Assembly: GCA_035437945.1 (NCBI GenBank)
Contig: DAOMZG010000002.1
Coordinates: 1,020 to 65,019 of the forward strand
Source: Verrucomicrobiota bacterium
GTDB lineage: Bacteria; Verrucomicrobiota; Verrucomicrobiia; Limisphaerales; UBA9464
Reading direction: 5' to 3'
DNA: 64,000 nucleotides
This document shows, piece after piece, positions 1 to 64,000 of the stretch; positions within the stretch are counted from its first letter, which is position 1; each line of letters begins with the position of its first letter. Position numbers and translations under genes: made by a program. The notes under the pieces are model-generated. The model did not search any database. It was not told where the DNA came from and was given only the letters and a program-made list of their open reading frames with translations.

Positions 1-1092
1 ATCTACAAAGTGGGAATGCCCGCCAAGAGTGGTGTGGCAGGCGGCCTCTTGGCAGTGTTGCCGGGGCAATTGGGCGTCGGGGTCTTCTCGCCACCGCTCG
101 ACGCCAAGGGTAATAGCGTCCGCGGTATCCGCGTGTGTTACGACCTGGCCCACGACTTCGGCCTGCACCTTTTCAATACACCGCGAGTCGTCACCTCCGC
201 CTTGCGCCACGCCCGCACCGGCGCCGAAGTGCGGAGTCGGCGGATCCGGGTTAAGGCCGAGCTGGATCTCCTCCGAGCCCACGGCCGGTCGATCCGCATC
301 TATTCGCTCCGGGGACGTCTGATTTTTGCCTCGCTGGAGCCGGTCATGCGCGCGGTCCTCGAAGAGGCGGGGGGGAACACACACGTGATCCTCGACCTTT
401 CACAAGTAGTCGACCTCGATCGGGCCTGTTGCCGACTTTTGTTCGAGCTGCGAGATCAGTTAATCCGCCAAGGCGTTCGAACCCACTTCACCGGCGCGGA
501 GGATAAGCTGCTGCTGCGTGATTATGTGGTCGCGAGGTTACAGGAGGACGGCTGGGAATCACTTTGTGCCTTCGCCACCGTGGATCAGGCGTTGGAAGCC
601 TGTGAGAATGAACTCTTGCGCCGACACGGCTCTGAGCGGCCCCCCGCTGACGAGGTGCCACTACCTGACCATGAATTGTGCCGCGGACTCACGCCCGAGG
701 AGATCGACGACCTATCGAAACGTTTGACCCGAATCGAATACCCGGCCGGAGCCGAAGTGTTTGCCGCCGGATCAGTCGCCGACGCGATGTATTTCCTCGT
801 TCGTGGCGAAGTCGGAATCTTCCTCAAAACATCCGACTCGGGAGAACAACTCATCAGCCGGCTAGGACCGGGAACGAGCTTTGGCGAAGTAGCGCTGGTC
901 GATCGCGAACCCCGATCCGCCACCGTCCGAGCGCTCGAACCGATCCAAACGTGGCGCCTGGCCTTTGATCGCTTTGACCGCCTTGGATTGGAAGGCTCGG
1001 GACAAATCCAGACCAAGTTATACGGCAATCTGGCGAGTGTCCTGGCGGCCCGATTGCGCAGCGCGAACGCGGAGATCCGCAGCCTAAAATGA
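1..1092 (+). CDS. glsA: Glutaminase, C-terminal part (5' end off-window), fused to STAS-like and cyclic-nucleotide-binding domains
   Basis: Frame 1 is open from nt 1 ([22 protein letters not shown]..., the conserved glutaminase PAKSGV(A/S)GG region). The middle part looks like a STAS/anti-sigma-antagonist fold. The C-terminus carries cNMP-binding hallmarks (FGEVALVD...PRSATVRA). Stop is TGA 1090-1092. Confidence 0.8.
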
Positions 1093-2252
1093 GTAAAGAA
1101 ATTGAGGACGAACGTTCCCGCCGTTGGCGCCTCATTTTGGGTGGCGCGGCCGATGATCCCGCCGGCGGCTTAAAAGCTCTCGCCGGCGCCGACCTGGCAA
1201 TGGACCAGGCGCTCAGTGCCCTTTACGAGAGCGACCGCCGCGGGGGACTCGGCTCGTCATGTCCCAATGTGGCCCGGTGGCTCGGCGACATCCGACAATA
1301 CTTTCCGACGTCCGTCGTCCAGGTGATGCAAAAGGACGCCCTCGAGCGACTGGATTTGAAGCAGATGCTGTTTGAGCCGGAATTGTTGAAAACCGTCGAG
1401 CCGGACGTGCAGCTCGTGTCGCAGTTGCTCGCGCTCAAAAACATTTTGCCCAACAAAACCAAAGACACGGCGCGAGCCGTCGTTCAAAAGGTCGTGGATG
1501 AACTCAAGCGCAAGCTCGAACAACCCACGCGACAGGCCGTGATCGGGAGTTTAAATCGGGCCTCCCGTAATCGTCGGCCTCGCCCCAACGAAATCGACTG
1601 GCATCGGACCATTCGCGCCAATCTCAAGCATTACCAACCCGAACACCGCACCCTGATTCCGGAAGCTCGGATCGGTTTTGGGCGCCGCCGATCCTCATTG
1701 CGCGACATCGTGCTCTGCGTAGACCAAAGCGGCTCGATGGCGTCCAGTGTGGTGTACGCCGGCGTTTTCAGCGCCGTCTTGGCGAGCCTGCCCAGTGTGA
1801 GCACCACGATGGTGGTGTTTGACACGGCCGTGGTTGACTTGACCGATAAACTGACCGACCCGGTGGAAGTGCTGTTCGGCACTCAACTGGGTGGCGGCAC
1901 CGATATCAATCTAGCACTCGCTTACTGCCAGGGCCGAATCCGCAACCCGCAAGACACTATTTTGGTCTTAATTAGTGATCTCTTCGAAGGTGGCGAGGCG
2001 AGGGAAATGCTGAAGCGAATGGCCACGCTGGTCGCATCCGGCGTCCAAGTTATCGGCCTGCTGGCGCTCAACGACGAGGGCGCCCCGATGTTCGACCAAA
2101 ACCACGCCGCCGCGTTCGCGGCGCTCGGTATTTCTGCCTTCGCTTGTACCCCGGACTTGTTCCCCGACCTGATGGCGGCCGCAATCCAGCGTCAGGACAT
2201 TGGACGTTGGGTAGCCGCTCAAGGCATCGTGACCTCGCGCGCTCGGAGTTAA
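1089..2252 (+). CDS. von Willebrand factor A (VWA) domain protein
   Basis: MIDAS-type motif in [13 protein letters not shown], followed by a TQLGGGTDI and ISDLFEGG pattern. The N-terminal RWRLILGG helical region is typical of VWA proteins that usually partner AAA+/MoxR ATPases. ATGA overlap with the upstream stop. Confidence 0.75.
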
Positions 2253-2309
2253 TGACCGGTTCCAGAATCTGGAACCGGAGCCACGAACTTGGCCCCGGCG
2301 CTCCCATAT

Positions 2310-3071
2310 CTACGGCTCCATGTCGCGGGTGTAATAGAGAATCCGAGTGCAATTGGGACAAAACACCAATTCCTGCTGAGCCTTGGCTTTCAGGAAATCC
2401 TGCTGGGTCAGTTTCATGTGGCAGCCGCCGCAAATGGCCCCAGTAACCCCCACGACGACATTGTCGCCTCTTTTTTCCACCAGGCGGTCATACTTACTCA
2501 GCGTTCCCGGGTCCACATCGGCCGCGAGGCGCTGTCGATCACCACGAATGGCCGCGAGGTCCGCGGTTAGGTTTCCTTCCCGGGCAGCAAGGTCGGAGAT
2601 CAGCTTATCCACAGTGGCCTTTTCCGTGGCCGCCAATTGCGCGGCGGCTGCCAGCTCTCGAGTAGCCGTTTCGGCCTGCTCCATCAATACCAACTCCTGA
2701 TCTTCCAACGCGGTAATCTCGCTGCGCGTCGTGTCAATTTGGTGGGTGAAACGTCGGTATTCCTCGTTGCTTTTGGTTGCCCCTTGCTGGGTTTCAATTT
2801 TGCGGATGAATTCTTCCTTCGACTTCACCTCAAGCTCCAAGCGCTTGCGTTCGCTTTCGAGGTGGCGAGTTCGCTGTTTCAGATCGTCGGCGGCGGCCGC
2901 ATTGCGAGCCGCGCGCTCCTGCAACCGGCGGCGCTGAAGCGGCAGGTCGGCCAGCTCAGTCTCCAACCGGAGGCGTTTGCGGTCGCGGTCCTGTAGCACC
3001 AAGAGCCGCTCAATCACTGGAAGCATCGGCGGGAACGCTATCGACGGCACCCACTGAGGGTCAATGGCCAC
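2310..3071 (-). CDS. Coiled-coil protein with C-terminal C4 zinc ribbon (COG1579-like)
   Basis: Long heptad-like E/R/L/A-rich region, then CGGCHMKL...FCPNCTRILY (CxxC...CxxC). Confidence 0.6.
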   Translation of the reverse strand: MAIDPQWVPSIAFPPMLPVIERLLVLQDRDRKRLRLETELADLPLQRRRLQERAARNAAAADDLKQRTRHLESERKRLELEVKSKEEFIRKIETQQGATKSNEEYRRFTHQIDTTRSEITALEDQELVLMEQAETATRELAAAAQLAATEKATVDKLISDLAAREGNLTADLAAIRGDRQRLAADVDPGTLSKYDRLVEKRGDNVVVGVTGAICGGCHMKLTQQDFLKAKAQQELVFCPNCTRILYYTRDMEP

Positions 3072-3114
3072 GGCGGACAGTTGCAGGATATGCTCGGAGT
3101 TTTACTCTGCGCTC

Positions 3115-4608
3115 ATGCGATGGACGCGCAGCGTCGGGTTGACGGCGGTAGCACTCTCGATGACCGCAGTGGGCATCGAAGCGTGGACCGCGGATCGGCC
3201 CATCAGCCCGGCCCGGGAGCTGGCGCGCCAGTTGGATCAGGCGTTTGTCGAAGTCGCCGACGAAGTGTCACCCGCGGTGGTGGTGATCGATGTCGCGCAG
3301 CGGGACGAGGACACTGAAGAAACCCCGGCCGCTCGGCACCCGTGGTTCGATTTACTGCCCGAAGAATGGCGCGGCCCATTCCGTCGTGACCGAGCGGAAT
3401 CGGACGACAAACCACCCGGACCCCCGGAGTTCAATGGGCAAGGATCCGGCATGATCATCGACCCGGAAGGGCGGATACTAACCAATCACCATGTCGTCGA
3501 GGACGCTGAACGCATTCGCGTTCGGCTCAAAGACGGCCGCTCCTTTGAAGCCGAAGTCCGGGGTCTGGATGCAACTTCGGATCTCGCCGTGCTGCAGTTG
3601 AAAGGCGCTCCCAAGGATCTGCCGGTCGTAAGGTTCGGAGATTCCGATGCGGTGCGGATTGGGCAGTTCGCGATCGCTATTGGGGCTCCCTTTCGGCTCG
3701 ACTACACCATTACCTATGGACACGTCAGCGCTAAAGGGCGCACATCGGTGGTACCTTCGATGCTGGGTGGCGGGATGATGGAGCAGGATTTCCTCCAAAC
3801 CGACGCCAATATCAATCCGGGAAACTCAGGGGGGCCACTGGTCAACATTGACGGTGAAGTCATCGGCGTGATCTCGATGATTCGCGGACTCAATTCCGGA
3901 ATTGGCTTCGCGATCCCAGCCAATCTAGCGCGCGAAATTGGCGCCCGGTTAGTTGCGGACGGCAAGTTCGTGCGTTCGTGGTTGGGATTGTCGATCAGTT
4001 CGTTGCGCGACGAAGAGGAAGTTCAGGCTTTGGTGCCCGGGTTGGCCGATGGCGTCGTGGTCATCGACGTCCGGCCAGACGGCCCGGCCCGCGAGGCAAG
4101 ACCTGCTCTGGAGGCGAGAGACGTCATCATCGCTGTCGATGGAAAAACCGTCACGAACCCAGCCGATTTTAAGTCGCAAGTTAGCCGCAAACCGCCCGGA
4201 AGTGTGGTTCTGCTCAAGGTTCAAAGGCAGGCGGAATCGCTTCAGGTCGAAGTGGTGGCGGCCGAAAAGCCGGCCCGGATCCCGCTGATTGGGCGAACTC
4301 GCCCGAGCCCAGCGGAGCGTGAATCCTACTTCCTAGGAATGACGCTCAAAGTGTTGTCCTCGGCCGAAGCAAAAAAGGCCCAAGTCGCGGGTGGGATTGT
4401 GGTCACTCAACTCGAGGCCGATAGCGTCGCGGCCGCCCGCGGAGTCCTAGTAGGGGACGTCATCACGGAGATCAACCATCGGCCGGTGACGTCGAACCGT
4501 CAGGTTTCTGAGGCCATTCAGAATGCCAATTTGGCTCGAGGTGTGGTGTTGAACTTCACTCGCGACGGCAAGAGCGACTACCGGATCTTGAAGGATGCGG
4601 AAGAGTGA
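3115..4608 (+). CDS. htrA: HtrA/DegP-family periplasmic serine protease with two PDZ domains
   Basis: TNHHVV (His), DLAVLQL (Asp) and the GNSGGPL catalytic Ser motif; PDZ-like C-terminal halves. ORF opens at 3064, but ATG 3115 precedes a signal-like MRWTRSVGLTAVALSMTAV. Confidence 0.85.
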   Translation: MRWTRSVGLTAVALSMTAVGIEAWTADRPISPARELARQLDQAFVEVADEVSPAVVVIDVAQRDEDTEETPAARHPWFDLLPEEWRGPFRRDRAESDDKPPGPPEFNGQGSGMIIDPEGRILTNHHVVEDAERIRVRLKDGRSFEAEVRGLDATSDLAVLQLKGAPKDLPVVRFGDSDAVRIGQFAIAIGAPFRLDYTITYGHVSAKGRTSVVPSMLGGGMMEQDFLQTDANINPGNSGGPLVNIDGEVIGVISMIRGLNSGIGFAIPANLAREIGARLVADGKFVRSWLGLSISSLRDEEEVQALVPGLADGVVVIDVRPDGPAREARPALEARDVIIAVDGKTVTNPADFKSQVSRKPPGSVVLLKVQRQAESLQVEVVAAEKPARIPLIGRTRPSPAERESYFLGMTLKVLSSAEAKKAQVAGGIVVTQLEADSVAAARGVLVGDVITEINHRPVTSNRQVSEAIQNANLARGVVLNFTRDGKSDYRILKDAEE

Positions 4609-4694
4609 AGCCGGGGATCTACGATCAGCGCGATTCGGTCGAACCGCGGTTCTTCTCAGCTTCTTCCGCCGTGCTATGGCTCAGCCTGATCAGG

Positions 4695-5144
4695 CTACTT
4701 GGCCACTGGCTTGCCCGCCTGTTTCCAGGCCGTTAAGCCTCCTTCCAGGTTGATCAGGTTGGTGAACCCGAGCGATTCCATCTTGGTGCACGCCTTGGCG
4801 CTTCGCACGCCGGCCGCGCAGTGCACCAAATACTGTTTCGATTTGTCCAAATTGGCCAGTCGCTCCGCGAAATCGGGTGCCTTGAAGTCCAGCAATACAG
4901 CCCCCGGCAAATGGCCCTGCGCGAATTCCGACGGAGTTCGGACGTCCAAGATCACCGCGTTCGTGTTGGATCGGAGTTTGTCGAATTGTTCTACCCCAAG
5001 ATTCTTGGTCACCGGGGGCTTGGCGGTCGAAGCAGAGGAAGCACCCGTGGTCCCAGGGGATGCGCCGCGAGGCTCCTGAGCCCGCAGCCGTCCCACGGTA
5101 AGATAAACAAGCAGGACGAGCAGGACGGCCGCCAGGTAAAGCAT
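4695..5144 (-). CDS. Rhodanese-like sulfurtransferase domain protein with N-terminal membrane anchor/signal
   Basis: VILDVRTPSEFAQGHLPGAV and active-site loop HCAAGVRS. ATG at 5144 begins the hydrophobic MLYLAAVLLVLLVYL; the ORF track extends to 5243. Confidence 0.8.
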   Translation of the reverse strand: MLYLAAVLLVLLVYLTVGRLRAQEPRGASPGTTGASSASTAKPPVTKNLGVEQFDKLRSNTNAVILDVRTPSEFAQGHLPGAVLLDFKAPDFAERLANLDKSKQYLVHCAAGVRSAKACTKMESLGFTNLINLEGGLTAWKQAGKPVAK

Positions 5145-5232
5145 GGTTTTCACTTGTGGGTGATCCGAATGAAGCGGACTCGGTGGGCAATGGCAATTGC
5201 GGTTTAGCCCACCAGAGTTTACATCCCCGGCC

Positions 5233-6303
5233 ATGCGCTTCATTGGTGGCGTTTACGAGAAGCTCCAGCGGCATCCAAAACGGATCGTTTTCCCGGAGGG
5301 CACCGAGCCCCGAGTGTTGCAGGCCGCGCGACAATTCTATTCTTTGAGGTTGGGCGTTCCCATTCTTCTTGGAGATCGCCAAGAGGTGAAGTCCGCCGCC
5401 GAGGCCCTAAGCGTCAACCTCGAGGGCATCCGTTTGATCAATCCGACCCAAAGCTCCGACCTGGACAGCTTCGTCAAACGTTTCGTGCTGATTCGTCGCG
5501 GGAAAGGGATCGCGGAAGCGGAGGCGCGGGAGGCGATGACCAAACCCAACTATTTTGGGGCAATGATGGTCGCGATGAAACAAGCCGACGGCTTGGTTTC
5601 GGGTGCGAGCGAGATCTCTGGCGGTGTCCTGCGGCCGCTATTTCAGATCATCAAAGTGGCCCCCCGAACGACGACCGCTTCATCATGCATGGTCATGGAG
5701 GTCGAAGATACGCGCTTCGGAGAAAAGGGAGTCCTGTTCATGGGCGATTGCGGTGTCATTCCGGATCCGTCGGTGGAACAACTGGCCGAAATCGGACTGA
5801 GCATCGCTCGGCTGGCGCGCCAAATATTGGGAACGCGACCTCGGGTGGCGTTCCTGAGCTATTCCACCCAAGGCAGCGCGACTCATCCGAGTGTGCTCAA
5901 GGTCAGGGCTGCTACGGCGCTCGCCCAGCAGCGGGCCAACGCCGAATCGTTTGACGCTGATTTCGATGGGGAACTCCAGGTCGACGCGGCCTTAATCCCC
6001 GAAATCGCGGCGCGGAAACTGCCGGAAAGTCGTGTGGCTGGCCGCGCCAACGTACTGGTCTTTCCGGACCTCAACTCTGGCAACATCGCCCACAAGCTCA
6101 TTCAGCATATCGCGCGCGCCAACGCCTACGGTCAGATCCTCTTGGGCCTGGATCGTCCCGCCGCCGACCTATCCCGCGGTAGCTCGGCGCACGACATCTT
6201 GGGCGTGGCCGCGATCATCGGCCTCCAAAGCATCGAGTATAATAAGCTTTATCCCGGCGCCGGCGACGCGCTTCCTGGAGACATTCATATTCCGGGGGAG
6301 TGA
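5233..6303 (+). CDS. pta: Phosphate acetyltransferase, catalytic PTA_PTB domain only
   Basis: KRIVFPEG, ADGLVSGA and DLNSGNIAHKL motifs. About 356 aa, which is the short-type Pta size. ATG 5233 chosen over the ORF-track start 5197. Confidence 0.85.
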   Translation: MRFIGGVYEKLQRHPKRIVFPEGTEPRVLQAARQFYSLRLGVPILLGDRQEVKSAAEALSVNLEGIRLINPTQSSDLDSFVKRFVLIRRGKGIAEAEAREAMTKPNYFGAMMVAMKQADGLVSGASEISGGVLRPLFQIIKVAPRTTTASSCMVMEVEDTRFGEKGVLFMGDCGVIPDPSVEQLAEIGLSIARLARQILGTRPRVAFLSYSTQGSATHPSVLKVRAATALAQQRANAESFDADFDGELQVDAALIPEIAARKLPESRVAGRANVLVFPDLNSGNIAHKLIQHIARANAYGQILLGLDRPAADLSRGSSAHDILGVAAIIGLQSIEYNKLYPGAGDALPGDIHIPGE

Positions 6304-6371
6304 GCCCTTACGTGGAATCACTCAGCTTGACTCGTCCTGCCTGACTTACCCACTCAACGTCGCTTTTCGCC

Positions 6372-7520
6372 GTGCTGCTAAACACTGCCACTCCCCGGGT
6401 TTTTATCGCGGCCACGCGGCAAAACGACGGAAAAACCACCAATTCGCTGGGCCTGTTGGCGGCGCTCCAGCGGCGGTTCGGTCGCATCGGCTATATCAAA
6501 CCGGTCGGCCAACGCTTCGTCGAAATTGACGCCGAAAAGATTGATGAAGATTCGGTGTTGATGGACCGGGTGTTTCGATTGAATTGCCCGCTGGTGGACA
6601 TGTCGCCCATTGCCGTCGAACCCGACTTCACGCGGCGCTACCTGCAATCATCGAACTTCGATGTGCTGGTGAAGAGGATTCACAAAGCATTCGATCGCGT
6701 GGCCTGGGAAAAAGATTTCGTTCTTTGCGAGGGCACCGGGCACGCCGGAGTCGGCAGTGTTTTCGACCTGAGCAATGCGACGGTCGCGCGCGTGTTGAAT
6801 GCCAAGGTGGTTATCGTCACGCGCGGCGGAATTGGACTGCCCATCGATGAAGTCACGTTGAACCGCGCCTTGTTTGAGAAGGAAGGAGTCGAGGTCATCG
6901 GTGTGATTCTCAATAAGGTTCTTCCCGAAAAGCTCGATTATATCTCGGAGTTTGCCGAGAAGGGACTCCGCCGAAAAGGACTCAAACTATTAGGCGTCGT
7001 CCCCCATCTCCCGATTCTGTCGAGTCCGACGGTTGATCTCATTCGGGAAGATTTGCGCGCGCAAGTGCTCAACTCCTCCCGGCAGGTTCACAATATCGTG
7101 GATCGGGTCATCATCGGCGCCATGAGCGCCGCGCAAGCCACCGCACGATTTAAGCGCGGCGTCTTGCTCATCGTGCCGGCGGACCGAAGCGACATTATCA
7201 AAGCGGCTGGTGAATACTTGGAGCGAGGGGGACATTTGGCGGGAATCGTCTTATCGGACGACATTCCTCCGTCGTCTTCGGTCCTCAAGCATGCGGCTCA
7301 ATTCTCCTGTCCAGTGCTTTGGTCGGATTCCGATAGCTACACGGTCGCGAGCCGGGTCCATGACCTGATTGTGAAAATCCGCCCCGACGACACTGAGAAG
7401 ATCAAGCTCGTCCAGGAGTTGATCGCGACGCACGTGAAGCTGGACAAAATTCTGGAGGCACTCGAAGGCGGGGGCCGTTGCGGACAAGGCCGAAAAGCAG
7501 TCCCACCGCCGCAGGTTTGA
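6372..7520 (+). CDS. P-loop (CobQ/BioD-like) plus DRTGG-domain protein resembling the N-terminal regulatory half of long-type Pta
   Basis: The N-terminus VFIAATRQNDGKTTNSLGL is a deviant Walker-A as in the Pta N-terminal/AAA_26 domain. The later block LLIVPADRSDIIKAAG...LAGIVLSD matches the DRTGG-domain position. Confidence 0.6.
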   Translation: MLLNTATPRVFIAATRQNDGKTTNSLGLLAALQRRFGRIGYIKPVGQRFVEIDAEKIDEDSVLMDRVFRLNCPLVDMSPIAVEPDFTRRYLQSSNFDVLVKRIHKAFDRVAWEKDFVLCEGTGHAGVGSVFDLSNATVARVLNAKVVIVTRGGIGLPIDEVTLNRALFEKEGVEVIGVILNKVLPEKLDYISEFAEKGLRRKGLKLLGVVPHLPILSSPTVDLIREDLRAQVLNSSRQVHNIVDRVIIGAMSAAQATARFKRGVLLIVPADRSDIIKAAGEYLERGGHLAGIVLSDDIPPSSSVLKHAAQFSCPVLWSDSDSYTVASRVHDLIVKIRPDDTEKIKLVQELIATHVKLDKILEALEGGGRCGQGRKAVPPPQV

Positions 7521-7562
7521 TTGCCGATGGGTTCGCGATCCCGCTAATCTCGCGACACCTCC

Positions 7563-8798
7563 ATGGCTACGATTGCGGTTCTGGGCACGTTCGACACGAA
7601 AGGCGAAGAGCACAGCTACGTCGCAGAATTGATTCGTCAACGCGGGCATCAACCTCTGCTGATTGATGTGGGCACCCTTGAACAGCCCCGCCTGAAGCCG
7701 GATATCGCCCGGGAAGAAATCGCGAAAACCGCCGGAGTGGACCTCGAAGCCCTCGTCGCGCGACGAGACCGGGGTGAGTCGGTCGCCGCGATGACTCGGG
7801 GGGCCCCGTTGGTGCTCGCTCGACTGCAGAGCGAAGGCCGCCTCGACGGTGTGATTTCTCTGGGCGGCGGCGGCGGCACCGCCATTGGCACCGCGGCAAT
7901 GCGGGCCCTTCCCATTGGGTTGCCCAAGCTGATGGTCTCGACTCTCGCCAGCGGCAATATCGCTCCTTACGTCGGTGTTAAGGACATCGTCATGATGCCG
8001 AGTGTGGTCGATATCGCTGGTTTGAATCCGTTATCCCGCAAACTCCTGGCGCAAGCGGCCGGGGCAATTTGCGGAATGGTTGAGGCCAAGCCCCCGTCCG
8101 AAACGGCCGCCCGCCCGGTTATCGTGGCCTCCCAATTCGGGAACACCACGCCGTGCGTCACTCGGGCGCGCCAGCAACTCGAAGCCGTGGGATACGAAGT
8201 AATGATCTTTGCCGCGACGGGTAATGGCGGCCGGACGATGGAGTCCCTCATCGAAAGTGGTCTCGTCGCGGGCGCACTTGACATCACTACCACCGAATGG
8301 GCCGACGAACTTGTGGGAGGCGTCCTAAACGCCGGACCGACCCGTTGCGAAGCAGCGGCCCGGCGAGGCATCCCTGCCGTCGTCGCCCCGGGATGTCTCG
8401 ACATGGTTAATTTCGGGGAACCCGCTTCCATACCCGCGAAGTTTTCCGGTCGCCGTTTTTACCAACACAATGCTCAGGTCACTCTCATGCGGACGAACCC
8501 GGAAGAATGCGCCGAGCTCGGGCGGATTCTGGCTTCCAAGTGCAACCTTTCCATCGGACCAGTGACTTTGTTGATCCCGTTGAAAGGGATCAGCGTAATC
8601 AGTGCCCCCGGGCAACCGTTCCATTGGCCAGAGGCGGACCACGCGTTATTTGGCGAATGGAAGAAACATCTCCGGGCCGACATTCCGGTGGTCGAATACG
8701 ACGGCAATATCAACGATCCTGACTTCGCCGACCTCTGTGTCCGTGAATTATTGAAAAACCTGGCCGGCTCACCGATCGCGGACGGACGGACGAGCTGA
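7563..8798 (+). CDS. UPF0261 / Tm-1-like ATP-binding domain family protein
   Basis: N-terminus IAVLGTFDTKGEE...LIDVG and SLGGGGGT, PKLMVSTLASG blocks are characteristic of UPF0261. Confidence 0.7.
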   Translation: MATIAVLGTFDTKGEEHSYVAELIRQRGHQPLLIDVGTLEQPRLKPDIAREEIAKTAGVDLEALVARRDRGESVAAMTRGAPLVLARLQSEGRLDGVISLGGGGGTAIGTAAMRALPIGLPKLMVSTLASGNIAPYVGVKDIVMMPSVVDIAGLNPLSRKLLAQAAGAICGMVEAKPPSETAARPVIVASQFGNTTPCVTRARQQLEAVGYEVMIFAATGNGGRTMESLIESGLVAGALDITTTEWADELVGGVLNAGPTRCEAAARRGIPAVVAPGCLDMVNFGEPASIPAKFSGRRFYQHNAQVTLMRTNPEECAELGRILASKCNLSIGPVTLLIPLKGISVISAPGQPFHWPEADHALFGEWKKHLRADIPVVEYDGNINDPDFADLCVRELLKNLAGSPIADGRTS

Positions 8799-8938
8799 CT
8801 AAGCGTCCCGGGTGAGGTCAATGAGGTTCAGCGGGGCCGAGGTAGTGAGCCGTGCGATAGGAGGATGTCCCGCGTTTCCTCGGGCCGAGAAAACCCCTTG
8901 CCCGAGTGGATTCGGTCGCTTAACTAACGCCGCCGGTG

Positions 8939-9013
8939 GCCAGCGTAGCTCAGCGGTAGAGCAGGGGACTCATAAGCCCTTGGTCGGAGGTTCGATTCCT
9001 CCCGCTGGCACCA
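8939..9013 (+). tRNA. tRNA with CAU anticodon (elongator Met or lysidine-dependent Ile2), encoded CCA end
   Basis: Hand-folded cloverleaf: acceptor GCCAGCG/CGCTGGC, D arm GCTC-AGCGGTA-GAGC, anticodon loop CTCATAA, variable TGGTC, T arm GGAGG-TTCGATT-CCTCC, discriminator A, CCA. A G1-C72 pair argues against an initiator. Confidence 0.85.
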
Positions 9014-9067
9014 CTTTCGAGATCGATCACCAGCGAAATAGTGCGCTTGGTTAGTGACTGGGGCGAG

Positions 9068-9397
9068 TTAGCCGTTGAGTTCGTTTAGCTTGGTAGCGAC
9101 TTCCTCGAGGGAAAGGCCTTCGATCAGGACGACTTTCTGTCGCGAGGTCGCGCCGCGGATCAATCGGACGAAACGCCGGTGAATCCCCAAGCTTTCCGCA
9201 ATGAACTCGAGCACTGCCTCATTGGCAGCGAAGTCCACCGGGGGCGCCGCTACTTGAAGTTTAAGGGCTGAACCAAGAATTCCAGCGAATCCCGTCCGCC
9301 GCGCCCGCGGTTGTACTTTCAACGTCAGCAGCACTGCGTCGGCGGCCTGAGCCAAGTAAGGAGGGTGATTCATTTTGAGATCCAACGCTCCGGTCAA
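9068..9397 (-). CDS. DUF167 / YggU-family protein
   Basis: LKVQPRARR...LKLQVAAPPVDFAANEAV..FIA..LG...V.LIRGATSRQKVV matches the YggU/UPF0235 pattern. Confidence 0.75.
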   Translation of the reverse strand: MTGALDLKMNHPPYLAQAADAVLLTLKVQPRARRTGFAGILGSALKLQVAAPPVDFAANEAVLEFIAESLGIHRRFVRLIRGATSRQKVVLIEGLSLEEVATKLNELNG

Positions 9398-9398
9398 T

Positions 9399-10250
9399 TC
9401 ACGATCGTAATCTCAAATATAGCTCGACCAATCCACGTTCCGCGCCCCAGCCGGCCGCCAGAATGAGGACGGCCGCAATCAAGGGCGCAAAGTCTAGCTT
9501 TCCCAGTTGCAAGGGCAGCCAGCGCAAGGGCCGCAGGAGCACGCCACCGACTTGATGAACAAAATCCCAAAATGGATGAGTTCCCAAGTAGACGTACGTG
9601 TTAACGAGCCGCAGAACGAGCAATCCGGCGAAAAGCCAGCGGGCAGAGACCCAGATGCCTGCCGCGATCAAAAGGGATTGGCGGATGAGCAATTCAGGGG
9701 TTGGCGCGGCCGGCAAAACTCCGAGCCAGGCCAACGGCCAGCGCCCCAGATACCACCAGCAGCCGCCAACGAGTGGTGGTAAAAACAGCGCCACAACCAC
9801 GGGCCAACGGGCGAGCGGTCCCAGCGTTTCTTGGAAGAATCGATTCCAGGGTCCAGGCTCTCGACACCCCCGGACAAGCGTCGACAGCAGCAAGACCCAG
9901 AATAAGAAAATCAGCGTCGTCCAAGAAAAGCTCACCAGGGAAAACGTCAGGAGCCGGCTAAAGTAATCGGGCCGAAACGGAACACTGGCGGGGGTCGGAG
10001 ACCATTCGGGAATCGTACCCGTGATTTCCGCCAGCGGCGCATAGAGCAGTGGTCGCAAGACGAGCAGCGCCACGAGAATGGCGAGCGGTTTCCAACGCGC
10101 CGTGGCGCGTTGATCCGCGGGTTTCAGGTTGCCCAGGAGCGTCCCCGCACGTTGAACCGGTGGCCGCGCTCCGACGCCCAGTACGGACAACCCTAAAACC
10201 AGTGCCGCCAAGTCGAACAAAAAATTTATGACGGGCATGGCGCGAGACAA
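9399..10250 (-). CDS. Polytopic membrane protein, YggT-like at the C-terminus
   Basis: Multiple hydrophobic spans. The C-terminal LRPLRWLPLQLGKLDFAPLIAAVLIL resembles the YggT signature. Lies next to the yggU-like gene as in the yggT-yggU synteny. Confidence 0.5.
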   Translation of the reverse strand: MSRAMPVINFLFDLAALVLGLSVLGVGARPPVQRAGTLLGNLKPADQRATARWKPLAILVALLVLRPLLYAPLAEITGTIPEWSPTPASVPFRPDYFSRLLTFSLVSFSWTTLIFLFWVLLLSTLVRGCREPGPWNRFFQETLGPLARWPVVVALFLPPLVGGCWWYLGRWPLAWLGVLPAAPTPELLIRQSLLIAAGIWVSARWLFAGLLVLRLVNTYVYLGTHPFWDFVHQVGGVLLRPLRWLPLQLGKLDFAPLIAAVLILAAGWGAERGLVELYLRLRS

Positions 10251-10292
10251 CTGGGAAGCCGGCGCTATGCCATAACAAATGAATTCAACCCG

Positions 10293-11192
10293 TCACATCA
10301 TTTTCAACAACGCGTCCGCCATGTCACTCGGAGTAGCGGCGATGCCAATGCCAGCGGCCTTGAAGGCGGCGATTTTGGCCGCGGCCGTGCCTTTGCCGCC
10401 GCTGACAATCGCTCCGGCATGTCCCATGCGGCGTCCGGGTGGCGCAGTCGCGCCTGCAATAAATCCCGCGACTGGTTTGGTTCCGTGTTTGGCGATCCAT
10501 TCCGCTGCCTCTTCTTCCGCAGAACCGCCAATTTCACCAATCATGATAATCCCTTTGGTCTCCGGGTCGGCCATGAACAATTGAATCACATCGAGGTGAG
10601 AGGTCCCGTTCACCGGATCGCCGCCAATCCCTACACACGTGCTCTGGCCCACTCCGCGGACGGTGAGCTGATAAACTGCTTCGTAGGTCAAGGTGCCTGA
10701 ACGACTCACCACTCCGACGGGGCCACGTTTGTGAATGTATCCGGGAGCGATTCCGATGCGGCATCCTCCGTGACTATCCTGGCCTTCCCCGGGAGTGACC
10801 ACCCCGGGACAATTGGGGCCGATGAGTCGAGTTCGGGCGCCTTGCATTGCGCGTTTGGCGCGGACCATGTCGTTGACCGGAATGCCTTCGGTGATGGCCA
10901 CTACTAAGTCGAGGCCCGCGTCCACGCCTTCGAGAATTGCGTCCGCCGCGAATGGGGGCGGCACGAAGACGGCACTGGCCGTGGCGCCCGTTTGCTTCAC
11001 CGCATCGGCGACGGTGTCAAAGATCGGAACTTTGGCGCCTTTGTGCTCGAAAACCTGGCCTCCTTTGCCGGGGGTAACTCCGGCAACGACTTGGGTTCCG
11101 TATTCGAGCGAAAGTTGGGCGTGCCTCGCACCGAACGCGCCGGTGATTCCTTGGATGAGGACTTTGGTTTGGGGTGTGACGAGGATGGACAT
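10293..11192 (-). CDS. sucD: Succinate--CoA ligase subunit alpha
   Basis: Near full-length match by eye to SucD ([24 protein letters not shown]). Confidence 0.95.
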
Positions 11193-11239
11193 TTCAGCAG
11201 AAAATAAGTGGGGAGTGCTTAGCCGTAATGATTTGGTTC

Positions 11240-11311
11240 AACCACGAATGAACACTAATGAATCGCGATCAAAAACAAGCCTTGTGGGTGGGTTCGGATC
11301 CATTCGTAGTT
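11240..11311. repeat. Imperfect inverted repeat AACCACGAATG ... CATTCGTAGTT between the VOC gene and sucD
   Basis: Arms at 11240-11250 and 11301-11311 are reverse complements with one mismatch. The same core occurs as a perfect inverted pair at 53959/54082. Confidence 0.6.
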
Positions 11312-11340
11312 CTCCCGGTTTCTCACCGCCGGAATACCGC

Positions 11341-11718
11341 TCAGTGGTGGTTGGCGTTTCGCTTGTGAATGCACACGGTGCTGCCATCGGGATCGAGAAT
11401 GAAGGCCATTTGGCAAACCGGCGTGGGAAAAGGTTCCATCTTGAAGCGAACTTGATTTGCCTTGAGGTGGGCGATCGCCTCGTCGAAATCCTCGACTTCG
11501 AGGGCCACACAGCAGCCATCGGGACTCGGATTCCAACCAGGGGCCGAGCCGAGGGAGAGCGTGGTCGCACCGACGTCATACTCGACCCACTGCATGCCAC
11601 CCGGCTCCCCGACAACCATGGTCGGCTTCAGCCCCAAGATGCCCTCATAAAAGGCCCGGGTGCGGGCCATGTCGGTTACCGGGTAACAACTGAACGCGAT
11701 TTCAGTAGCGCGGATCAT
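11341..11718 (-). CDS. VOC (glyoxalase/bleomycin-resistance/dioxygenase) family protein
   Basis: 125 aa. The N-terminal pattern YPVTDMARTRAFYEGILGL and the C-terminal ILDPDG are typical of small VOC proteins. Confidence 0.75.
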   Translation of the reverse strand: MIRATEIAFSCYPVTDMARTRAFYEGILGLKPTMVVGEPGGMQWVEYDVGATTLSLGSAPGWNPSPDGCCVALEVEDFDEAIAHLKANQVRFKMEPFPTPVCQMAFILDPDGSTVCIHKRNANHH

Positions 11719-11805
11719 CGGAGTCTAAAATTTGAAATGAGGAGAGTTAGTGGCTTTCGACGGTCTGGGTCTGAAGATTTGGCGCCACAGGGATACAACG
11801 GCGAC

Positions 11806-13014
11806 TCAACCGGCAGCAACCGCCTTGACCACCTTTTGTGCGGCGTCGGCCATGGAGTCGCCGGTGATCAACGGTAGGCCGGACTGAGCTAGCGTTTGCT
11901 TGCCGGCAGCGACGTTGTTGCCTTCGAGCCGCACGACCAATGGGAGATTGAGCCCGGTCTCCTTGACCGCTTCCACGATGCCGGTCGCGATAATGTTGCA
12001 ATCCATGATGCCGCCGAAAATGTTGACCAGGATTCCCTTTACCGCGGCATCGCTGAGGATAATTCGGAAAGCCGCGGTTACTTGATCCTTGGAAGCGCCG
12101 CCTCCGACGTCGAGGAAGTTAGCGGGGCTGCCGCCAAAATGCTGGATGATGTCCATCGTCGACATCGCTAATCCGGCGCCGTTGACCAGACAGGCAATGT
12201 CACCGTCGAGCTTGATGTAGTTGAGGCTGAACTTGCTCGCTTCGACTTCGAGCGGGGATTCCTCGGCGAGGTCGCGCATCTCTTGGATGTCCTTGTGCCG
12301 ATACAGCGCGTTGTCATCCAGGCCGATCTTGGCATCCACGCAGACGATGGCTTCCTTGCCTTCCGGTGTTTCGACGATTGCCAGCGGATTGATTTCAACC
12401 ATCGACGCATCGCATTCCCACCAGGTTTTATACACGCCGGCAATCAGCTTGCAGGCCTGATTGAACACGTCGCCCTTGAGACCCAGCGCACTCGCGATCT
12501 TCCGGGCTTGGTACGGCATTAATCCTACCGCGGGATCGACGTGTTCTTTCAGAATCTTGTCCGGCGAATGGGCGGCGACTTCCTCAATGTCCATCCCTCC
12601 TTCCGTGCTGGCCATGATCAGCGGACGCGAATTAGCCCGGTCGAGCAGCACGGCCAGATAGAACTCTCGGAGAATCTTCTCCGCGGCGGCGACTAGAATC
12701 GTGCTAACGACTCGGCCCTCAGGTCCCGTCTGCTTCGTGACAAGAGTCTTGCCGAGCATATTCTCGGCGACACTGACGGCCTCTTCGACGGACTTCACCA
12801 ACTTGACGCCCCCTTGGAACCCGTGCTTGAACGTGCCTTTACCGCGGCCGCCCGCGTGAATCTGGGATTTGATCACCAGCAGTTTTTGGCCGGCGGCAAA
12901 AAGCCTCTCAGCGACGGCTTTAGCTTCAGCCACACTGTGACATGAGTCGCCCGGAGGCACGGCGACCCCGTATTGCTTCAGCAACTGTTTGGCCTGGTAT
13001 TCGTGGATGTTCAT
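11806..13014 (-). CDS. sucC: ADP-forming succinate--CoA ligase subunit beta
   Basis: MNIHEYQAKQLL start, ATP-grasp region, GGIMDCNIIA; full-length SucC. Confidence 0.95.
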   Translation of the reverse strand: MNIHEYQAKQLLKQYGVAVPPGDSCHSVAEAKAVAERLFAAGQKLLVIKSQIHAGGRGKGTFKHGFQGGVKLVKSVEEAVSVAENMLGKTLVTKQTGPEGRVVSTILVAAAEKILREFYLAVLLDRANSRPLIMASTEGGMDIEEVAAHSPDKILKEHVDPAVGLMPYQARKIASALGLKGDVFNQACKLIAGVYKTWWECDASMVEINPLAIVETPEGKEAIVCVDAKIGLDDNALYRHKDIQEMRDLAEESPLEVEASKFSLNYIKLDGDIACLVNGAGLAMSTMDIIQHFGGSPANFLDVGGGASKDQVTAAFRIILSDAAVKGILVNIFGGIMDCNIIATGIVEAVKETGLNLPLVVRLEGNNVAAGKQTLAQSGLPLITGDSMADAAQKVVKAVAAG

Positions 13015-13019
13015 GAAAT

Positions 13020-13424
13020 TTAGCGCAACTCGTCGAGGGACGACATCACCGGAAGGTCGGGGATGTCAAAAAAATGCGAGTCCAAGGTTAATACTGCGGC
13101 ACCAATTCGCCGGGCGCAGACGGCGATAATTAGGTCGGTTGAGGGCAGCGTCCACCCTTGACGGTCGAGCGTCCAGGCAAGGTGAGCCGCCTCGTCCCAC
13201 AGTCGGTTGTCCGTGGACGCGCAACACATCACGTTGAAGAATCCCTCCATCGCGTCCCTTGCCTTGGCCCGAACGATTCCACGCAGGACCTCCAACCGAA
13301 CCATCCCACAGGTCGCCAGATCCATCGTGCGGGCGCGTTGGCGGAGTTCGAGGGCGGGATCAAGTCCCCTCCGGAGAAGATCAATCAACACACTGCTGTC
13401 CACCATGACGGTGCGGACGCTCAT
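13020..13424 (-). CDS. vapC: PIN-domain ribonuclease toxin VapC
   Basis: VMVDSSVLIDLL start (first acidic residue) and the later TDLIIAV and LTLDSHF blocks. 4-nt overlap with the upstream small gene. Confidence 0.85.
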   Translation of the reverse strand: MSVRTVMVDSSVLIDLLRRGLDPALELRQRARTMDLATCGMVRLEVLRGIVRAKARDAMEGFFNVMCCASTDNRLWDEAAHLAWTLDRQGWTLPSTDLIIAVCARRIGAAVLTLDSHFFDIPDLPVMSSLDELR

Positions 13425-13681
13425 TTCCGGCGCCGGCGGTCGCTGGCCGCATAACCGGCGCCTCCGGTGCGGCGCGCGGCCAGGACGTCGTAATTTGGAT
13501 CCACGGCTCCACGAAGTTCAGCGGCGCTCAAACCCAGACCGGTGGTTCCGTAGGCGGCGAGTGCATGGCGCCGTTCGAGTTCGCGCAAAGCAAAATCGAC
13601 CGCCGCCGTCTTGCTCTCACACCCGTACATTGCAACGACCTTGTCGAGCAGCCCTTCGTCGATGTGCAATGTCATTTTCAT
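13421..13681 (-). CDS. vapB: VapB-type antitoxin
   Basis: 86 aa. MKMTLHIDEGLLDKV...KTAAVDFALRELERR is typical of DUF2191-type VapB antitoxins. ATGA overlap with vapC. Confidence 0.7.
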   Translation of the reverse strand: MKMTLHIDEGLLDKVVAMYGCESKTAAVDFALRELERRHALAAYGTTGLGLSAAELRGAVDPNYDVLAARRTGGAGYAASDRRRRK

Positions 13682-13765
13682 GCCATACCAAGTATGGCAT
13701 CGCTGGCGTCATGGCAATTAGATTCTGGGACACACCCATTGATACTAGGCCTCCCCAGTGACGAT

Positions 13766-14500
13766 TCACTCGATGGTGAACTGGGCATTGACCACGGAGG
13801 TAATGGTCTTGTCGGGGGCAGTGGTGTCGTTCATCCCGTCCCAACTGACCTCGCTGGAATGCAGGGGCGTAATCTGGAAGACCCCCATTCGGGCGGAGCG
13901 GAGTTCCTTCACCCGGCGGCCTCCTTCGCGGGCGATCTGATCGGCGCGCTGTCGAGCGTCACGGGTCGCTTCTGCCAGCATTTCGATCTTAGCATCCGCC
14001 GCGCCGGTGTAGACGAATTGGGGAGTCGTGGGGACGAACGCCACGCCGTCCTCGACCAGTGCCATGCTTGCTTGATCCAGGCCCAAAGTTCGAGCCACCT
14101 CGGGTGAGCGTATCTCGATGGTCTGCGATAGGCGGTATCCGGTCGTCGGTGAGTCAGATTCGCCAGCCCCACCCCGGTGCTTCAGCGGGGTGATGGCGAT
14201 GGACGAAACGATGGCGTTGGTGACCCCCTGTGTCGCGAGGAATGCCCCGACCTTAACGCGATTTACCTTGAGCGTGTTCTGCGCCTCAAGCAGGGACGCG
14301 GCTTCCGTGGAGAAACCGGCCCGCCAGATTATGAGGTCGGAGTGAACCGTTCGCCGTGATGAGCCCGTGACGCTGATCGTTTGGGGCTCTGCGACCTTAA
14401 GCCAAGCCCGCGTGACGACCATGGACGCGAGCACCAAACCGCCTGCGAGGAAGATTCCAGCCAGCAGGCCGAACAATTGCGGCCGCGATGGATTAGTCAT
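13766..14500 (-). CDS. SIMPL (DUF541) domain protein with N-terminal membrane anchor
   Basis: TM segment LFGLLAGIFLAGGLVLASMVV, then a SIMPL-like layout (ISVTGSS...; C-terminal VVNAQFTIE). Confidence 0.6.
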   Translation of the reverse strand: MTNPSRPQLFGLLAGIFLAGGLVLASMVVTRAWLKVAEPQTISVTGSSRRTVHSDLIIWRAGFSTEAASLLEAQNTLKVNRVKVGAFLATQGVTNAIVSSIAITPLKHRGGAGESDSPTTGYRLSQTIEIRSPEVARTLGLDQASMALVEDGVAFVPTTPQFVYTGAADAKIEMLAEATRDARQRADQIAREGGRRVKELRSARMGVFQITPLHSSEVSWDGMNDTTAPDKTITSVVNAQFTIE

Positions 14501-14506
14501 GCCCTC

Positions 14507-15667
14507 CTACCGCTGTTCCAGCGGAACGACCGCTAGTCCTACCGGTCCGGTGTACACGGACTGCGGGCGGATCAGTCGGTTGTCCGCGAGCTGCTCCAAG
14601 ACATGCGCCGTCCAGCCACTGGTGCGCGCGATCGCGAAGATAGGAGTGAACAAGTCGGTCGGAATGCCCAAGCTGTAATAGACCGTCGCGCTGTAGAAAT
14701 CCACGTTGGCGTGGAGGTTCTTCTTCGTGAGCATCAACTCAGCGATGCGCTCGGACATCTGAATCCATTTCGGTTCGCCGAGTTTCGCGGACAACACTTG
14801 CGCCATCCGCTTCAAATGCGGAGCCCGGGGATCCAGCACTTTGTACACGCGGTGCCCAATGCCCATAATCTTGCGCTTTTGGGCCAGGCTTTCGTCGACG
14901 TAGGCATCCACCTTCTCCAGCGAGCCGATTTCCTGGAGCATTTTGATAACGCCTTCGTTGGCGCCTCCGTGCAATGGACCTTTGAGCGTCCCAATCGCCG
15001 TCGTGATCGCCGAATACATATCGCTTAACGTGGCAATGGTTACTCGCGCACTGAAGGTTGAAGCATTCATCCCATGGTCAGCGTGCAGCACGTAACACAG
15101 ATCCATCGTGCTGGTTTTTTCTACCGACGGCTTCTCACCATCGACCATGTAGAGGAAATTGCCGGCCTCGCCGAGGGTTGGATCAGGATGGACCAGCGGC
15201 TTGCCCTGACGGGCGCGGTGAAAGTACGCGGTGACAACTGGAATCTGGGCAATGAGCCGGAGCCCCTTCCGGCGTTGGGCATCCATCGTGTCGTCGTCGG
15301 CCACCGTATCGTAGCAACCCAAGGCGCTGACCCCGGTGCGGATCGCGTGCATCGGAGGGCAGCTTTTCGGCAACTTCGTCAGCATCTCGATTACGCCTTG
15401 CGGCAGCTCCCGATACCCGGCGAGCGTCGCTTTGAGTTCGGCGAGCTCCTTCTGATTGGGCAGATGATTGTGGTAAAGCAGGTGCACGACCTCCTCGTAG
15501 CTGACCTTACCGGCGAGCTCATTGATGTCGTACCCACAGTAGATCAACTGGCCAATGTCACCGCGGACATCACTGAGACGGCTGTGGGCCGCCACGATTC
15601 CTTCTAGGCCTTTGGCAACGGCAGAAGGAGGCGCGACAAGATCGGGTTTAGGGGCAAGGGTGCTCAT
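14507..15667 (-). CDS. gltA: Citrate synthase (short, about 380-aa type)
   Basis: LHADHGMNASTF, GPLHGGANE and GHRVYK catalytic blocks. Confidence 0.9.
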   Translation of the reverse strand: MSTLAPKPDLVAPPSAVAKGLEGIVAAHSRLSDVRGDIGQLIYCGYDINELAGKVSYEEVVHLLYHNHLPNQKELAELKATLAGYRELPQGVIEMLTKLPKSCPPMHAIRTGVSALGCYDTVADDDTMDAQRRKGLRLIAQIPVVTAYFHRARQGKPLVHPDPTLGEAGNFLYMVDGEKPSVEKTSTMDLCYVLHADHGMNASTFSARVTIATLSDMYSAITTAIGTLKGPLHGGANEGVIKMLQEIGSLEKVDAYVDESLAQKRKIMGIGHRVYKVLDPRAPHLKRMAQVLSAKLGEPKWIQMSERIAELMLTKKNLHANVDFYSATVYYSLGIPTDLFTPIFAIARTSGWTAHVLEQLADNRLIRPQSVYTGPVGLAVVPLEQR

Positions 15668-16074
15668 TGAAAGATCACAGGCAACGGGCTTGAAGCCTGC
15701 TCAAGTCTCTTCCCAGACGTCGAGGCGTCAACGGATTTCCCAGCTTTTGGCCGATCTGGGACTTTTTTCTCTCTCCATGACCCATCAAACGGTAGGGATG
15801 GCGCGCTGCGCCGTCCCCGGCCCGGGCGGAGCTCCGGGCTGGCCTTCCGCAGTGACGCGTCGAATTCATCCATCGCGTTGTTGCGAATGGCCGCGCCTTT
15901 GCGCGAGGCCGCCGTAGCGCGGCAGCCCCACCCGGGGTCTTTGCCGCAGAGTGCGGCAGCCCCTTGGAGGTCGTGGCTCTCCCAGCGCCGGCTTCAACGC
16001 GACGGTTCGCCAGTTGGATTGACGCCCGAGACCGACCGTTGGCGGTCGCTAGGATCCCGGAACAGGTCCGCTGA

Positions 16075-16257
16075 CTACCAAGTCACCACCGAGTCGGCCT
16101 CAAAGATTTTGCTAACAGTTCCGGCGTAATCGGGTTCTGCCGCGACCCAATCAGCCACTTCCACCTGCGCCCCCGGCTGGGCCTGTAGGGCCTTGATCAG
16201 CTCCTGAGCGAATTCGTCCGGCGGAGAGACCACAATATGAAGCTGTCGGTGAGCCAT
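16075..16257 (-). CDS. Minimal TusB/DsrH-like protein (60 aa)
   Basis: The C-terminal DYAGTVSKIFEADSVVTW aligns residue for residue in spacing with the TusB tail DYTDFVRLTVKHPSQMAW. Packed 2 nt after the DsrF-like gene. Confidence 0.45.
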   Translation of the reverse strand: MAHRQLHIVVSPPDEFAQELIKALQAQPGAQVEVADWVAAEPDYAGTVSKIFEADSVVTW

Positions 16258-16259
16258 GG

Positions 16260-16610
16260 TTAGAAACGCATCACGTACGTGGCGGCCGACGTCAGTGTCA
16301 CCAGTTCGGCGTCGGAAATTTCGGCATACTTCACAGGCGATTCGCCAACCTCCGTCAGCTCGTGAGCGCCCCGTTGCACGTAAATCGGTCGCGGGAACTC
16401 TCCCACGATCGGCAAATACCGAGTGAAGTTGTCTTCGTCGATCAAGTCATCGGTGAATTCGCTCACCGCTCGGACTGCCGGTCCTCGCAAATAGAGAGTG
16501 ACTTCGGCCTTTTTCCAGGTGCCGACCCCTGCGGCGATTCGCACCGCCTCGGCCGGCCGAGCGCTCGTGCGCGGATCGCTGGTCACCAGAACAAGAAGTT
16601 TGGGTTGCAT
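16260..16610 (-). CDS. DsrF/TusC-like (DsrE/F family) protein
   Basis: KLLVLVTSDPRTSARPAEAVRIAAG is typical of the DsrE/DsrF fold. Middle gene of a three-gene tight cluster. Confidence 0.6.
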   Translation of the reverse strand: MQPKLLVLVTSDPRTSARPAEAVRIAAGVGTWKKAEVTLYLRGPAVRAVSEFTDDLIDEDNFTRYLPIVGEFPRPIYVQRGAHELTEVGESPVKYAEISDAELVTLTSAATYVMRF

Positions 16611-16613
16611 CGG

Positions 16614-16931
16614 TCAGTTGAAACTGATGAATCGATCCGTACCCGCGACCAGGTCGCTGACCACAGTTAGCCCCGCGAACGCCGCCGTGTCATCGACTGG
16701 GAGGTTACGTCGGTGGGCTCCGTAAGCGCACGCGTACAACTTCAGCCCCTGCGCCTTCAGCGCTTGAAACTCGGGTTGGCCTACGCCTGGAACCGCGTCG
16801 TCGATACAGTATGCATAAACGTCACACCCGGCCGAAAGCGCCGCCGCGGCCAGCCGGACCCCATGCTGGAACGAGGCACTCCCCGGTCGGGAAGAAATCA
16901 AGATCCCTAGTTTCTTACCCTGCGGCGACAT
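16614..16931 (-). CDS. DsrE/TusD-like protein
   Basis: KLGILISSRPGS..., and LYACAYGAHRRNL carries the conserved Cys position of DsrE/TusD. ATG 16931 chosen; the ORF-track start 17024 would nearly abut the upstream transporter. Confidence 0.65.
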   Translation of the reverse strand: MSPQGKKLGILISSRPGSASFQHGVRLAAAALSAGCDVYAYCIDDAVPGVGQPEFQALKAQGLKLYACAYGAHRRNLPVDDTAAFAGLTVVSDLVAGTDRFISFN

Positions 16932-17030
16932 GCGATTGGGAATAGCGAGTTTGCCCGCCAGAACCAAGCTTGCGATTCGCGTGTTCTCAAATGGCCGCGC
17001 AAATCCAATCGATGGATGCGGCACTCTAGC

Positions 17031-18416
17031 TCACATGGATTCCAGAGTGCGGCCCTTCGTTTCCTTAACGCTGCGCCAAACAAACCCGAACGACAGAATG
17101 GCAAACAGCGCATAGATGCCGTAGGCCGCCCAAAGTCCGATCCCTTGCAGTAACGGAGGGAACGTCGTGGAGACGATGAAATTGGCCACCCATTGGATGG
17201 CGGCGCACAAGGACAGCGCGGCGGCTCGGATTTGGTTGTTAAACATCTCCCCGAGCAACACCCACACCACGGGCCCCCAGGAGCAGCCGAAGAAGAAGAC
17301 GTAGGTGTTGGCGGCAACCAGGGCAGTGTGGCCAGCCCCGGACGTGAGGTGGGGCGCGCCGTCTGGCCCGACCGAGGCAGATCCAAAACACCAAGCCATC
17401 GTCACGAGACTGACTGCCATTCCAGCCGAGCCAAACAGGAGCAACGGACGCCGCCCCCAGCGATCGATCAACGCGATCGCGACCAGTGTTGTGCCAATGT
17501 TGATCGCGCCGGTAATCATGGAAACGTAGAGAGCCTTCTCCTCCCCGAACCCCACCGATTCCCACAGCACGCTGCTGTAGTAGAAGATTACGTTGATGCC
17601 GACGAACTGTTGAAAGATCGAAAGCGCCATCCCAACCCACACAATCGGCAGCAATCCTGTAGCGGCGCTGCGAAGATCCGAGAATCGGGGTGGATGTTCC
17701 TTACGGAGCGTCTTGCGGATCTCGCCGAGCGTTGCCTTCGCGCCCGAACCGAGAATTCTCTCCAGAATTGACTGCGCTTCCTCGTGACGGCCGGTCCGCA
17801 CCAAGTACCGCGGGGATTCCGGAATCAGCATGGCGCCGATTCCGTAGAGCAACGCGGCGGGGATCTCGGCCCAGAACATCCATCGCCAGGCGGTGGCGCC
17901 CAGCCACCATGGGCTCGACGCCGAGCCTGCCTGTCGCACGATCACATAGTTGGTCATCAGCGCAACGAAGATTCCGATAACTATGGCCAACTGCTGCAGT
18001 GAACCGAGTCGGCCGCGAAATTCGGGCGGGGCGACTTCCGCGATGTACGAGGGAGCGACGGCGCTGGCGAGTCCGACTCCAATGCCGCCGAGGACGCGCC
18101 AGAAGATGAAATCCCAAATGGTGATCGGCAGCCCCGAGCCAATGGCGCTGATCGTGAATAGGATCGCGGCAATGAGCATCGCCCTGATGCGTCCGTAACG
18201 GTCCGAGACCGCACCTGCGAGCAAGGCCCCTACGGCCGATCCGACCAACGCCAGCGACACCGAAAGGCCCACGAGCACCGGTCCGGCTTGGAAGTGTTGG
18301 CGGAGCGCGCTAATCGCTCCATTGATACAAGCCGTGTCGAAGCCGAAGAGGAATCCGCCAAGCGCGGCCACGGTGGCGATGAGTACGACGAAGCGGACGT
18401 TGGCAACTTGGGGCAC
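17031..18416 (-). CDS. MFS sugar porter (sugar:H+ symporter family)
   Basis: GFDTACINGA, DRYGRIR, PESPRYL and VKETKGRTLE motifs with a 12-TM pattern. Confidence 0.85.
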   Translation of the reverse strand: MPQVANVRFVVLIATVAALGGFLFGFDTACINGAISALRQHFQAGPVLVGLSVSLALVGSAVGALLAGAVSDRYGRIRAMLIAAILFTISAIGSGLPITIWDFIFWRVLGGIGVGLASAVAPSYIAEVAPPEFRGRLGSLQQLAIVIGIFVALMTNYVIVRQAGSASSPWWLGATAWRWMFWAEIPAALLYGIGAMLIPESPRYLVRTGRHEEAQSILERILGSGAKATLGEIRKTLRKEHPPRFSDLRSAATGLLPIVWVGMALSIFQQFVGINVIFYYSSVLWESVGFGEEKALYVSMITGAINIGTTLVAIALIDRWGRRPLLLFGSAGMAVSLVTMAWCFGSASVGPDGAPHLTSGAGHTALVAANTYVFFFGCSWGPVVWVLLGEMFNNQIRAAALSLCAAIQWVANFIVSTTFPPLLQGIGLWAAYGIYALFAILSFGFVWRSVKETKGRTLESM

Positions 18417-18487
18417 CCTGGAAGGGTTTCAGTGACGGGTGGTCCCAGGCAACTCCGAGTTTTGGGTGGGCAGCCGTTCATCGGTTC

Positions 18488-18541
18488 ATCCGGAGTCCAA
18501 CCTCCCGCCGCCTGAAGGCGGCTAAGGCCTGGACTCCGGAT
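18488..18541. repeat. Nested hairpin: 12-bp outer stem enclosing a 6-bp GCCGCC-TGAA-GGCGGC hairpin
   Basis: ATCCGGAGTCCA (18488-18499) is the exact reverse complement of TGGACTCCGGAT (18530-18541). Intergenic, 72 nt upstream of the transporter start. Confidence 0.6.
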
Positions 18542-18635
18542 CGAATACCATCGACACAGTTTTCCGTTTCACCACTTCTACATGTTTGAGGCTTGACAGT
18601 AACTAGGTGGTTTCGACGACGCCGTCATACCCGTT

Positions 18636-19274
18636 ATGAGCCCTTACAGCCAGCAATCCTCTCAAGGTTCGTCTTCGATTCTTGGTCGTGCGCGACAGTT
18701 GGGACTAGCAATTGGCCTTTCCGTTGGCGGGATGCTCCAGGCCACACATTACTATGTTTCGACCACTCAGACCCCAGGTTCTGGTACCTCATTGAGTCCG
18801 TTGACGCTCACCCAAGCGTTGAACAAGATCCAATCCGGCGCTGAGCAAGATGTGGATCTCCGGTTTCTTCCCGGAACTTACACTATCACCGACCCCAACG
18901 GAATCCGCAGCCCCTACAGTAGTAATCCGAGGAGAATAGCCCTAATCGGAGTTCCCACCGGCACCAGTATGACCGGCGAGTGTATCCTCAAGTGGGCAGA
19001 CAATGTCGTGGGGACTGAGCCCACGACGGATGATCGGGTATACGAACATTATTTCGCCTCAACGACCTTGGATTTGGATCGCTTTGTCCTCGAAAACCTC
19101 ACACTGGATGGGAATTTTCTCAGCCAGACCTCGGTGGTTGGGCCCCACTACCGCGAAGGTTACAAGTCAGGGGCGGTTAAGGTGAGCGCCAAAACCGGGC
19201 GAATTCGCAATTGCGTTATTCGCAACTTTGGCGCCCAAGGAATCGTCCCATGGGGCTCCACGGTGAATGCCTGA
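18636..19274 (+). CDS. Right-handed beta-helix protein, N-terminal segment (ends at an in-frame TGA)
   Basis: The YYVSTTQTPGSGTSLSPLTLTQAL opening is typical of pectate-lyase-fold/DUF1565-like proteins; LENLTLDGN and NCVIRNF beta-helix rungs. Same frame as the next ORF. Confidence 0.6.
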   Translation: MSPYSQQSSQGSSSILGRARQLGLAIGLSVGGMLQATHYYVSTTQTPGSGTSLSPLTLTQALNKIQSGAEQDVDLRFLPGTYTITDPNGIRSPYSSNPRRIALIGVPTGTSMTGECILKWADNVVGTEPTTDDRVYEHYFASTTLDLDRFVLENLTLDGNFLSQTSVVGPHYREGYKSGAVKVSAKTGRIRNCVIRNFGAQGIVPWGSTVNA

Positions 19275-19295
19275 GTCGAAGCGTTTCCAATCCTA

Positions 19296-21464
19296 GTGAC
19301 AGCTAGTGATCCCAGTGCCGTGGGCAGTAATTGGCCGCAAGGAGGCGAATTGGACACGCATCCCTGGGTGGTGGAAGACAATGAAGTGTGCCAGTTGCAC
19401 TTTCGTTACTTTGCCTATGGGACAGCCATTGTGGTCAACCCGGTTCACTCCGGGTCAGTTTACCCGACTTTGGATGCGCAGTGGTCGAATTGGTCGCCCG
19501 TCGCTGTCGTGCGACGGAACGTTGTTCGGGGTTCTCCGATCGCGTTCGGCGCAGGGGCTAGTTCTGGGACGTGGGTCAGCCAAGTGGTGATCGAAGACAA
19601 TGTGGTCGTCAATTCTGGGTTGGGTTTCAATCTCGACACCGGTTCTCTTCGGGAGTTCTGGCTTCGCAATAACGTCTTTCTTGATATTGTCACCTTGGGA
19701 CAGTATGGGCAGGCGCTGGTGGGGCCGCTTACTCTGGCTCACCACGCCCATCTCAAGGTTGACAACAACGCCGTTCGAATACGTGGGCGCTCAACGGCAG
19801 CCGAACTCAAATCGCTGGTCAGCTTCGATTATCGGGATTTTGATAGTGACGTGAATGGAGAATCGTTCAGCGACCCCAACTTGGACCTCTGGCGGCCGGC
19901 CCAAGCTATTGCGGGAGGATTGATGATTCAGGGGCGCGCCGACGACATCCAGATGGTGGGGAATCGGTTTTCGACCTGGGCCAGCGGCAGCGGAGTCAGT
20001 GGCGCCAACAAGTTTTTGAGCGTACCCTACCCCATGCCGATGGCGGCGACTTCCGGGGATGGTTGGTGGTATCCGAACGGGACGGTGACTGCCGACCCGA
20101 TTGTGGAGCTGTCCGATCCCAATTGGTGGTGCATGGTCTATCCGTGTGTTTCTCTAACTGCAGGTAGTTATATCAAGTTCAGCTCCGGGATCAGCCGGCG
20201 CAAACGAGCTCCAGCGACCAACGTGAAATTCCAACAAAACAAGATTTCATCTCGGCCCTACGATTTCGACTCAGTTGGAGAGACGATTGTCCCGGACCAG
20301 ATCCTCAGCGGCTCGCAGGAACTGCTATCAAACCCCGCGGCTCCGGAGGACCACACGGACCGACGCATACCGAAGGTGGCCCTCAGCCACCATTTTCAGC
20401 CAATCGGCTACATTGGCCGAGTGCTGCCGATGTTCGAAGATGATTCCAACTTCCCCGGTATCGCTCAGCGGCGGAAACTGCGGGGCGTCCTCGAGGTGGC
20501 CCTCGATCAGCTCGACTACAACCCAGCGACCGGAAGAATCCAGGTCCGAGCGCGCGTGGCCGAGCATCAAGTGCCAAATCCGAGTCTAGCCCCGACTCGA
20601 GTCCGAGAGGAGGGGTGGGTGACGGTTCGATTTGAGTTGGTCGGACCTTCGCCACCCGAGACTCCCACCGCTCCGCCGGAAATTCCCGGCTCTTGGTCAG
20701 ACGAAATCATTCAATCGACCTACCCGTTCAACTCGCAGGGTTTTGTTAATTTTGGTGTGGACGGTCCGCCCAACTATGCCGGCGCCCTGGCGGCGCGAGT
20801 GTGGATTGACGGTAACGAGGAGGGTACGCATGTGGGGTGGCCAACCAATCCTGCCCCGCCTTTGCCTGATGCCCCACCGAAGAATCCGGCGGAAATTCGC
20901 CGATTTGCCCGGGCCTCGTGGCAACCTGCGGAATCCGAAACTTGGGAGGAATCCCGGGATGCTTGGGCGCAGGCACAAATCACTGTCGGCCGAGCCGGCG
21001 CCGACGCGGTCGAGGTCACAACGCAACCGGATGCAACCAACGAACGGAACGGCAAACGGGCGAAATTGATGTTCAGCCGTTTGGCTGATGCCAATAGCCC
21101 CGCCCTCACGGTGAACTTTTCATTCCCGACAACGGGATCAGGGATTGTCCGCCCCGGCGCCTATGGGAACTCCGGATCTGGAGACTATTATTTTAGTTCG
21201 GCTTCGGTTCCCGCTAGCCTTCAGCCTGAAAGTTGGACTGCCAACGCCTCGGGAGGAACGATCCGCTTCCAGGCTGGCAAGTCTCAGGCGGTGATCGAAG
21301 TTGTTCCGCGTCTGGATGAGCAATTCGAGCGAGAAACGGCCTACGTAGCGCTTACCTCGGGTACCGGCTACACCCCGGCGGGCCGCACCAGCGCCGCCAT
21401 AATGCTCTACGACAGCGCGACTTGGAGTCTCACGGAGTTAACTTCCACGGTCTCGGATTCATGA
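19296..21464 (+). CDS. Beta-helix continuation with C-terminal Calx-beta-like domain
   Basis: Frame is open from 19275, directly after TGA 19272-19274. Beta-helix rungs (VIEDNVVVNS, LRNNVFLD, VDNNAVRI). The C-terminus RFQAGKSQAVIEVVPRLDEQFERETAYVALTS resembles Calx-beta. Confidence 0.6.
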   Translation: MTASDPSAVGSNWPQGGELDTHPWVVEDNEVCQLHFRYFAYGTAIVVNPVHSGSVYPTLDAQWSNWSPVAVVRRNVVRGSPIAFGAGASSGTWVSQVVIEDNVVVNSGLGFNLDTGSLREFWLRNNVFLDIVTLGQYGQALVGPLTLAHHAHLKVDNNAVRIRGRSTAAELKSLVSFDYRDFDSDVNGESFSDPNLDLWRPAQAIAGGLMIQGRADDIQMVGNRFSTWASGSGVSGANKFLSVPYPMPMAATSGDGWWYPNGTVTADPIVELSDPNWWCMVYPCVSLTAGSYIKFSSGISRRKRAPATNVKFQQNKISSRPYDFDSVGETIVPDQILSGSQELLSNPAAPEDHTDRRIPKVALSHHFQPIGYIGRVLPMFEDDSNFPGIAQRRKLRGVLEVALDQLDYNPATGRIQVRARVAEHQVPNPSLAPTRVREEGWVTVRFELVGPSPPETPTAPPEIPGSWSDEIIQSTYPFNSQGFVNFGVDGPPNYAGALAARVWIDGNEEGTHVGWPTNPAPPLPDAPPKNPAEIRRFARASWQPAESETWEESRDAWAQAQITVGRAGADAVEVTTQPDATNERNGKRAKLMFSRLADANSPALTVNFSFPTTGSGIVRPGAYGNSGSGDYYFSSASVPASLQPESWTANASGGTIRFQAGKSQAVIEVVPRLDEQFERETAYVALTSGTGYTPAGRTSAAIMLYDSATWSLTELTSTVSDS

Positions 21465-22225
21465 ACGCACGTTACTTATTTCTGGTCTTGTATTTTGTTT
21501 ATGTGGGACCTGCCAGCGCTCAACTGCTCAGGGAATCTATCTCGGAATACCGCAAAGACTTCGATGGCGATTCTGATCTAGATTGGGCGTCGTTTGTCCT
21601 TGTCGTCGTCTTTCAAGATACTAGCGAGCTGCCACTTTATGAAGTTAGGAATGAGCTCAGGGTGTCGAGACAGGCGGCCGTGCTCGTCGCTACCACAAAT
21701 CGAATTGAGTTTGAACCCGGAGAGGAGATCACTCTTCAAGCGAAGGAGTATTTTTCTCAGGTTCATCAACTTCCTTACCTTTGGCTTCAGGTGTATCAGT
21801 GGGATGAGTCAGATTGGCTCAGGAGGACCTTCGACGAATTTCCCGGCCAATACGAAGTCATCGTGGGTACAAAATACACTAATCCCGACACCGCCGACGT
21901 GACGCTCGGCTGGTTTCGTTATCGGCGAGAGAATCTTGACCCCGGCCACGCTTATCGGCTGCAAGAAATGGCTTACCACCCGATCCCCAATCAGAGTATC
22001 CGCGCGGGATTACCTCCCGACTTGCCCGAACCCAACTTTGCTTGGAACGAGGAAGGTTTGACGGTGTCCTGGCCCGATTACGCCTGGATGTTGCGATTGG
22101 AAATGACCGAGACCTTGTCCCCGCCTGAGTGGAAGCCGGTGGATACGGGCGGGTTTACCTCGGTGACCCTCGCCCTCGAAGATCAAGCGTCAGTGTTCTT
22201 CCGGCTGGTTGCTCTGGCGCCATAA
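21461..22225 (+). CDS. Secreted hypothetical protein
   Basis: Signal peptide MNARYLFLVLYFVYVGPASAQ. ATGA overlap with the upstream stop. I recognise no family. Confidence 0.55.
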   Translation: MNARYLFLVLYFVYVGPASAQLLRESISEYRKDFDGDSDLDWASFVLVVVFQDTSELPLYEVRNELRVSRQAAVLVATTNRIEFEPGEEITLQAKEYFSQVHQLPYLWLQVYQWDESDWLRRTFDEFPGQYEVIVGTKYTNPDTADVTLGWFRYRRENLDPGHAYRLQEMAYHPIPNQSIRAGLPPDLPEPNFAWNEEGLTVSWPDYAWMLRLEMTETLSPPEWKPVDTGGFTSVTLALEDQASVFFRLVALAP

Positions 22226-22251
22226 AGGGATAACCGAATTGGGAGGCCGCG

Positions 22252-23148
22252 ATGGGCACTCTTTCAAATGCTGGGCGGGGCGGAGGCCGCCCGCAATCGT
22301 CGCCGTCCCGTCGTCCAGCGAGCCTCCGCTGGAACGCATTCACGCTGATCGAGCTACTCGTTGTTATCGCCATTGTCGCCATTCTGGCGGGGTTGCTCTT
22401 GCCTGGCCTGAGTCGAGCCCGAGCCAAAGCTCAGGGGATCGTTTGTCTTTCGAATCTTCATCAACTTACCTTGGGTTGGTTGCAGTATGCGATGGACGAT
22501 CGCGGCCGACTCTCACCCGCACTGGCGAATGGGGCAGGCATCGGATTCTTGCAAGACAGCGCCTGGACCGCCGGTTGGATTAGTTGGGATGGGCCGGCTC
22601 AGTTCTTTCCCGATATCACCAACAAGGCGTTGTTGATTGCGCCTGGTTCGGGACGAATCGGCCCGTATGTGAAGAATCCGGATATCTTTCGGTGTCCGAG
22701 CGATCCCAGCCGGTTCACGCGTCGAGGCAAGGGCTCGCTGCGAGTGCGGAGCTATGGGATGAATAATGCGATCGCGACTCCACCTTTCTTCACCGATGAC
22801 ACCCGAAATATCCGTCGTTTTTTCAAAGAGGACGACATTCCAGCGCACGGCGCCAGCCACCTTTATGTGTTCATTGATGAACATGAGTTTACGTTGGGTT
22901 CGACCGCGTTCTTCGTGATTGAAGAGCGCACACCGTCGAATGCGGTATGGGAAGACCTCCCGGCCGCGCGGCACGGAGGGCAGGGGGCGCTGTCCTTCGC
23001 CGATGGCCACGGTGAGCTGCACAGGTGGCTCGAGCAATCCACGACGCCTCCGACGAAGCATCTCTTCGATTCGCACGTCGTCTTTCCTGCTGAGTACAGT
23101 CGGGATTGGATTTGGCTCCATGAGAGGACTTCGAGCCGGGCTCCCTAA
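22252..23148 (+). CDS. Prepilin-type N-terminal cleavage/methylation protein with H-X9-DG domain (pseudopilin-like)
   Basis: [23 protein letters not shown] class-III signal. C-terminal [15 protein letters not shown] is exactly H-X9-DG. Confidence 0.85.
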
Positions 23149-23301
23149 CAGAGGAAACCCAGTACGCCTGTGGTCATTCGCCCGCAGTCCCGCATTCCGC
23201 AGGGCGCGTGCTGAACTGTAACGTGTGGGTGCACCTTCGGCACCGGGAGCGGGGCAGCGCGCCGCCGGCAGAAGTTAGCTAAAGCCGGGTCCCTACCCAC
23301 G

Positions 23302-24690
23302 TTACCCCTGTCCCGCGTAGTGAGCGTCCACGCGCGCCATGACGTCGCGGTAGCCGATGTCTTGTTCGTAGATGATCTTGAACTGTTCGATGGCCTCTTC
23401 CTTGCGGCCCATTCGCTCAAGGACGCATCCAAGCTGATAACGAAGCTCCTTGGCTTCGTCGTCGAAGACCTGCTTTTCCTTGAGCGCTTCCTGGAACTTT
23501 CGGGCGGCCAGGTCGTTCATGCCCCGCCGGCCGAAGGCCTGGGCCAGCAAGTTCATCGCGGCGATCCGTTTGTTCGGATTATTCTGCGCCTTCTGCAGTT
23601 CCGAGATAGCTTCGCCCAGCCGACCCGCTTCCAGATGCAGCTCTCCGAGTTCGAGGCGAATGGCCAGGTCGGTTGGATTGGCATCGGCGCGGCGTTTGGC
23701 ATCCGTCAGCCGCCACTCGTGTTTGCGGGCTTTGATGGCGGCGAGCTGGGCGGCGTAGTCTGGCAAGCTCGGATCCAGGGATTCCTCTTCATGTTCAAAC
23801 TCCGCCAACTTGGCATCACGAATCGCTTCCAAAATCATGGGATCGTTGACGCCTGCCTTGGCGAGGTACGCCTCCAGATAGCGGGTGGCATTCGCGAAGT
23901 CCTTCTTTTTTAGATGCAGGTCAGCGAGTTCGCGCAGGAGTTTCAGATTATCCGGCTCGCGAGCAAGCCGAGCCTCGTGTTCAACGATGAGCCGCGTGGC
24001 GACGTTTTCATCCTTCACGAGCCGATGTTGCTGCTCGAGCGAGTGAGACTCTTCCTTATCCTTGAGAATGTCGCGGAAGCTGCCTTCGCCTTTCTCGAGC
24101 TCCGCGTAGCCGCCTTCATGGAGGGTACGATTGGCCAAGACATTCTTGAGCTTTTCATTGACCTCGATGTCGGTGGGGTCGGATCGCAGAAGATCGCGGT
24201 AAATCTTTTCGGCCCGCAGTCTATTACCCAGTTGGCTGAGAGCCTCGGCTAGCTCAAGCGCCAGCTTTCGATCAGAGGGTTTGTGTTTGAACGCGACTTC
24301 GAGCGAAAGAATGGCCGTCTTGGGCATTCCCATCGCCATCGCCGCGTCAGCCAAAAGTTCATGGGCCGATGCATTTCCGGGATCTTCGTTCAGGACTTCT
24401 TCCGCTACTAGCAACGCGTCGCGAGGATTGGAGCGAAGGGCGACCTGACCCCGTGTCAGACTGCTCGCCGAACCGACGAACTTGCGGAAGAAACTGGTTT
24501 TGCCCGCGCTGCGCTTGTGTTGGGTAGCGCGGAGCGCCTCGCGGGCTTCGTAGAATCCAGGCTCGAGGCGCAAGGCTTGACCGAACAGGGTTAGGGCGTA
24601 GTCCAAATTATTCTTTTGAACGGCGGCGATTCCTTTGTCGTAGAGCTCGCGCGTCGCGAAGGGGATTTGGTCACGAGGCTTCTCTGGCAT
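23302..24690 (-). CDS. Tetratricopeptide-repeat protein
   Basis: Repeated 34-aa A/L/Y/G helical patterns throughout (for example AIEQFKIIYEQDIGYRDV). Confidence 0.8.
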   Translation of the reverse strand: MPEKPRDQIPFATRELYDKGIAAVQKNNLDYALTLFGQALRLEPGFYEAREALRATQHKRSAGKTSFFRKFVGSASSLTRGQVALRSNPRDALLVAEEVLNEDPGNASAHELLADAAMAMGMPKTAILSLEVAFKHKPSDRKLALELAEALSQLGNRLRAEKIYRDLLRSDPTDIEVNEKLKNVLANRTLHEGGYAELEKGEGSFRDILKDKEESHSLEQQHRLVKDENVATRLIVEHEARLAREPDNLKLLRELADLHLKKKDFANATRYLEAYLAKAGVNDPMILEAIRDAKLAEFEHEEESLDPSLPDYAAQLAAIKARKHEWRLTDAKRRADANPTDLAIRLELGELHLEAGRLGEAISELQKAQNNPNKRIAAMNLLAQAFGRRGMNDLAARKFQEALKEKQVFDDEAKELRYQLGCVLERMGRKEEAIEQFKIIYEQDIGYRDVMARVDAHYAGQG

Positions 24691-24800
24691 GCCGCAAGTC
24701 TAAAAACACGGCTGGGTTGTGGCCAACCTTGTTTTGTTCAGTGGCGTAAACAACAGGCCGGAGATTTTGACGGAACCGTCGTCAGGCGACACGTTGTGGA

Positions 24801-25775
24801 ATGGCTGCGTTCATCACTGGAGCTCGAAAGTTTTGCTGCGCTGCCGTCCTTTTGTTCGGCGTTGGGGCCATGGCAGCGCAGCCGTTCCTAGAGTTTCGCG
24901 GGTTGGCCAATGCTTCGGCGGGCGTGCGGGTGGGCACGGACCGTTTTCTGGCGGGCTGCGATGAACAAAACGACCTCCTGCTCTACCGGGCGTCGGCCGG
25001 AGGCGAACCGTTGGCGTCGATCGCCGTTTCCCCATGGTTGGGACTGACCACCCGAAATGGTGAGGCCGATTTCGAGGGTGCGGCGCGGATCGATGACGTG
25101 ACGTTTTGGATCGGTTCCCACGCGCGGAGCCGTTCCGGAGAGAAACGTCCGGATCGCCAACGACTCGTGGCCTTGCGCCTGCGTGATGAAGACGGCACAC
25201 CGCGGCTGGAATTGGTGGGTAAACCGGTGACCACACTGCTGGCGCAGATGGCTGCGGCTCCTTCGTTGGCGCAATTCAACTTAGCGGCTGCCGCCAAACT
25301 AGAGCCAGAAAAGGGCGGTGGGCTCAACATCGAGGGACTGGCCGCTGGCCCAGACCGGTCGTTACTCATCGGCTTCCGAAATCCGGTTCCGGAAGGCCGG
25401 GCTCTACTGGTCCCCCTGGTCAACCCATTTGCCGTCATCGAGGGTCAACCCGCTCAATTGGGAGAGCCTCGGCTACTCGATTTCGGCGGCCGCGGGATTC
25501 GGGATCTCGTCTGGACCGGGCGCGAGTATTTCGTGATCGGGGGGTCATCGGGCGACGGCGGGAAAAGTCATGTGTACCGATGGGATGGCCATTCGGCGGC
25601 CGCGGAACGCCTGAAAGTTCCCGATCTTCAATCAATGAATCCAGAGGCGCTCATTTTGTTTGGGACCCCCGAGAAACCGCGATTGTTGGTGTTGAGTGAC
25701 GACGGGGGACGGCCGTGGAACGAAACCTCCGATATGAGGCTGCGGCACTTCAGGGCCCTCTGGGTCAATCCTTGA
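24801..25775 (+). CDS. Secreted protein, DUF3616-like
   Basis: Signal peptide. The GEADFEGAARIDDVTFWIGSHARSRSGEKRPDRQRL block matches my recollection of DUF3616. Confidence 0.5.
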   Translation: MAAFITGARKFCCAAVLLFGVGAMAAQPFLEFRGLANASAGVRVGTDRFLAGCDEQNDLLLYRASAGGEPLASIAVSPWLGLTTRNGEADFEGAARIDDVTFWIGSHARSRSGEKRPDRQRLVALRLRDEDGTPRLELVGKPVTTLLAQMAAAPSLAQFNLAAAAKLEPEKGGGLNIEGLAAGPDRSLLIGFRNPVPEGRALLVPLVNPFAVIEGQPAQLGEPRLLDFGGRGIRDLVWTGREYFVIGGSSGDGGKSHVYRWDGHSAAAERLKVPDLQSMNPEALILFGTPEKPRLLVLSDDGGRPWNETSDMRLRHFRALWVNP

Positions 25776-25795
25776 CCCGAAACGCACTCGACGCG

Positions 25796-26386
25796 CTAGT
25801 TCGCTCCGGCATGAGTGTCCTGCCGGCGTTTGCAGGAGGCCAATCCAAACAGGGCAATCGCCAACAGTCCGGCGCCCGAACCGGAATCCGGCACGGTCCT
25901 CGGAATCACGCCGATGGGAACGACTGACTGGGAGTCGGGTACGAATTCGACGATGCCTTCGATGCGCGCCCGTAGCCCTCCCTGACTAGGGTTGATGTCG
26001 ATCTCTAGGTTGTCTCCACCATTGGAGATGGCCGAAATGAAAATCGGCAGTTCGACATTGCTGCCGCTCCATAATAGAGGCGATTGGGAGATACTGGCGT
26101 TAATCCCGTTGGACCAGGGAACGGCGGTGGCCAGCGCGACCGGTGCGTCATTCAGCAGAAGGGTGAGGATGGACTCGATCTGAAACGAACCGGCCGCGGC
26201 CAAATCGGCCTGAGTGCCAGTCGTTGCCATGGTCCCAGAAATTGTGTCGATCCCGTCCGAGGCGCTGAAGGTCCAGGTGATCGCGCTCGAGTTAACCGAG
26301 GACGAAATAATCCAGAGCGTGGTGAGGGTGAGCAGCGAGGTAAGCTTGCCGAACGGGGTGGGTACAAAGAGGCTCGCGGGGATCAT
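25796..26386 (-). CDS. PEP-CTERM sorting-domain protein
   Basis: C-terminal VPDSGSGAGLLAIALFGLASCKRRQ (motif, TM, basic cluster) and an N-terminal signal. Confidence 0.75.
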   Translation of the reverse strand: MIPASLFVPTPFGKLTSLLTLTTLWIISSSVNSSAITWTFSASDGIDTISGTMATTGTQADLAAAGSFQIESILTLLLNDAPVALATAVPWSNGINASISQSPLLWSGSNVELPIFISAISNGGDNLEIDINPSQGGLRARIEGIVEFVPDSQSVVPIGVIPRTVPDSGSGAGLLAIALFGLASCKRRQDTHAGAN

Positions 26387-26740
26387 ATCAGGTCAGTAGG
26401 TTTACCGGGCACGGCTTTTGAGGCGTGGCTTCTCTTGTGTCAAAACTATTCGTAGGTCGAAAGCGTCGACGAATTGCGGCACTCGCAACCGTGGCTCAAA
26501 GGCCCGATACCCGATAAGACCTGACAAGGCCAAGTTCACTCAAAAATCCGAGCAGTTGGGCCAGCACCAGCAGAGCCGGTCGGTATCTTTATCCTGAAGC
26601 CATGTGCAAAACGGCCACCGACGGGCGCTTCAGAAGAGGGGCTGCCACGATCTTCGGGATTGGCCCGGTCGCGGCGGTGGCGGAAGGATATGTGTTCCAG
26701 GTTTGAACTATTTTCCAGGACCGGATAGAACGAAGCGGTC

Positions 26741-27802
26741 TTGACCCAGTCTATGAAACATTTCCTTCCGTCCTTCGCTTCCACGTCGGGACAGCACGCC
26801 GCCACCACCTCCATTCGTGTTGCCGTCCTGGCCAGCGTAACCCTCGCTATTTCTGCGAGCGCGGCGCCGGACTTCCAAAAAGACATACTGCCCATCCTTC
26901 AGCAGCGCTGTGTGGAGTGTCACGGGCCCGACAAGCAAAAGGGCAAACTGCGTCTCGACTCGAAGGAGGCTACCTTCAAGGGCGGCAAGGACGGGCCGGC
27001 CTTGACCGCTGGCGACGCCGCTGCGAGCGAGATGATCAAACGGGTTTCTCTCCCGAAGAGCGACGACGATCATATGCCTCCGGAAGGCGACCCTTTGACC
27101 GAGGCCCAAATCACCTTGTTGAAAGAGTGGATCGCGGCGGGGGCGAATTGGCCCGACGGAGTCGTCATCAGTCCCCCGGCTAAAGCGGAGACCACGGCAG
27201 CGGCTCCGGTTAGGCAAGGTCCTCCGCCCCCGCCCCTGCCTGAACTCCCCAAAGACTTTAAGCCTGGCCCCGCTGAAGCCACCGCGGTGGCCACGTTGGC
27301 AAAGGCTGGCCTGGAGGTGCGCCCCGTCGCCCAAAACGTCCCGTGGCGTGAGGCGAACTTCCGTCTCGCGGGTAGTAACGTCACCGACGCCGCGATCGCC
27401 CCATTGAAGGACGTGACTTCATTGATCGAACTGAACCTGGGCACGACTCGGGTCACGGATGCGGGCCTGGTGGCGGTGGCTTCCCTCGGATTCCTCCAGA
27501 ATTTTCAGGCTCCGCTCACCGCGCTCACTGATGCCGGGATCGCCAAACTCACCGGACTTTCCAACTTGGTGACCCTGAATCTTTATGGCACGCAGGTCAC
27601 GGATGCGGGGTTGGAACAACTCAAGGGATTGAAGCATTTGCGCGCACTTTATGTGTGGCAGACCAAGGTCACGCCGGAAGGTGCGGCAAAATTGCGCGAG
27701 GCTATGCCAGGATTGTATGTGAACACCGGCGCCGAACTGCTTGCCATGGCGACCAACGCGCCGGCGGAAAAGAAGGAAGAGAAAAAGGAGGACAAGAAGT
27801 AA
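26741..27802 (+). CDS. Planctomycete-type cytochrome c (PSCyt1) domain plus leucine-rich repeats
   Basis: DILPILQQRCVECHGPDKQKGKLRLDS (CxxCH), repeated L..T.VTDAGL LRR units, and a KKEEKKEDKK tail. Confidence 0.75.
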   Translation: MTQSMKHFLPSFASTSGQHAATTSIRVAVLASVTLAISASAAPDFQKDILPILQQRCVECHGPDKQKGKLRLDSKEATFKGGKDGPALTAGDAAASEMIKRVSLPKSDDDHMPPEGDPLTEAQITLLKEWIAAGANWPDGVVISPPAKAETTAAAPVRQGPPPPPLPELPKDFKPGPAEATAVATLAKAGLEVRPVAQNVPWREANFRLAGSNVTDAAIAPLKDVTSLIELNLGTTRVTDAGLVAVASLGFLQNFQAPLTALTDAGIAKLTGLSNLVTLNLYGTQVTDAGLEQLKGLKHLRALYVWQTKVTPEGAAKLREAMPGLYVNTGAELLAMATNAPAEKKEEKKEDKK

Positions 27803-28151
27803 ACTCTGTCGGGTAGGGTCACTGCCCGATTCTCGGCCGGAACCTGTCGCAACCTTGCCATATTAGGATCGCGGAATTGGGTGGACTGTCCGAACGTTAG
27901 GGATGGCGCGCTGGGCCGTTCCTGTCCGTCAGGTCGGATTTCGCAACCGTGGGCGGGCAGCTTCCATGCAACGTATACGCGAGCGGGTGGGACCGTTGGT
28001 CAGGCAACGCCCGTGAAGGCCACAGTGGGCTGCGCCAACCGGAGAGCCGTCGCGGCGCAAGAGCCCTCCTGGGTTCATGGCTGTCTTGACCCAGGCAAGA
28101 TACCTGCAAGGCTGGCATCGGCGCCTTTAAAATGAGCGGCGCCACTACTGA

Positions 28152-28844
28152 ATGAAAATCGTCATCATATCCGCCGTGTTTGCTGCCTTAGTTCTGAGCC
28201 GTTCCGCCTCTGCTGCGGACGCACCGGACCTGAAAGACCCGAAACAAAAGCTGAGCTACGCCCTGGGCACGCAGATTGGCGCCAATTTCCAAAGTAAGGG
28301 CATCGAAGTCGATCCGAAGGCGGTGGCAGCAGGAATTGCCGACGGGATCGCTGGGAAGAACAACTTAAGCGACGCGGAATTGCGTGAGGTGATGACTGAT
28401 TTTCAGACCCAAATGATGGCGAAGATGCAGGCCCGACAACAGGCCGATGGCGAGAAGAATGCCAAGGCAGGCCAAGAATTCCTTGCGGCCAATGCGAAGA
28501 AAGAAGGCGTCAAGACCACGGCGTCTGGCTTGCAGTACAAGGTGATTAAATCCGGCACGGGTAAGACCCCAACCGCTAAGGACACGGTCAAGGTTCATTA
28601 CCACGGAACGTTGATCGATGGGACAGTGTTTGACAGCTCGGTGGAAAAGGGTGAACCGGCGACCTTCCCAGTGAATCAGGTGATTCCTGGTTGGACTGAG
28701 GTGCTGCAGCTCATGAAAGAAGGCGACAAATGGCAGGTGTACATTCCCTCGAAGCTCGCCTACGGCGAAGGTGGTGCAGGCGGCAAGATTGGTCCCAATT
28801 CAGCGCTGATCTTCGACGTGGAGCTGCTCGGCATCGAGAAATAG
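28152..28844 (+). CDS. FKBP-type peptidyl-prolyl cis-trans isomerase (Mip/FkpA-like)
   Basis: Signal peptide, an FKBP_N helical region, GLQYKVIKSGTG...VKVHYHGTLIDGTVFDSS...LIFDVELL. Confidence 0.9.
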   Translation: MKIVIISAVFAALVLSRSASAADAPDLKDPKQKLSYALGTQIGANFQSKGIEVDPKAVAAGIADGIAGKNNLSDAELREVMTDFQTQMMAKMQARQQADGEKNAKAGQEFLAANAKKEGVKTTASGLQYKVIKSGTGKTPTAKDTVKVHYHGTLIDGTVFDSSVEKGEPATFPVNQVIPGWTEVLQLMKEGDKWQVYIPSKLAYGEGGAGGKIGPNSALIFDVELLGIEK

Positions 28845-28897
28845 TCGGAAGGCCAGTTCGTTGACTGCGTCAGGTCCCGCCAGCCGTGGACAGGGGT

Positions 28898-29707
28898 ATG
28901 GCCATATTCTTCGACACGCATGCGCATCTCGACTTCCCCGAGTTCGCGGACGATTTAACCGCGGTTCTCGGTCGGGCGCGCGAAGCGGGGATCGCGAAGA
29001 TTATCTCGATTGGGACTGACCTCGAAGCGAGCCGCCGAGCCGTAGCCTTAGCCGAACGGTTCCCGGATGTGTATGCCGTGGTTGGTTGGCATCCAGGGCA
29101 TGCCGGCGACGCACCCGATGACTTTCGTGCCGAGCTGCGTGCCTTGGCGGCGCATCCCAAAGTGGTGGCTATCGGCGAGTGCGGCTTCGACTTTTTCCGG
29201 CTGCCCACTCGGACGGGTACAGGTTCAGCGGCAGACGATGCGGCGGTACGACAGCGCCAAGCGGGAGTGTTCCGTCAGCAGTTGGAGGTGGCAGCAGAGC
29301 TCGGCTTAAACGTGGTCATTCACACGCGGGATTCCTTTCCGGAAACTCTCGAGCTGTTCACGCCGTTCGCAGATCGAGTCCGCGGCGTGTTTCACTGCTT
29401 TGTCGGAACACCGTCCGAAATGGAGGCCGTCCGCGCACTTGGATCGTTGGTCAGCTTCACCGGAATCGCGACGTTTAAGAATGGGGCTAACGTGCGGACG
29501 ACCTTGGCCGCGACGCCTCTCGATGGTTTCATGCTCGAGACGGATTGCCCGTTCCTCGCGCCGGTGCCGTATCGGGGGCAACGGTGTGAACCCGCCTATG
29601 TGAGAGAGCTCGCCGAAGTCGTCGCTGGCGTGAAAGCCTGCAGCCTAGAGACCCTAAGTGCGGCCACTTGTGCTACGGCTCGGCAGTTTTTTCGAAGCTT
29701 TGGATGA
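28898..29707 (+). CDS. TatD-family metal-dependent hydrolase
   Basis: FFDTHAHLDF, AIGECGFDF, VIHTRDS and ETDCPFL motifs. Confidence 0.9.
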   Translation: MAIFFDTHAHLDFPEFADDLTAVLGRAREAGIAKIISIGTDLEASRRAVALAERFPDVYAVVGWHPGHAGDAPDDFRAELRALAAHPKVVAIGECGFDFFRLPTRTGTGSAADDAAVRQRQAGVFRQQLEVAAELGLNVVIHTRDSFPETLELFTPFADRVRGVFHCFVGTPSEMEAVRALGSLVSFTGIATFKNGANVRTTLAATPLDGFMLETDCPFLAPVPYRGQRCEPAYVRELAEVVAGVKACSLETLSAATCATARQFFRSFG

Positions 29708-29906
29708 TGGGTTGCGCAGGAAGGCGTGGCCATCGGGCGCCGTAATTTAGATGAGGACAGGCCGCAGCGGCTCGCGGCCGAAGACTCGACTCCAACCGTT
29801 CCCATGGTTCCTCGGACTTACTTTGACACGCACCTCCGTTGCTTCCGCAGTACCGAGTCTCGCCTTTTCAGGTGACGCCAGCGCGGGTAGTTTCGGGTTA
29901 CGAGCC

Positions 29907-31679
29907 ATGAAGGTTGGTTTTTCCATGCGTCCGATCGCCCGCCAGCTATTCACGGTGCTGCTGGTTACCTCTTCCGTCCTCGAGTGGCCATTCTTATCAA
30001 CCGGTGCCGAATCTACTAGTGGTCGAAGGCCTGCGGCCGGACCGGTCACGTTCAATCGCGACGTTGCCCCGATTCTCTTCAAGAATTGCGCTCCGTGCCA
30101 TCGCCCGGGCGAATCCGGTCCCTTTTCGCTGCTCACTTTCGCTGATGCGAGTAAGCGCGCCGACACCTTGGTGGAGGTCGTGGAGCGGCGTTACATGCCT
30201 CCCTGGCTGCCCGCGACAGGGCATGTGGAGTTTGTCGGGAACCGCCGCTTGAGTGACTCCGATGTCGCCGTATTTCGACGATGGCTTGAGGGTGGTTTAC
30301 GGGAAGGCGATCCTTCCGATTTGCCGGAAGCGCCCAAATGGAGCAGCGAATGGGAACTCGGAGAACCGGATCTGATCCTCAGGGTGGACACTCCCTTCAC
30401 GCTTCCGCCCGACGGGCGGAACGTGTATCGGAATTTCGTCCTGCCAATCCCCAGCGGCACCAACCGATTCGTGCGCGCGTTTCAGTTTCGCCCGGGCAGC
30501 CGCGCCGTGCATCACGCGTTTATCTTGGTGGACAAGTCGGGAGGTAGCCGAGCGCGAGACGCTGTGGATTCGGTGGCCGGATTCCCCGGGTTGGACCTGC
30601 CCGAAGGAATCGAATCACCGGGAGGAAATTTTCTGAGTTGGCAGCCGGGCCGTCGCCCGTATGTAGCTCCCTTGGGGTTGTCGTGGACGTTGCCCGGCGG
30701 CGCCGACTTAGTATTCCAACTTCATCTACAACCTACGGGGCGACCCGAGCAAATTGCGCCAATGATCGGACTTTATTTCACGAATCGGCCGCCGGACCGT
30801 GAGTTCTTCAAGATCTGCTTAAGCTCGCTTCTGATTGATATCCCGGCCGGCGAAAAGGCCTATCAGGTGGAAGACTCATTCGTCCTTCCGGCGGATGTGA
30901 GCGTGTTGGGACTCAATCCCCACTGCCATTATCTCGGCAAAGACCTCCAAGGGTTCGCGGTGCTGCCCAATGGAACCACGAACCAACTACTTCATATCCC
31001 GGAGTGGGATTTCAACTGGCAAGGTGACTACCGCCTGAAAGACCCCCTGTCTTTGCCACGTGGCTCCAAACTCGTCATGCGCTACACCTTCGACAATTCT
31101 CCGGACAACCCCCGGAACCCTAACCGCCCTCCCCAACGGATCCGCTTCGGCGTAGAGACCCAGGACGAGATGGCGGAGTTGTGGGTTCAGCTCTTACCGC
31201 GCAACCCCGCTGATCTAGAGGCGCTGCGGGCCGCGTACGTCCCCAAGGTGCTGGGCGAGACGATCACCTACCATGAATACCGATTGCGGCTCGACCCCAA
31301 CGATGCCTACGCCCACCGGCGACTGGGCGAAGCCAAGTTCGTGATGGGCGATTTGGTGGCCGCGGCCGCTCATTTGAATTCCGCCGTTCGCCTCGACCCC
31401 AAGGACGACACCGCCCAGCTCAACCTCGGATTGTTGTACCAAGAGCAGAAGAACATTCCCGCCGCTGAACAAGCACTGACCGAGGCGATTCGATTGAATC
31501 CGGCCAACGGTAGAGCACATGGCAGCCTCGGAATCATCTTGGGAGAACGCGGCGATCTCAAAGGGGCGGCGCTCCATTTGCGCGAGGCCGTTCGGTTGGA
31601 TCCCACTGACACGATCGCTCGCTCGGTTTTGGAACAGATTGCTCAGCTTCAACGCCGAGCGGCCCAACCCAAGAAATAG
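29907..31679 (+). CDS. Cytochrome c (CxxCH) / copper-monooxygenase-like (PHM/DBH C-terminal fold) / TPR fusion protein
   Basis: ILFKNCAPCHRPGESGPF heme motif; HHAFIL, NPHCHYLGK and WDFNWQGDY blocks like Cu2_monoox_C-type proteins; C-terminal TPRs. ATG 29907 precedes a signal-like segment. Confidence 0.6.
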   Translation: MKVGFSMRPIARQLFTVLLVTSSVLEWPFLSTGAESTSGRRPAAGPVTFNRDVAPILFKNCAPCHRPGESGPFSLLTFADASKRADTLVEVVERRYMPPWLPATGHVEFVGNRRLSDSDVAVFRRWLEGGLREGDPSDLPEAPKWSSEWELGEPDLILRVDTPFTLPPDGRNVYRNFVLPIPSGTNRFVRAFQFRPGSRAVHHAFILVDKSGGSRARDAVDSVAGFPGLDLPEGIESPGGNFLSWQPGRRPYVAPLGLSWTLPGGADLVFQLHLQPTGRPEQIAPMIGLYFTNRPPDREFFKICLSSLLIDIPAGEKAYQVEDSFVLPADVSVLGLNPHCHYLGKDLQGFAVLPNGTTNQLLHIPEWDFNWQGDYRLKDPLSLPRGSKLVMRYTFDNSPDNPRNPNRPPQRIRFGVETQDEMAELWVQLLPRNPADLEALRAAYVPKVLGETITYHEYRLRLDPNDAYAHRRLGEAKFVMGDLVAAAAHLNSAVRLDPKDDTAQLNLGLLYQEQKNIPAAEQALTEAIRLNPANGRAHGSLGIILGERGDLKGAALHLREAVRLDPTDTIARSVLEQIAQLQRRAAQPKK

Positions 31680-31696
31680 AGAAGCGGTGGCCGGGC

Positions 31697-33007
31697 CTAC
31701 ACTTTTGGTTCCCAGCCGGGCCGGTATTCTCGGGTCCACAACCGTTTCATTTCGGGAGTTGGTTTGCGGATGTCACCAGTAGTAGGGCCCGTCTCCAGGG
31801 CGGTGCCCGTTCGGTAGGCAATGTTGCCCAAATGACAGAGCCGGGTGCTGATCTGGGCATCGCCGATCTCCGAGTTTAGGGGAGTCCCATCCCGTATTGC
31901 ATTTACGAAATTGGTGAAGTGCGGAACGTCGCTGAACTGGCCCTTCACCGCCTTCACCTCCTTCCCGTTGGGATCAAAAATTCGATAACTGGCGCCGCCA
32001 TCGAGCGCGAGCACGCCTTGGTCGCCGTAGAACGCCACAAACGGAAGCGCCTCTTGTTGGCGGCTCAAGCAACTGCTCGCATCCCAACTCGCGCCACAAT
32101 TGCCGAAATCGAAAGTAGCCACTGTCGTGTCGGGCGTCTCTTGGTCATCGGAGAAATGGTACCGACCGCCGTTTACCGTGACCCGGCTGGGATACTCGAC
32201 CCCGAGTCCCCAACGGGCGATGTCGAGGGCGTGGATTCCGTTATTGGCCAACTCGCCGCCGCCCCAGAACCAGCGCCAATGCCAATTGTAATGGATCAAG
32301 TTATCGACATACGGGCGCTCCGGCAGCGGGCCTTGCCACAGCGTGTAGTCTAGCTCCGCCGGCACCGGCGCAGGCTGGCCGCGCCCGATCGTTCCGCGAG
32401 CGTTGCTATACCAACACCGGGCGAACCGAACCGGACCAATTTCGCCAGCTCGCACTCGAGCGATGGCTTCCATGATTTGTGGAACGCTGCGACGTTGGTT
32501 CCCCATCTGCACTTGCCGCCGATACTTCCGAGCGGCCGCCACCATGAGTTGGGCTTCCCGGATATTGTGACTCCCAGGTTTCTCGACATAGACGTGTTTG
32601 CCAGCCGCGCAGGCGAGGATGGTTGCCGGTGCATGCCAGAAGTTGGGCGCCGCGACGGAAATCGCATCGATGGTTGGGTCTTCCAAGATGCGCCGAAAAT
32701 CCTTGGCGGTGCTCGGAGCGTGACCGGTGCGATCCGAAATGGCCTTTACGGCCGGTCCGAGACGGCGTTCATCGACATCGCACACATAGGCCACCTCGAC
32801 CTGCGGTACTTCGAGGAACGCTTGGATATGATCCCGCCCCCGACCGAGGCCCACCACACCGACCCGCACGCGTTTGGCCGGGCTTTCCGAGAGAACAGCG
32901 GGTGGTAAGCCGAGTGCAAGTAAAGCGGCCAAGGAACTGCTCGTTTCAAGGAATTGGCGTCGATGGACACCGCGGGGAGGGGAATTTCTCTTCATGGAAT
33001 TCCTCAA
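31697..33007 (-). CDS. Gfo/Idh/MocA-family oxidoreductase with Tat-type signal
   Basis: [18 protein letters not shown] twin-arginine leader; [14 protein letters not shown] Rossmann start. Confidence 0.85.
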
Positions 33008-33541
33008 ACGACGCCTGGGCGGGGCCCGATACTCAATCGGAATTTCAGCGCTCGGCCGATAGGACCGACGTAGCTGACGTGTACCGGCGACGATGGGGAG
33101 CGTGGGTTGAGGATGGTTCCGCTCGCTGTTTGCGTGTCGAAATCAGCGAAGGTCCCGCGCTGTTCGCGCCCCTCGTTGGCCCAGGTGCCCTCCCTTGGCT
33201 CCGCCGGGGTTTGGTGGCCGCAGCCTCGACCAGCCCAACCGTGCTTGCGAGGACTCCCCGCGTTCCGGATTCAGGTTCGACCGAGGTGCTGTGCGGATTC
33301 GGCCTCCTCGGCTTAGCGACGCTGCGCGTCCGATGGTCCGGCAAGAGAGGCAGGCCCTCTCGGTGGTGCGACGGCTGTCCGCCACAGCAGACATCAATTG
33401 AAGACTCACCTCACTTCAAAGGGTGACTAAGGCCCGGGCGCGAGGCCGAACATTTGAGGGAAGCGAAATGAAGAGTCCATCCCACACGACCCAACCTCGG
33501 CTTGACCTTAGGGATTGAGGAACTTTAGGCTGAGATGCCCA

Positions 33542-34078
33542 ATGAATACCTCTAAACCCCTCCGCCAAATCCTCTCCGCCACCGCGGCCCTCTCGATAGG
33601 TAGCTGTTTCTCGACTTCCGCCGCTACCATCACCGACTTTGTTGAATCACCGGATTCACTTAGTTTTAAGTTCTCTGGAAACGGGTCCTTCGACTTCGTC
33701 AAAGATAGCTTACCGCCCTTGAAGTATTGGGAAATTGGTACGGAAATTCATGTCGCATTCGGAAGTGACTATGGAGCTGCCTTCGCTCTGCTCCATCATT
33801 TGCCCGATGGTCCAACCGGGTTCGTGGGGACCGCTGATGCAATTGTCCCGTTCGGAACGGGGTACTCTGACACTCAATGGTTCACGCATGGCTCGGGTAC
33901 TGATACCTATCGGTTGTCGATAACGGCGGAATCCAGCGGAAATCCTCGCAATCCTTGGGCGGCCTTCTCGGGCTGGTTCTCAGCGGTCCATACCACCTCG
34001 GTGCCGGACGCGGGCGGGGCCGGAATGCTGTTAGGCCTTGGTTTCCTCGCGCTGGTCGGTGTTCGCCGATTGGTCTGA
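33542..34078 (+). CDS. PEP-CTERM sorting-domain protein
   Basis: N-terminal signal and C-terminal VPDAGGAGMLLGLGFLALVGVRRLV. Confidence 0.75.
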   Translation: MNTSKPLRQILSATAALSIGSCFSTSAATITDFVESPDSLSFKFSGNGSFDFVKDSLPPLKYWEIGTEIHVAFGSDYGAAFALLHHLPDGPTGFVGTADAIVPFGTGYSDTQWFTHGSGTDTYRLSITAESSGNPRNPWAAFSGWFSAVHTTSVPDAGGAGMLLGLGFLALVGVRRLV

Positions 34079-34348
34079 AACAGCGGCGAGTCAGAGCGGC
34101 ATCTGGGTGGAGATGGCCGGCGGAAACTGAAAGTCGAGAAGTTCGCGGCGATGTCCTAACGCCGCGGGCGCGTCGTTTTACTATTAGCCGATTCGGTGCC
34201 GTTAGCTTACGGATCAATTCCTCACTCTTGCGTCTATTCGTGACACCGAAGTTCGTTGTTTTCCACACCACCTCGGACGGGAAATAGCGGTTATGTGTCG
34301 AGCCATGCCGAGGCCTTCCTCCGACCCACAACTGACTACCTTGGTGCC

Positions 34349-34741
34349 ATGAACACGCTCCCAACGCCCGCCGATAACGCCGCCCGGCAACACATCGGCG
34401 CTCTTGCCTGGGCCGCCAGCGGAAAGGATCCCGGATTGACGCCTGAGTACATTCTAGACTGGGCGCTACGAGGGAACCGATTCTTCCCCGAAGATTTGGC
34501 CGACGTTCGGTTGAGCGTGCCCATCGACCTGAAGGCCACGAAACACACCTGGATAGTGGCGGTGAACGAAGGCCGCGAATTGGTGGCGCGTCTGCCGGCC
34601 AAGGAACTGGGGTGCTTTTACGTCAACGCCGCGGGCCAGCCCGTCAATCCCGACCCGGACTCGCCCAACTTCTCTCAACTCATTCGCCACCACGGCAGTG
34701 TCCGAGGCGCTTGGCCCCGCATTGTTGAGGACGCCCAATAA
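34349..34741 (+). CDS. Hypothetical protein
   Basis: 130-codon ORF from ATG 34349 with no competing gene. I recognise no motif. Confidence 0.4.
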   Translation: MNTLPTPADNAARQHIGALAWAASGKDPGLTPEYILDWALRGNRFFPEDLADVRLSVPIDLKATKHTWIVAVNEGRELVARLPAKELGCFYVNAAGQPVNPDPDSPNFSQLIRHHGSVRGAWPRIVEDAQ

Positions 34742-35040
34742 CTCACCAAGAGTGGCTTGGAGAATATGTTCTGCCCAACCCTCAGCGGCGGCGTGACCAA
34801 TGTGGTCGATGCTCCCTGCTAAGGCGTTGTTTTTGGTGATCCGCGATACGCCGATGATTTCCCTGCGCTTCGGATCGGAGTGACGCTCGCCCGCTTGGGA
34901 TGTTTCCCAACTGGCGACGACAGCACAAGGCCATCGACGTCGTTTGATGTCACCACCTTCGCTCCCAACCTCACTGGCCCGCCATCGTATCTCATGTCCA
35001 AAGCTTGAGCCTGCTTGACTGCGCGTTCAGACTGTCGCCC

Positions 35041-37647
35041 ATGTTTCTCCGATTTGGTTCATGGCGAGTCGGGCTTGCCGCTGGGTTAGCCGGTCTATCG
35101 TTCTGCAGCACGATGGCCCAAGATCGCTTCGCGGGCACGGCGACGCCGGTCTCCGCTCTCAAAGTGGCCAAGGATTTTCGGGTAGAGTTGCTGCACACCG
35201 TGCCCAAAGACAACGAGGGCTCTTGGGTGGCAATGTGTACCGATCCCAAGGGACGTCTGATCGTCTCCGACCAATATGGTCCGCTCTATCGGATCACGCT
35301 CCCGCCGTTGGGCACTACCAACGGGCTCAAGATCGACAAGATCGACCTGCCCATCGGCCAAGCGCAGGGCTTGCTGTACGCGTTCGACAGTCTGTATGTG
35401 ATGGTGGCGAATGAGGCATTCCAAGGGCGCGGATTGTATCGGGTCCGCGACACCAACGGCGATGACCGGTTCGACGAGGTGAAGCTGTTGCGCAAGCTCG
35501 ACGGCGGCGGCGAACACGGTCCGCACGCGATCGTACCTACGCCGGACGGCAAGGGCCTTTTCATCATCGTCGGCAATCAAACGAAGATCACGGAGCTCAG
35601 CGGTTCCCAAGTGCCGAAACACTGGGGCGAAGACCTGCTGCTGCCACGCTTGTGGGACGGCAATGGCTTCATGAAAGGCGTGCTCGGGCCCGGTGGCTGG
35701 GTTGCCAAGATTGATCCCGAAGGCAAGAACTGGGATCTGCAGACGGTGGGGTTCCGTAATGAATATGACGCCGCCGTCCATCGCGACGGGGACTTGTTCA
35801 CCTTTGATGCCGATATGGAATGGGACATGAACACGCCGTGGTATCGGCCGACCCGCATCTGTTTCGTGGCGAGCGGCGCCGACTTTGGGTGGCGGTCCGG
35901 CGCTTCGAAATGGCCGTCCTATTATCCGGATACGTTGCCGCCCGTCGTGGACATCGGTCCGGGCTCCCCGACCGGCGTCACGTTTGGTTATGGCGCCAAG
36001 TTCCCGGCGAAATATCAGAATGCGTACTTCGCCAGCGACTGGAGCTACGGCAAGCTTTATGCGGTGCACATCGAGCCGGACGGGGCTGGATATATGGGTA
36101 CCGCCGAGGAATTCATCACCGGCCAGCCGCTCCCGCTGACGGATGTCCTCATCAATCCGCTCGACGGCGCGATGTACTTCGCGATTGGCGGCCGCAAAAC
36201 TCAGTCGGCGTTGTATCGGGTGACCTACGCCGGGTCCGAATCCACGGCGCCTTCCAACATGAAGTTAGCCGGCGGCACGACGCGGGAATTGCGGCGCAAG
36301 CTCGAGAGCTTCCACGGACGCCCAGATCCAAAGGCTGTTGACGCTGCGTGGCCGTTCCTAGGACATGCCGACCGTTACCTGAATACGGCCGCGCGCGTGG
36401 CGATTGAATGGCAACCGGTCGCCACTTGGCGCGAGCGAGCTCTGGCGGAAACGAAACCGGACGCCTCCATCAACGCACTGATCGCTCTCGTTCGCGCTAG
36501 TGCTACCGACGAACCGCATCGAAAGCCGTCCGACCCGAAACCCGATCCGTCGCTGCAACCCGCCGTACTCGCCGCACTTGATCGATTGGACGAATCGAAG
36601 GCGGTCTCCGCCAACAAGACCCAGCAACTTGGCGTGCTGCGCGCCTACGCGCTGACGTTTATTCGGCTGGGCCGACCTGATGACGCCACCCGCCTGAAGC
36701 TCGCGCAGCGATTTGAGTCGCGATTTCCGGCCCAGTCCGCGCCGGCAACCAGTCGGGCTGAGCCGGGCAACTTTCCTGGCGCGACCGCGGCGCTCAATCT
36801 TCAACTCGGCGAAATGCTGGTGTATCTCGCGGCGCCTCAAGCAGCCACGAAACTGATGGCGGCACTCGAGAAGGCGCCGAGCCAGGAGGAACAATTGGCG
36901 TACGCGAAAATGTTACGCGTGTTGCGAACCGGTTGGACCCCGGCGCTCCGTGAAGCGTACTTCAATTGGTACGTCAAAGCCGCGAACTTCCGCGGTGGCG
37001 CCAGTCTCGCGGGCTTTTTGCGTGACATGAAGAACGACGCGATCGCCACGCTTTCCGACGCCGAGAAGATCGCCCTGAAACCCATTCTCGATGCCAAACC
37101 ACCCAAACGGACTGCGCTGGAGAATTTGCTCACCGGCCGACAAGTAGTGAAGGAATGGCAGGTCAACGATTTGACACCTTCCCTGACGACCGGGTTGCAA
37201 CATCGCAACTACGACCGAGGCCGTGAGTTGTTCGGTGCCGTGGGGTGCTACAACTGTCATCGCTTCGCCACCGAGGGTGGAGCGGTCGGACCGGACCTCA
37301 CCGGTATCGCTGGCCGTTTCAACCCGCGTGATTTGCTCGAGTCCGTGGTGGACCCCAACAAAGAAATCAGCGACCAATATCAAGCGATCCTGGTCACCAA
37401 GAATGACGGTGAGACGGTCATCGGCCGGGTCGCCAACCTCAACGACGACTCGATCATGATCGCGACGGACATGACGGATCCCAACGCCTTTGCCGACGTG
37501 AAGCGCAAGGATGTGAAGTCAATTGAGCCGTCCAAGGTTTCGCCAATGCCGGAAGGACTGCTCAATACTCTGAAAGAGGACGAGATCCTCGACCTCCTGG
37601 CGTTCTTGCTCTCTCAAGGCGATCGCAGCAGCAAATATTTTAGGTAA
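35041..37647 (+). CDS. PVC-type heme-binding CxxCH protein (membrane-bound dehydrogenase-like beta-propeller / HEAT / cytochrome c)
   Basis: Signal peptide at ATG 35041. N-terminal propeller-like region typical of the putative membrane-bound dehydrogenase domain. C-terminal GCYNCHRF heme site. Confidence 0.8.
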   Translation: MFLRFGSWRVGLAAGLAGLSFCSTMAQDRFAGTATPVSALKVAKDFRVELLHTVPKDNEGSWVAMCTDPKGRLIVSDQYGPLYRITLPPLGTTNGLKIDKIDLPIGQAQGLLYAFDSLYVMVANEAFQGRGLYRVRDTNGDDRFDEVKLLRKLDGGGEHGPHAIVPTPDGKGLFIIVGNQTKITELSGSQVPKHWGEDLLLPRLWDGNGFMKGVLGPGGWVAKIDPEGKNWDLQTVGFRNEYDAAVHRDGDLFTFDADMEWDMNTPWYRPTRICFVASGADFGWRSGASKWPSYYPDTLPPVVDIGPGSPTGVTFGYGAKFPAKYQNAYFASDWSYGKLYAVHIEPDGAGYMGTAEEFITGQPLPLTDVLINPLDGAMYFAIGGRKTQSALYRVTYAGSESTAPSNMKLAGGTTRELRRKLESFHGRPDPKAVDAAWPFLGHADRYLNTAARVAIEWQPVATWRERALAETKPDASINALIALVRASATDEPHRKPSDPKPDPSLQPAVLAALDRLDESKAVSANKTQQLGVLRAYALTFIRLGRPDDATRLKLAQRFESRFPAQSAPATSRAEPGNFPGATAALNLQLGEMLVYLAAPQAATKLMAALEKAPSQEEQLAYAKMLRVLRTGWTPALREAYFNWYVKAANFRGGASLAGFLRDMKNDAIATLSDAEKIALKPILDAKPPKRTALENLLTGRQVVKEWQVNDLTPSLTTGLQHRNYDRGRELFGAVGCYNCHRFATEGGAVGPDLTGIAGRFNPRDLLESVVDPNKEISDQYQAILVTKNDGETVIGRVANLNDDSIMIATDMTDPNAFADVKRKDVKSIEPSKVSPMPEGLLNTLKEDEILDLLAFLLSQGDRSSKYFR

Positions 37648-37713
37648 GGGTTGCCAACGACTCCGTTACGACACGCGCCAACTCTTCATTCCGTACCGCC
37701 ATCGCGGGCGGGG

Positions 37714-37760
37714 CGCCCAAAACAACACGCCAGAGATGTGCTCCCCAATCCTCGCCTTCA
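37714..37760. repeat. Intergenic motif copy A: CGCCCAAAACAACACGCC ... CCCCAATCCTC
   Basis: An 18-nt block and an 11-nt block are identical to copy B at 48615-48657. Lies just downstream of a PVC-type gene. Confidence 0.6.
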
Positions 37761-37793
37761 GAGGCGGGATCCAACTTCGGGTTTCGGGTCCCA

Positions 37794-38570
37794 CTACGGA
37801 GTCGGCTTCGCAGCTTGAGGTGAGCCTTGTTGGACGTACTCGATTAACTTATTAGCAATCGCGGTTCCTTCGGCGCGCACGTCCCGCTCGGTCGCGCCGC
37901 GTGATAGCACCATCTTCGCGGCGATGGCATACGGATTTCGGGCGACCAATCCACCCGGCATTCTTCGATCTTGATTCTCGGTGCCGATCAGGAGGAACGG
38001 ATCGGCAGCGTTGGTCGCCAGATCGGAAACGGCGACCTGCACTTCCACGTGCTCCGAGCCAGCGCCGAAACCTGCTGAGGCCCGCATCGCCGGATTCCCT
38101 TCGTCTACCCGGGTAAACCAACCTCCGACCAACCAGCCCTGGTCGGGTAGCTTAGCGTCGGGCGGCAGGAACTCGGCGCGCAATCCCTGAGCATTGGGCA
38201 AACGCTGAGCGCGATACCCGGCCTTCTTCAGAGTGTCCACGATGCTTTGGGATAATACGTTGATTAATTGTTGCGCCTTGGCCTCCGGATCGCCATCGCC
38301 GCGTACCCGAGTGAGGACCCGTCCGGCAACGCCATCTTCGCGGACGAGCATCTGGCGTTGGATGTCGGCCGGATTGAGGTAGAAGTCCGACACATAAATC
38401 ATGGCGGGCCGAACTCCGGACGAATTCGCCGAGCCCGCTTTGGTTGGCGTCACCGTCGTTTTCGGTTCTCCAGGCATCGCGCTACAACCGATGAGAGCGA
38501 CCAGAGCGGCTAACATCCCTGCGGGAGCCCAACGACAAAGCCAACGGTTTAGAGCAGGTAAGGAATTCAT
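37794..38570 (-). CDS. Lipoprotein, function unknown
   Basis: ATG 38570 gives MNSLPALNRW...LVALIGC, a lipobox-like signal. The ORF-track start 38672 adds an unlikely leader. Confidence 0.55.
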   Translation of the reverse strand: MNSLPALNRWLCRWAPAGMLAALVALIGCSAMPGEPKTTVTPTKAGSANSSGVRPAMIYVSDFYLNPADIQRQMLVREDGVAGRVLTRVRGDGDPEAKAQQLINVLSQSIVDTLKKAGYRAQRLPNAQGLRAEFLPPDAKLPDQGWLVGGWFTRVDEGNPAMRASAGFGAGSEHVEVQVAVSDLATNAADPFLLIGTENQDRRMPGGLVARNPYAIAAKMVLSRGATERDVRAEGTAIANKLIEYVQQGSPQAAKPTP

Positions 38571-38926
38571 AGGGAAGACCGCTCGACACCGACAGTCGCG
38601 AGCGGACAACTGGAGGATGACCTGACGGAAATATTCGAAGCAAGCGTGCGGTCTTCCTTCTGGCGATTTCATCTAATCCTCCAGTGCTACCGCGGCTCGT
38701 CAGTACCGCTAATGCGGAATAGCGCCACGTCGTTCGGTACCGTCACGGACTGACCTTGGTTTACCCTTGCCGGCGCCACTCGTTCCCATTTGCTCGAAGA
38801 TTAAGCTGCTCGAACCTTGAGCAGATATGCTGACAATTCCCCAGAGACTCATAGGTCCGTCAGAAATCTTGAGGAGATCGGCAACTCCTGGAAACTTTCT
38901 CCGCTGTTCCCGCGTACTCACTTGGT

Positions 38927-39946
38927 ATGCGCATCCAACCGTTTCGGAATCTCAGAATTTTTCGTACCTGCGCGATTATCCTCGCTGCCGCCGAATTGGC
39001 ATTGCTTCCAGCCTCCGGTCTGGAAGCCATCACTAATCAAGTCTTCCAAGTTTCTCCTGGCGGCAACCTAGTGATCGCGGCTGACCGCGGGTCCATCGAT
39101 ATCGTCACTGCCGACACCAATGCTGTGGGCCTGACGGTGATTCGCGAGGTCAAACGGGCCACCGACAGCCAAGCCAAGGAGCTCCTCGAACGCCATCAGC
39201 TCACCTGGGCTCAGAGTGGAAACACCATTACGGTCAAAGCGCGGATGCCCTCGGAGTATCGCAACTGGCGCGGACCGAATCTATCGGTGCGTTATCAAGT
39301 CACCGTGCCGAAGCAGTTCAACCTGGATCTTGATACCAGCGGCGGTTCGATTTCTGTCGCCGAAATTCAAGGTCAACTGAAGCTCGAAACCTCCGGCGGA
39401 TCCATTTCCGCAGGAGAAGTGGATGGCACGGTCAAGGCCAACACTTCGGGCGGAAGCATCAAGATCGCCGGCGTCACGGGCGCAGCGACGGTGGATACTT
39501 CAGGCGGAAGCATTGAATTGGGCGTCATGGGCGGCAGCGTTGACGCGGACACGTCGGGAGGATCCATCCGCATCCGCTCGGCGACCGGCCCGGTGAAGGC
39601 GAAGACTTCCGGCGGCAGCATTGAACTCGGCGATATGGCGGGGCCGGTTCAGGCCGACACGTCCGGCGGCTCCATCACCGCCAAGTTCCCAAAATCTCCG
39701 ACAGGGGACAGCCATCTCGAAACCTCGGGAGGCGGAATCACGGTTTTGGTTGGTGACTCGGTAGGCTTCGATCTCGATGCGGAGTGCTCCGGCGGCCGGG
39801 TCACCTCCGACGTGTCGGTCGCCAGCCAAGGCAAACCGAATAAGTCCGAACTACGCGGTCAAATTGCCGGCGGCGGTCCGAAGCTGGTTCTGCGAACTTC
39901 GGGCGGCGGAATCAGGGTGAAACCGCTGGTCGTTGCCGTGAATTAG
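38927..39946 (+). CDS. DUF4097-like beta-strand-repeat protein
   Basis: Signal-like N-terminus, then eight TSGG(S/G)I units. Confidence 0.7.
   Translation: MRIQPFRNLRIFRTCAIILAAAELALLPASGLEAITNQVFQVSPGGNLVIAADRGSIDIVTADTNAVGLTVIREVKRATDSQAKELLERHQLTWAQSGNTITVKARMPSEYRNWRGPNLSVRYQVTVPKQFNLDLDTSGGSISVAEIQGQLKLETSGGSISAGEVDGTVKANTSGGSIKIAGVTGAATVDTSGGSIELGVMGGSVDADTSGGSIRIRSATGPVKAKTSGGSIELGDMAGPVQADTSGGSITAKFPKSPTGDSHLETSGGGITVLVGDSVGFDLDAECSGGRVTSDVSVASQGKPNKSELRGQIAGGGPKLVLRTSGGGIRVKPLVVAVN
39335..39739 (+). repeat. Intragenic 54-nt (18-aa) periodic repeat, TSGGSI units
   Basis: TSGG(S/G)I occurs at residues 137, 155, 173, 191, 209, 227, 245 and 266 of the protein. Spacing is 18 aa six times, then 21 aa. 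Confidence 0.8.
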
Positions 39947-39988
39947 GAGAGCCATTCAATCTGGGATCGCACATTTCAGATCCAAGGC

Positions 39989-40735
39989 CTAAATCTCGAC
40001 GACCAGGGCCGGTTGGAACCCCGTGTCGAACTGATCCGGATACCCGCGCTGATTTGCTAAAACTCTGGTGCCACCCAGCAGGTAGTCCACAGAGCGATGC
40101 GTGTGTCCGTGAATCCACAACACCGGCCCGCTCCGTACGATCAGATCGTCGAGCGCCGAGGCATACGCCGCCCCAAGGAGGTCGCCTCCGAAGTTGGGAT
40201 CGAGAGACTGAGCGCTCGGCGCATGGTGAGTGGCGACCACGATCTTCTGCCCGCGGCGTCGAATCAGTTCCGCCTCCAGCCAACGCCGCGACCGCGCGTG
40301 GTAACTGGCGGTGTCGCGTCCTTTGAGTCGACGCTGAAAAGGCTGGGTGCGGATCAATCGGTAATCATTCATCGACACCGCCGCATGTTGTCCGGCCGCC
40401 ACGGAATCGCCGAACAGGTTGAAATCGGTCCACAGTGTGCAGCCGAGGAACACCACACCGCCAAGTTCGACGGACCCGTTTTCCAGAAAGTGAATCCGGC
40501 TGAATTGTGTCACCTTCCGCAAATCGCTCAGCACGGTTTCTACGGTTTCGCCATAAAACTCATGATTCCCGGCGAGATAAATTACCGGCACGGAGGGAAA
40601 ATGCTGCTCGATCCAGGGCACTCCTCGAGTGGCTCGATGAAGATCGCCCGCAATGATGACCACGTCGGCGTCGGCCGGGGGTGGGGTCCAGTTTTCAAAC
40701 TCCAGATGGAGATCGCTGAGAATTCTAAGGCGCAT
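39989..40735 (-). CDS. Calcineurin-like metallophosphoesterase
   Basis: MRLRILSDLHLEF, IIAGDL, AGNHEF and IHGHTH motifs. ATG 40735 chosen over ORF-track 40945. Confidence 0.8.
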   Translation of the reverse strand: MRLRILSDLHLEFENWTPPPADADVVIIAGDLHRATRGVPWIEQHFPSVPVIYLAGNHEFYGETVETVLSDLRKVTQFSRIHFLENGSVELGGVVFLGCTLWTDFNLFGDSVAAGQHAAVSMNDYRLIRTQPFQRRLKGRDTASYHARSRRWLEAELIRRRGQKIVVATHHAPSAQSLDPNFGGDLLGAAYASALDDLIVRSGPVLWIHGHTHRSVDYLLGGTRVLANQRGYPDQFDTGFQPALVVEI

Positions 40736-41170
40736 CAAAGCGCTCCGCCGGATCGGGCGTCGCGAGCCGCCGTTCATACGGAAGGTGCCCTCGCAAGAGA
40801 AGCCGTATCGAGGCAAAGGAGCCGCCGAGCCGCCGAGGGAACGAGGCGCATTCATCCGCTGAGGCGCCGAACAAATCAGTGCGGGTCCTGATTCTTCAGC
40901 GAGGGAGCGAACCCAGATAGCGCGACCTCCCATCCGCGGCCACACGGCCCCTGTCGGACTCCGCCTTCAGGTGCGGGCGAGCGGGGCGCGGGATTCATCC
41001 CGCCGGAACCTCGCAGCGGGCCCTGTCCCACAACAACTCCCAAGGTCTGTTCGCGATTCACGCCCCTGCAGACTGAGGTCCGCGTCCCATCTGGGGCTCG
41101 TAGGCTCGTAGCTTCAGGGCACACTCGATCTTGACTGTAAATTGTCTCTCTCGGTTCGCTTCCCGTCGTC

Positions 41171-42280
41171 ATGGCTGCCTCTGAAGCTCCCGCCCTCAAA
41201 GAATGGTTCGACGCCAACCGATTCCGGCAGGTGACCAATGAGATTCGTGCAATCTATCCGGCGTTCGACACGGTGCGCTTCCTCGGCCTCGCACTGCCCG
41301 GTCTCGAGACTCTCACGCTGATGCAACGGTTGCGTCGCATGACGGAAAGCCTGAAGGCCACCCTGCCGTCGGACTATCGAAAGACGTTGAGCATTTTGCG
41401 TCAGTTTGCCCCCCGCATTGACCACGACTTCGTCACGCTGGTTCTGCCGGATTACGTTGGACAGTACGGTCTCGACGACTTCGACTTGTCACTGGAAGCC
41501 CTGGAATTCTTCACGACCTTTGGCTCCTCGGAGTTTGCTGTTCGGGAATTTCTGCGGCGCGACTTGAAACGCACGCTGGCAGTTATGGAACGATGGTCCC
41601 GGAGCGAAAACGAATCTGTTCGACGATTGGCGAGCGAAGGTTGCCGGCCACGTTTGCCTTGGTCCTTCCATCTCGAAGCGCTCATCGCCGATCCGTCGCC
41701 GGTGGCGCCGATCCTCGAAAACCTCAAAACCGATCCTAGCCTATACGTGCGGAAATCCGTGGCGAACCACCTCAACGACATCACCAGGGACCATCCGGGC
41801 TGGGTTTTGGACCGCCTAGCGCGCTGGCCCCGGGAGAATCCTCACACCGCCTGGATCACGAAACGTGCGCTCCGAACCTTGATCAAAAAGGGCGACCGTC
41901 GTGCGCTCGCTGTAATCGGCGCCGGCGACAAGCCGAAGGTGGCGATCCGCGACCTCCAAATCCGCCCACAGAAGATCACCCTGGGGGATCAAATCAGGCT
42001 GTCCTTTCGACTCGAGTCGAAGTCTATCAAGGCCCAGCGACTGGTCGTGGATTACACCCTGCACTACGTCAAAAAATCGGGCGGCACCTCGGCGAAGGTT
42101 TTCAAATTGAAGGAACTTACCCTGGCCCCAGGCGAATCGGTGTCCCTTGCCCGCGTTCAGCGGATTCGCGACTTCACCACCCGGGTCCATCATCCGGGGC
42201 GCCACCAGGTCCAAATCATGGTGAACGGCGAATCGCTGGCGAAGGATGCCTTTTATCTGTCGCGCAGGAAACCTTCCTGA
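41171..42280 (+). CDS. DNA alkylation repair protein (AlkD-like HEAT repeats) with C-terminal extension
   Basis: ESVRRLASEGCRPRLPW...DPSLYVRKSVANHLNDITRDHP is the family's signature region. Confidence 0.75.
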   Translation: MAASEAPALKEWFDANRFRQVTNEIRAIYPAFDTVRFLGLALPGLETLTLMQRLRRMTESLKATLPSDYRKTLSILRQFAPRIDHDFVTLVLPDYVGQYGLDDFDLSLEALEFFTTFGSSEFAVREFLRRDLKRTLAVMERWSRSENESVRRLASEGCRPRLPWSFHLEALIADPSPVAPILENLKTDPSLYVRKSVANHLNDITRDHPGWVLDRLARWPRENPHTAWITKRALRTLIKKGDRRALAVIGAGDKPKVAIRDLQIRPQKITLGDQIRLSFRLESKSIKAQRLVVDYTLHYVKKSGGTSAKVFKLKELTLAPGESVSLARVQRIRDFTTRVHHPGRHQVQIMVNGESLAKDAFYLSRRKPS

Positions 42281-42569
42281 CGCCGCAGCGCGGCAAATTG
42301 CCACGTGGAGTGCGCTGGCAGGACGGCAGGACAGCGCCATGAGTTCGCCGCGTGGAGTCGCTCTTCCGCTGCACGTGCGTTTGACGGTGAATCCATGGCG
42401 GAGTCGTGCCTCCGCAGTCCAAGTCTGCGTTGCACGGCCTCGATTCACTTCCGGACTTTGGAGGTTCCGCTACTCAAGTCCACGGGCATGACCGGATTTC
42501 GATCAGCGACGATAAAGCAACGTCCGGAAACATTTACGACGAGAGGCCTGTGCGTCACCTTTCTGGCCG

Positions 42570-43103
42570 ATGCACGTTCCGACGCTCGCGGAAAAACTGG
42601 GCACGACGGCGCATTTGTCGCCGCTGCTACAAAAGGCACGGCGCTTAGGATTTGGCCCCCGAGAACTGGAGATTCTCGCAGTTCAAAGGGGTTGTTCTCA
42701 TTATTCGACCGGAGACGAACCGTCCATACCACTCACGGATGAAACAACCTTCCCCAATGAAGAACTGGCCGTCGCCCTGTTGTGTCCCGCGCTACGCTAT
42801 GATCCGCATACCATCCGCTGTGGGGCGGCGATGCTGAGTGCCCCAGGCAACCGACCGAAGCGGCTAGCTCGACTGTTGCGAATGGAACGTGCGGTTCAAC
42901 CGGGACGGCAGATTGCGGAAGCTGGGCATCACTTCGAGCCGGAGAACCCTTTCTGGAACCAATTGCTTGATGCGCTGCCACCTTCACCGTCTCCGATTCC
43001 TGGAGTGTTGCCGCATCCGACGCGTTACGTGTCGATGACGGGATTTACCCGGAACGGACCTGGATTGTGGACGCGTTGGATTCGTCCTACGAGTAAACCG
43101 TGA
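42570..43103 (+). CDS. Hypothetical protein (upstream partner of the nucleotidyltransferase-fold gene)
   Basis: 177-codon ORF. Its stop overlaps the next start (GTGA). I recognise no family. Confidence 0.4.
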   Translation: MHVPTLAEKLGTTAHLSPLLQKARRLGFGPRELEILAVQRGCSHYSTGDEPSIPLTDETTFPNEELAVALLCPALRYDPHTIRCGAAMLSAPGNRPKRLARLLRMERAVQPGRQIAEAGHHFEPENPFWNQLLDALPPSPSPIPGVLPHPTRYVSMTGFTRNGPGLWTRWIRPTSKP

Positions 43104-43666
43104 GCAACGCGGAACGAATTCTCCAAGTGTTGGATCGAAGGCTTGACCACCCGGTTAGACTTATTGTTTACGGGCGAGCGGCCCTGGCCTTGGGGTTCAA
43201 TTCGCCTCCGCCGGGAGCTTTGGTCTCGCTAGACGTGGACGCGATCATTCCACTGCCGGAAGTTTCAGCGTGGCAGGCGGACGTAGGTTTTTGGGACGCA
43301 CAGGAGGCAACCAACGCGGAACTCGAGCCTGATGGCCTCTACATCACCCACCTCTTCCGGGCCGACCAAATCTTTCTCCGCCGTGACTGGGAGCAACATT
43401 TGGTGGCTATCACTCGCCCACCCACTCGGTGGCTGCAGCTCTTCCGGCCGGCGACTTTAGATTTGATCCTGACAAAAATGATGCGAGGAGACGACCCGCA
43501 GGACATGGCCGACGTGGAATTTTTGATCCGTCATGACCACATTACAGCGGCCCAGGTTGAAAGCGCGATGGCCGAGGTCGTGTTGCCAGAGCTCGCGGAA
43601 TTGCGGGAGGCATTTGCGCAAGCTCAGCCGCGGGTCCGCGAATTGGCGCGGGTCGCCGGCTTTTGA
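43100..43666 (+). CDS. Nucleotidyltransferase-fold protein (DUF6036/AbiEii-like)
   Basis: LIVYGRAALAL...SLDVDAI (G-x...DxD Pol-beta-type motif), and later LDLILTKMMRGDDPQDMADVEFLI as in DUF6036-type proteins. Confidence 0.5.
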   Translation: MSNAERILQVLDRRLDHPVRLIVYGRAALALGFNSPPPGALVSLDVDAIIPLPEVSAWQADVGFWDAQEATNAELEPDGLYITHLFRADQIFLRRDWEQHLVAITRPPTRWLQLFRPATLDLILTKMMRGDDPQDMADVEFLIRHDHITAAQVESAMAEVVLPELAELREAFAQAQPRVRELARVAGF

Positions 43667-43809
43667 GCCAGCCCGGGGCAACAGTGAATCTGTCGGTGCG
43701 CCTCTCGCACGGGGCGTTGCTGGAGCAAGTCCGGACTCCCCAACCCGTCAATCCCAGGGTTGTGTTCCTGAAGCTGGGCCGCAACGTTTGCGTCTACCGC
43801 ACACCCAAT

Positions 43810-46800
43810 ATGCGACGTCGAGTATCATGGATTGCCGTCGGAGCCGCGCTTGGACTGACCTGGCGGTTGGCCCAGGCGGCCAACCCGGCGCCGGCCAAGC
43901 TCGAATACAACCGCGACATCCGTCCGATACTTTCTGATACCTGCTTCCATTGTCACGGGCCCGATAAGAATGCTCGCAAGGGGAAGATGCGACTCGATGT
44001 GCGGGAAGAGGCGCTCGCGAAGAAGGCGTTTGTTCCCGGTCAACCGGATGAAAGCGAATTGGTGAAGCGACTTTTCAGCGCCGATCCGGAGGAGTTGATG
44101 CCTCCGCCCGATGCCCACAAGCCACTCACCGAAGCTCAGAAGCAACTGTTGAAGCGGTGGATCGCCGAAGGAGCCGAATACCAGCCGCACTGGGCGTACT
44201 TGCCCGTGACGAGGCCACCTTCACCCGATCTTCCCGCTTCACCCAAGCGTCAAAGGCGAACCGCCCCGCCGAACCCGATTGATGCATTCGTGTCGGCCCG
44301 CATGGCGGAACACGGCCTTGAGATGTCAGCCGCAGCCGACCGCCGAACACTGCTCCGCCGCCTGAGCCTCGATCTGACGGGCCTTCCGCCCACCCCGGCG
44401 GAAGTAGACGCATTCGTCGCCGACAAGAGTAGCGACGCTTACGCGAAGCAAGTGGAACGCCTGCTCGCGTCGCCTCATTTCGGCGAACGCATGGCGGTAC
44501 CGTGGCTGGACTTGGTTCGGTTCGCCGACACGGTGGGCTACCACGGGGATCAGAATGCCAACGTGTTTCCCTATCGCGATTACGTGATTGCGGCGTTCAA
44601 CGAGAACAAACCGTTCGATCAATTCACGCGCGAGCAACTTGCCGGCGACTTGCTGCCCAATCCCACGATCGACGCCCGCATTGCAACCGGGTTTAACCGG
44701 CTGAACATGATGACGCGCGAAGGCGGAGCTCAGCCCAAAGAATACTTGGCTAAATACGCGGGGGATCGCGTGCGAACCGTGGCGATGACTTGGCTGGGCT
44801 CGACGATGGGTTGCGCCGAGTGCCACGACCACAAGTTCGATCCCTTCACTCAAAAGGACTTTTACGCGCTCGAGGCTTTCTTCGCCGACGTGAAGCAGTG
44901 GGGAGTCTATAACGACTACGATTATACTCCGAATCCGGACCTGAAAGGCTGGAGCAATGATCATCCGTTCCCACCTGAAATCGAGGTCAATAGCCCTTAC
45001 CTCCAACTACAGGCGGCCCGATTTGCGGATCAGATGGAAGCGATCAGTCGCAGCATGGCCAACGTGGCCACACGCGATGATCGCAGTCGCCAGGCATTTG
45101 CTGCGTGGCAAGCGGAGTCGAAGGCCTTCCTCAACCGACATACCAACGGCTGGGCGGTGCCGACACCGGAGCCGGTCAACGCTTCCACGAACTTCACAAT
45201 CACCGCCGAAGGTGAACTCATCGTCGTTCGGCCCGCGGAAGGCGGGGAAAAAGTGGGATTGCCCAAGGTGAGTCTCAAGCTTCCGGCGGGTTGGTTGGCC
45301 GCGATCCGATTGGAGCTCCTTCCTGAAGGCACCAATGGCATCACCCGTGACGGCAAGAGCACGCAAGTCCGACCATCATTTGCCTTGGTGCGAGGCACCA
45401 ACCCTCCCAGCGAGCTTCCGATTCATCACGCCGAAGCCACGCTGACCGAAGCGCGGTACGCTAATGGGAGGGAGATCATCGGCATTCGCGACGGCTGGAA
45501 GACCAGCAGCCAACGGATTAACGAACCGCAGACAGGCATCTGGGTGCTCCGACTATCGCAGCCCATCGAAGAAGGCGACTCACTCGTCGTCGATTTTAAG
45601 AACAACAATCTCCAGAAAGTTCGAGTCGCAGTGACTCCATTCGCCGCGGCGAATCCGCTGCGGGCAGGTGCCAATGTTGAGTTGATGGATGCCCTGAATA
45701 GTCCCCCCACCAAACGGTCGGAGCGCGAGCGACTCCTTTTAGCCGAAACTTGGCTGCTCAGCACGGACATCAATCGCTTCGAGCGCGAGCGCTTCCAAGC
45801 GGCGCATTGGGAATTCTTGAACTGTCGCGCCGGTCGCACGCCAGCCGTCGTCACGGCCGCTTGGGAACCGATGATCACCCGTGTGCTCGGCCGTGGCAAC
45901 TGGATGGACGAGTCCGGTGAAATCGTAACTCCAAATCCGCCGGCATTCCTACCTCGCGCGGGCTTGCCCACCGATCGCCGACTGACCCGCCTGGACTTAG
46001 CCAACTGGCTCGTCGCGCCGGAGAACCCGCTGACAGCCCGGGTGTTCGCCAATCGCCTTTGGAAGCAATTTTTCGGCAACGGACTTTCGGCCCAAGTCGA
46101 AGACCTCGGAGCCCAAGGGGAATGGCCCACTCACCCCGAACTCCTCGATTGGCTGGCCACGGAGTTTCGCGAACCCACCGTTCCCTTGGAGAACCCCAAG
46201 CTCAACGCCCAGGCGGCGCATGCCTGGGACGTTAAGCACTTGGTACGACTCATCGTAAATTCGGCCGCGTATCAGCAGAGCTCGAACCTGCGTCCCGAAA
46301 CTCGGGAGTCAGATCCGAACAATCGCTGGCTGGCGTCCCAGAATCCGCGCCGACTCGAGGCCGAGTTTGTTCGCGACAACGCCCTCTTCATCGCGGGTTT
46401 GTTAAACGAGGATCTGGGCGGGCCAAGCGTCTTCCCGTACCAGCCGGCGGGCTACTATGCGAACCTCCAATTCCCCGACCGCGACTACGTGGCGAGCTCC
46501 GACGAACGCCAATATCGCCGCGGGGTGTACTCGCATTGGCAGCGAACTTTTCTCAATCCGATGCTCGCGAACTTCGATGCCCCGGCCCGTGAAGAATGCA
46601 CCGCCACTCGAACGGTATCCAACACACCGCAACAAGCCCTCACCTTGCTGAATGATCCGACGTTTGTGGAAGCGTCCCGGGCTCTCGCGGAACGATTGCT
46701 ACGCTATCGCTATGAATCGAAAGAGGACGTCAATCGAATCATGGATGCCTTCCAAATCGCACTGGCCCGTCCACCCAAAACGTCCGAGACCGAATCCTTG

Positions 46801-46977
46801 ACTAGATTTCTCGCGCTCCAGCGCCGCCAATACGCGGCCGATCCGGAGGATGCGAAGAAGTTCCTCCGCACCGGCCAACGACCCGTTCCGATTGGCGCCG
46901 ACGAACCCGAGCTCGCCGCCTGGACCCAAGTCGCGCGCGTTGTGTTGAACCTCCACGAGACGATCACCCGCTATTGA
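43810..46977 (+). CDS. PSCyt / DUF1549 (PSCyt2) / DUF1553 (PSD1) domain protein
   Basis: Signal at ATG 43810; RDIRPILSDTCFHCHGPDKNARKGKMRLD (CxxCH); CAECHDHKFDP; C-terminal DUF1553 blocks (TVSNTPQQALTLLND). Confidence 0.9.
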   Translation: MRRRVSWIAVGAALGLTWRLAQAANPAPAKLEYNRDIRPILSDTCFHCHGPDKNARKGKMRLDVREEALAKKAFVPGQPDESELVKRLFSADPEELMPPPDAHKPLTEAQKQLLKRWIAEGAEYQPHWAYLPVTRPPSPDLPASPKRQRRTAPPNPIDAFVSARMAEHGLEMSAAADRRTLLRRLSLDLTGLPPTPAEVDAFVADKSSDAYAKQVERLLASPHFGERMAVPWLDLVRFADTVGYHGDQNANVFPYRDYVIAAFNENKPFDQFTREQLAGDLLPNPTIDARIATGFNRLNMMTREGGAQPKEYLAKYAGDRVRTVAMTWLGSTMGCAECHDHKFDPFTQKDFYALEAFFADVKQWGVYNDYDYTPNPDLKGWSNDHPFPPEIEVNSPYLQLQAARFADQMEAISRSMANVATRDDRSRQAFAAWQAESKAFLNRHTNGWAVPTPEPVNASTNFTITAEGELIVVRPAEGGEKVGLPKVSLKLPAGWLAAIRLELLPEGTNGITRDGKSTQVRPSFALVRGTNPPSELPIHHAEATLTEARYANGREIIGIRDGWKTSSQRINEPQTGIWVLRLSQPIEEGDSLVVDFKNNNLQKVRVAVTPFAAANPLRAGANVELMDALNSPPTKRSERERLLLAETWLLSTDINRFERERFQAAHWEFLNCRAGRTPAVVTAAWEPMITRVLGRGNWMDESGEIVTPNPPAFLPRAGLPTDRRLTRLDLANWLVAPENPLTARVFANRLWKQFFGNGLSAQVEDLGAQGEWPTHPELLDWLATEFREPTVPLENPKLNAQAAHAWDVKHLVRLIVNSAAYQQSSNLRPETRESDPNNRWLASQNPRRLEAEFVRDNALFIAGLLNEDLGGPSVFPYQPAGYYANLQFPDRDYVASSDERQYRRGVYSHWQRTFLNPMLANFDAPAREECTATRTVSNTPQQALTLLNDPTFVEASRALAERLLRYRYESKEDVNRIMDAFQIALARPPKTSETESLTRFLALQRRQYAADPEDAKKFLRTGQRPVPIGADEPELAAWTQVARVVLNLHETITRY

Positions 46978-46998
46978 TGATCGCCCACCATTGAGCCT

Positions 46999-48498
46999 AT
47001 GACGCCCTTCGAATCATTACGTTTTGCTCCCTCAATCAACCGTCCTGGAACACCCTCTGCCGAGTGGCCGGAGTTGACCGTCGATCCCCTCTCCATAAAT
47101 CGCCGCACCTTCCTCCACCGTTCAGCCTACGGCCTCGGAGGGCTTGCCCTTGCCTCGCTGTTGGACCGTTCGTGGTTGACTCGCGCGAAGGCAGCGCCCG
47201 CGAGTTGGAATGGCGCGCTGACTGAACCCCATTTTCCCATCAAGGCCAAACGCGTGATTCATCTCTGCATGGCCGGCGGCCCGTCCCATCTCGAGACCTT
47301 TGATTGGAAACCTAAGTTGAAGGAACTCCACGACCAGCCGTTCCCGGATTCATTCACCAAAGGCCAGCAACTCGCGCAGCTCCAAAACAAAGTGCTCAAG
47401 GCCCGCGGGCCCGCCGCTACCTTCACTCGCTCTGGCCAAGCCGGCCTTGAGATTTCTGATTACTTTCCGCACCTCCAATCGGTCGCCGATCAGTTGTGCG
47501 TTGTGCGCTCGATGCAGACCGAGCAGATCAACCATGATCCAGCCCACGCCTTCATGAACACCGGGTCGATCATCAAAGGCCGGCCCAGCATGGGCTCGTG
47601 GCTCTTGTACGGACTCGGCGCCGAGACCGAAGAGTTACCCGGTTTCATTGTGCTGACCTCCGCCGGCAAATATGGCCAACAGCCGGTCTCCGCTCGTCAA
47701 TGGTCAGCCGGCTTTCTGCCGAGCAAGTTTCAGGGCATCCAATTCCAGTCGCGCGGCGATGCGGTCCATTTTGTCGGTAGTCCCGAGGGCGTCTGTCAAA
47801 GCACGCAACGCCAAGTCATCGAGGAGGTCAACCGTCTCAACGGAATTCTCGCGGAAGATCGAATTGACCCTGAAATCCAAACCCGCATCGCCCAGTACGA
47901 GATGGCGTTTCGGATGCAGGCTTCGGTTCCCAGCCTGACCGACTTCAGTCAGGAACCCAAAGCGATGCTCGAACTCTACGGGGTGAAACAACCGGGTGAC
48001 GGAAGCTTCGCGTCGAACTGCCTGCTCGCGCGTCGCCTCGCCGAACGCGGAGTCCGCATGATCCAATTGTATCACCGCGCCTGGGATCATCATTCCGACA
48101 TCGAACAAGCCATGCCGAGCGCCGCGAAAGATGTGGATCAAGCCAGCGCGGCGCTCCTCAAGGATCTGAAGCAACGGGGCCTGTTGGACGACACCTTGAT
48201 ACTTTGGGGCGGCGAGTTTGGCCGGACGCCGATGGGCCAAGGATCGGGCCGAGACCATCACATTCTCGCCTTCTCGGTATTCCTCGCCGGCGGCGGAGCC
48301 AGACCCGGGACAGTCTACGGCGCCACCGACGAACTGGGTTATCGCTCAGTGGACGACGTGGTCAGCGTCCATGATCTGCACGCCACCATGCTCGCGCTGC
48401 TGGGCGTGGACCACCGGCGACTCACAGTGAAATTTCAGGGGCTCGACGCCCGCCTCACGGGAATCGCCGGAAACATCGTCAAAGGGTTGATGACGTAA
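46999..48498 (+). CDS. DUF1501 domain protein (sulfatase-fold) with Tat signal
   Basis: NRRTFLHRSAYGLGGLALASLL; GGPSHLETFDWKP; EFGRTP; DHH. Canonical partner of the upstream PSD protein. Confidence 0.9.
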   Translation: MTPFESLRFAPSINRPGTPSAEWPELTVDPLSINRRTFLHRSAYGLGGLALASLLDRSWLTRAKAAPASWNGALTEPHFPIKAKRVIHLCMAGGPSHLETFDWKPKLKELHDQPFPDSFTKGQQLAQLQNKVLKARGPAATFTRSGQAGLEISDYFPHLQSVADQLCVVRSMQTEQINHDPAHAFMNTGSIIKGRPSMGSWLLYGLGAETEELPGFIVLTSAGKYGQQPVSARQWSAGFLPSKFQGIQFQSRGDAVHFVGSPEGVCQSTQRQVIEEVNRLNGILAEDRIDPEIQTRIAQYEMAFRMQASVPSLTDFSQEPKAMLELYGVKQPGDGSFASNCLLARRLAERGVRMIQLYHRAWDHHSDIEQAMPSAAKDVDQASAALLKDLKQRGLLDDTLILWGGEFGRTPMGQGSGRDHHILAFSVFLAGGGARPGTVYGATDELGYRSVDDVVSVHDLHATMLALLGVDHRRLTVKFQGLDARLTGIAGNIVKGLMT

Positions 48499-48614
48499 GG
48501 TTGGGGGAGCACGCGTCCGATCGGCCGATTTGGGCGTCCCGCCCGACTCCTCGTCACACACCATTCCCAGCTCTCCCCGGGCGAGAAAGGTGGTTGAACC
48601 CTGTTTTGGCCCGA

Positions 48615-48657
48615 CGCCCAAAACAACACGCCGGCGCATGCCCCAATCCTCCCTTCA
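48615..48657. repeat. Intergenic motif copy B, preceded by an 8-bp hairpin (48602-48625)
   Basis: Shares CGCCCAAAACAACACGCC and CCCCAATCCTC with copy A. TGTTTTGG (48602-48609) pairs with CCAAAACA (48618-48625). Confidence 0.6.
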
Positions 48658-48675
48658 ACCAAATCCACCGCCGAA

Positions 48676-49641
48676 ATGTTTGACACCCTATTTCAAAGTG
48701 ATATCACTATGGCATCAACTACGCGAAACTCCCAAGAAATCATGAACACTTCCGCTCAAATCCCTAATCAGGAGCGCCCTGCCTCCACCGTGCCGGGCGC
48801 CCTGGTGTTGCCGGTTGTCTTAGCGCTGTGGGTTACCGCCGGCTGGATCGTCGTTTCCGCCATCCGAAACGACGTCGCCGCACGGATTCCCTACGCCATC
48901 GGGTTAATATTCGTGGGCGGCGTGTGTGCTCGCGGCTTCTTCACCTTGCAACCGAATGAAGCCCGCGTGCTGATTCTCTTCGGCGCTTATCGCGGCACGG
49001 CGCGCCAGAGTGGGTTTCATTGGGCCAATCCTTTTCTGACTCGTTTGCGAATGTCCCTCCGTGCCCGCAACCTGACCGGCGAGAAGCTCAAGGTGAACGA
49101 CAAGCGCGGCAACCCGATTGAAATTGCCGCCGTGGTGGTCTGGCGCGTGCAGGACACTGCTCAGGCCAGCTTCGACGTGGACAACTACGAGAATTACGTT
49201 CGCGTCCAGAGTGAATCGGCCGTGCGACATTTGGCCAATACCTATCCCTACGATCACGGCGAAGAATCCGAGGGCACGGAAATTACGTTGCGCAGCGGCG
49301 TGGAAGAAGTCTCCGCGGCCTTGCAACAAGAGCTCGGCGCGCGGTTAACCAAAGCGGGGGTCCTGATCGAAGAGGCTCGGCTCACCCATCTTGCCTACGC
49401 TCCAGAAATCGCTAGCGCCATGCTTCGGCGCCAGCAAGCCGAGGCGGTGATCGCCGCACGCCAAAAGATCGTCCAAGGCGCGGTGAGCATGGTGGAGATG
49501 GCGCTGACGCAGTTGGCGGAAAAGAACGTGGTCACGCTCGATGACGAACGACGCGCGGCCATGGTGAGCAATCTAATGGTGGTGTTGTGCGGGGAGAGTG
49601 ACGTTCATCCGGTAATCAACGCCGGAACGCTCTACACCTAA
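48676..49641 (+). CDS. SPFH/Band-7 domain protein with N-terminal TM segments
   Basis: Two hydrophobic spans, then the SPFH core ([23 protein letters not shown]) and a coiled-coil tail. The start could be ATG 48709. Confidence 0.8.
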
Positions 49642-49660
49642 GCGAACACGGCCACACCGT

Positions 49661-50224
49661 TTGCGACGTCTTCTGATGAATCTTCGCACTACATTTTCCG
49701 CGCCGTGGGGTCGGGCAGTCCGCTGGGCAACTGCGTTGACGATTGGACTCTTCCCGGCGGTGATAATAATCCTGGGGTCCGTAGCTCTAGAGACCGCTCG
49801 CATTTCCCCGGGTATATTCTGGGCGACGGCGAGTTTCTTGCTGCTTCTGTTGATCGGGGCGGCTCTGTTTGCGGTGCGCGGATTTCGGATTAAGGCGGGG
49901 CGGTTGGAGATTCTTCGGCCGGGCTGGACGTTGCCGATTTCGCTCGATGATTTGCGAACTCTCGAAGCCGATCCGGAGGCGATGAAGGGCGTGTTAGCCA
50001 CGGCGGGCAACTCCGGGTTCATGGGATGCATCGGGTGGTTTTGGAGTCGGCGCTTCGGAGCGTTTCGCGCCTGGGTCACTGACTCTTCGCGCTGCGTTCG
50101 GCTCACATTCCCCACTCGAGTCATCGTTGTGTCGCCGGATGATCCCGTAGCATTCGTGGCGGCGGTGAAACATCAAAAAGGTTGGAATCGCTCCAACGCG
50201 ACCCTTCACCTTCATGCCGGCTGA
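49661..50224 (+). CDS. Membrane protein with bacterial PH (bPH/YdbS-like) domain
   Basis: Two TM helices, followed by [24 protein letters not shown], as in bPH_2-type proteins. Confidence 0.5.
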
Positions 50225-50399
50225 CGATCGGAAAACCTTCCTCCTTCGAATCGACCCGGAACTGTGGCGTGAGGTCGAGTCATGGGCCCAAGACGAACTT
50301 CGCAGCGTTAACGGCCAAATTGAGTATCTGCTCAGAGAAGCTGTGCGCCGACGAAAGGGAGATTCCCCGCGGGCTGCCAGCCGACCGCGTCGACCGTGA
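50214..50399 (+). CDS. Arc-family ribbon-helix-helix DNA-binding protein
   Basis: [38 protein letters not shown] is the Arc/MetJ RHH pattern. Overlaps the upstream gene by 11 nt. Confidence 0.65.
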
Positions 50400-50439
50400 T
50401 CCTCCGGGCGTCCGAGTCTCGGCGAGATCTCACCCCAGC

Positions 50440-50605
50440 TTGACGTTTACAGGCCGGAGCCGGACGGTGGCAGTGTCGGATTATGCAATGTCGATTCTGT
50501 AAGAAGGCGACCGCGACGGTACATGTCACCTGGATCGTCGAAAACGAGACCACGAAGGCAGACTTCTGCGAGGCCTGCGCGAAGGAGAAGGGCGTGAATG
50601 ATCCG
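50440..50605 (+). repeat. Direct repeat copy 1 (upstream 43 nt plus first 41 codons of an mcsA-like gene)
   Basis: Offset of 298 nt to copy 2. Hand alignment gives 107/123 identical nt in the coding part. TTGACG sits at -43 in both copies. Confidence 0.85.
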
Positions 50606-50659
50606 GCCACCTTCCCCTTGCCCAAAGACGTGGGACGACCGAAGGGTGACGACGCCTGA
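50483..50659 (+). CDS. 58-aa zinc-ribbon protein, truncated paralogue of the McsA N-terminus (not in the ORF track, under 60 aa)
   Basis: ATG 50483 to TGA 50657-50659. MQCRFCKKATATVHVTWIVENETTKADFCEACAKEKGVNDP matches McsA residues 1-41 at 35/41 positions. All four Cys are kept. Eight codons differ only synonymously. Confidence 0.45.
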   Translation: MQCRFCKKATATVHVTWIVENETTKADFCEACAKEKGVNDPATFPLPKDVGRPKGDDA

Positions 50660-50737
50660 CCAATTCACCGGACATGGCTGACCTGCTGAAGCACGGTCGC
50701 ACGTGTCCGAATGGACGGTACGGACTGTTAGCCCGGC

Positions 50738-50903
50738 TTGACGACGGGGCGTGTGATGTGGACGTTGCCACTGTCGAATCATGCAATGCCAATTCTGTAA
50801 GAAAGCGCCCGCAACCGTCCATGTGACCCAGATCGTCGAGAACGAGATCAAGAAGGTGGACTTCTGCGAAGCCTGCGCGAAGGAGAAGGGCGTGAATGAT
50901 CCG
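50738..50903 (+). repeat. Direct repeat copy 2 (upstream region plus 5' end of mcsA)
   Basis: See copy 1. Confidence 0.85.
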
Positions 50904-51290
50904 ACGGTATTTTCTATCGCGGATATGCTGTTGGGCCTCGGCGCTTCGAAAAAGATGGAAGAAGCTACCGCGGCGAAAGGAACCGAGGTCGTTTGTCCTA
51001 GCTGTGGATTTTCTCAGGCCGATTTCAAAAAGTCTGGCCGGCTTGGTTGCGCGAAATGCTACACGGTATTTGCCGACGGTCTCGAGTCCTTGCTGAAAGG
51101 GATGCACAAGGGCTCGCAACATAAGGGCAAAGTGCCCCCGGCCCTGCGCCGCCTCGTAGCCGCCCATGCCCGCTTGGGTCAGCTCGAGGCCGACTTGAAG
51201 TCGGCCATCGACAAGGAGGATTTTGAGCAAGCCGCGACCCTGCGCGACGAAATCAAGCAGGCTAAACAGGCCGAAGCTGAGGTAGGATAA
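50781..51290 (+). CDS. mcsA: McsA-like protein-arginine-kinase activator (two zinc ribbons plus UVR domain)
   Basis: CQFC...CEAC and CPSC...CAKC zinc ribbons; C-terminal IDKEDFEQAATLRDEIKQ UVR motif. Lies directly upstream of mcsB. Confidence 0.8.
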   Translation: MQCQFCKKAPATVHVTQIVENEIKKVDFCEACAKEKGVNDPTVFSIADMLLGLGASKKMEEATAAKGTEVVCPSCGFSQADFKKSGRLGCAKCYTVFADGLESLLKGMHKGSQHKGKVPPALRRLVAAHARLGQLEADLKSAIDKEDFEQAATLRDEIKQAKQAEAEVG

Positions 51291-51346
51291 ACCCCATTTG
51301 TTCAACCCAAACGCAAGACACTTCGTACCCAGCCTTCGCGGTTCCC

Positions 51347-52444
51347 ATGAAAGTTACCGACTTCCTTACCCCACCCGCCGCCGTGAGTCAGCGGACCGGT
51401 CCGCACGACAAGATCGTGCTCTCCTCCCGCGTCCGGTTAGCCCGCAACTTGAGCGACGTCGCTTTCCCCGGCCACGCGAAGAAGTCGGATCGCGTGAAAT
51501 CCTACGACCTCTTGATTCCGCTGGTCGCCGGCTTACCGCAGATGGCACCGGAGCCCTTCGCTCAAGGGCTCGACAAGCTATCCTCCCTCGACAAGCAACT
51601 CTTGGTGGAACGCCACCTGATCAGTCGCGAACACGCGGCCAAAACCGCCGGCAGCGGTCTCGTGCTCAACCACGAGGAAAGCTTCTGCGTCATGGTGAAC
51701 GAAGAGGATCACCTCCGCATGCAAGCGTTGCGGCCCGGTTTGCAGTTGAAGCAGGCGTGGCTGGCGCTCGATGCGCTCGACTCTGCGTTGCAAGAACACG
51801 TCGAATTCGCCTTTTCGGAACGGTACGGATATCTGACGGCCTGCCCGACAAATTTAGGAACCGGCATCCGAGTCAGCGCGATGCTTCATTTGCCCGGTCT
51901 CGTTCTCGCCGAGCAAATCAATCAGATCATTCAAGCCGTTAACAAACTCGGACTGGCGGTCCGCGGATTGTACGGCGAAGGCACAGAAGCGTTAGGCAAC
52001 ATTTTTCAGGTTTCCAACCAACAGACGCTGGGTGAATCCGAAGGTGAGATTGTCGAGCGGCTCAACAAGGTCGTGTTGCAAATCCTCGAGCACGAGGAGA
52101 ACGCGCGGATTTCCCAGCTCGAGAAGAAGCCCCGAGTGCTGTTCAACCACGTTGGCCGCGCTTACGGGATTTTAAGCAACGCCCACAGCATTTCGTCGAA
52201 AGAGACCATGAACCTGCTGAGCTTGCTCCGGTTGGGCGTGGATCTGGGATTGTTCGAAGGGGTCACCCAATCGTTGGTCGATGAGCTGTTCCTGGTCAGT
52301 CAGCCGGCTCACTTGCAGGTGGTGCAGCCCGAGAAATTGGATGCCGAACAACGCGACGCGGTGCGGGCGGAGTTGTTGCGCGCGCGCTTGAAGCAGGTAC
52401 CCGCCCCGGATCACACCAAGGTGGGCGCGCCAAAGCCAGCGTAG
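51347..52444 (+). CDS. mcsB: Protein arginine kinase McsB (ATP:guanido phosphotransferase)
   Basis: EEDHLRMQ and CPTNLGTGIRVSAMLHLPGL phosphagen-kinase signatures. Confidence 0.9.
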   Translation: MKVTDFLTPPAAVSQRTGPHDKIVLSSRVRLARNLSDVAFPGHAKKSDRVKSYDLLIPLVAGLPQMAPEPFAQGLDKLSSLDKQLLVERHLISREHAAKTAGSGLVLNHEESFCVMVNEEDHLRMQALRPGLQLKQAWLALDALDSALQEHVEFAFSERYGYLTACPTNLGTGIRVSAMLHLPGLVLAEQINQIIQAVNKLGLAVRGLYGEGTEALGNIFQVSNQQTLGESEGEIVERLNKVVLQILEHEENARISQLEKKPRVLFNHVGRAYGILSNAHSISSKETMNLLSLLRLGVDLGLFEGVTQSLVDELFLVSQPAHLQVVQPEKLDAEQRDAVRAELLRARLKQVPAPDHTKVGAPKPA

Positions 52445-52498
52445 CCACATGCCGATCAGGACCAGGGCTGCCCGGGTCAGATTCCCTCCCGAGCTGCC

Positions 52499-53845
52499 TC
52501 AACCTGCGAGTTGGGTGGTGGGAGACTCCGCCGCAGCACCTGAAGCTTCCAGGACCTTGCGAGTCGCGGTCACCATATGGCGCGCCATCACCACGTCGGA
52601 GTAGCGAGCGAATACGCTCTCGCGTCCGCGGTCACCCAGTTCCCGGAGGCGAGCGGGTTCCAACAAGAGCGGTTCGAGCGCAGCCGCCAACGCTTCCGCC
52701 GTATTCGGGCCCGAAATCACGCCGCCGCCCGTGTCGGCCAGCAATTCTGGATACGTCACCGCGTTCGGCTGCACCAAAGGCGTTCCTGCCGCCAGTGATT
52801 CGATGACATAGAGGCCAAATGCCTCGCTCATCTTCGCCGGCACGGACAGCACATCGCACGAGGCATAAAACTCTACCTTTTCCTCGCGCGAAACGTTGGG
52901 ATGAAAGGAAACATCACCCATCACGCCTGCGGACGAAAGGGCCTGGCGTTGCTCCTCGACGAAGGCTTCGTCCCCGGGACCGCATCCGCCACCGATCTTC
53001 AATTTCAAATGGGGAACCCGGCCGCGTCGGCGCAACTCAATGAAGGCGGCCACGACCGTATCCAGGCCCTTCTCCGAACACATCCGGGCAAAAAAGCCGA
53101 GCGTCAGTGGGTCGCCCGCCCGTTTAGCCCCACGCGCGGGAAGTAGCGAATAGCCGTCGAGGCTGATCCCATTCGGTACCACCTGAACTTTGTTCGACGG
53201 TAAGGCTAAGCGTTCTCCCATCCGTTGCGCGAAGTACTTCGAGGGCGAAATCCACCCGTCCACGTCGGCCGCGCGTTGGGCGAGCGTGGACCAAGCCCTG
53301 GATTTCCACGGCTCGGGCATCGCGTCGAGGAACGATTCTTCGCTTTGGAGGAACGTAATCACTCGGGTACCGAGCGTTTCGCGGAGTCGGCGAGCAAATC
53401 CAACCAGGAGGGCGTTCGAAAGGAACACGGCGTCGGGCTTGGGCAAATGCTTCAGCCACGAAACGAGTTCGTCGAGATCCCGGGCTTGATTGCCGTGCTC
53501 ACCTTCCAGCATCGAAATTGTCAGTTCGCCAACATCGCCCGCCCGAGTCTTGGCCGCTTTGCCGGCGACAAATTTCAACACCGAGGGCGCGTCGAACACC
53601 TTTCGCAGCCATTGGGGAGCATGGCGATACCAGGATGATTTCTGATCGAAGAAGACATTGAGACCTCCGTAGAACGTCGGTGTTTGGCCGCGCGTCGAGG
53701 CTTCATCCAGCGTTAGCGGCAAGTACAGCGGTACCATCACGGTGTCGTGTCCTTGGAGCCGTAGTGCCGCAACGAGTGCGTTATCCCGGAAACAGTTTCC
53801 GCAGTACATGCCACCGGCACCCGGAGTGATCTGTACGAGATTCAC
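52499..53845 (-). CDS. Glycosyltransferase family 4 (GT-B, glycosyl transferases group 1)
   Basis: The N-terminal GGMYCGNCFRDNALV segment and the C-terminal EAFGLYVIESLAAGTPLV EX7E block. Confidence 0.85.
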   Translation of the reverse strand: MNLVQITPGAGGMYCGNCFRDNALVAALRLQGHDTVMVPLYLPLTLDEASTRGQTPTFYGGLNVFFDQKSSWYRHAPQWLRKVFDAPSVLKFVAGKAAKTRAGDVGELTISMLEGEHGNQARDLDELVSWLKHLPKPDAVFLSNALLVGFARRLRETLGTRVITFLQSEESFLDAMPEPWKSRAWSTLAQRAADVDGWISPSKYFAQRMGERLALPSNKVQVVPNGISLDGYSLLPARGAKRAGDPLTLGFFARMCSEKGLDTVVAAFIELRRRGRVPHLKLKIGGGCGPGDEAFVEEQRQALSSAGVMGDVSFHPNVSREEKVEFYASCDVLSVPAKMSEAFGLYVIESLAAGTPLVQPNAVTYPELLADTGGGVISGPNTAEALAAALEPLLLEPARLRELGDRGRESVFARYSDVVMARHMVTATRKVLEASGAAAESPTTQLAG

Positions 53846-53958
53846 GTTCGTCGAATAGTTTTAGACCGGCATCTTCCGGCAGAATCGCCTGGTGAGCAAG
53901 TGAGCGTCAACAATCGCGGCCGCTTTGAGACGTATGCACGCGGAAGAAAATGGGGGAT

Positions 53959-54093
53959 AACCACGAATGGGATCGATGATTTCCTGCGTCGGACCCGACT
54001 GGTGGACTCACCTTTTGGTGGCCAGAACCCATACTTACCAAAGCATTCTTTCGACCTCTGCCTCTTGGTGTGCTTTCGTGTCCATTCGTGGTT
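53959..54093. repeat. Perfect 12-nt inverted repeat AACCACGAATGG ... CCATTCGTGGTT between two co-directional genes
   Basis: Arms are at 53959-53970 and 54082-54093. Same core as the element at 11240-11311. Confidence 0.65.
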
Positions 54094-54107
54094 GAACAGT
54101 GAGTCGT

Positions 54108-54653
54108 TCACGCTGGGAGAATTTCGATGATTTCAGCTAACGGCCGGCCTTTTTCATCGCGAAGCGTGTTTTGCCGGCCGTAAGTCCACACTCGCTCCGA
54201 CCAGCGGAAAACGGCGGCGATGAAGGCATCGGGAGCGAATCGCAAATACGCACTGGGCCGACTCGAATAGCGGAGGCCGCTCGCGTTGAGAATACCGCCC
54301 AAAGGCAAATGTGCCTCTAGGATCTGCGACCGCCATGGTTCAGCGAACCGTTCCAGGTAGATCTTGATGGCGCCGAACTCGACCGGTTGATCTCCTCGAT
54401 CCAGCTCCAGCACGGACTCCCGACAGTACGTCGTGGCGTCGCTGTATTTCGACAGCACCCGAAGATGTATCGAACATCCATGGAATTGCTCCAGCGTTCG
54501 CGTCATGTCCCGCTCGTGCACCAGCAGTGACCGAGCCGGTTCCGGAATTTCGGCAGGCTGAACTTCGACGAACTCCGGCAGCGGACGCCCGTCGCGCAGA
54601 CAAAACTCGTCCAGTGGGTGAATACGGGAACGCATGGAGTCGGTCGGCATCAT
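54108..54653 (-). CDS. Hypothetical protein, possibly chorismate-lyase/UTRA-fold (DUF98-like)
   Basis: ERDMTRTLEQF...IHLRVL...RESVLEL...PLGGIL loosely follows the DUF98/UbiC-like pattern. Overlaps the upstream gene by 4 nt. Confidence 0.35.
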   Translation of the reverse strand: MMPTDSMRSRIHPLDEFCLRDGRPLPEFVEVQPAEIPEPARSLLVHERDMTRTLEQFHGCSIHLRVLSKYSDATTYCRESVLELDRGDQPVEFGAIKIYLERFAEPWRSQILEAHLPLGGILNASGLRYSSRPSAYLRFAPDAFIAAVFRWSERVWTYGRQNTLRDEKGRPLAEIIEILPA

Positions 54654-55711
54654 GAGCTCAGGCGGCGGCGAATGGTTAGAGCTTCGCGCGGATTTTTGAT
54701 GAGCAGTTGATCTAACTCTGCCTCGGTGAATCCGCGCTGACGCAAATCAGGAAGCAACTGAGTGAACACCGATTGGTACGGCGCCGTGTTCCCGTTGCCG
54801 AATAAGGCTAACCGATTTCCGGAAGGCGCGTCGCCGTCCACGGCCCAGCCGTCATCATGCGAGAGCAACACTCGATTCAACGTGCCCGCCTCGCGATGGG
54901 CAGTCATGAAGTTCGGATAGCGCAGCACATTGGGAGGAGACAGCGAGTAGCCATCGAGGCTGATCCATGTTCCTCGCCGGGCCGCCTCTAATTGAAGCGG
55001 CCCGGGATCATTTTGAGCGTGAACCCAAATCAGAGCGTCGGGCCGAACGCCGGCTGCACCAAGGATCCGAATTTCATCCAGGGCCGCCGCACCGTCGCCC
55101 GTGTGAATTGCAATCGTCAGCCCCGTTTCCCGATGAACCTGCGCGGCCGCCCGGACGAGCTTGGCATCCACCGGTGGCAACCGACCACCACCCGTACCGA
55201 GCTTCAGGAAACCAGGACGAATACCCGTGCCTTCGATGCCGTGGTGCCACTCGGCGAGCCAGCGGGCTGCAATTTGCTCAGCCGATTCTGTGTGCGCCTC
55301 GGGCGGGAGGAATTTGTGATCCACTGCGGCATACCAGCCTGTGTTGGTGATGATCTGGATCTCCGCCGCGAGGGACAGGCGCTTCAATAACTCGGGATTT
55401 CGACCGATATAACTGGGGGTGCACTCCACCAACGAATTCACCCCCCGGCTCCGAAGCGTTTCAAAATGAGGGAGCGCCGTCTGGAACGCTGCGTCGGAGT
55501 TGTACCTGGGGGGCGAACTCTTCCCGGCACCCACGAAGTCAACCACCACATGCTCGTGGATCAGAGTGCGTCTTAATTCGGCGGACGGGATTGAGCCGGT
55601 GACCGTCATGCAATGGCCGTCCGACGAGGCTCCTCCGGTCACGCAACCCGCGCCAAGCGTGGCTGTCGCAACCGCCGTCGTGTGGAGAAACACTCTGCGC
55701 GTCAGGCCCAC
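54650..55711 (-). CDS. Phosphotriesterase-family (PTE/PHP) amidohydrolase, probable Tat/lipoprotein leader
   Basis: TLIHEHVVVDF (HxH), IAIHTG and SHDDGW metal-ligand blocks. An in-frame GTG at 55711 gives (V)GLTRRVFLHTTAVATATLGAGC. The ORF track extends to 55927, so the start is uncertain. Confidence 0.7.
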   Translation of the reverse strand: MGLTRRVFLHTTAVATATLGAGCVTGGASSDGHCMTVTGSIPSAELRRTLIHEHVVVDFVGAGKSSPPRYNSDAAFQTALPHFETLRSRGVNSLVECTPSYIGRNPELLKRLSLAAEIQIITNTGWYAAVDHKFLPPEAHTESAEQIAARWLAEWHHGIEGTGIRPGFLKLGTGGGRLPPVDAKLVRAAAQVHRETGLTIAIHTGDGAAALDEIRILGAAGVRPDALIWVHAQNDPGPLQLEAARRGTWISLDGYSLSPPNVLRYPNFMTAHREAGTLNRVLLSHDDGWAVDGDAPSGNRLALFGNGNTAPYQSVFTQLLPDLRQRGFTEAELDQLLIKNPREALTIRRRLSS

Positions 55712-56181
55712 TGTTCCCCCTGCAGCGCCATTTGAACGCTGGGCAACAGACCATCCGCCCAACGGGATGCACAATTCATACGCGTGCGTACAAAAACTGA
55801 CAGACCGACCCAGCGCAAGCGCGGGTTTGCTTCGATGGTCGGCGTTCACCGCAGCCCGGTGGGGCGACGCGTTGCGGAGCCGTTCGCGTGTAAAGTCACC
55901 CACCCACCAATTCGCGGAGGCACGCACGGCTCGACGGAAGCCTCGCCCGACCGATGTGTGGCTGCGTCACCATGCCAAGCTCCCATTTTCCGGAATGGAC
56001 CTGCCTCGGGGGTCATGAGGCCGGAGGATCGGGAGCGACAAACGTTCCCCGCTAATTCAAAGCGGCCGCAAACTAATCGAGACGGAGCACAATTTGTGGG
56101 TCGCTTCGAATCTATGGGGGCTCAGTTCATAGGTCGCTTCACGATCAGCTCAGTCGAAAAATCAACTTTAGAGTTCCCTTC

Positions 56182-57090
56182 ATGCTCGAGATTTGGTGCT
56201 TCAAGCGCGTGCGCGTCCTCCACATTCATGCCCATTTCGATGATTTCGAGTTTGTCGCGGCCGGCACCTATGAATTGTGGCGCCGTCGGCTCGGAACCGA
56301 TTTTCAGGGCAAGATCCTCGTCTGCACCGACGGCCGGTCGGGCCATCACTTTCGTTCCCGCGAAGAAACGGCGCGGGTGCGGCTCGCCGAACAAGCGGCC
56401 AGCGCCGCCCTGGGTGGTTACGCCTTCGAGCTGTTGCGCAAGCCCGATGGAACTCCGTTTGAAGAAGCTTGCCGGACTCTGACTTCTGACCTCCTCGCCG
56501 CCCTGTGGCAGGCCATTCGCGCCTTCGAACCTGACTATTTGCTCTGCCCTCCACTCCCCGTCGATCCGTTGGCGGGCATCCACCCCGATCATGTCACCGT
56601 GGCCGAGGCGATCCGTCGCGTCGCCTACATGATCAATGTGCCGCACGCATTCCTGACGGAATATCCGGGAGCCGACGAATCGCAGTCGCGCTGGGTGAAG
56701 ACGCCCGTAATCCTGAACACTTACGATGCGTACATGATGGGCGCCAACTCGTTTGATCTCGCGGTGGATGTGGAAGAGTGCTTCGACATGGTGGCAGCGG
56801 AGTCCTGGTGCCATCAAAGTCAGATCAACGAATGGTTGCCCTGGGTGGCACGCCACCAAATAGAACCGACCGCGAATATTGCCGCTTGGAAGGAGAAGCT
56901 CCGGGCACGCTGGGAACGTCAGGCCCGAGAATTGGGTCTGCCACCGGGGCGGGCCTATGAAGTCTTCACCGTGACTGCGTGGGGCGAGGTGCCGACGGTG
57001 GCGCAATTGGTTCGGGACTTTCCACCGCTGGTCGCTGACGCGGGACGGGAGGAACGCCTCGCGGCGCGTTTGGGCCGCGCGGCCGGATAA
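56182..57090 (+). CDS. PIG-L/LmbE-family deacetylase
   Basis: LHIHAHFDDFEF (AHPDD-like), TDGRSGH and IHPDHV motifs. Confidence 0.75.
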   Translation: MLEIWCFKRVRVLHIHAHFDDFEFVAAGTYELWRRRLGTDFQGKILVCTDGRSGHHFRSREETARVRLAEQAASAALGGYAFELLRKPDGTPFEEACRTLTSDLLAALWQAIRAFEPDYLLCPPLPVDPLAGIHPDHVTVAEAIRRVAYMINVPHAFLTEYPGADESQSRWVKTPVILNTYDAYMMGANSFDLAVDVEECFDMVAAESWCHQSQINEWLPWVARHQIEPTANIAAWKEKLRARWERQARELGLPPGRAYEVFTVTAWGEVPTVAQLVRDFPPLVADAGREERLAARLGRAAG

Positions 57091-57102
57091 ACCTTCGGAC
57101 AC

Positions 57103-58026
57103 CTATCCGCCTCTTTGCCGCAAGAGAAAGTCCCTGACTTCTTCAATGCTGAAGGCCGGCACGCGTCGATGGAGTACTGCGTGGCAGTTTGGACACACCG
57201 GACGCAAGTCCCCGACTGGATCGACCTCGTGAGAGCTGCCGAGTTCGGATAGCGGGCGAAGATGATGAACGTGAATGAGGCCCTCGGCCACCGAACCGAA
57301 GGCCGTCCCGAACGAAAATCCGCAGACGACACACGCGCTTCCGTGTTCGGCGATGCAAAGAGCACGAGCCCGGGGATCCCGCTCATAGGCATTGACCGTG
57401 ATCTGATATTGTGCGCCCTCGATCATCGGCTCCGACGAATCAAGTTCGTCGGGAAGCGGGTCAACTCGCAAATCCATCGCCTCCGAATTGAGATAACTTG
57501 GTCGAGGCAACGCTGTCGCGAGGACTCGTTCGACGTGTTCCAAAATCGCTGGTGACCAACTTTGCTTGAACGGTGACATCCGCTTGAACGATGCGGCTGC
57601 TCGAATGTAGCGGTCGTGGGCCTGGCGGACTGCCGGAGGAAGTGATGCGAGCCGAGACGATGGAACAAAACAGCGACCCGACGGAATCGGGACGGCAGGG
57701 TAGAACGGACAGTCAGAAATCTCGATCTCGAATCGCGTTGCTACGTCGGGGGAGTTGGGTGATATCGGCGACTCGAAGAGAAACCAAATACCTTTTGGTT
57801 CGAGAGTGAGGGTTTCTACTTGGCCGACGTTCAATCGGAGCCGGTCTGAAAACATCGTGACCTCCCAACACGAATCGGCAACGGCATGAGCGACCCGGAT
57901 TGAAGCCGACAGATTTTCAGCAACAGCCCACGACACGGCTGGGTCGGGCCAAAGGGACCTAAAGAGGCGCGCCGCACTGCGCTGGTCGTAACGGTCGATT
58001 GTCGGGTTGAATTGTTCCAGTGCCAC
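57103..58026 (-). CDS. HNH endonuclease with an unrecognised roughly 200-aa N-terminal domain (COG3183-like C-terminus)
   Basis: C-terminus: ERDPRARALCIAEHGSACVVCGFSF...LIHVHHLRPLSE...DLRPVCPNCHAVLHRR. Confidence 0.75.
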   Translation of the reverse strand: MALEQFNPTIDRYDQRSAARLFRSLWPDPAVSWAVAENLSASIRVAHAVADSCWEVTMFSDRLRLNVGQVETLTLEPKGIWFLFESPISPNSPDVATRFEIEISDCPFYPAVPIPSGRCFVPSSRLASLPPAVRQAHDRYIRAAASFKRMSPFKQSWSPAILEHVERVLATALPRPSYLNSEAMDLRVDPLPDELDSSEPMIEGAQYQITVNAYERDPRARALCIAEHGSACVVCGFSFGTAFGSVAEGLIHVHHLRPLSELGSSHEVDPVGDLRPVCPNCHAVLHRRVPAFSIEEVRDFLLRQRGG

Positions 58027-58039
58027 GAAGCGACCTCCG

Positions 58040-58519
58040 TTACTTAACCCCGTGCGAAGCTAAGAACTCCATCCACACCGCATCGGGTTCCCAGAGTTGG
58101 CGCATCTCCCGAAGAGCGTTATCACGCGACCAACCCCAACGGCGCACGCCGTAGATCGCCAAGAACGCCGAAACCCGGTAGTTCATCGCGCAATGAACCA
58201 AGAGGGTCTCGTTCGGCCGGACATCCATCGCCTGGCAGAATTCTTCCCAATTCTCTTCGGTCGGAGCCGCGAAGTTCACGGGAATGGGTATGTATTGCAT
58301 TCCCAACCCTTCCACAGTAGCGCGTTCGTTAGGCAGTGCGCCCGTCGAAGTCGGTAGCGCGAGATTGATCACCGTTCGCACTCCCACCAAGGCGACCGAG
58401 GTCATCTGCGCTTCCGTCGGTTGACCCGCGGTTAGAATGCGGTCGGTGACCCGGCGGTAGTTGAGCATTGCCCGAAGCTTTAGGTCGGGGATTTGTTGGT
58501 CGTTCGGTTTTTGAGGCAT
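58040..58519 (-). CDS. DUF442/PTP-like phosphatase-fold protein
   Basis: ILTAGQPTEAQM...VRTVINL and HCAMNYRVS (C-x4-R P-loop as in DUF442). Confidence 0.65.
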   Translation of the reverse strand: MPQKPNDQQIPDLKLRAMLNYRRVTDRILTAGQPTEAQMTSVALVGVRTVINLALPTSTGALPNERATVEGLGMQYIPIPVNFAAPTEENWEEFCQAMDVRPNETLLVHCAMNYRVSAFLAIYGVRRWGWSRDNALREMRQLWEPDAVWMEFLASHGVK

Positions 58520-58543
58520 GGCAAACCAACGCGGAGATTCGGG

Positions 58544-61500
58544 TTATCGCGTGATCGTCTCATTTAGATTAAGCAGCACGTTGGCGACGGCAGTCATCGC
58601 GGCAAGCTCGGGTGAATTGGCGTTCTCAGGTATTTTTGATTCGCCCACCTTGAGCAGTTCGTCGGCCGTCTTGGGGTTGACGCGAAAGTTAGCGAGCTGT
58701 TGGTCGTAAGTCTGTTGCAACACGGCGAGCTCGTCGGATTGAGGCGGACGGCCTAACGTGTGGCGAAAGGCGCACACGAGGCGTTTGTTTAAGTCGCCAG
58801 GTTCCTCCCTCACGACCCGCTGAGCCAGCCCGCGGGCGGCTTCAACAAAAGCGGGATCGTTCATCAACACGAGCGATTGAAGCGGCGTCTGCGTGCGCTG
58901 GCGGAGGAACGTGCAAACCTCGCGATTCGGGGCATCGAACGTCGCGAACGAGGGATAATGCGCCGAGCGCCGCCAAAAAACATAGAGCCCTCGCCGGTAC
59001 AGGAGTTCGCCGTGATCCTGTTCAAACTTCGAGTCGGTGCCGTCCCATAGACCGGGCGGTTGGTAAGGCTTCACACTAGGACCGCCAATCTTCGGGTTGA
59101 GCAATCCGGCAATGGCAAGCGCGTTATCGCGAATCATCTCGGCTTCCAGGCGCACGCGCGGACCGCGGGTGAACAAGCGGTTGTAAGGATCGCGCTCCAG
59201 CATTTCCGGCGTGATTGCGGCCGATTGTCGGTAAGTCGCGCTGGTGACAATGAGGCGTACCAGCGACTTGACGCTCCAGGGCGCCACCATCACCCGGCTT
59301 TCGGCCACCCTCTCCCCTCGCTCAGAGCGAGAGGAGAGGGATCCTCCGTCACGAAACTGCGTCGCCAACCAATCGAGCAATTCAGGATGGCTCGGCCATT
59401 CGCCCTGCGAGCCAAAGTCGTTCGCGGTCTTCACGAGTCCGTTGCCGAAAAACATCGCCCAATAGCGATTCACTGTGACGCGCGCCATCAGGGGGTGCTC
59501 TGGCGAAACTAACCAACGCGCCAAGGCTAGTCGGTTAGTCGGACCGGCCGGAAGCGGAGGCAAGGCCGCTGGCGTACCCGGCGTGAGCCGTTCCCCCTTA
59601 TTCCGAAAATCGCCCCGAACAAGCAGGTAAGTTTCCCGCGGCGGGTCCATCTCTTCCATGATCATCGACGACGGAATCTCGCCATAGAACGCTTCTTTCC
59701 GCTGGCGCGCCTTGGCCAGTGCGGCCTCCGAACGCAGATAGTCCACCGCGTGGTTTTCTTTGTAGTACCGGGCGAGATCGCCGCGTTCTTCGTCGGTCCG
59801 AGTCCCCCGGGACTTGGCGAGGATGGGCAGATAACCCTCCCAAGTGAGTGCCGGCACGTCGGCGCCCACCAATGGCCTGCCATAGAATCGGACGTCGTCC
59901 ACCAGGCCCGTGAACATTGCCTCCCCATTCCGGGAACCGAGGCGTAAAGGCTCCGACGTCGCGAACGAATCCTTGAGCTGGTCCTTCTCGACTTCGACTT
60001 CTCGCAGCCGGCCATTCACGTACAACTGCACGCCCGCGGCCTTGCCCGAACCGTCATAGCTGAAAGCGAGGTGCAACCATTGGTTCTGAGGGAACTGTTC
60101 CTTGGTCTTCACCTTGAGCGCGTCGTCGGGCCAGGCGTGGACGAGATGGACTTGAAGTCTTCGGTCACCGACCAGCAGATCAAAGCCGCGGTACCCAGGA
60201 GACTTTTCCATCTTACTCAAGATGGCCCCGTCGCCTTGCAGCTTCACCCACGCGGAGATGCTGAAGGCGTTGGTGCGGTCGAAGGCGACGAGTTGTCCGA
60301 AGTCGGCGTTGACCTTGCCATCGAACTTGAGGGCCTTGCCCAGACGGGCGTCGGAGAACTCGGGTGCGTTCGTTCCTCGGAACTCTCCCTTCTCATCCAA
60401 CGAACCATCGAACGTCAAACGAGCCAGCAAACCTTCCTCGATTGGTTTCGCGGGCGGGCGCTCGTTGACCTCGCGTTCCCATTTCTCCTGGGTTTCGCCG
60501 AGTTCGTTGATGCGATCCTGAAGAGTCTTCTCCGCGTCCCGGAGAGTGAAGTCTGCCTCGACAAATCGCTGCGCTTGCTCGGGCGTGGGCACCGGTAGCC
60601 GCGGTGGCGGATTGTCGGTGCGAATGCGGTCGAGTCCCTTTTCCGGCACGTTATGAAAGAACGCGTAAAGCCGGTAAAACTCACGCGTCGTCAACGGGTC
60701 ATACTTGTGATCGTGACATTCGGTGCAGCCGACGGTGAGCCCAAGCCACACCGCGCCCAAGGTGTTCACCCGGTCGACGACGTACTTGTTGAGATATTCG
60801 TCGGGATCAGCGCCGCCTTCGTCATTGGTCATGTTGTTTCGGACAAACCCAGTCGCAATGCGCTGACACTGGGTCGCGTTCGGCAACAAGTCGCCGGCCA
60901 GTTGTTCAACGGTGAACTCGTCGTAGGGCTTGTCCTCATTGAAGGCATCAATGACCCAATCGCGCCACAGCCACATGAATCGCACGCCATCGAAATGGTA
61001 ACCGCTCGTGTCGGCATAGCGCGCCAGATCCAACCAGTTTTGGGCCAGCCGCTCGCCGTAATGGGGAGAGGCGAGCAGGCGGTCCACGACGCGTTCGTAG
61101 GCGTCGGAGGAATTGTCGGCGAGAAAGGTGTCCACCTCCTCCACGGTCGGTGGAAGGCCCGTGAGGTCGAAGGTTACGCGCCGCAGCAGCGCCGCCCGGT
61201 CGGCTTCGGGATTCGGCTTAAGGCCATCTTTCTCCAAACGCGCGAGGACGAAAAAATCGATCTCGTTCCGCGGCCACCTTTTGTCTTTCACGGGCGGCAA
61301 AGGCGGACGCTCCGGCGGAATAAAGGACCAGTGCTTCTGCCAATGAGCTCCTTCCTTGACCCAGCGTTCCAACAACGCCGCCTGCTCCGCGGTAATTGGC
61401 TTACCGTGTTTGGGAGGCGGCATGATCTCTTCGGGATCCGTCGAAAAGATTCGCTGCACCAAGGAACTCTTGGCGGCATCGCCTGGCACTAGGGCACGCT

Positions 61501-61777
61501 GGCCCGACTTCAGTTCCTTAAAGGCGTCTGCCTCCACGTCGAGCCGCAGTCCCGCCTTCCGCTTGTTTTCATCCGGTCCGTGGCAGGCGTAGCAGTGGTC
61601 GGAGAAAATCGGCCGGACGTCCCGGTTGAAATCGACCTTCGCGTTCGTCGTCGCCGCCTTTCCAAGCGAGGGAAGGAGTAGCAGCGCACAGATGCTGAAC
61701 GGCCACCCCCGCCAGATTCGGCCACGGCTGACCAAGCGCCCCGGAAGGCAGCGAGCCCGAAACAACCCAGCGAACAT
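58544..61777 (-). CDS. PSCyt / DUF1549 / LamG (concanavalin-A-like) / DUF1553 domain protein
   Basis: RDVRPIFSDHCYACHGPDENKRKAGLRLD; CTECHDHKYDP; LamG block FSISAWVK...WLHLAFSYDGSG...LYVNG...GLVDDVRFYGRPL (about 59858-60430); DUF1553 tail. Confidence 0.9.
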   Translation of the reverse strand: MFAGLFRARCLPGRLVSRGRIWRGWPFSICALLLLPSLGKAATTNAKVDFNRDVRPIFSDHCYACHGPDENKRKAGLRLDVEADAFKELKSGQRALVPGDAAKSSLVQRIFSTDPEEIMPPPKHGKPITAEQAALLERWVKEGAHWQKHWSFIPPERPPLPPVKDKRWPRNEIDFFVLARLEKDGLKPNPEADRAALLRRVTFDLTGLPPTVEEVDTFLADNSSDAYERVVDRLLASPHYGERLAQNWLDLARYADTSGYHFDGVRFMWLWRDWVIDAFNEDKPYDEFTVEQLAGDLLPNATQCQRIATGFVRNNMTNDEGGADPDEYLNKYVVDRVNTLGAVWLGLTVGCTECHDHKYDPLTTREFYRLYAFFHNVPEKGLDRIRTDNPPPRLPVPTPEQAQRFVEADFTLRDAEKTLQDRINELGETQEKWEREVNERPPAKPIEEGLLARLTFDGSLDEKGEFRGTNAPEFSDARLGKALKFDGKVNADFGQLVAFDRTNAFSISAWVKLQGDGAILSKMEKSPGYRGFDLLVGDRRLQVHLVHAWPDDALKVKTKEQFPQNQWLHLAFSYDGSGKAAGVQLYVNGRLREVEVEKDQLKDSFATSEPLRLGSRNGEAMFTGLVDDVRFYGRPLVGADVPALTWEGYLPILAKSRGTRTDEERGDLARYYKENHAVDYLRSEAALAKARQRKEAFYGEIPSSMIMEEMDPPRETYLLVRGDFRNKGERLTPGTPAALPPLPAGPTNRLALARWLVSPEHPLMARVTVNRYWAMFFGNGLVKTANDFGSQGEWPSHPELLDWLATQFRDGGSLSSRSERGERVAESRVMVAPWSVKSLVRLIVTSATYRQSAAITPEMLERDPYNRLFTRGPRVRLEAEMIRDNALAIAGLLNPKIGGPSVKPYQPPGLWDGTDSKFEQDHGELLYRRGLYVFWRRSAHYPSFATFDAPNREVCTFLRQRTQTPLQSLVLMNDPAFVEAARGLAQRVVREEPGDLNKRLVCAFRHTLGRPPQSDELAVLQQTYDQQLANFRVNPKTADELLKVGESKIPENANSPELAAMTAVANVLLNLNETITR
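59308..59340. repeat. 33-nt GC-rich near-perfect palindrome embedded in frame in the PSD-protein CDS
   Basis: CCCTCTCCCCTCGCTC-A-GAGCGAGAGGAGAGGG: 16-nt arms with one mismatch. Encodes SLSSRSERGER on the gene strand. Confidence 0.7.
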
Positions 61778-61889
61778 GCCCGGAGATTGCTCCCGGAGAT
61801 GAGCGCTTTCAATCTCTCATCGAATTCGGAGGCCGTCGTTTCTCTCCTCAGCTAACAACTAGCGGATCGGGTGGGTTTCCCTCGTCGGT

Positions 61890-63032
61890 TTAGCGTGCCT
61901 GGGCACGACGCCAGTGGAGCAGCCCGATCGTCAGCGCTCCGAAGAGGACCGACAGGCGGTTCCCAGTTTCCGGGACCCGATGTCCAATCTCGCCGAATAA
62001 ACCGTGCTCTTCGTCCGATATGCCGGCGGTGAAATAAAGGTCGTCCTCGTCTCCGCCGTTGGCGCCGTTGCCAGCCGTAAGAGCCCACAAACCTTCGATT
62101 TCGATAGGTTTGCCGTCCGGTCCCTTCAAGGAACCGAGGAACTTTCCAGATGACAGGTCGTAAGCGTTGATCCGTCCGTCTCCGAAATTGCCGACCAGTA
62201 AATCGCCTTCGAAAGGCCCAAAATCCTCTGGCCCAATGACCAATCCCCAAGGTGAATTCAGCGCCCCTTGGGAGACGAGCCGCTGCAACAGGTTGCCATT
62301 GAGATCGAACACATCGACAAAACCATGCCCAGCACCCGGAACGTCATCCTTCTGGCCACCGTCCTGAAGGGCGTAGGTTACGTACAGTTTGCCTCCGAGA
62401 TTCTGAATGTTGAAGGGTGCGTAACCAGCGGGAAGCGTTGGGTCGGTGAAGGAACCCGACAGGCTGGCGGGAGCAAAAGCGGTGTCAAAAACGTCAATAC
62501 TCCCTTCCTTGAAGTTAGCCGCGTACAGATGATCGGCTGAGCCATTATTGCCAATGGCGAGGCCCTTATAAAGAGCGGTTCCGCTGTGATCCACTTTGAG
62601 GATCGCCGCGGTCGGGGCCGCGGCCGGATTCCAACCCGAGATGGTCCCATCTTCAGTGGCGAAGAGGAAGCGGGCGGGCAAACCGGGGGCCACCTCGAAG
62701 CCGCTGCCGCCGTTGAAGACGGTGCCCGTTGGGCTCGCAGGTGGAGTTCCGCCACCGGGAGGTGGGATCGAGACGACCAGGGACCGAGGCACGCCCTCGC
62801 CATCATAAAGCGTTGAAACGCCAGTCTTATTGTCCGCGACCCAGAACGGACTCGTCGGCGAGAGGGAGATTCCCCAAGGATTTGAGAGGTTTGGATCGGT
62901 GTGATCCGCTCGACCTGGAATGTCGGACACCAAGTCGTGCTCAATGAAGCTCCGAGCGAGCAGGCTTTTAGGGCAGAAACCGAGAGCCAAAGCTCCGGGT
63001 AGTAGGAAGGAACGAATATATGAGGCTTTCAT
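61890..63032 (-). CDS. TIGR03118-like beta-propeller protein with PEP-CTERM-type anchor
   Basis: LVSDIPGRADHTDPNLSNPWGISLSPTSPFWVADNKTGVSTLY; C-terminal VPETGNRLSVLFGALTIGLLHWRR. Confidence 0.7.
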   Translation of the reverse strand: MKASYIRSFLLPGALALGFCPKSLLARSFIEHDLVSDIPGRADHTDPNLSNPWGISLSPTSPFWVADNKTGVSTLYDGEGVPRSLVVSIPPPGGGTPPASPTGTVFNGGSGFEVAPGLPARFLFATEDGTISGWNPAAAPTAAILKVDHSGTALYKGLAIGNNGSADHLYAANFKEGSIDVFDTAFAPASLSGSFTDPTLPAGYAPFNIQNLGGKLYVTYALQDGGQKDDVPGAGHGFVDVFDLNGNLLQRLVSQGALNSPWGLVIGPEDFGPFEGDLLVGNFGDGRINAYDLSSGKFLGSLKGPDGKPIEIEGLWALTAGNGANGGDEDDLYFTAGISDEEHGLFGEIGHRVPETGNRLSVLFGALTIGLLHWRRAQAR

Positions 63033-63275
63033 AACACTTTGACAAGTTTGGCGCTTCTAATTTGGGCTAATGCCGGACACTCGAATACTTGAGCTGTGGC
63101 CCAAGCAAAGGATGCCCGCAGGGGCCGCTCTCGAACGATTGCAACCGGGTCCAAGGTGAAGCCTTGGTCGCGGCGCCTGGGTCCGACAACGTTCCGCTTT
63201 CGTAGTACGAGGCCTCAACCGTCAATTTGTTCCCAGGGGTCCAAGAAAATGATGGTTCCCAAGTTAAGGGTGGTC

Positions 63276-63698
63276 TCAAAAAACGTTCCGTGCCAGACCA
63301 AAGCCAACCACCAGTCCCGCGAGCGCGGCAATGACCGCCGGGTGGCTCACAGGATTGCGCCACCACCGTCCCGTCCACCATCCGAAAAACCCGCGCACCG
63401 CCATCCATACCACCACCGGCAGAGCCATCACCAATAGGGCGTTGTAGTGAAAGGCTTGTTCCCAGTGTCCATTCAGCAACGCGTGGAGCGCTCGAGTCGC
63501 GCCGCAGCCTGGGCATTGCAGGCCGGTCATCTGGTGCAACCAGCAGCGCGGGAAGAAAATCTGGCCGGCCGGCTGGACCGTTTTAACCAGCCAGAGAACT
63601 CCCAGCCCCGCCATCCCCACTGGCCAAATCCAGCCGGGGATTCGACGGCGGATCGGATCGGGCTCGATCTTCGGAGGATGGGCGGCCACCGGGCTCAT
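63276..63698 (-). CDS. DUF2752 domain membrane protein
   Basis: FFPRCWLHQMTGLQCPGCGATRA is the DUF2752 signature. Confidence 0.75.
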   Translation of the reverse strand: MSPVAAHPPKIEPDPIRRRIPGWIWPVGMAGLGVLWLVKTVQPAGQIFFPRCWLHQMTGLQCPGCGATRALHALLNGHWEQAFHYNALLVMALPVVVWMAVRGFFGWWTGRWWRNPVSHPAVIAALAGLVVGFGLARNVF

Positions 63699-63699
63699 G

Positions 63700-63954
63700 C
63701 TACCGAAAGGCTGATTTCACTTCGCGCCGATTCAAAACGATCGCTGCCCAAATACCGAAGGGGATTCCGAGGCAGCAACACGTGCAGGGCAGCATGGCAA
63801 TAATCGCCGCGGCGAGCGCCAAGCCCCAGTTTTCCAGCCGCTGCATCGACAGGGCGCCGACGATCAGGACACCGTAAAGAATCACCCCCATGCCGAGGTT
63901 TAGAAAATCGCGGACGCCCAGACCACGATCACGTTCCGCCTGGAGCTGATCCAT
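63700..63954 (-). CDS. Small two-TM membrane protein with a Cys cluster (CD225/dispanin-like?)
   Basis: The 84-aa protein contains the segment IIAMLPCTCCCLGIPFGIWAAIVL. Its stop lies 1 nt from the DUF2752 start. Confidence 0.4.
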   Translation of the reverse strand: MDQLQAERDRGLGVRDFLNLGMGVILYGVLIVGALSMQRLENWGLALAAAIIAMLPCTCCCLGIPFGIWAAIVLNRREVKSAFR

Positions 63955-64000
63955 GACCTCAGGGGGAAATGCAGCGCCAGAGTTTTGTGCGAATTGGATG

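Follow-up and report, generated by a model that had tools for sequence, protein, structure and literature searches.

Arginine phosphorylation by the McsA-McsB pair marks proteins for degradation by ClpCP. McsA has two zinc ribbons (Z1 and Z2), a loop termed L3 and a UVR/coiled-coil region; Z1 was reportedly left out of the constructs used for cryo-electron microscopy. The binding and activation of McsB by McsA proceed via Z2 and loop L3, and Z1, which is invisible in the crystal, is not needed for binding to McsB (PMC11046695). As far as the work of Lu et al. 2025 is summarised in PMC12467219, it also places McsB binding in Z2/L3, not Z1. In Bacillus subtilis, Z1 and the coiled coil are required for higher-order assembly of McsAB and for full autophosphorylation, which deletion of Z1 reduces by about 75% (PMC11046695).

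The locus described here lies in a stretch of 64,000 nucleotides (the window) from the genome of a Verrucomicrobiota bacterium. Immediately upstream of mcsA-mcsB, on the same strand, is an open reading frame (ORF) for a protein termed mini-McsA, residues 1–46 of which are homologous to Z1 of the McsA proteins of B. subtilis and S. aureus (PDB 8WTB/8WTC, 8GQD), with the spacing CxxC-x22-CxxC (Table 1). Mini-McsA has no Z2, L3 loop or UVR/coiled coil, making it a fragment paralogue rather than McsA, and, unlike McsA, it has W17, T24 and A26 at positions that are conserved in McsA. Short N-terminal C4 zinc ribbons like Z1 are also found in protein-quality-control factors of the Clp ATPase type (ClpE; ClpX-type ZBDs). 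Residues 1–35 of McsA match residues 1–35 of ClpE (PDB 29hb) at E=0.0017, whereas mini-McsA itself matches at E=0.83 only and has no AAA+ module attached; a functional analogy to the ClpE ribbon, which would consist in docking of partners or substrates, is offered as a lead. In eukaryotes, microProteins such as the Id proteins and LITTLE ZIPPER are dominant-negative truncated paralogues. Mini-McsA is likewise one interaction domain, duplicated from a multidomain protein and encoded beside its parent, and could titrate the partners of its parent; the microprotein class itself is defined by mechanism.

Table 1. Features of the mini-McsA locus, in positions of the window
Feature	Position	Strand	Description
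Upstream neighbour ORF	50214..50399	+	61 aa, ribbon-helix-helix-like (ORF list); Pfam RHH_5 E=3.6e-5, below gathering score
P1, promoter-like leader of copy 1	50439..50469	+	CTTGACG 50439-50445 (-44..-38); CGGACGGTG 50461-50469 (-22..-14)
Repeat copy 1	50462..50605	+	144-nt direct repeat, reference copy
Mini-McsA ORF	50483..50659	+	58 codons plus TGA (50657-50659)
Inter-copy spacer	50660..50736	+	No homology detected, either to mcsA or to sequence preceding copy 1
P2, promoter-like leader of full-length mcsA	50737..50767	+	CTTGACG 50737-50743; TGGACGTTG 50759-50767
Repeat copy 2	50760..50903	+	144 nt, 85% identical to copy 1
Full-length mcsA	50781..51290	+	169 aa, Z1 + Z2 + UVR/coiled coil; Pfam UVR E=6.6e-7; PDB 8wtb, 8gqd
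mcsB	51347..52444	+	Protein arginine kinase, 365 aa; Pfam ATP-gua_Ptrans E=3.4e-67

The two copies are the only family of long repeats that a direct-repeat search detects within 49500–52500, and they lie at a spacing of 298 nt. As the first-pass annotation had stated, TTGACG (50440, 50738) precedes each ATG (50483, 50781) by 43 nt, CTTGACG being found 43–44 nt upstream. A recount also reproduces its figures for codons 1–41, in which 107/123 nt are identical, eight codons differ synonymously and six by replacement (Q4R, P10T, Q17W, I23T, K24T, V26A), and C3, C6, C29 and C32 are all retained in copy 1. The copies were said to diverge after these 41 codons; diverge they do, but by a DNA profile built from 79 mcsA orthologues the homology of copy 1 extends to codon 46 (50483–50620), with nothing detectable beyond, and copy 1 matches the mcsA DNA model over positions 1–138 (nhmmer E=8.4e-32). 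The copies differ by 13–15%, and the nearest neighbour of mini-McsA is the McsA of its own locus (87% identity in nucleotides, 85% in amino acids). The tandem duplication is real and partial: codons 1–46 of mcsA were copied together with the promoter-like leader that precedes them, at a period of 298 nt, in an event specific to this lineage.

As the remainder of a clean 298-nt tandem unit, 50250–50461 and 50606–50759 were compared and set aside, sharing only CCCRGCTTGACG, a match whose local score was reached by 88 of 500 shuffles. In another frame, a stretch resembling what could be left of the McsA linker and Z2 ('MADLLKHGRTCPNG', starting at 50674) was rejected as non-significant by nhmmer and hmmsearch with the 79-sequence McsA profile, and Z2-like sequence is absent from every frame of 50606–50780. 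The inter-copy spacer matches no Rfam family and, in a simple scan, has no terminator-like hairpin.

Mini-McsA is now a separate small gene, preceded by a second set of the conserved leader elements, and its product consists of Z1 and a short tail predicted to be disordered. The presence of Z1 is seen in its four cysteines, in a Z1 HMM score of 82 bits (E=2.5e-23), against 96 for copy 2, and in an alignment to residues 3–39 of McsA in PDB 8wtb (phmmer E=0.003). Early decay would look much like this lower score (96 to 82 bits) combined with W17, T24 and A26. In an AF2 model the pLDDT is 83–88 at residues 1–40, which form a beta-hairpin plus helix, and below 50 at residues 50–58; codons 47–58 encode a novel tail that is unconserved and predicted to be disordered. 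The protein ends at residue 58 and its homology to mcsA at codon 46, leaving no Z2 or loop L3, and it has no Pfam UVR match, UVR being found in copy 2 only. The window copy bears none of the lesions of a pseudogene (lost start, frameshift, internal stop or lost essential residue). A fold search with the AF2 model gave no significant match (best E=0.15); one of the top matches, the N1 aggregate-binding domain of ClpG (8p66; rmsd 1.9 Å over 38 columns), was set aside because zinc goes unmentioned in the ClpG papers. The ORF had been called untracked in the first-pass annotation; GenBank lists it as HRI11481.1, 'hypothetical protein PLX89_00625', of a Verrucomicrobiota metagenome-assembled genome (MAG). 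In another MAG, whose flanking proteins are identical, there is seemingly no gene call at this position, to judge from the consecutive accession numbers.

Copy 2 has the layout of a functional McsA, with Z1, Z2 and UVR encoded immediately upstream of mcsB. Its product matches McsA of PDB 8wtb at E=6.9e-27 over residues 1–164 and the Z2 fragment of 8gqd at E=9e-7, and has 4766 homologues, of which the closest is 83% identical. In the gene calls on locus L001, a contig of ENA ERZ937822 from an activated-sludge metagenome, mcsB is followed by a convergent glycosyltransferase gene and not by clpC, and tblastn finds neither ClpC nor Aminotran_4 in the window.

The closest relatives (about 80% identical) have the order Aminotran_4-mcsA-mcsB-clpC and no mini ORF. 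Aminotran_4 stands upstream of mcsA in place of the ribbon-helix-helix-like ORF, and synteny breaks between that ORF and the mini ORF. Because the relatives have no room for a mini ORF, they offer no orthologous site for comparison. A direct protein search with the 58-aa sequence matched only itself, and an exhaustive HMMER search found nothing nearer than ordinary McsA N-termini. No orthologue is present in a collection of 15 billion proteins, 185,579 species genomes or the JGI metagenomes, and the only close sequence comes from the same population; a syntenic orthologue of this ORF, which the first-pass annotation had proposed to seek in related genomes as its main check, occurs in no database searched, and the locus cannot pass that check.

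The leader of mcsA is conserved in two short blocks. In 22 distinct orthologous leaders, the position of both elements relative to the ATG is fixed (CTTGACT at −44..−38 and C.GA..TTG at −22..−14), with the consensus cCTTGACTt-N14-C.GA..TTG. Copy 1 keeps both elements and differs at non-conserved positions, among them the spacer that separates CTTGACG from CGGACGGTG in P1. Earlier inspection had described a preserved hexamer, a preserved stretch beside the ATG and a drifted spacer: the hexamer is kept and 16/21 nt beside the ATG are identical, but the spacer (50446–50461) shows an identity of 3/16, no more than chance would give, and simple drift, at the dS observed, does not account for it. 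By simple scan neither mini-McsA nor the real mcsA has a canonical sigma-70 promoter, and both are without a Shine-Dalgarno site. To judge from the conserved elements, P1 is a putative promoter of mini-McsA.

Comparison of the two Z1 copies gives dS=0.52 and dN=0.074, hence an omega of 0.14 for a pair with 16 differences in total. The alignment and dN/dS proposed in the first-pass annotation therefore yield a low ratio, but one in which all six replacements lie on the mini (copy-1) branch, for which omega is estimated at about 0.3 with a wide interval. None of 79 orthologues has W17, T24 or A26 at these conserved positions. With every replacement on this branch and three at conserved sites, constraint appears relaxed or shifted and not McsA-like. 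The confinement of replacements to copy 1 also confounds the argument for selection on a separate small protein that had been drawn from the 8:6 ratio of synonymous to replacement codons; what stands is that the pattern disfavours free decay of copy 1. The null in which copy 1 is neutral and copy 2 changes only synonymously is rejected at a maximum-over-divergence p of about 0.004–0.03, a value that is based on 16 differences only and depends on the assumed transition bias. In simulations at calibrated divergence, the start codon, frame and four cysteines remain intact in ~2.5% of neutral copies. It is plausible that the mini-McsA protein is made, and is kept by purifying selection weaker than or different from that acting on Z1 of McsA.

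Z1-only ORFs also lie directly upstream of full-length mcsA in other Verrucomicrobiota, at loci L070 (75 aa), L091 (65 aa), L092 (80 aa), L093 (82 aa), L095/L098 (68 aa) and L101/L102 (65 aa), all of them with the ATG and the four cysteines intact. These minis, and others that stand alone, resemble that of the window in comprising Z1 with or without the linker and a short idiosyncratic tail (58–82 aa), in having arisen when the 5′ end of the resident mcsA was partly duplicated in tandem, in retaining the start and four cysteines and in their low dN/dS. They are unlike it in their independent origin, with other upstream genes and boundaries, and in a period of 204–260 nt against 298 nt. Each mini is closest to its own mcsA and not to other minis, and the differing boundaries and upstream genes of the window, L020 and the Aminotran_4 clade indicate at least three independent origins. 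The window copy breaks off at codon 46 and does not reach the conserved GFSLADLLLGLG linker, which most other minis retain; it has an intergenic promoter-like leader to itself, and 121 nt separate it from mcsA, against 2–38 nt in the others. Minis occur on several contigs and in several samples with length preserved, in a survey that over-samples intact ones because the metagenome scan (duplication periods of 235–265 only) accepted only loci where the second CxxC was intact in each copy, and finds in protein databases need a gene call.

Pairwise omega is 0.07–0.18 in five upstream minis, and several independent minis that are much older (dS 0.8–1.4) are still intact at omega 0.14–0.18. Between the orthologous minis of L095 and L098 there are one replacement and one synonymous change in 204 nt, where ~10 replacements would be expected of a neutral mini given a dS of about 0.06 in the flanking genes; by this measure, the cleanest one for selection, they are clearly constrained. 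The L101 mini likewise gives a clear signal of purifying selection. L091, the youngest duplicate, has an omega of 0.36, not distinguishable from neutral, and population variants of the L093 type are too similar for dN/dS. Decay is seen in one lineage that has a duplication of this kind, in which the ATG has become ACG (L020/L021) and L021 has a stop at Cys3. Away from mcsA there is a stand-alone family of Z1-only proteins of 59–63 aa, conserved in length and tail (the P0151/P0163 group; dS 0.88 and dN 0.15 for P0163 vs P0151). No paper describing the upstream minis or this stand-alone family was found in the literature. The window ORF fits the mini class in size (~55–85 aa), in its ATG and four cysteines and in its place upstream, on the same strand, of the mcsA most similar to it, and is probably one case of a recurrent Z1-only class in Verrucomicrobiota. 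The upstream minis and the stand-alone family lend weight to the proposal that a one-ribbon protein is produced separately.

Other accounts of the window ORF differ in what they have to explain. That it arose in assembly or binning, from the mcsA genes of two strains collapsed together or joined into a chimera, is barely credible: the source is a metagenome-assembled genome, and another candidate mini (L094/P0170) was discarded as a palindromic chimeric contig, but here the divergence between the copies, their unrelated flanks and the coherent tandem structure of the join speak against it, the independent assembly ERZ937822 is identical through the locus over a 15.9-kb overlap, and equivalent architecture recurs in many unrelated assemblies. 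A more substantial account makes mini-McsA a non-functional relic, a young pseudogene whose frame is open by chance and whose benefit, if any, is that of the duplicated promoter and not of the peptide. Since duplication of the promoter and 5′ end leaves the downstream gene intact, it would be tolerated, and since there is no terminator between the mini ORF and mcsA, transcripts from P1 would read into mcsAB, which would then have two tandem promoters. The ORF is a singleton without an orthologue, its branch carries every replacement, three of them at conserved positions, its Z1 score is reduced and its 12-codon tail is unconserved and predicted disordered; the lost start and nonsense allele of L020/L021 and the omega of L091, not distinguishable from neutral, agree with such a fate. 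Against this, the replacements are too few for the synonymous divergence, few simulated neutral copies come through with start, frame and cysteines, older independent minis are intact at low omega, the orthologous L095/L098 minis are constrained, and a benefit of the promoter only would not constrain the amino-acid sequence. On balance a relic is plausible but doubtful.

The ORF might instead be a cis-acting translated leader, in which translation itself shields the 5′ leader from Rho termination or couples to mcsA and so sets mcsAB expression. At L092, L093, L095 and L101 the mini stop codon falls 2–8 nt before the mcsA ATG, as is typical of translational coupling, and the lack of a terminator before mcsA in the window suits a leader as well. 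But in the window 121 nt separate the mini stop codon from the start of mcsA, which also retains a complete set of leader elements (P2), and this makes coupling unlikely there. A translated leader predicts neither low dN/dS nor retention of the four cysteines, and Z1-only genes also occur away from mcsA, all of which makes it improbable.

The reading preferred here, a duplicated mcsA 5′ end that has become a selected mini-McsA tuning the arginine kinase, has, taken as a whole, about an even chance of being correct. The first-pass annotation had suggested a decoy for McsB, which conflicts with the published structures, in which Z2-L3 and not Z1 binds McsB (PMC11046695). Without Z2-L3, mini-McsA would be unable to bind the kinase domain of McsB in the way of McsA, and a simple decoy role is unlikely. 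A likelier proposal is interference with the oligomerisation of McsAB that depends on Z1 and the coiled coil. Given the part that Z1 and the coiled coil play in McsAB assembly in B. subtilis, a free Z1 would compete for Z1 contacts, which could lie on the coiled coil of McsA, on the dimerisation domain of McsB or on substrates. Acting like a dominant-negative microprotein, it could thereby tune how the arginine kinase oligomerises, how active it is or which substrates it chooses. More broadly, and tentatively, since this is rather unlikely to hold in full, Z1-only minis may be recurrently evolved bacterial microproteins, each from a partial duplication of mcsA and kept for tuning McsA-McsB by capping of oligomer contacts or competition for substrates, with the window gene an independently born and separately transcribed member.

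The repeated birth and apparent retention of Z1 copies beside mcsA suggest that Z1 has a separable activity. If that is so, the mini class is a natural handle on the role of Z1 in McsA and supplies ready-made constructs for its activity. The locus is in addition a clear bacterial example of how tandem duplication of part of a gene, promoter included, can give rise to a gene for a small protein. Mini ORFs are at present annotated as 'hypothetical' or, misleadingly, as 'protein arginine kinase activator', the name given to them by JGI auto-annotation.

The tandem structure at mcsA holds up on re-analysis. A repeat search of 49500-52500 finds a single long direct-repeat family, 50462-50605 and 50760-50903 (144 nt, 85% identity). 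The duplication as described in the first-pass annotation is accurate and reproduced in full: TTGACG lies exactly 43 nt before the ATGs at 50483 and 50781 (at 50440 and 50738), and a codon-by-codon comparison of codons 1-41 of the short ORF (copy 1, the mini ORF) with full-length mcsA (copy 2) gives 107/123 identical nt, with synonymous differences in 8 codons, replacements in 6 (Q4R, P10T, Q17W, I23T, K24T, V26A) and all four Cys kept. A DNA profile built from 79 mcsA orthologues places the homology of copy 1 at codons 1-46 (50483-50620, model positions 1-138, E=8.4e-32), with no alignment to mcsA beyond codon 46. Copy 2 is a complete McsA with a UVR domain, matches PDB 8wtb over residues 1-164 (E=6.9e-27) and is directly followed by the McsB gene. 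The mini ORF had been called untracked, but GenBank already carries it as hypothetical protein HRI11481.1 (PLX89_00625, Verrucomicrobiota MAG).

An assembly artefact as the source of the tandem structure is excluded: the copies are 13-15% diverged from each other, and an independent ENA activated-sludge metagenome assembly (L001) agrees with the window across 15.9 kb apart from 9 mismatches, all outside the duplicated locus. These mismatches are packed in 72 nt (49788-49859) inside the bPH_5 ORF at 49661-50224, where they alter 6 residues of a stretch predicted to lie close to the membrane, and the patch looks like strain-level micro-heterogeneity or a recombination patch.

ORFs carrying only Z1, the first zinc ribbon of McsA, directly upstream of full-length mcsA (minis), with the window's mcsA; window coordinates are from the ORF list, and L-numbers are compared genome or metagenome loci
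Feature	Coordinates	Length (aa)	Period (nt)	Gap to mcsA ATG (nt)	Z1 dS/dN
Window mini ORF (copy 1)	50483..50659	58	298	121	0.52/0.074
Window full-length mcsA (copy 2)	50781..51290	169			
L070 mini		75	260	32	1.03/0.147
L091 mini		65	236	38	0.24/0.086
L092 mini		80	245	2	0.83/0.152
L093 mini		82	255	6	0.93/0.157
L095 mini		68	214	7	1.36/0.19
L101 mini		65	204	6	0.45/0.031

In 22 distinct orthologous mcsA leaders, anchored on the ATG, two elements are conserved at fixed positions, cCTTGACTt at -44..-38 and C.GA..TTG at -22..-14; the 14-nt spacer between them and the ~13 nt before the ATG are not conserved. The 17 nt that separate TTGACT from the hexamer at -20..-15 make the leader look like a putative promoter that would give a nearly leaderless mRNA; a simple scan returned no sigma-70 match, and a Shine-Dalgarno site is absent from all of these genes. 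Copy 1 keeps both elements (CTTGACG at 50439-50445, CGGACGGTG at 50461-50469), its version of the second falling inside the range of the orthologues' variants, and thus shares the apparent expression signals of the real mcsA. The conservation reported next to the ATG stands (16/21 nt), but the spacer said to have drifted is at chance identity, which drift leaves unexplained: only 3/16 nt after TTGACG are identical (50446-50461 versus 50744-50759), whereas both flanks are ~85% identical and the synonymous sites of the copies differ by only ~37%. Since the copy 2 spacer resembles those of two compared loci (L025 and L026), the copy 1 spacer is the derived one, replaced or rewritten.

In a 15-billion-protein collection and 185,579 species genomes, no McsA or McsB comes closer than ~80-83% identity. 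All close relatives have the order Aminotran_4 - mcsA - mcsB - clpC, which leaves ~90 nt ahead of mcsA, and a second Z1 is absent there, whereas the window reads Band_7 - bPH_5 - RHH-like ORF - mini - mcsA - mcsB, with a convergent glycosyltransferase next; neither clpC nor Aminotran_4 occurs anywhere within its 64 kb. This difference in gene order indicates rearrangement on both sides, so that the mini ORF lacks an orthologous site for comparison; the proposed search for an intact syntenic small ORF in related Verrucomicrobiota yields no orthologue. The RHH-like ORF directly upstream of the mini has 61 aa (region compared, 50214-52444). The mcsA-mcsB locus shows structural plasticity within the phylum: in some related genomes a prepilin-like gene of ~270-300 aa with an N-terminal methylation-type signal lies between the two genes (L016:5186-5986, L018:2671-3495, L025:5075-5989), in others a membrane ORF of ~120 aa (L028:5599-5961, L030).

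Minis also occur in other lineages. Searching 80 related genome loci for Z1 with tblastn and HMM revealed a tandem second Z1 in L070 and L020/L021; a gapped DNA pattern of two Z1 motifs 235-265 nt apart, run on JGI metagenomes, added L091, L092 and L093, and the genomic context of short Z1-only proteins led to L095/L098 and L101/L102. The ATG and four Cys are present in all six tabulated minis from other loci, an intact share inflated by the search, since the pattern required an intact second CxxC and the protein look-ups a gene call; in the unbiased 80-genome set the tally is a single intact lineage, L070, against a single damaged one, L020/L021. In the latter, ACG stands in place of the ATG, and the upstream ORF runs on in frame through the copy, which forms its C-terminal extension. 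The resulting DUF952-like ORF with start-less Z1 (L020:4797-5348, L021:5143-5290) has 183 aa in three variants, and 118 aa in a fourth with TGA at Cys3, the first Cys codon; this is a gene fusion or else a copy in decay.

The nearest sequence of each mini is its own mcsA, with no grouping among minis. In the aminotransferase clade the repeat unit takes in the aminotransferase 3' end, now the mini's tail; the window mini has an intergenic leader with the RHH-like ORF upstream, and the unit in L020 begins with the start codon itself, with a DUF952-like gene upstream. Given these differing boundaries, there were at least three independent births; the window feature is real and of independent birth, one of a recurrent class whose parent protein is well known. 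Two strains (L093:1036-1281 and L096:1501-1749) share identical sequence across 600 nt of the aminotransferase gene, Z1 and the opening 96 nt of mcsA; mini-tail residues 46-60 hold 9 differing positions (6 replacements), a local hypervariable patch. A 54-aa candidate mini, P0170, proved spurious, the product of an assembly chimera in the public collection: its contig is palindromic, with Z1 and the aminotransferase 3' end repeated in inverted orientation (L094:1286-1724).

The window ORF might be a decaying relic whose sole effect is a duplicated promoter, as its singleton status, the one-sided replacements and the decay in L020/L021 would suggest. Copy 2 carries the orthologue consensus at all six replaced sites, placing every replacement on the mini branch; W17, T24 and A26 are never seen in 79 orthologues, where the positions are Q/E, K/Q and V/L/I, and the Z1 profile score is 82 bits for copy 1 versus 96 for copy 2, so that constraint on the mini is relaxed or shifted. 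A relic nevertheless fits poorly with the substitution ratio over Z1 (Sd=9, Nd=7, omega=0.14; pairwise Nei-Gojobori, averaging two branches). Under a null simulation in which copy 1 is neutral and copy 2 takes synonymous changes only, taking for the unknown divergence the value that gives the highest probability, a combination of no more than 7 replacement and no fewer than 9 synonymous differences has P = 0.004, 0.017 and 0.032 for kappa 1, 2 and 4, and at the calibrated divergence start codon, frame and all four Cys survive together in only ~2.5% of neutral copies. The claim of selection rather than neutral decay thus survives in weakened form: the case for non-neutral evolution, under relaxed or shifted constraint, is suggestive and draws on 16 differences.

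Old, intact and constrained minis elsewhere also sit poorly with a relic. The neutral-copy null is rejected for L070, L092 and L093 at ~0.001-0.06, though not for L091, the youngest duplicate, and mini length is preserved across several contigs and samples. The cleanest selection test is the orthologous pair L095 and L098, from two strains, with 1 replacement and 1 synonymous change in 204 nt; dS of ~0.06 in the flanking aminotransferase and mcsA predicts ~10 replacements for a neutral mini. A purely cis-acting translated leader would suit the 2-8 nt from stop to mcsA ATG in several minis, but accounts neither for amino-acid-level constraint nor for the window's 121-nt gap and copy 2's intact promoter-like leader. 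Chances are about even that the mini ORF of the window encodes a functional protein.

An AF2 model of the 58-aa protein (pLDDT 83-88 for residues 1-40) has a beta-hairpin (13-19, 22-28), a helix (30-36) and a disordered tail; a fold search with it gave no significant match. In sequence, Z1 of Bacillus subtilis McsA matches the mini (E=0.003), and the N-terminal zinc ribbon of ClpE does so weakly. In B. subtilis McsAB, binding to the McsB kinase domain is through the second zinc ribbon (Z2) and loop L3, which are enough to activate autophosphorylation; Z1 cannot be seen in the crystal, and limited proteolysis removes it with the heterodimer unaffected, while deletion of Z1 or the coiled coil alone abolishes the large oligomer, and Z1 deletion lowers autophosphorylation by ~75% (PMC11046695). 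According to the summary in PMC12467219, it is again the C-terminal zinc finger that takes part in the S. aureus cryo-EM complex, and the construct in a 2025 preprint is Z2 only. Competition by a Z1-only protein at the canonical McsB site is therefore implausible, and the McsB decoy first suggested is unlikely as stated. More likely, a free Z1-only protein would compete for Z1's own contacts, which could tune oligomerisation, activity or substrate choice.

A literature search found no paper on Z1-only McsA paralogues, in agreement with the first-pass annotation, and the recurrent class is apparently undescribed; pipelines label such ORFs 'hypothetical' or 'protein arginine kinase activator'. 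A separate Z1-only family of 59-63 aa has a conserved tail (P0151, P0163, P0285-P0290, P0294), with dS 0.88 and dN 0.15 between P0163 and P0151. This stand-alone family lies away from mcsA, in L099:1596-1787 and L100:1613-1804 divergent from a TPR gene and 54 nt upstream of a gene for a 549-aa CotH-family protein (PF08757, atypical kinase), which may be another zinc-ribbon/kinase pairing.
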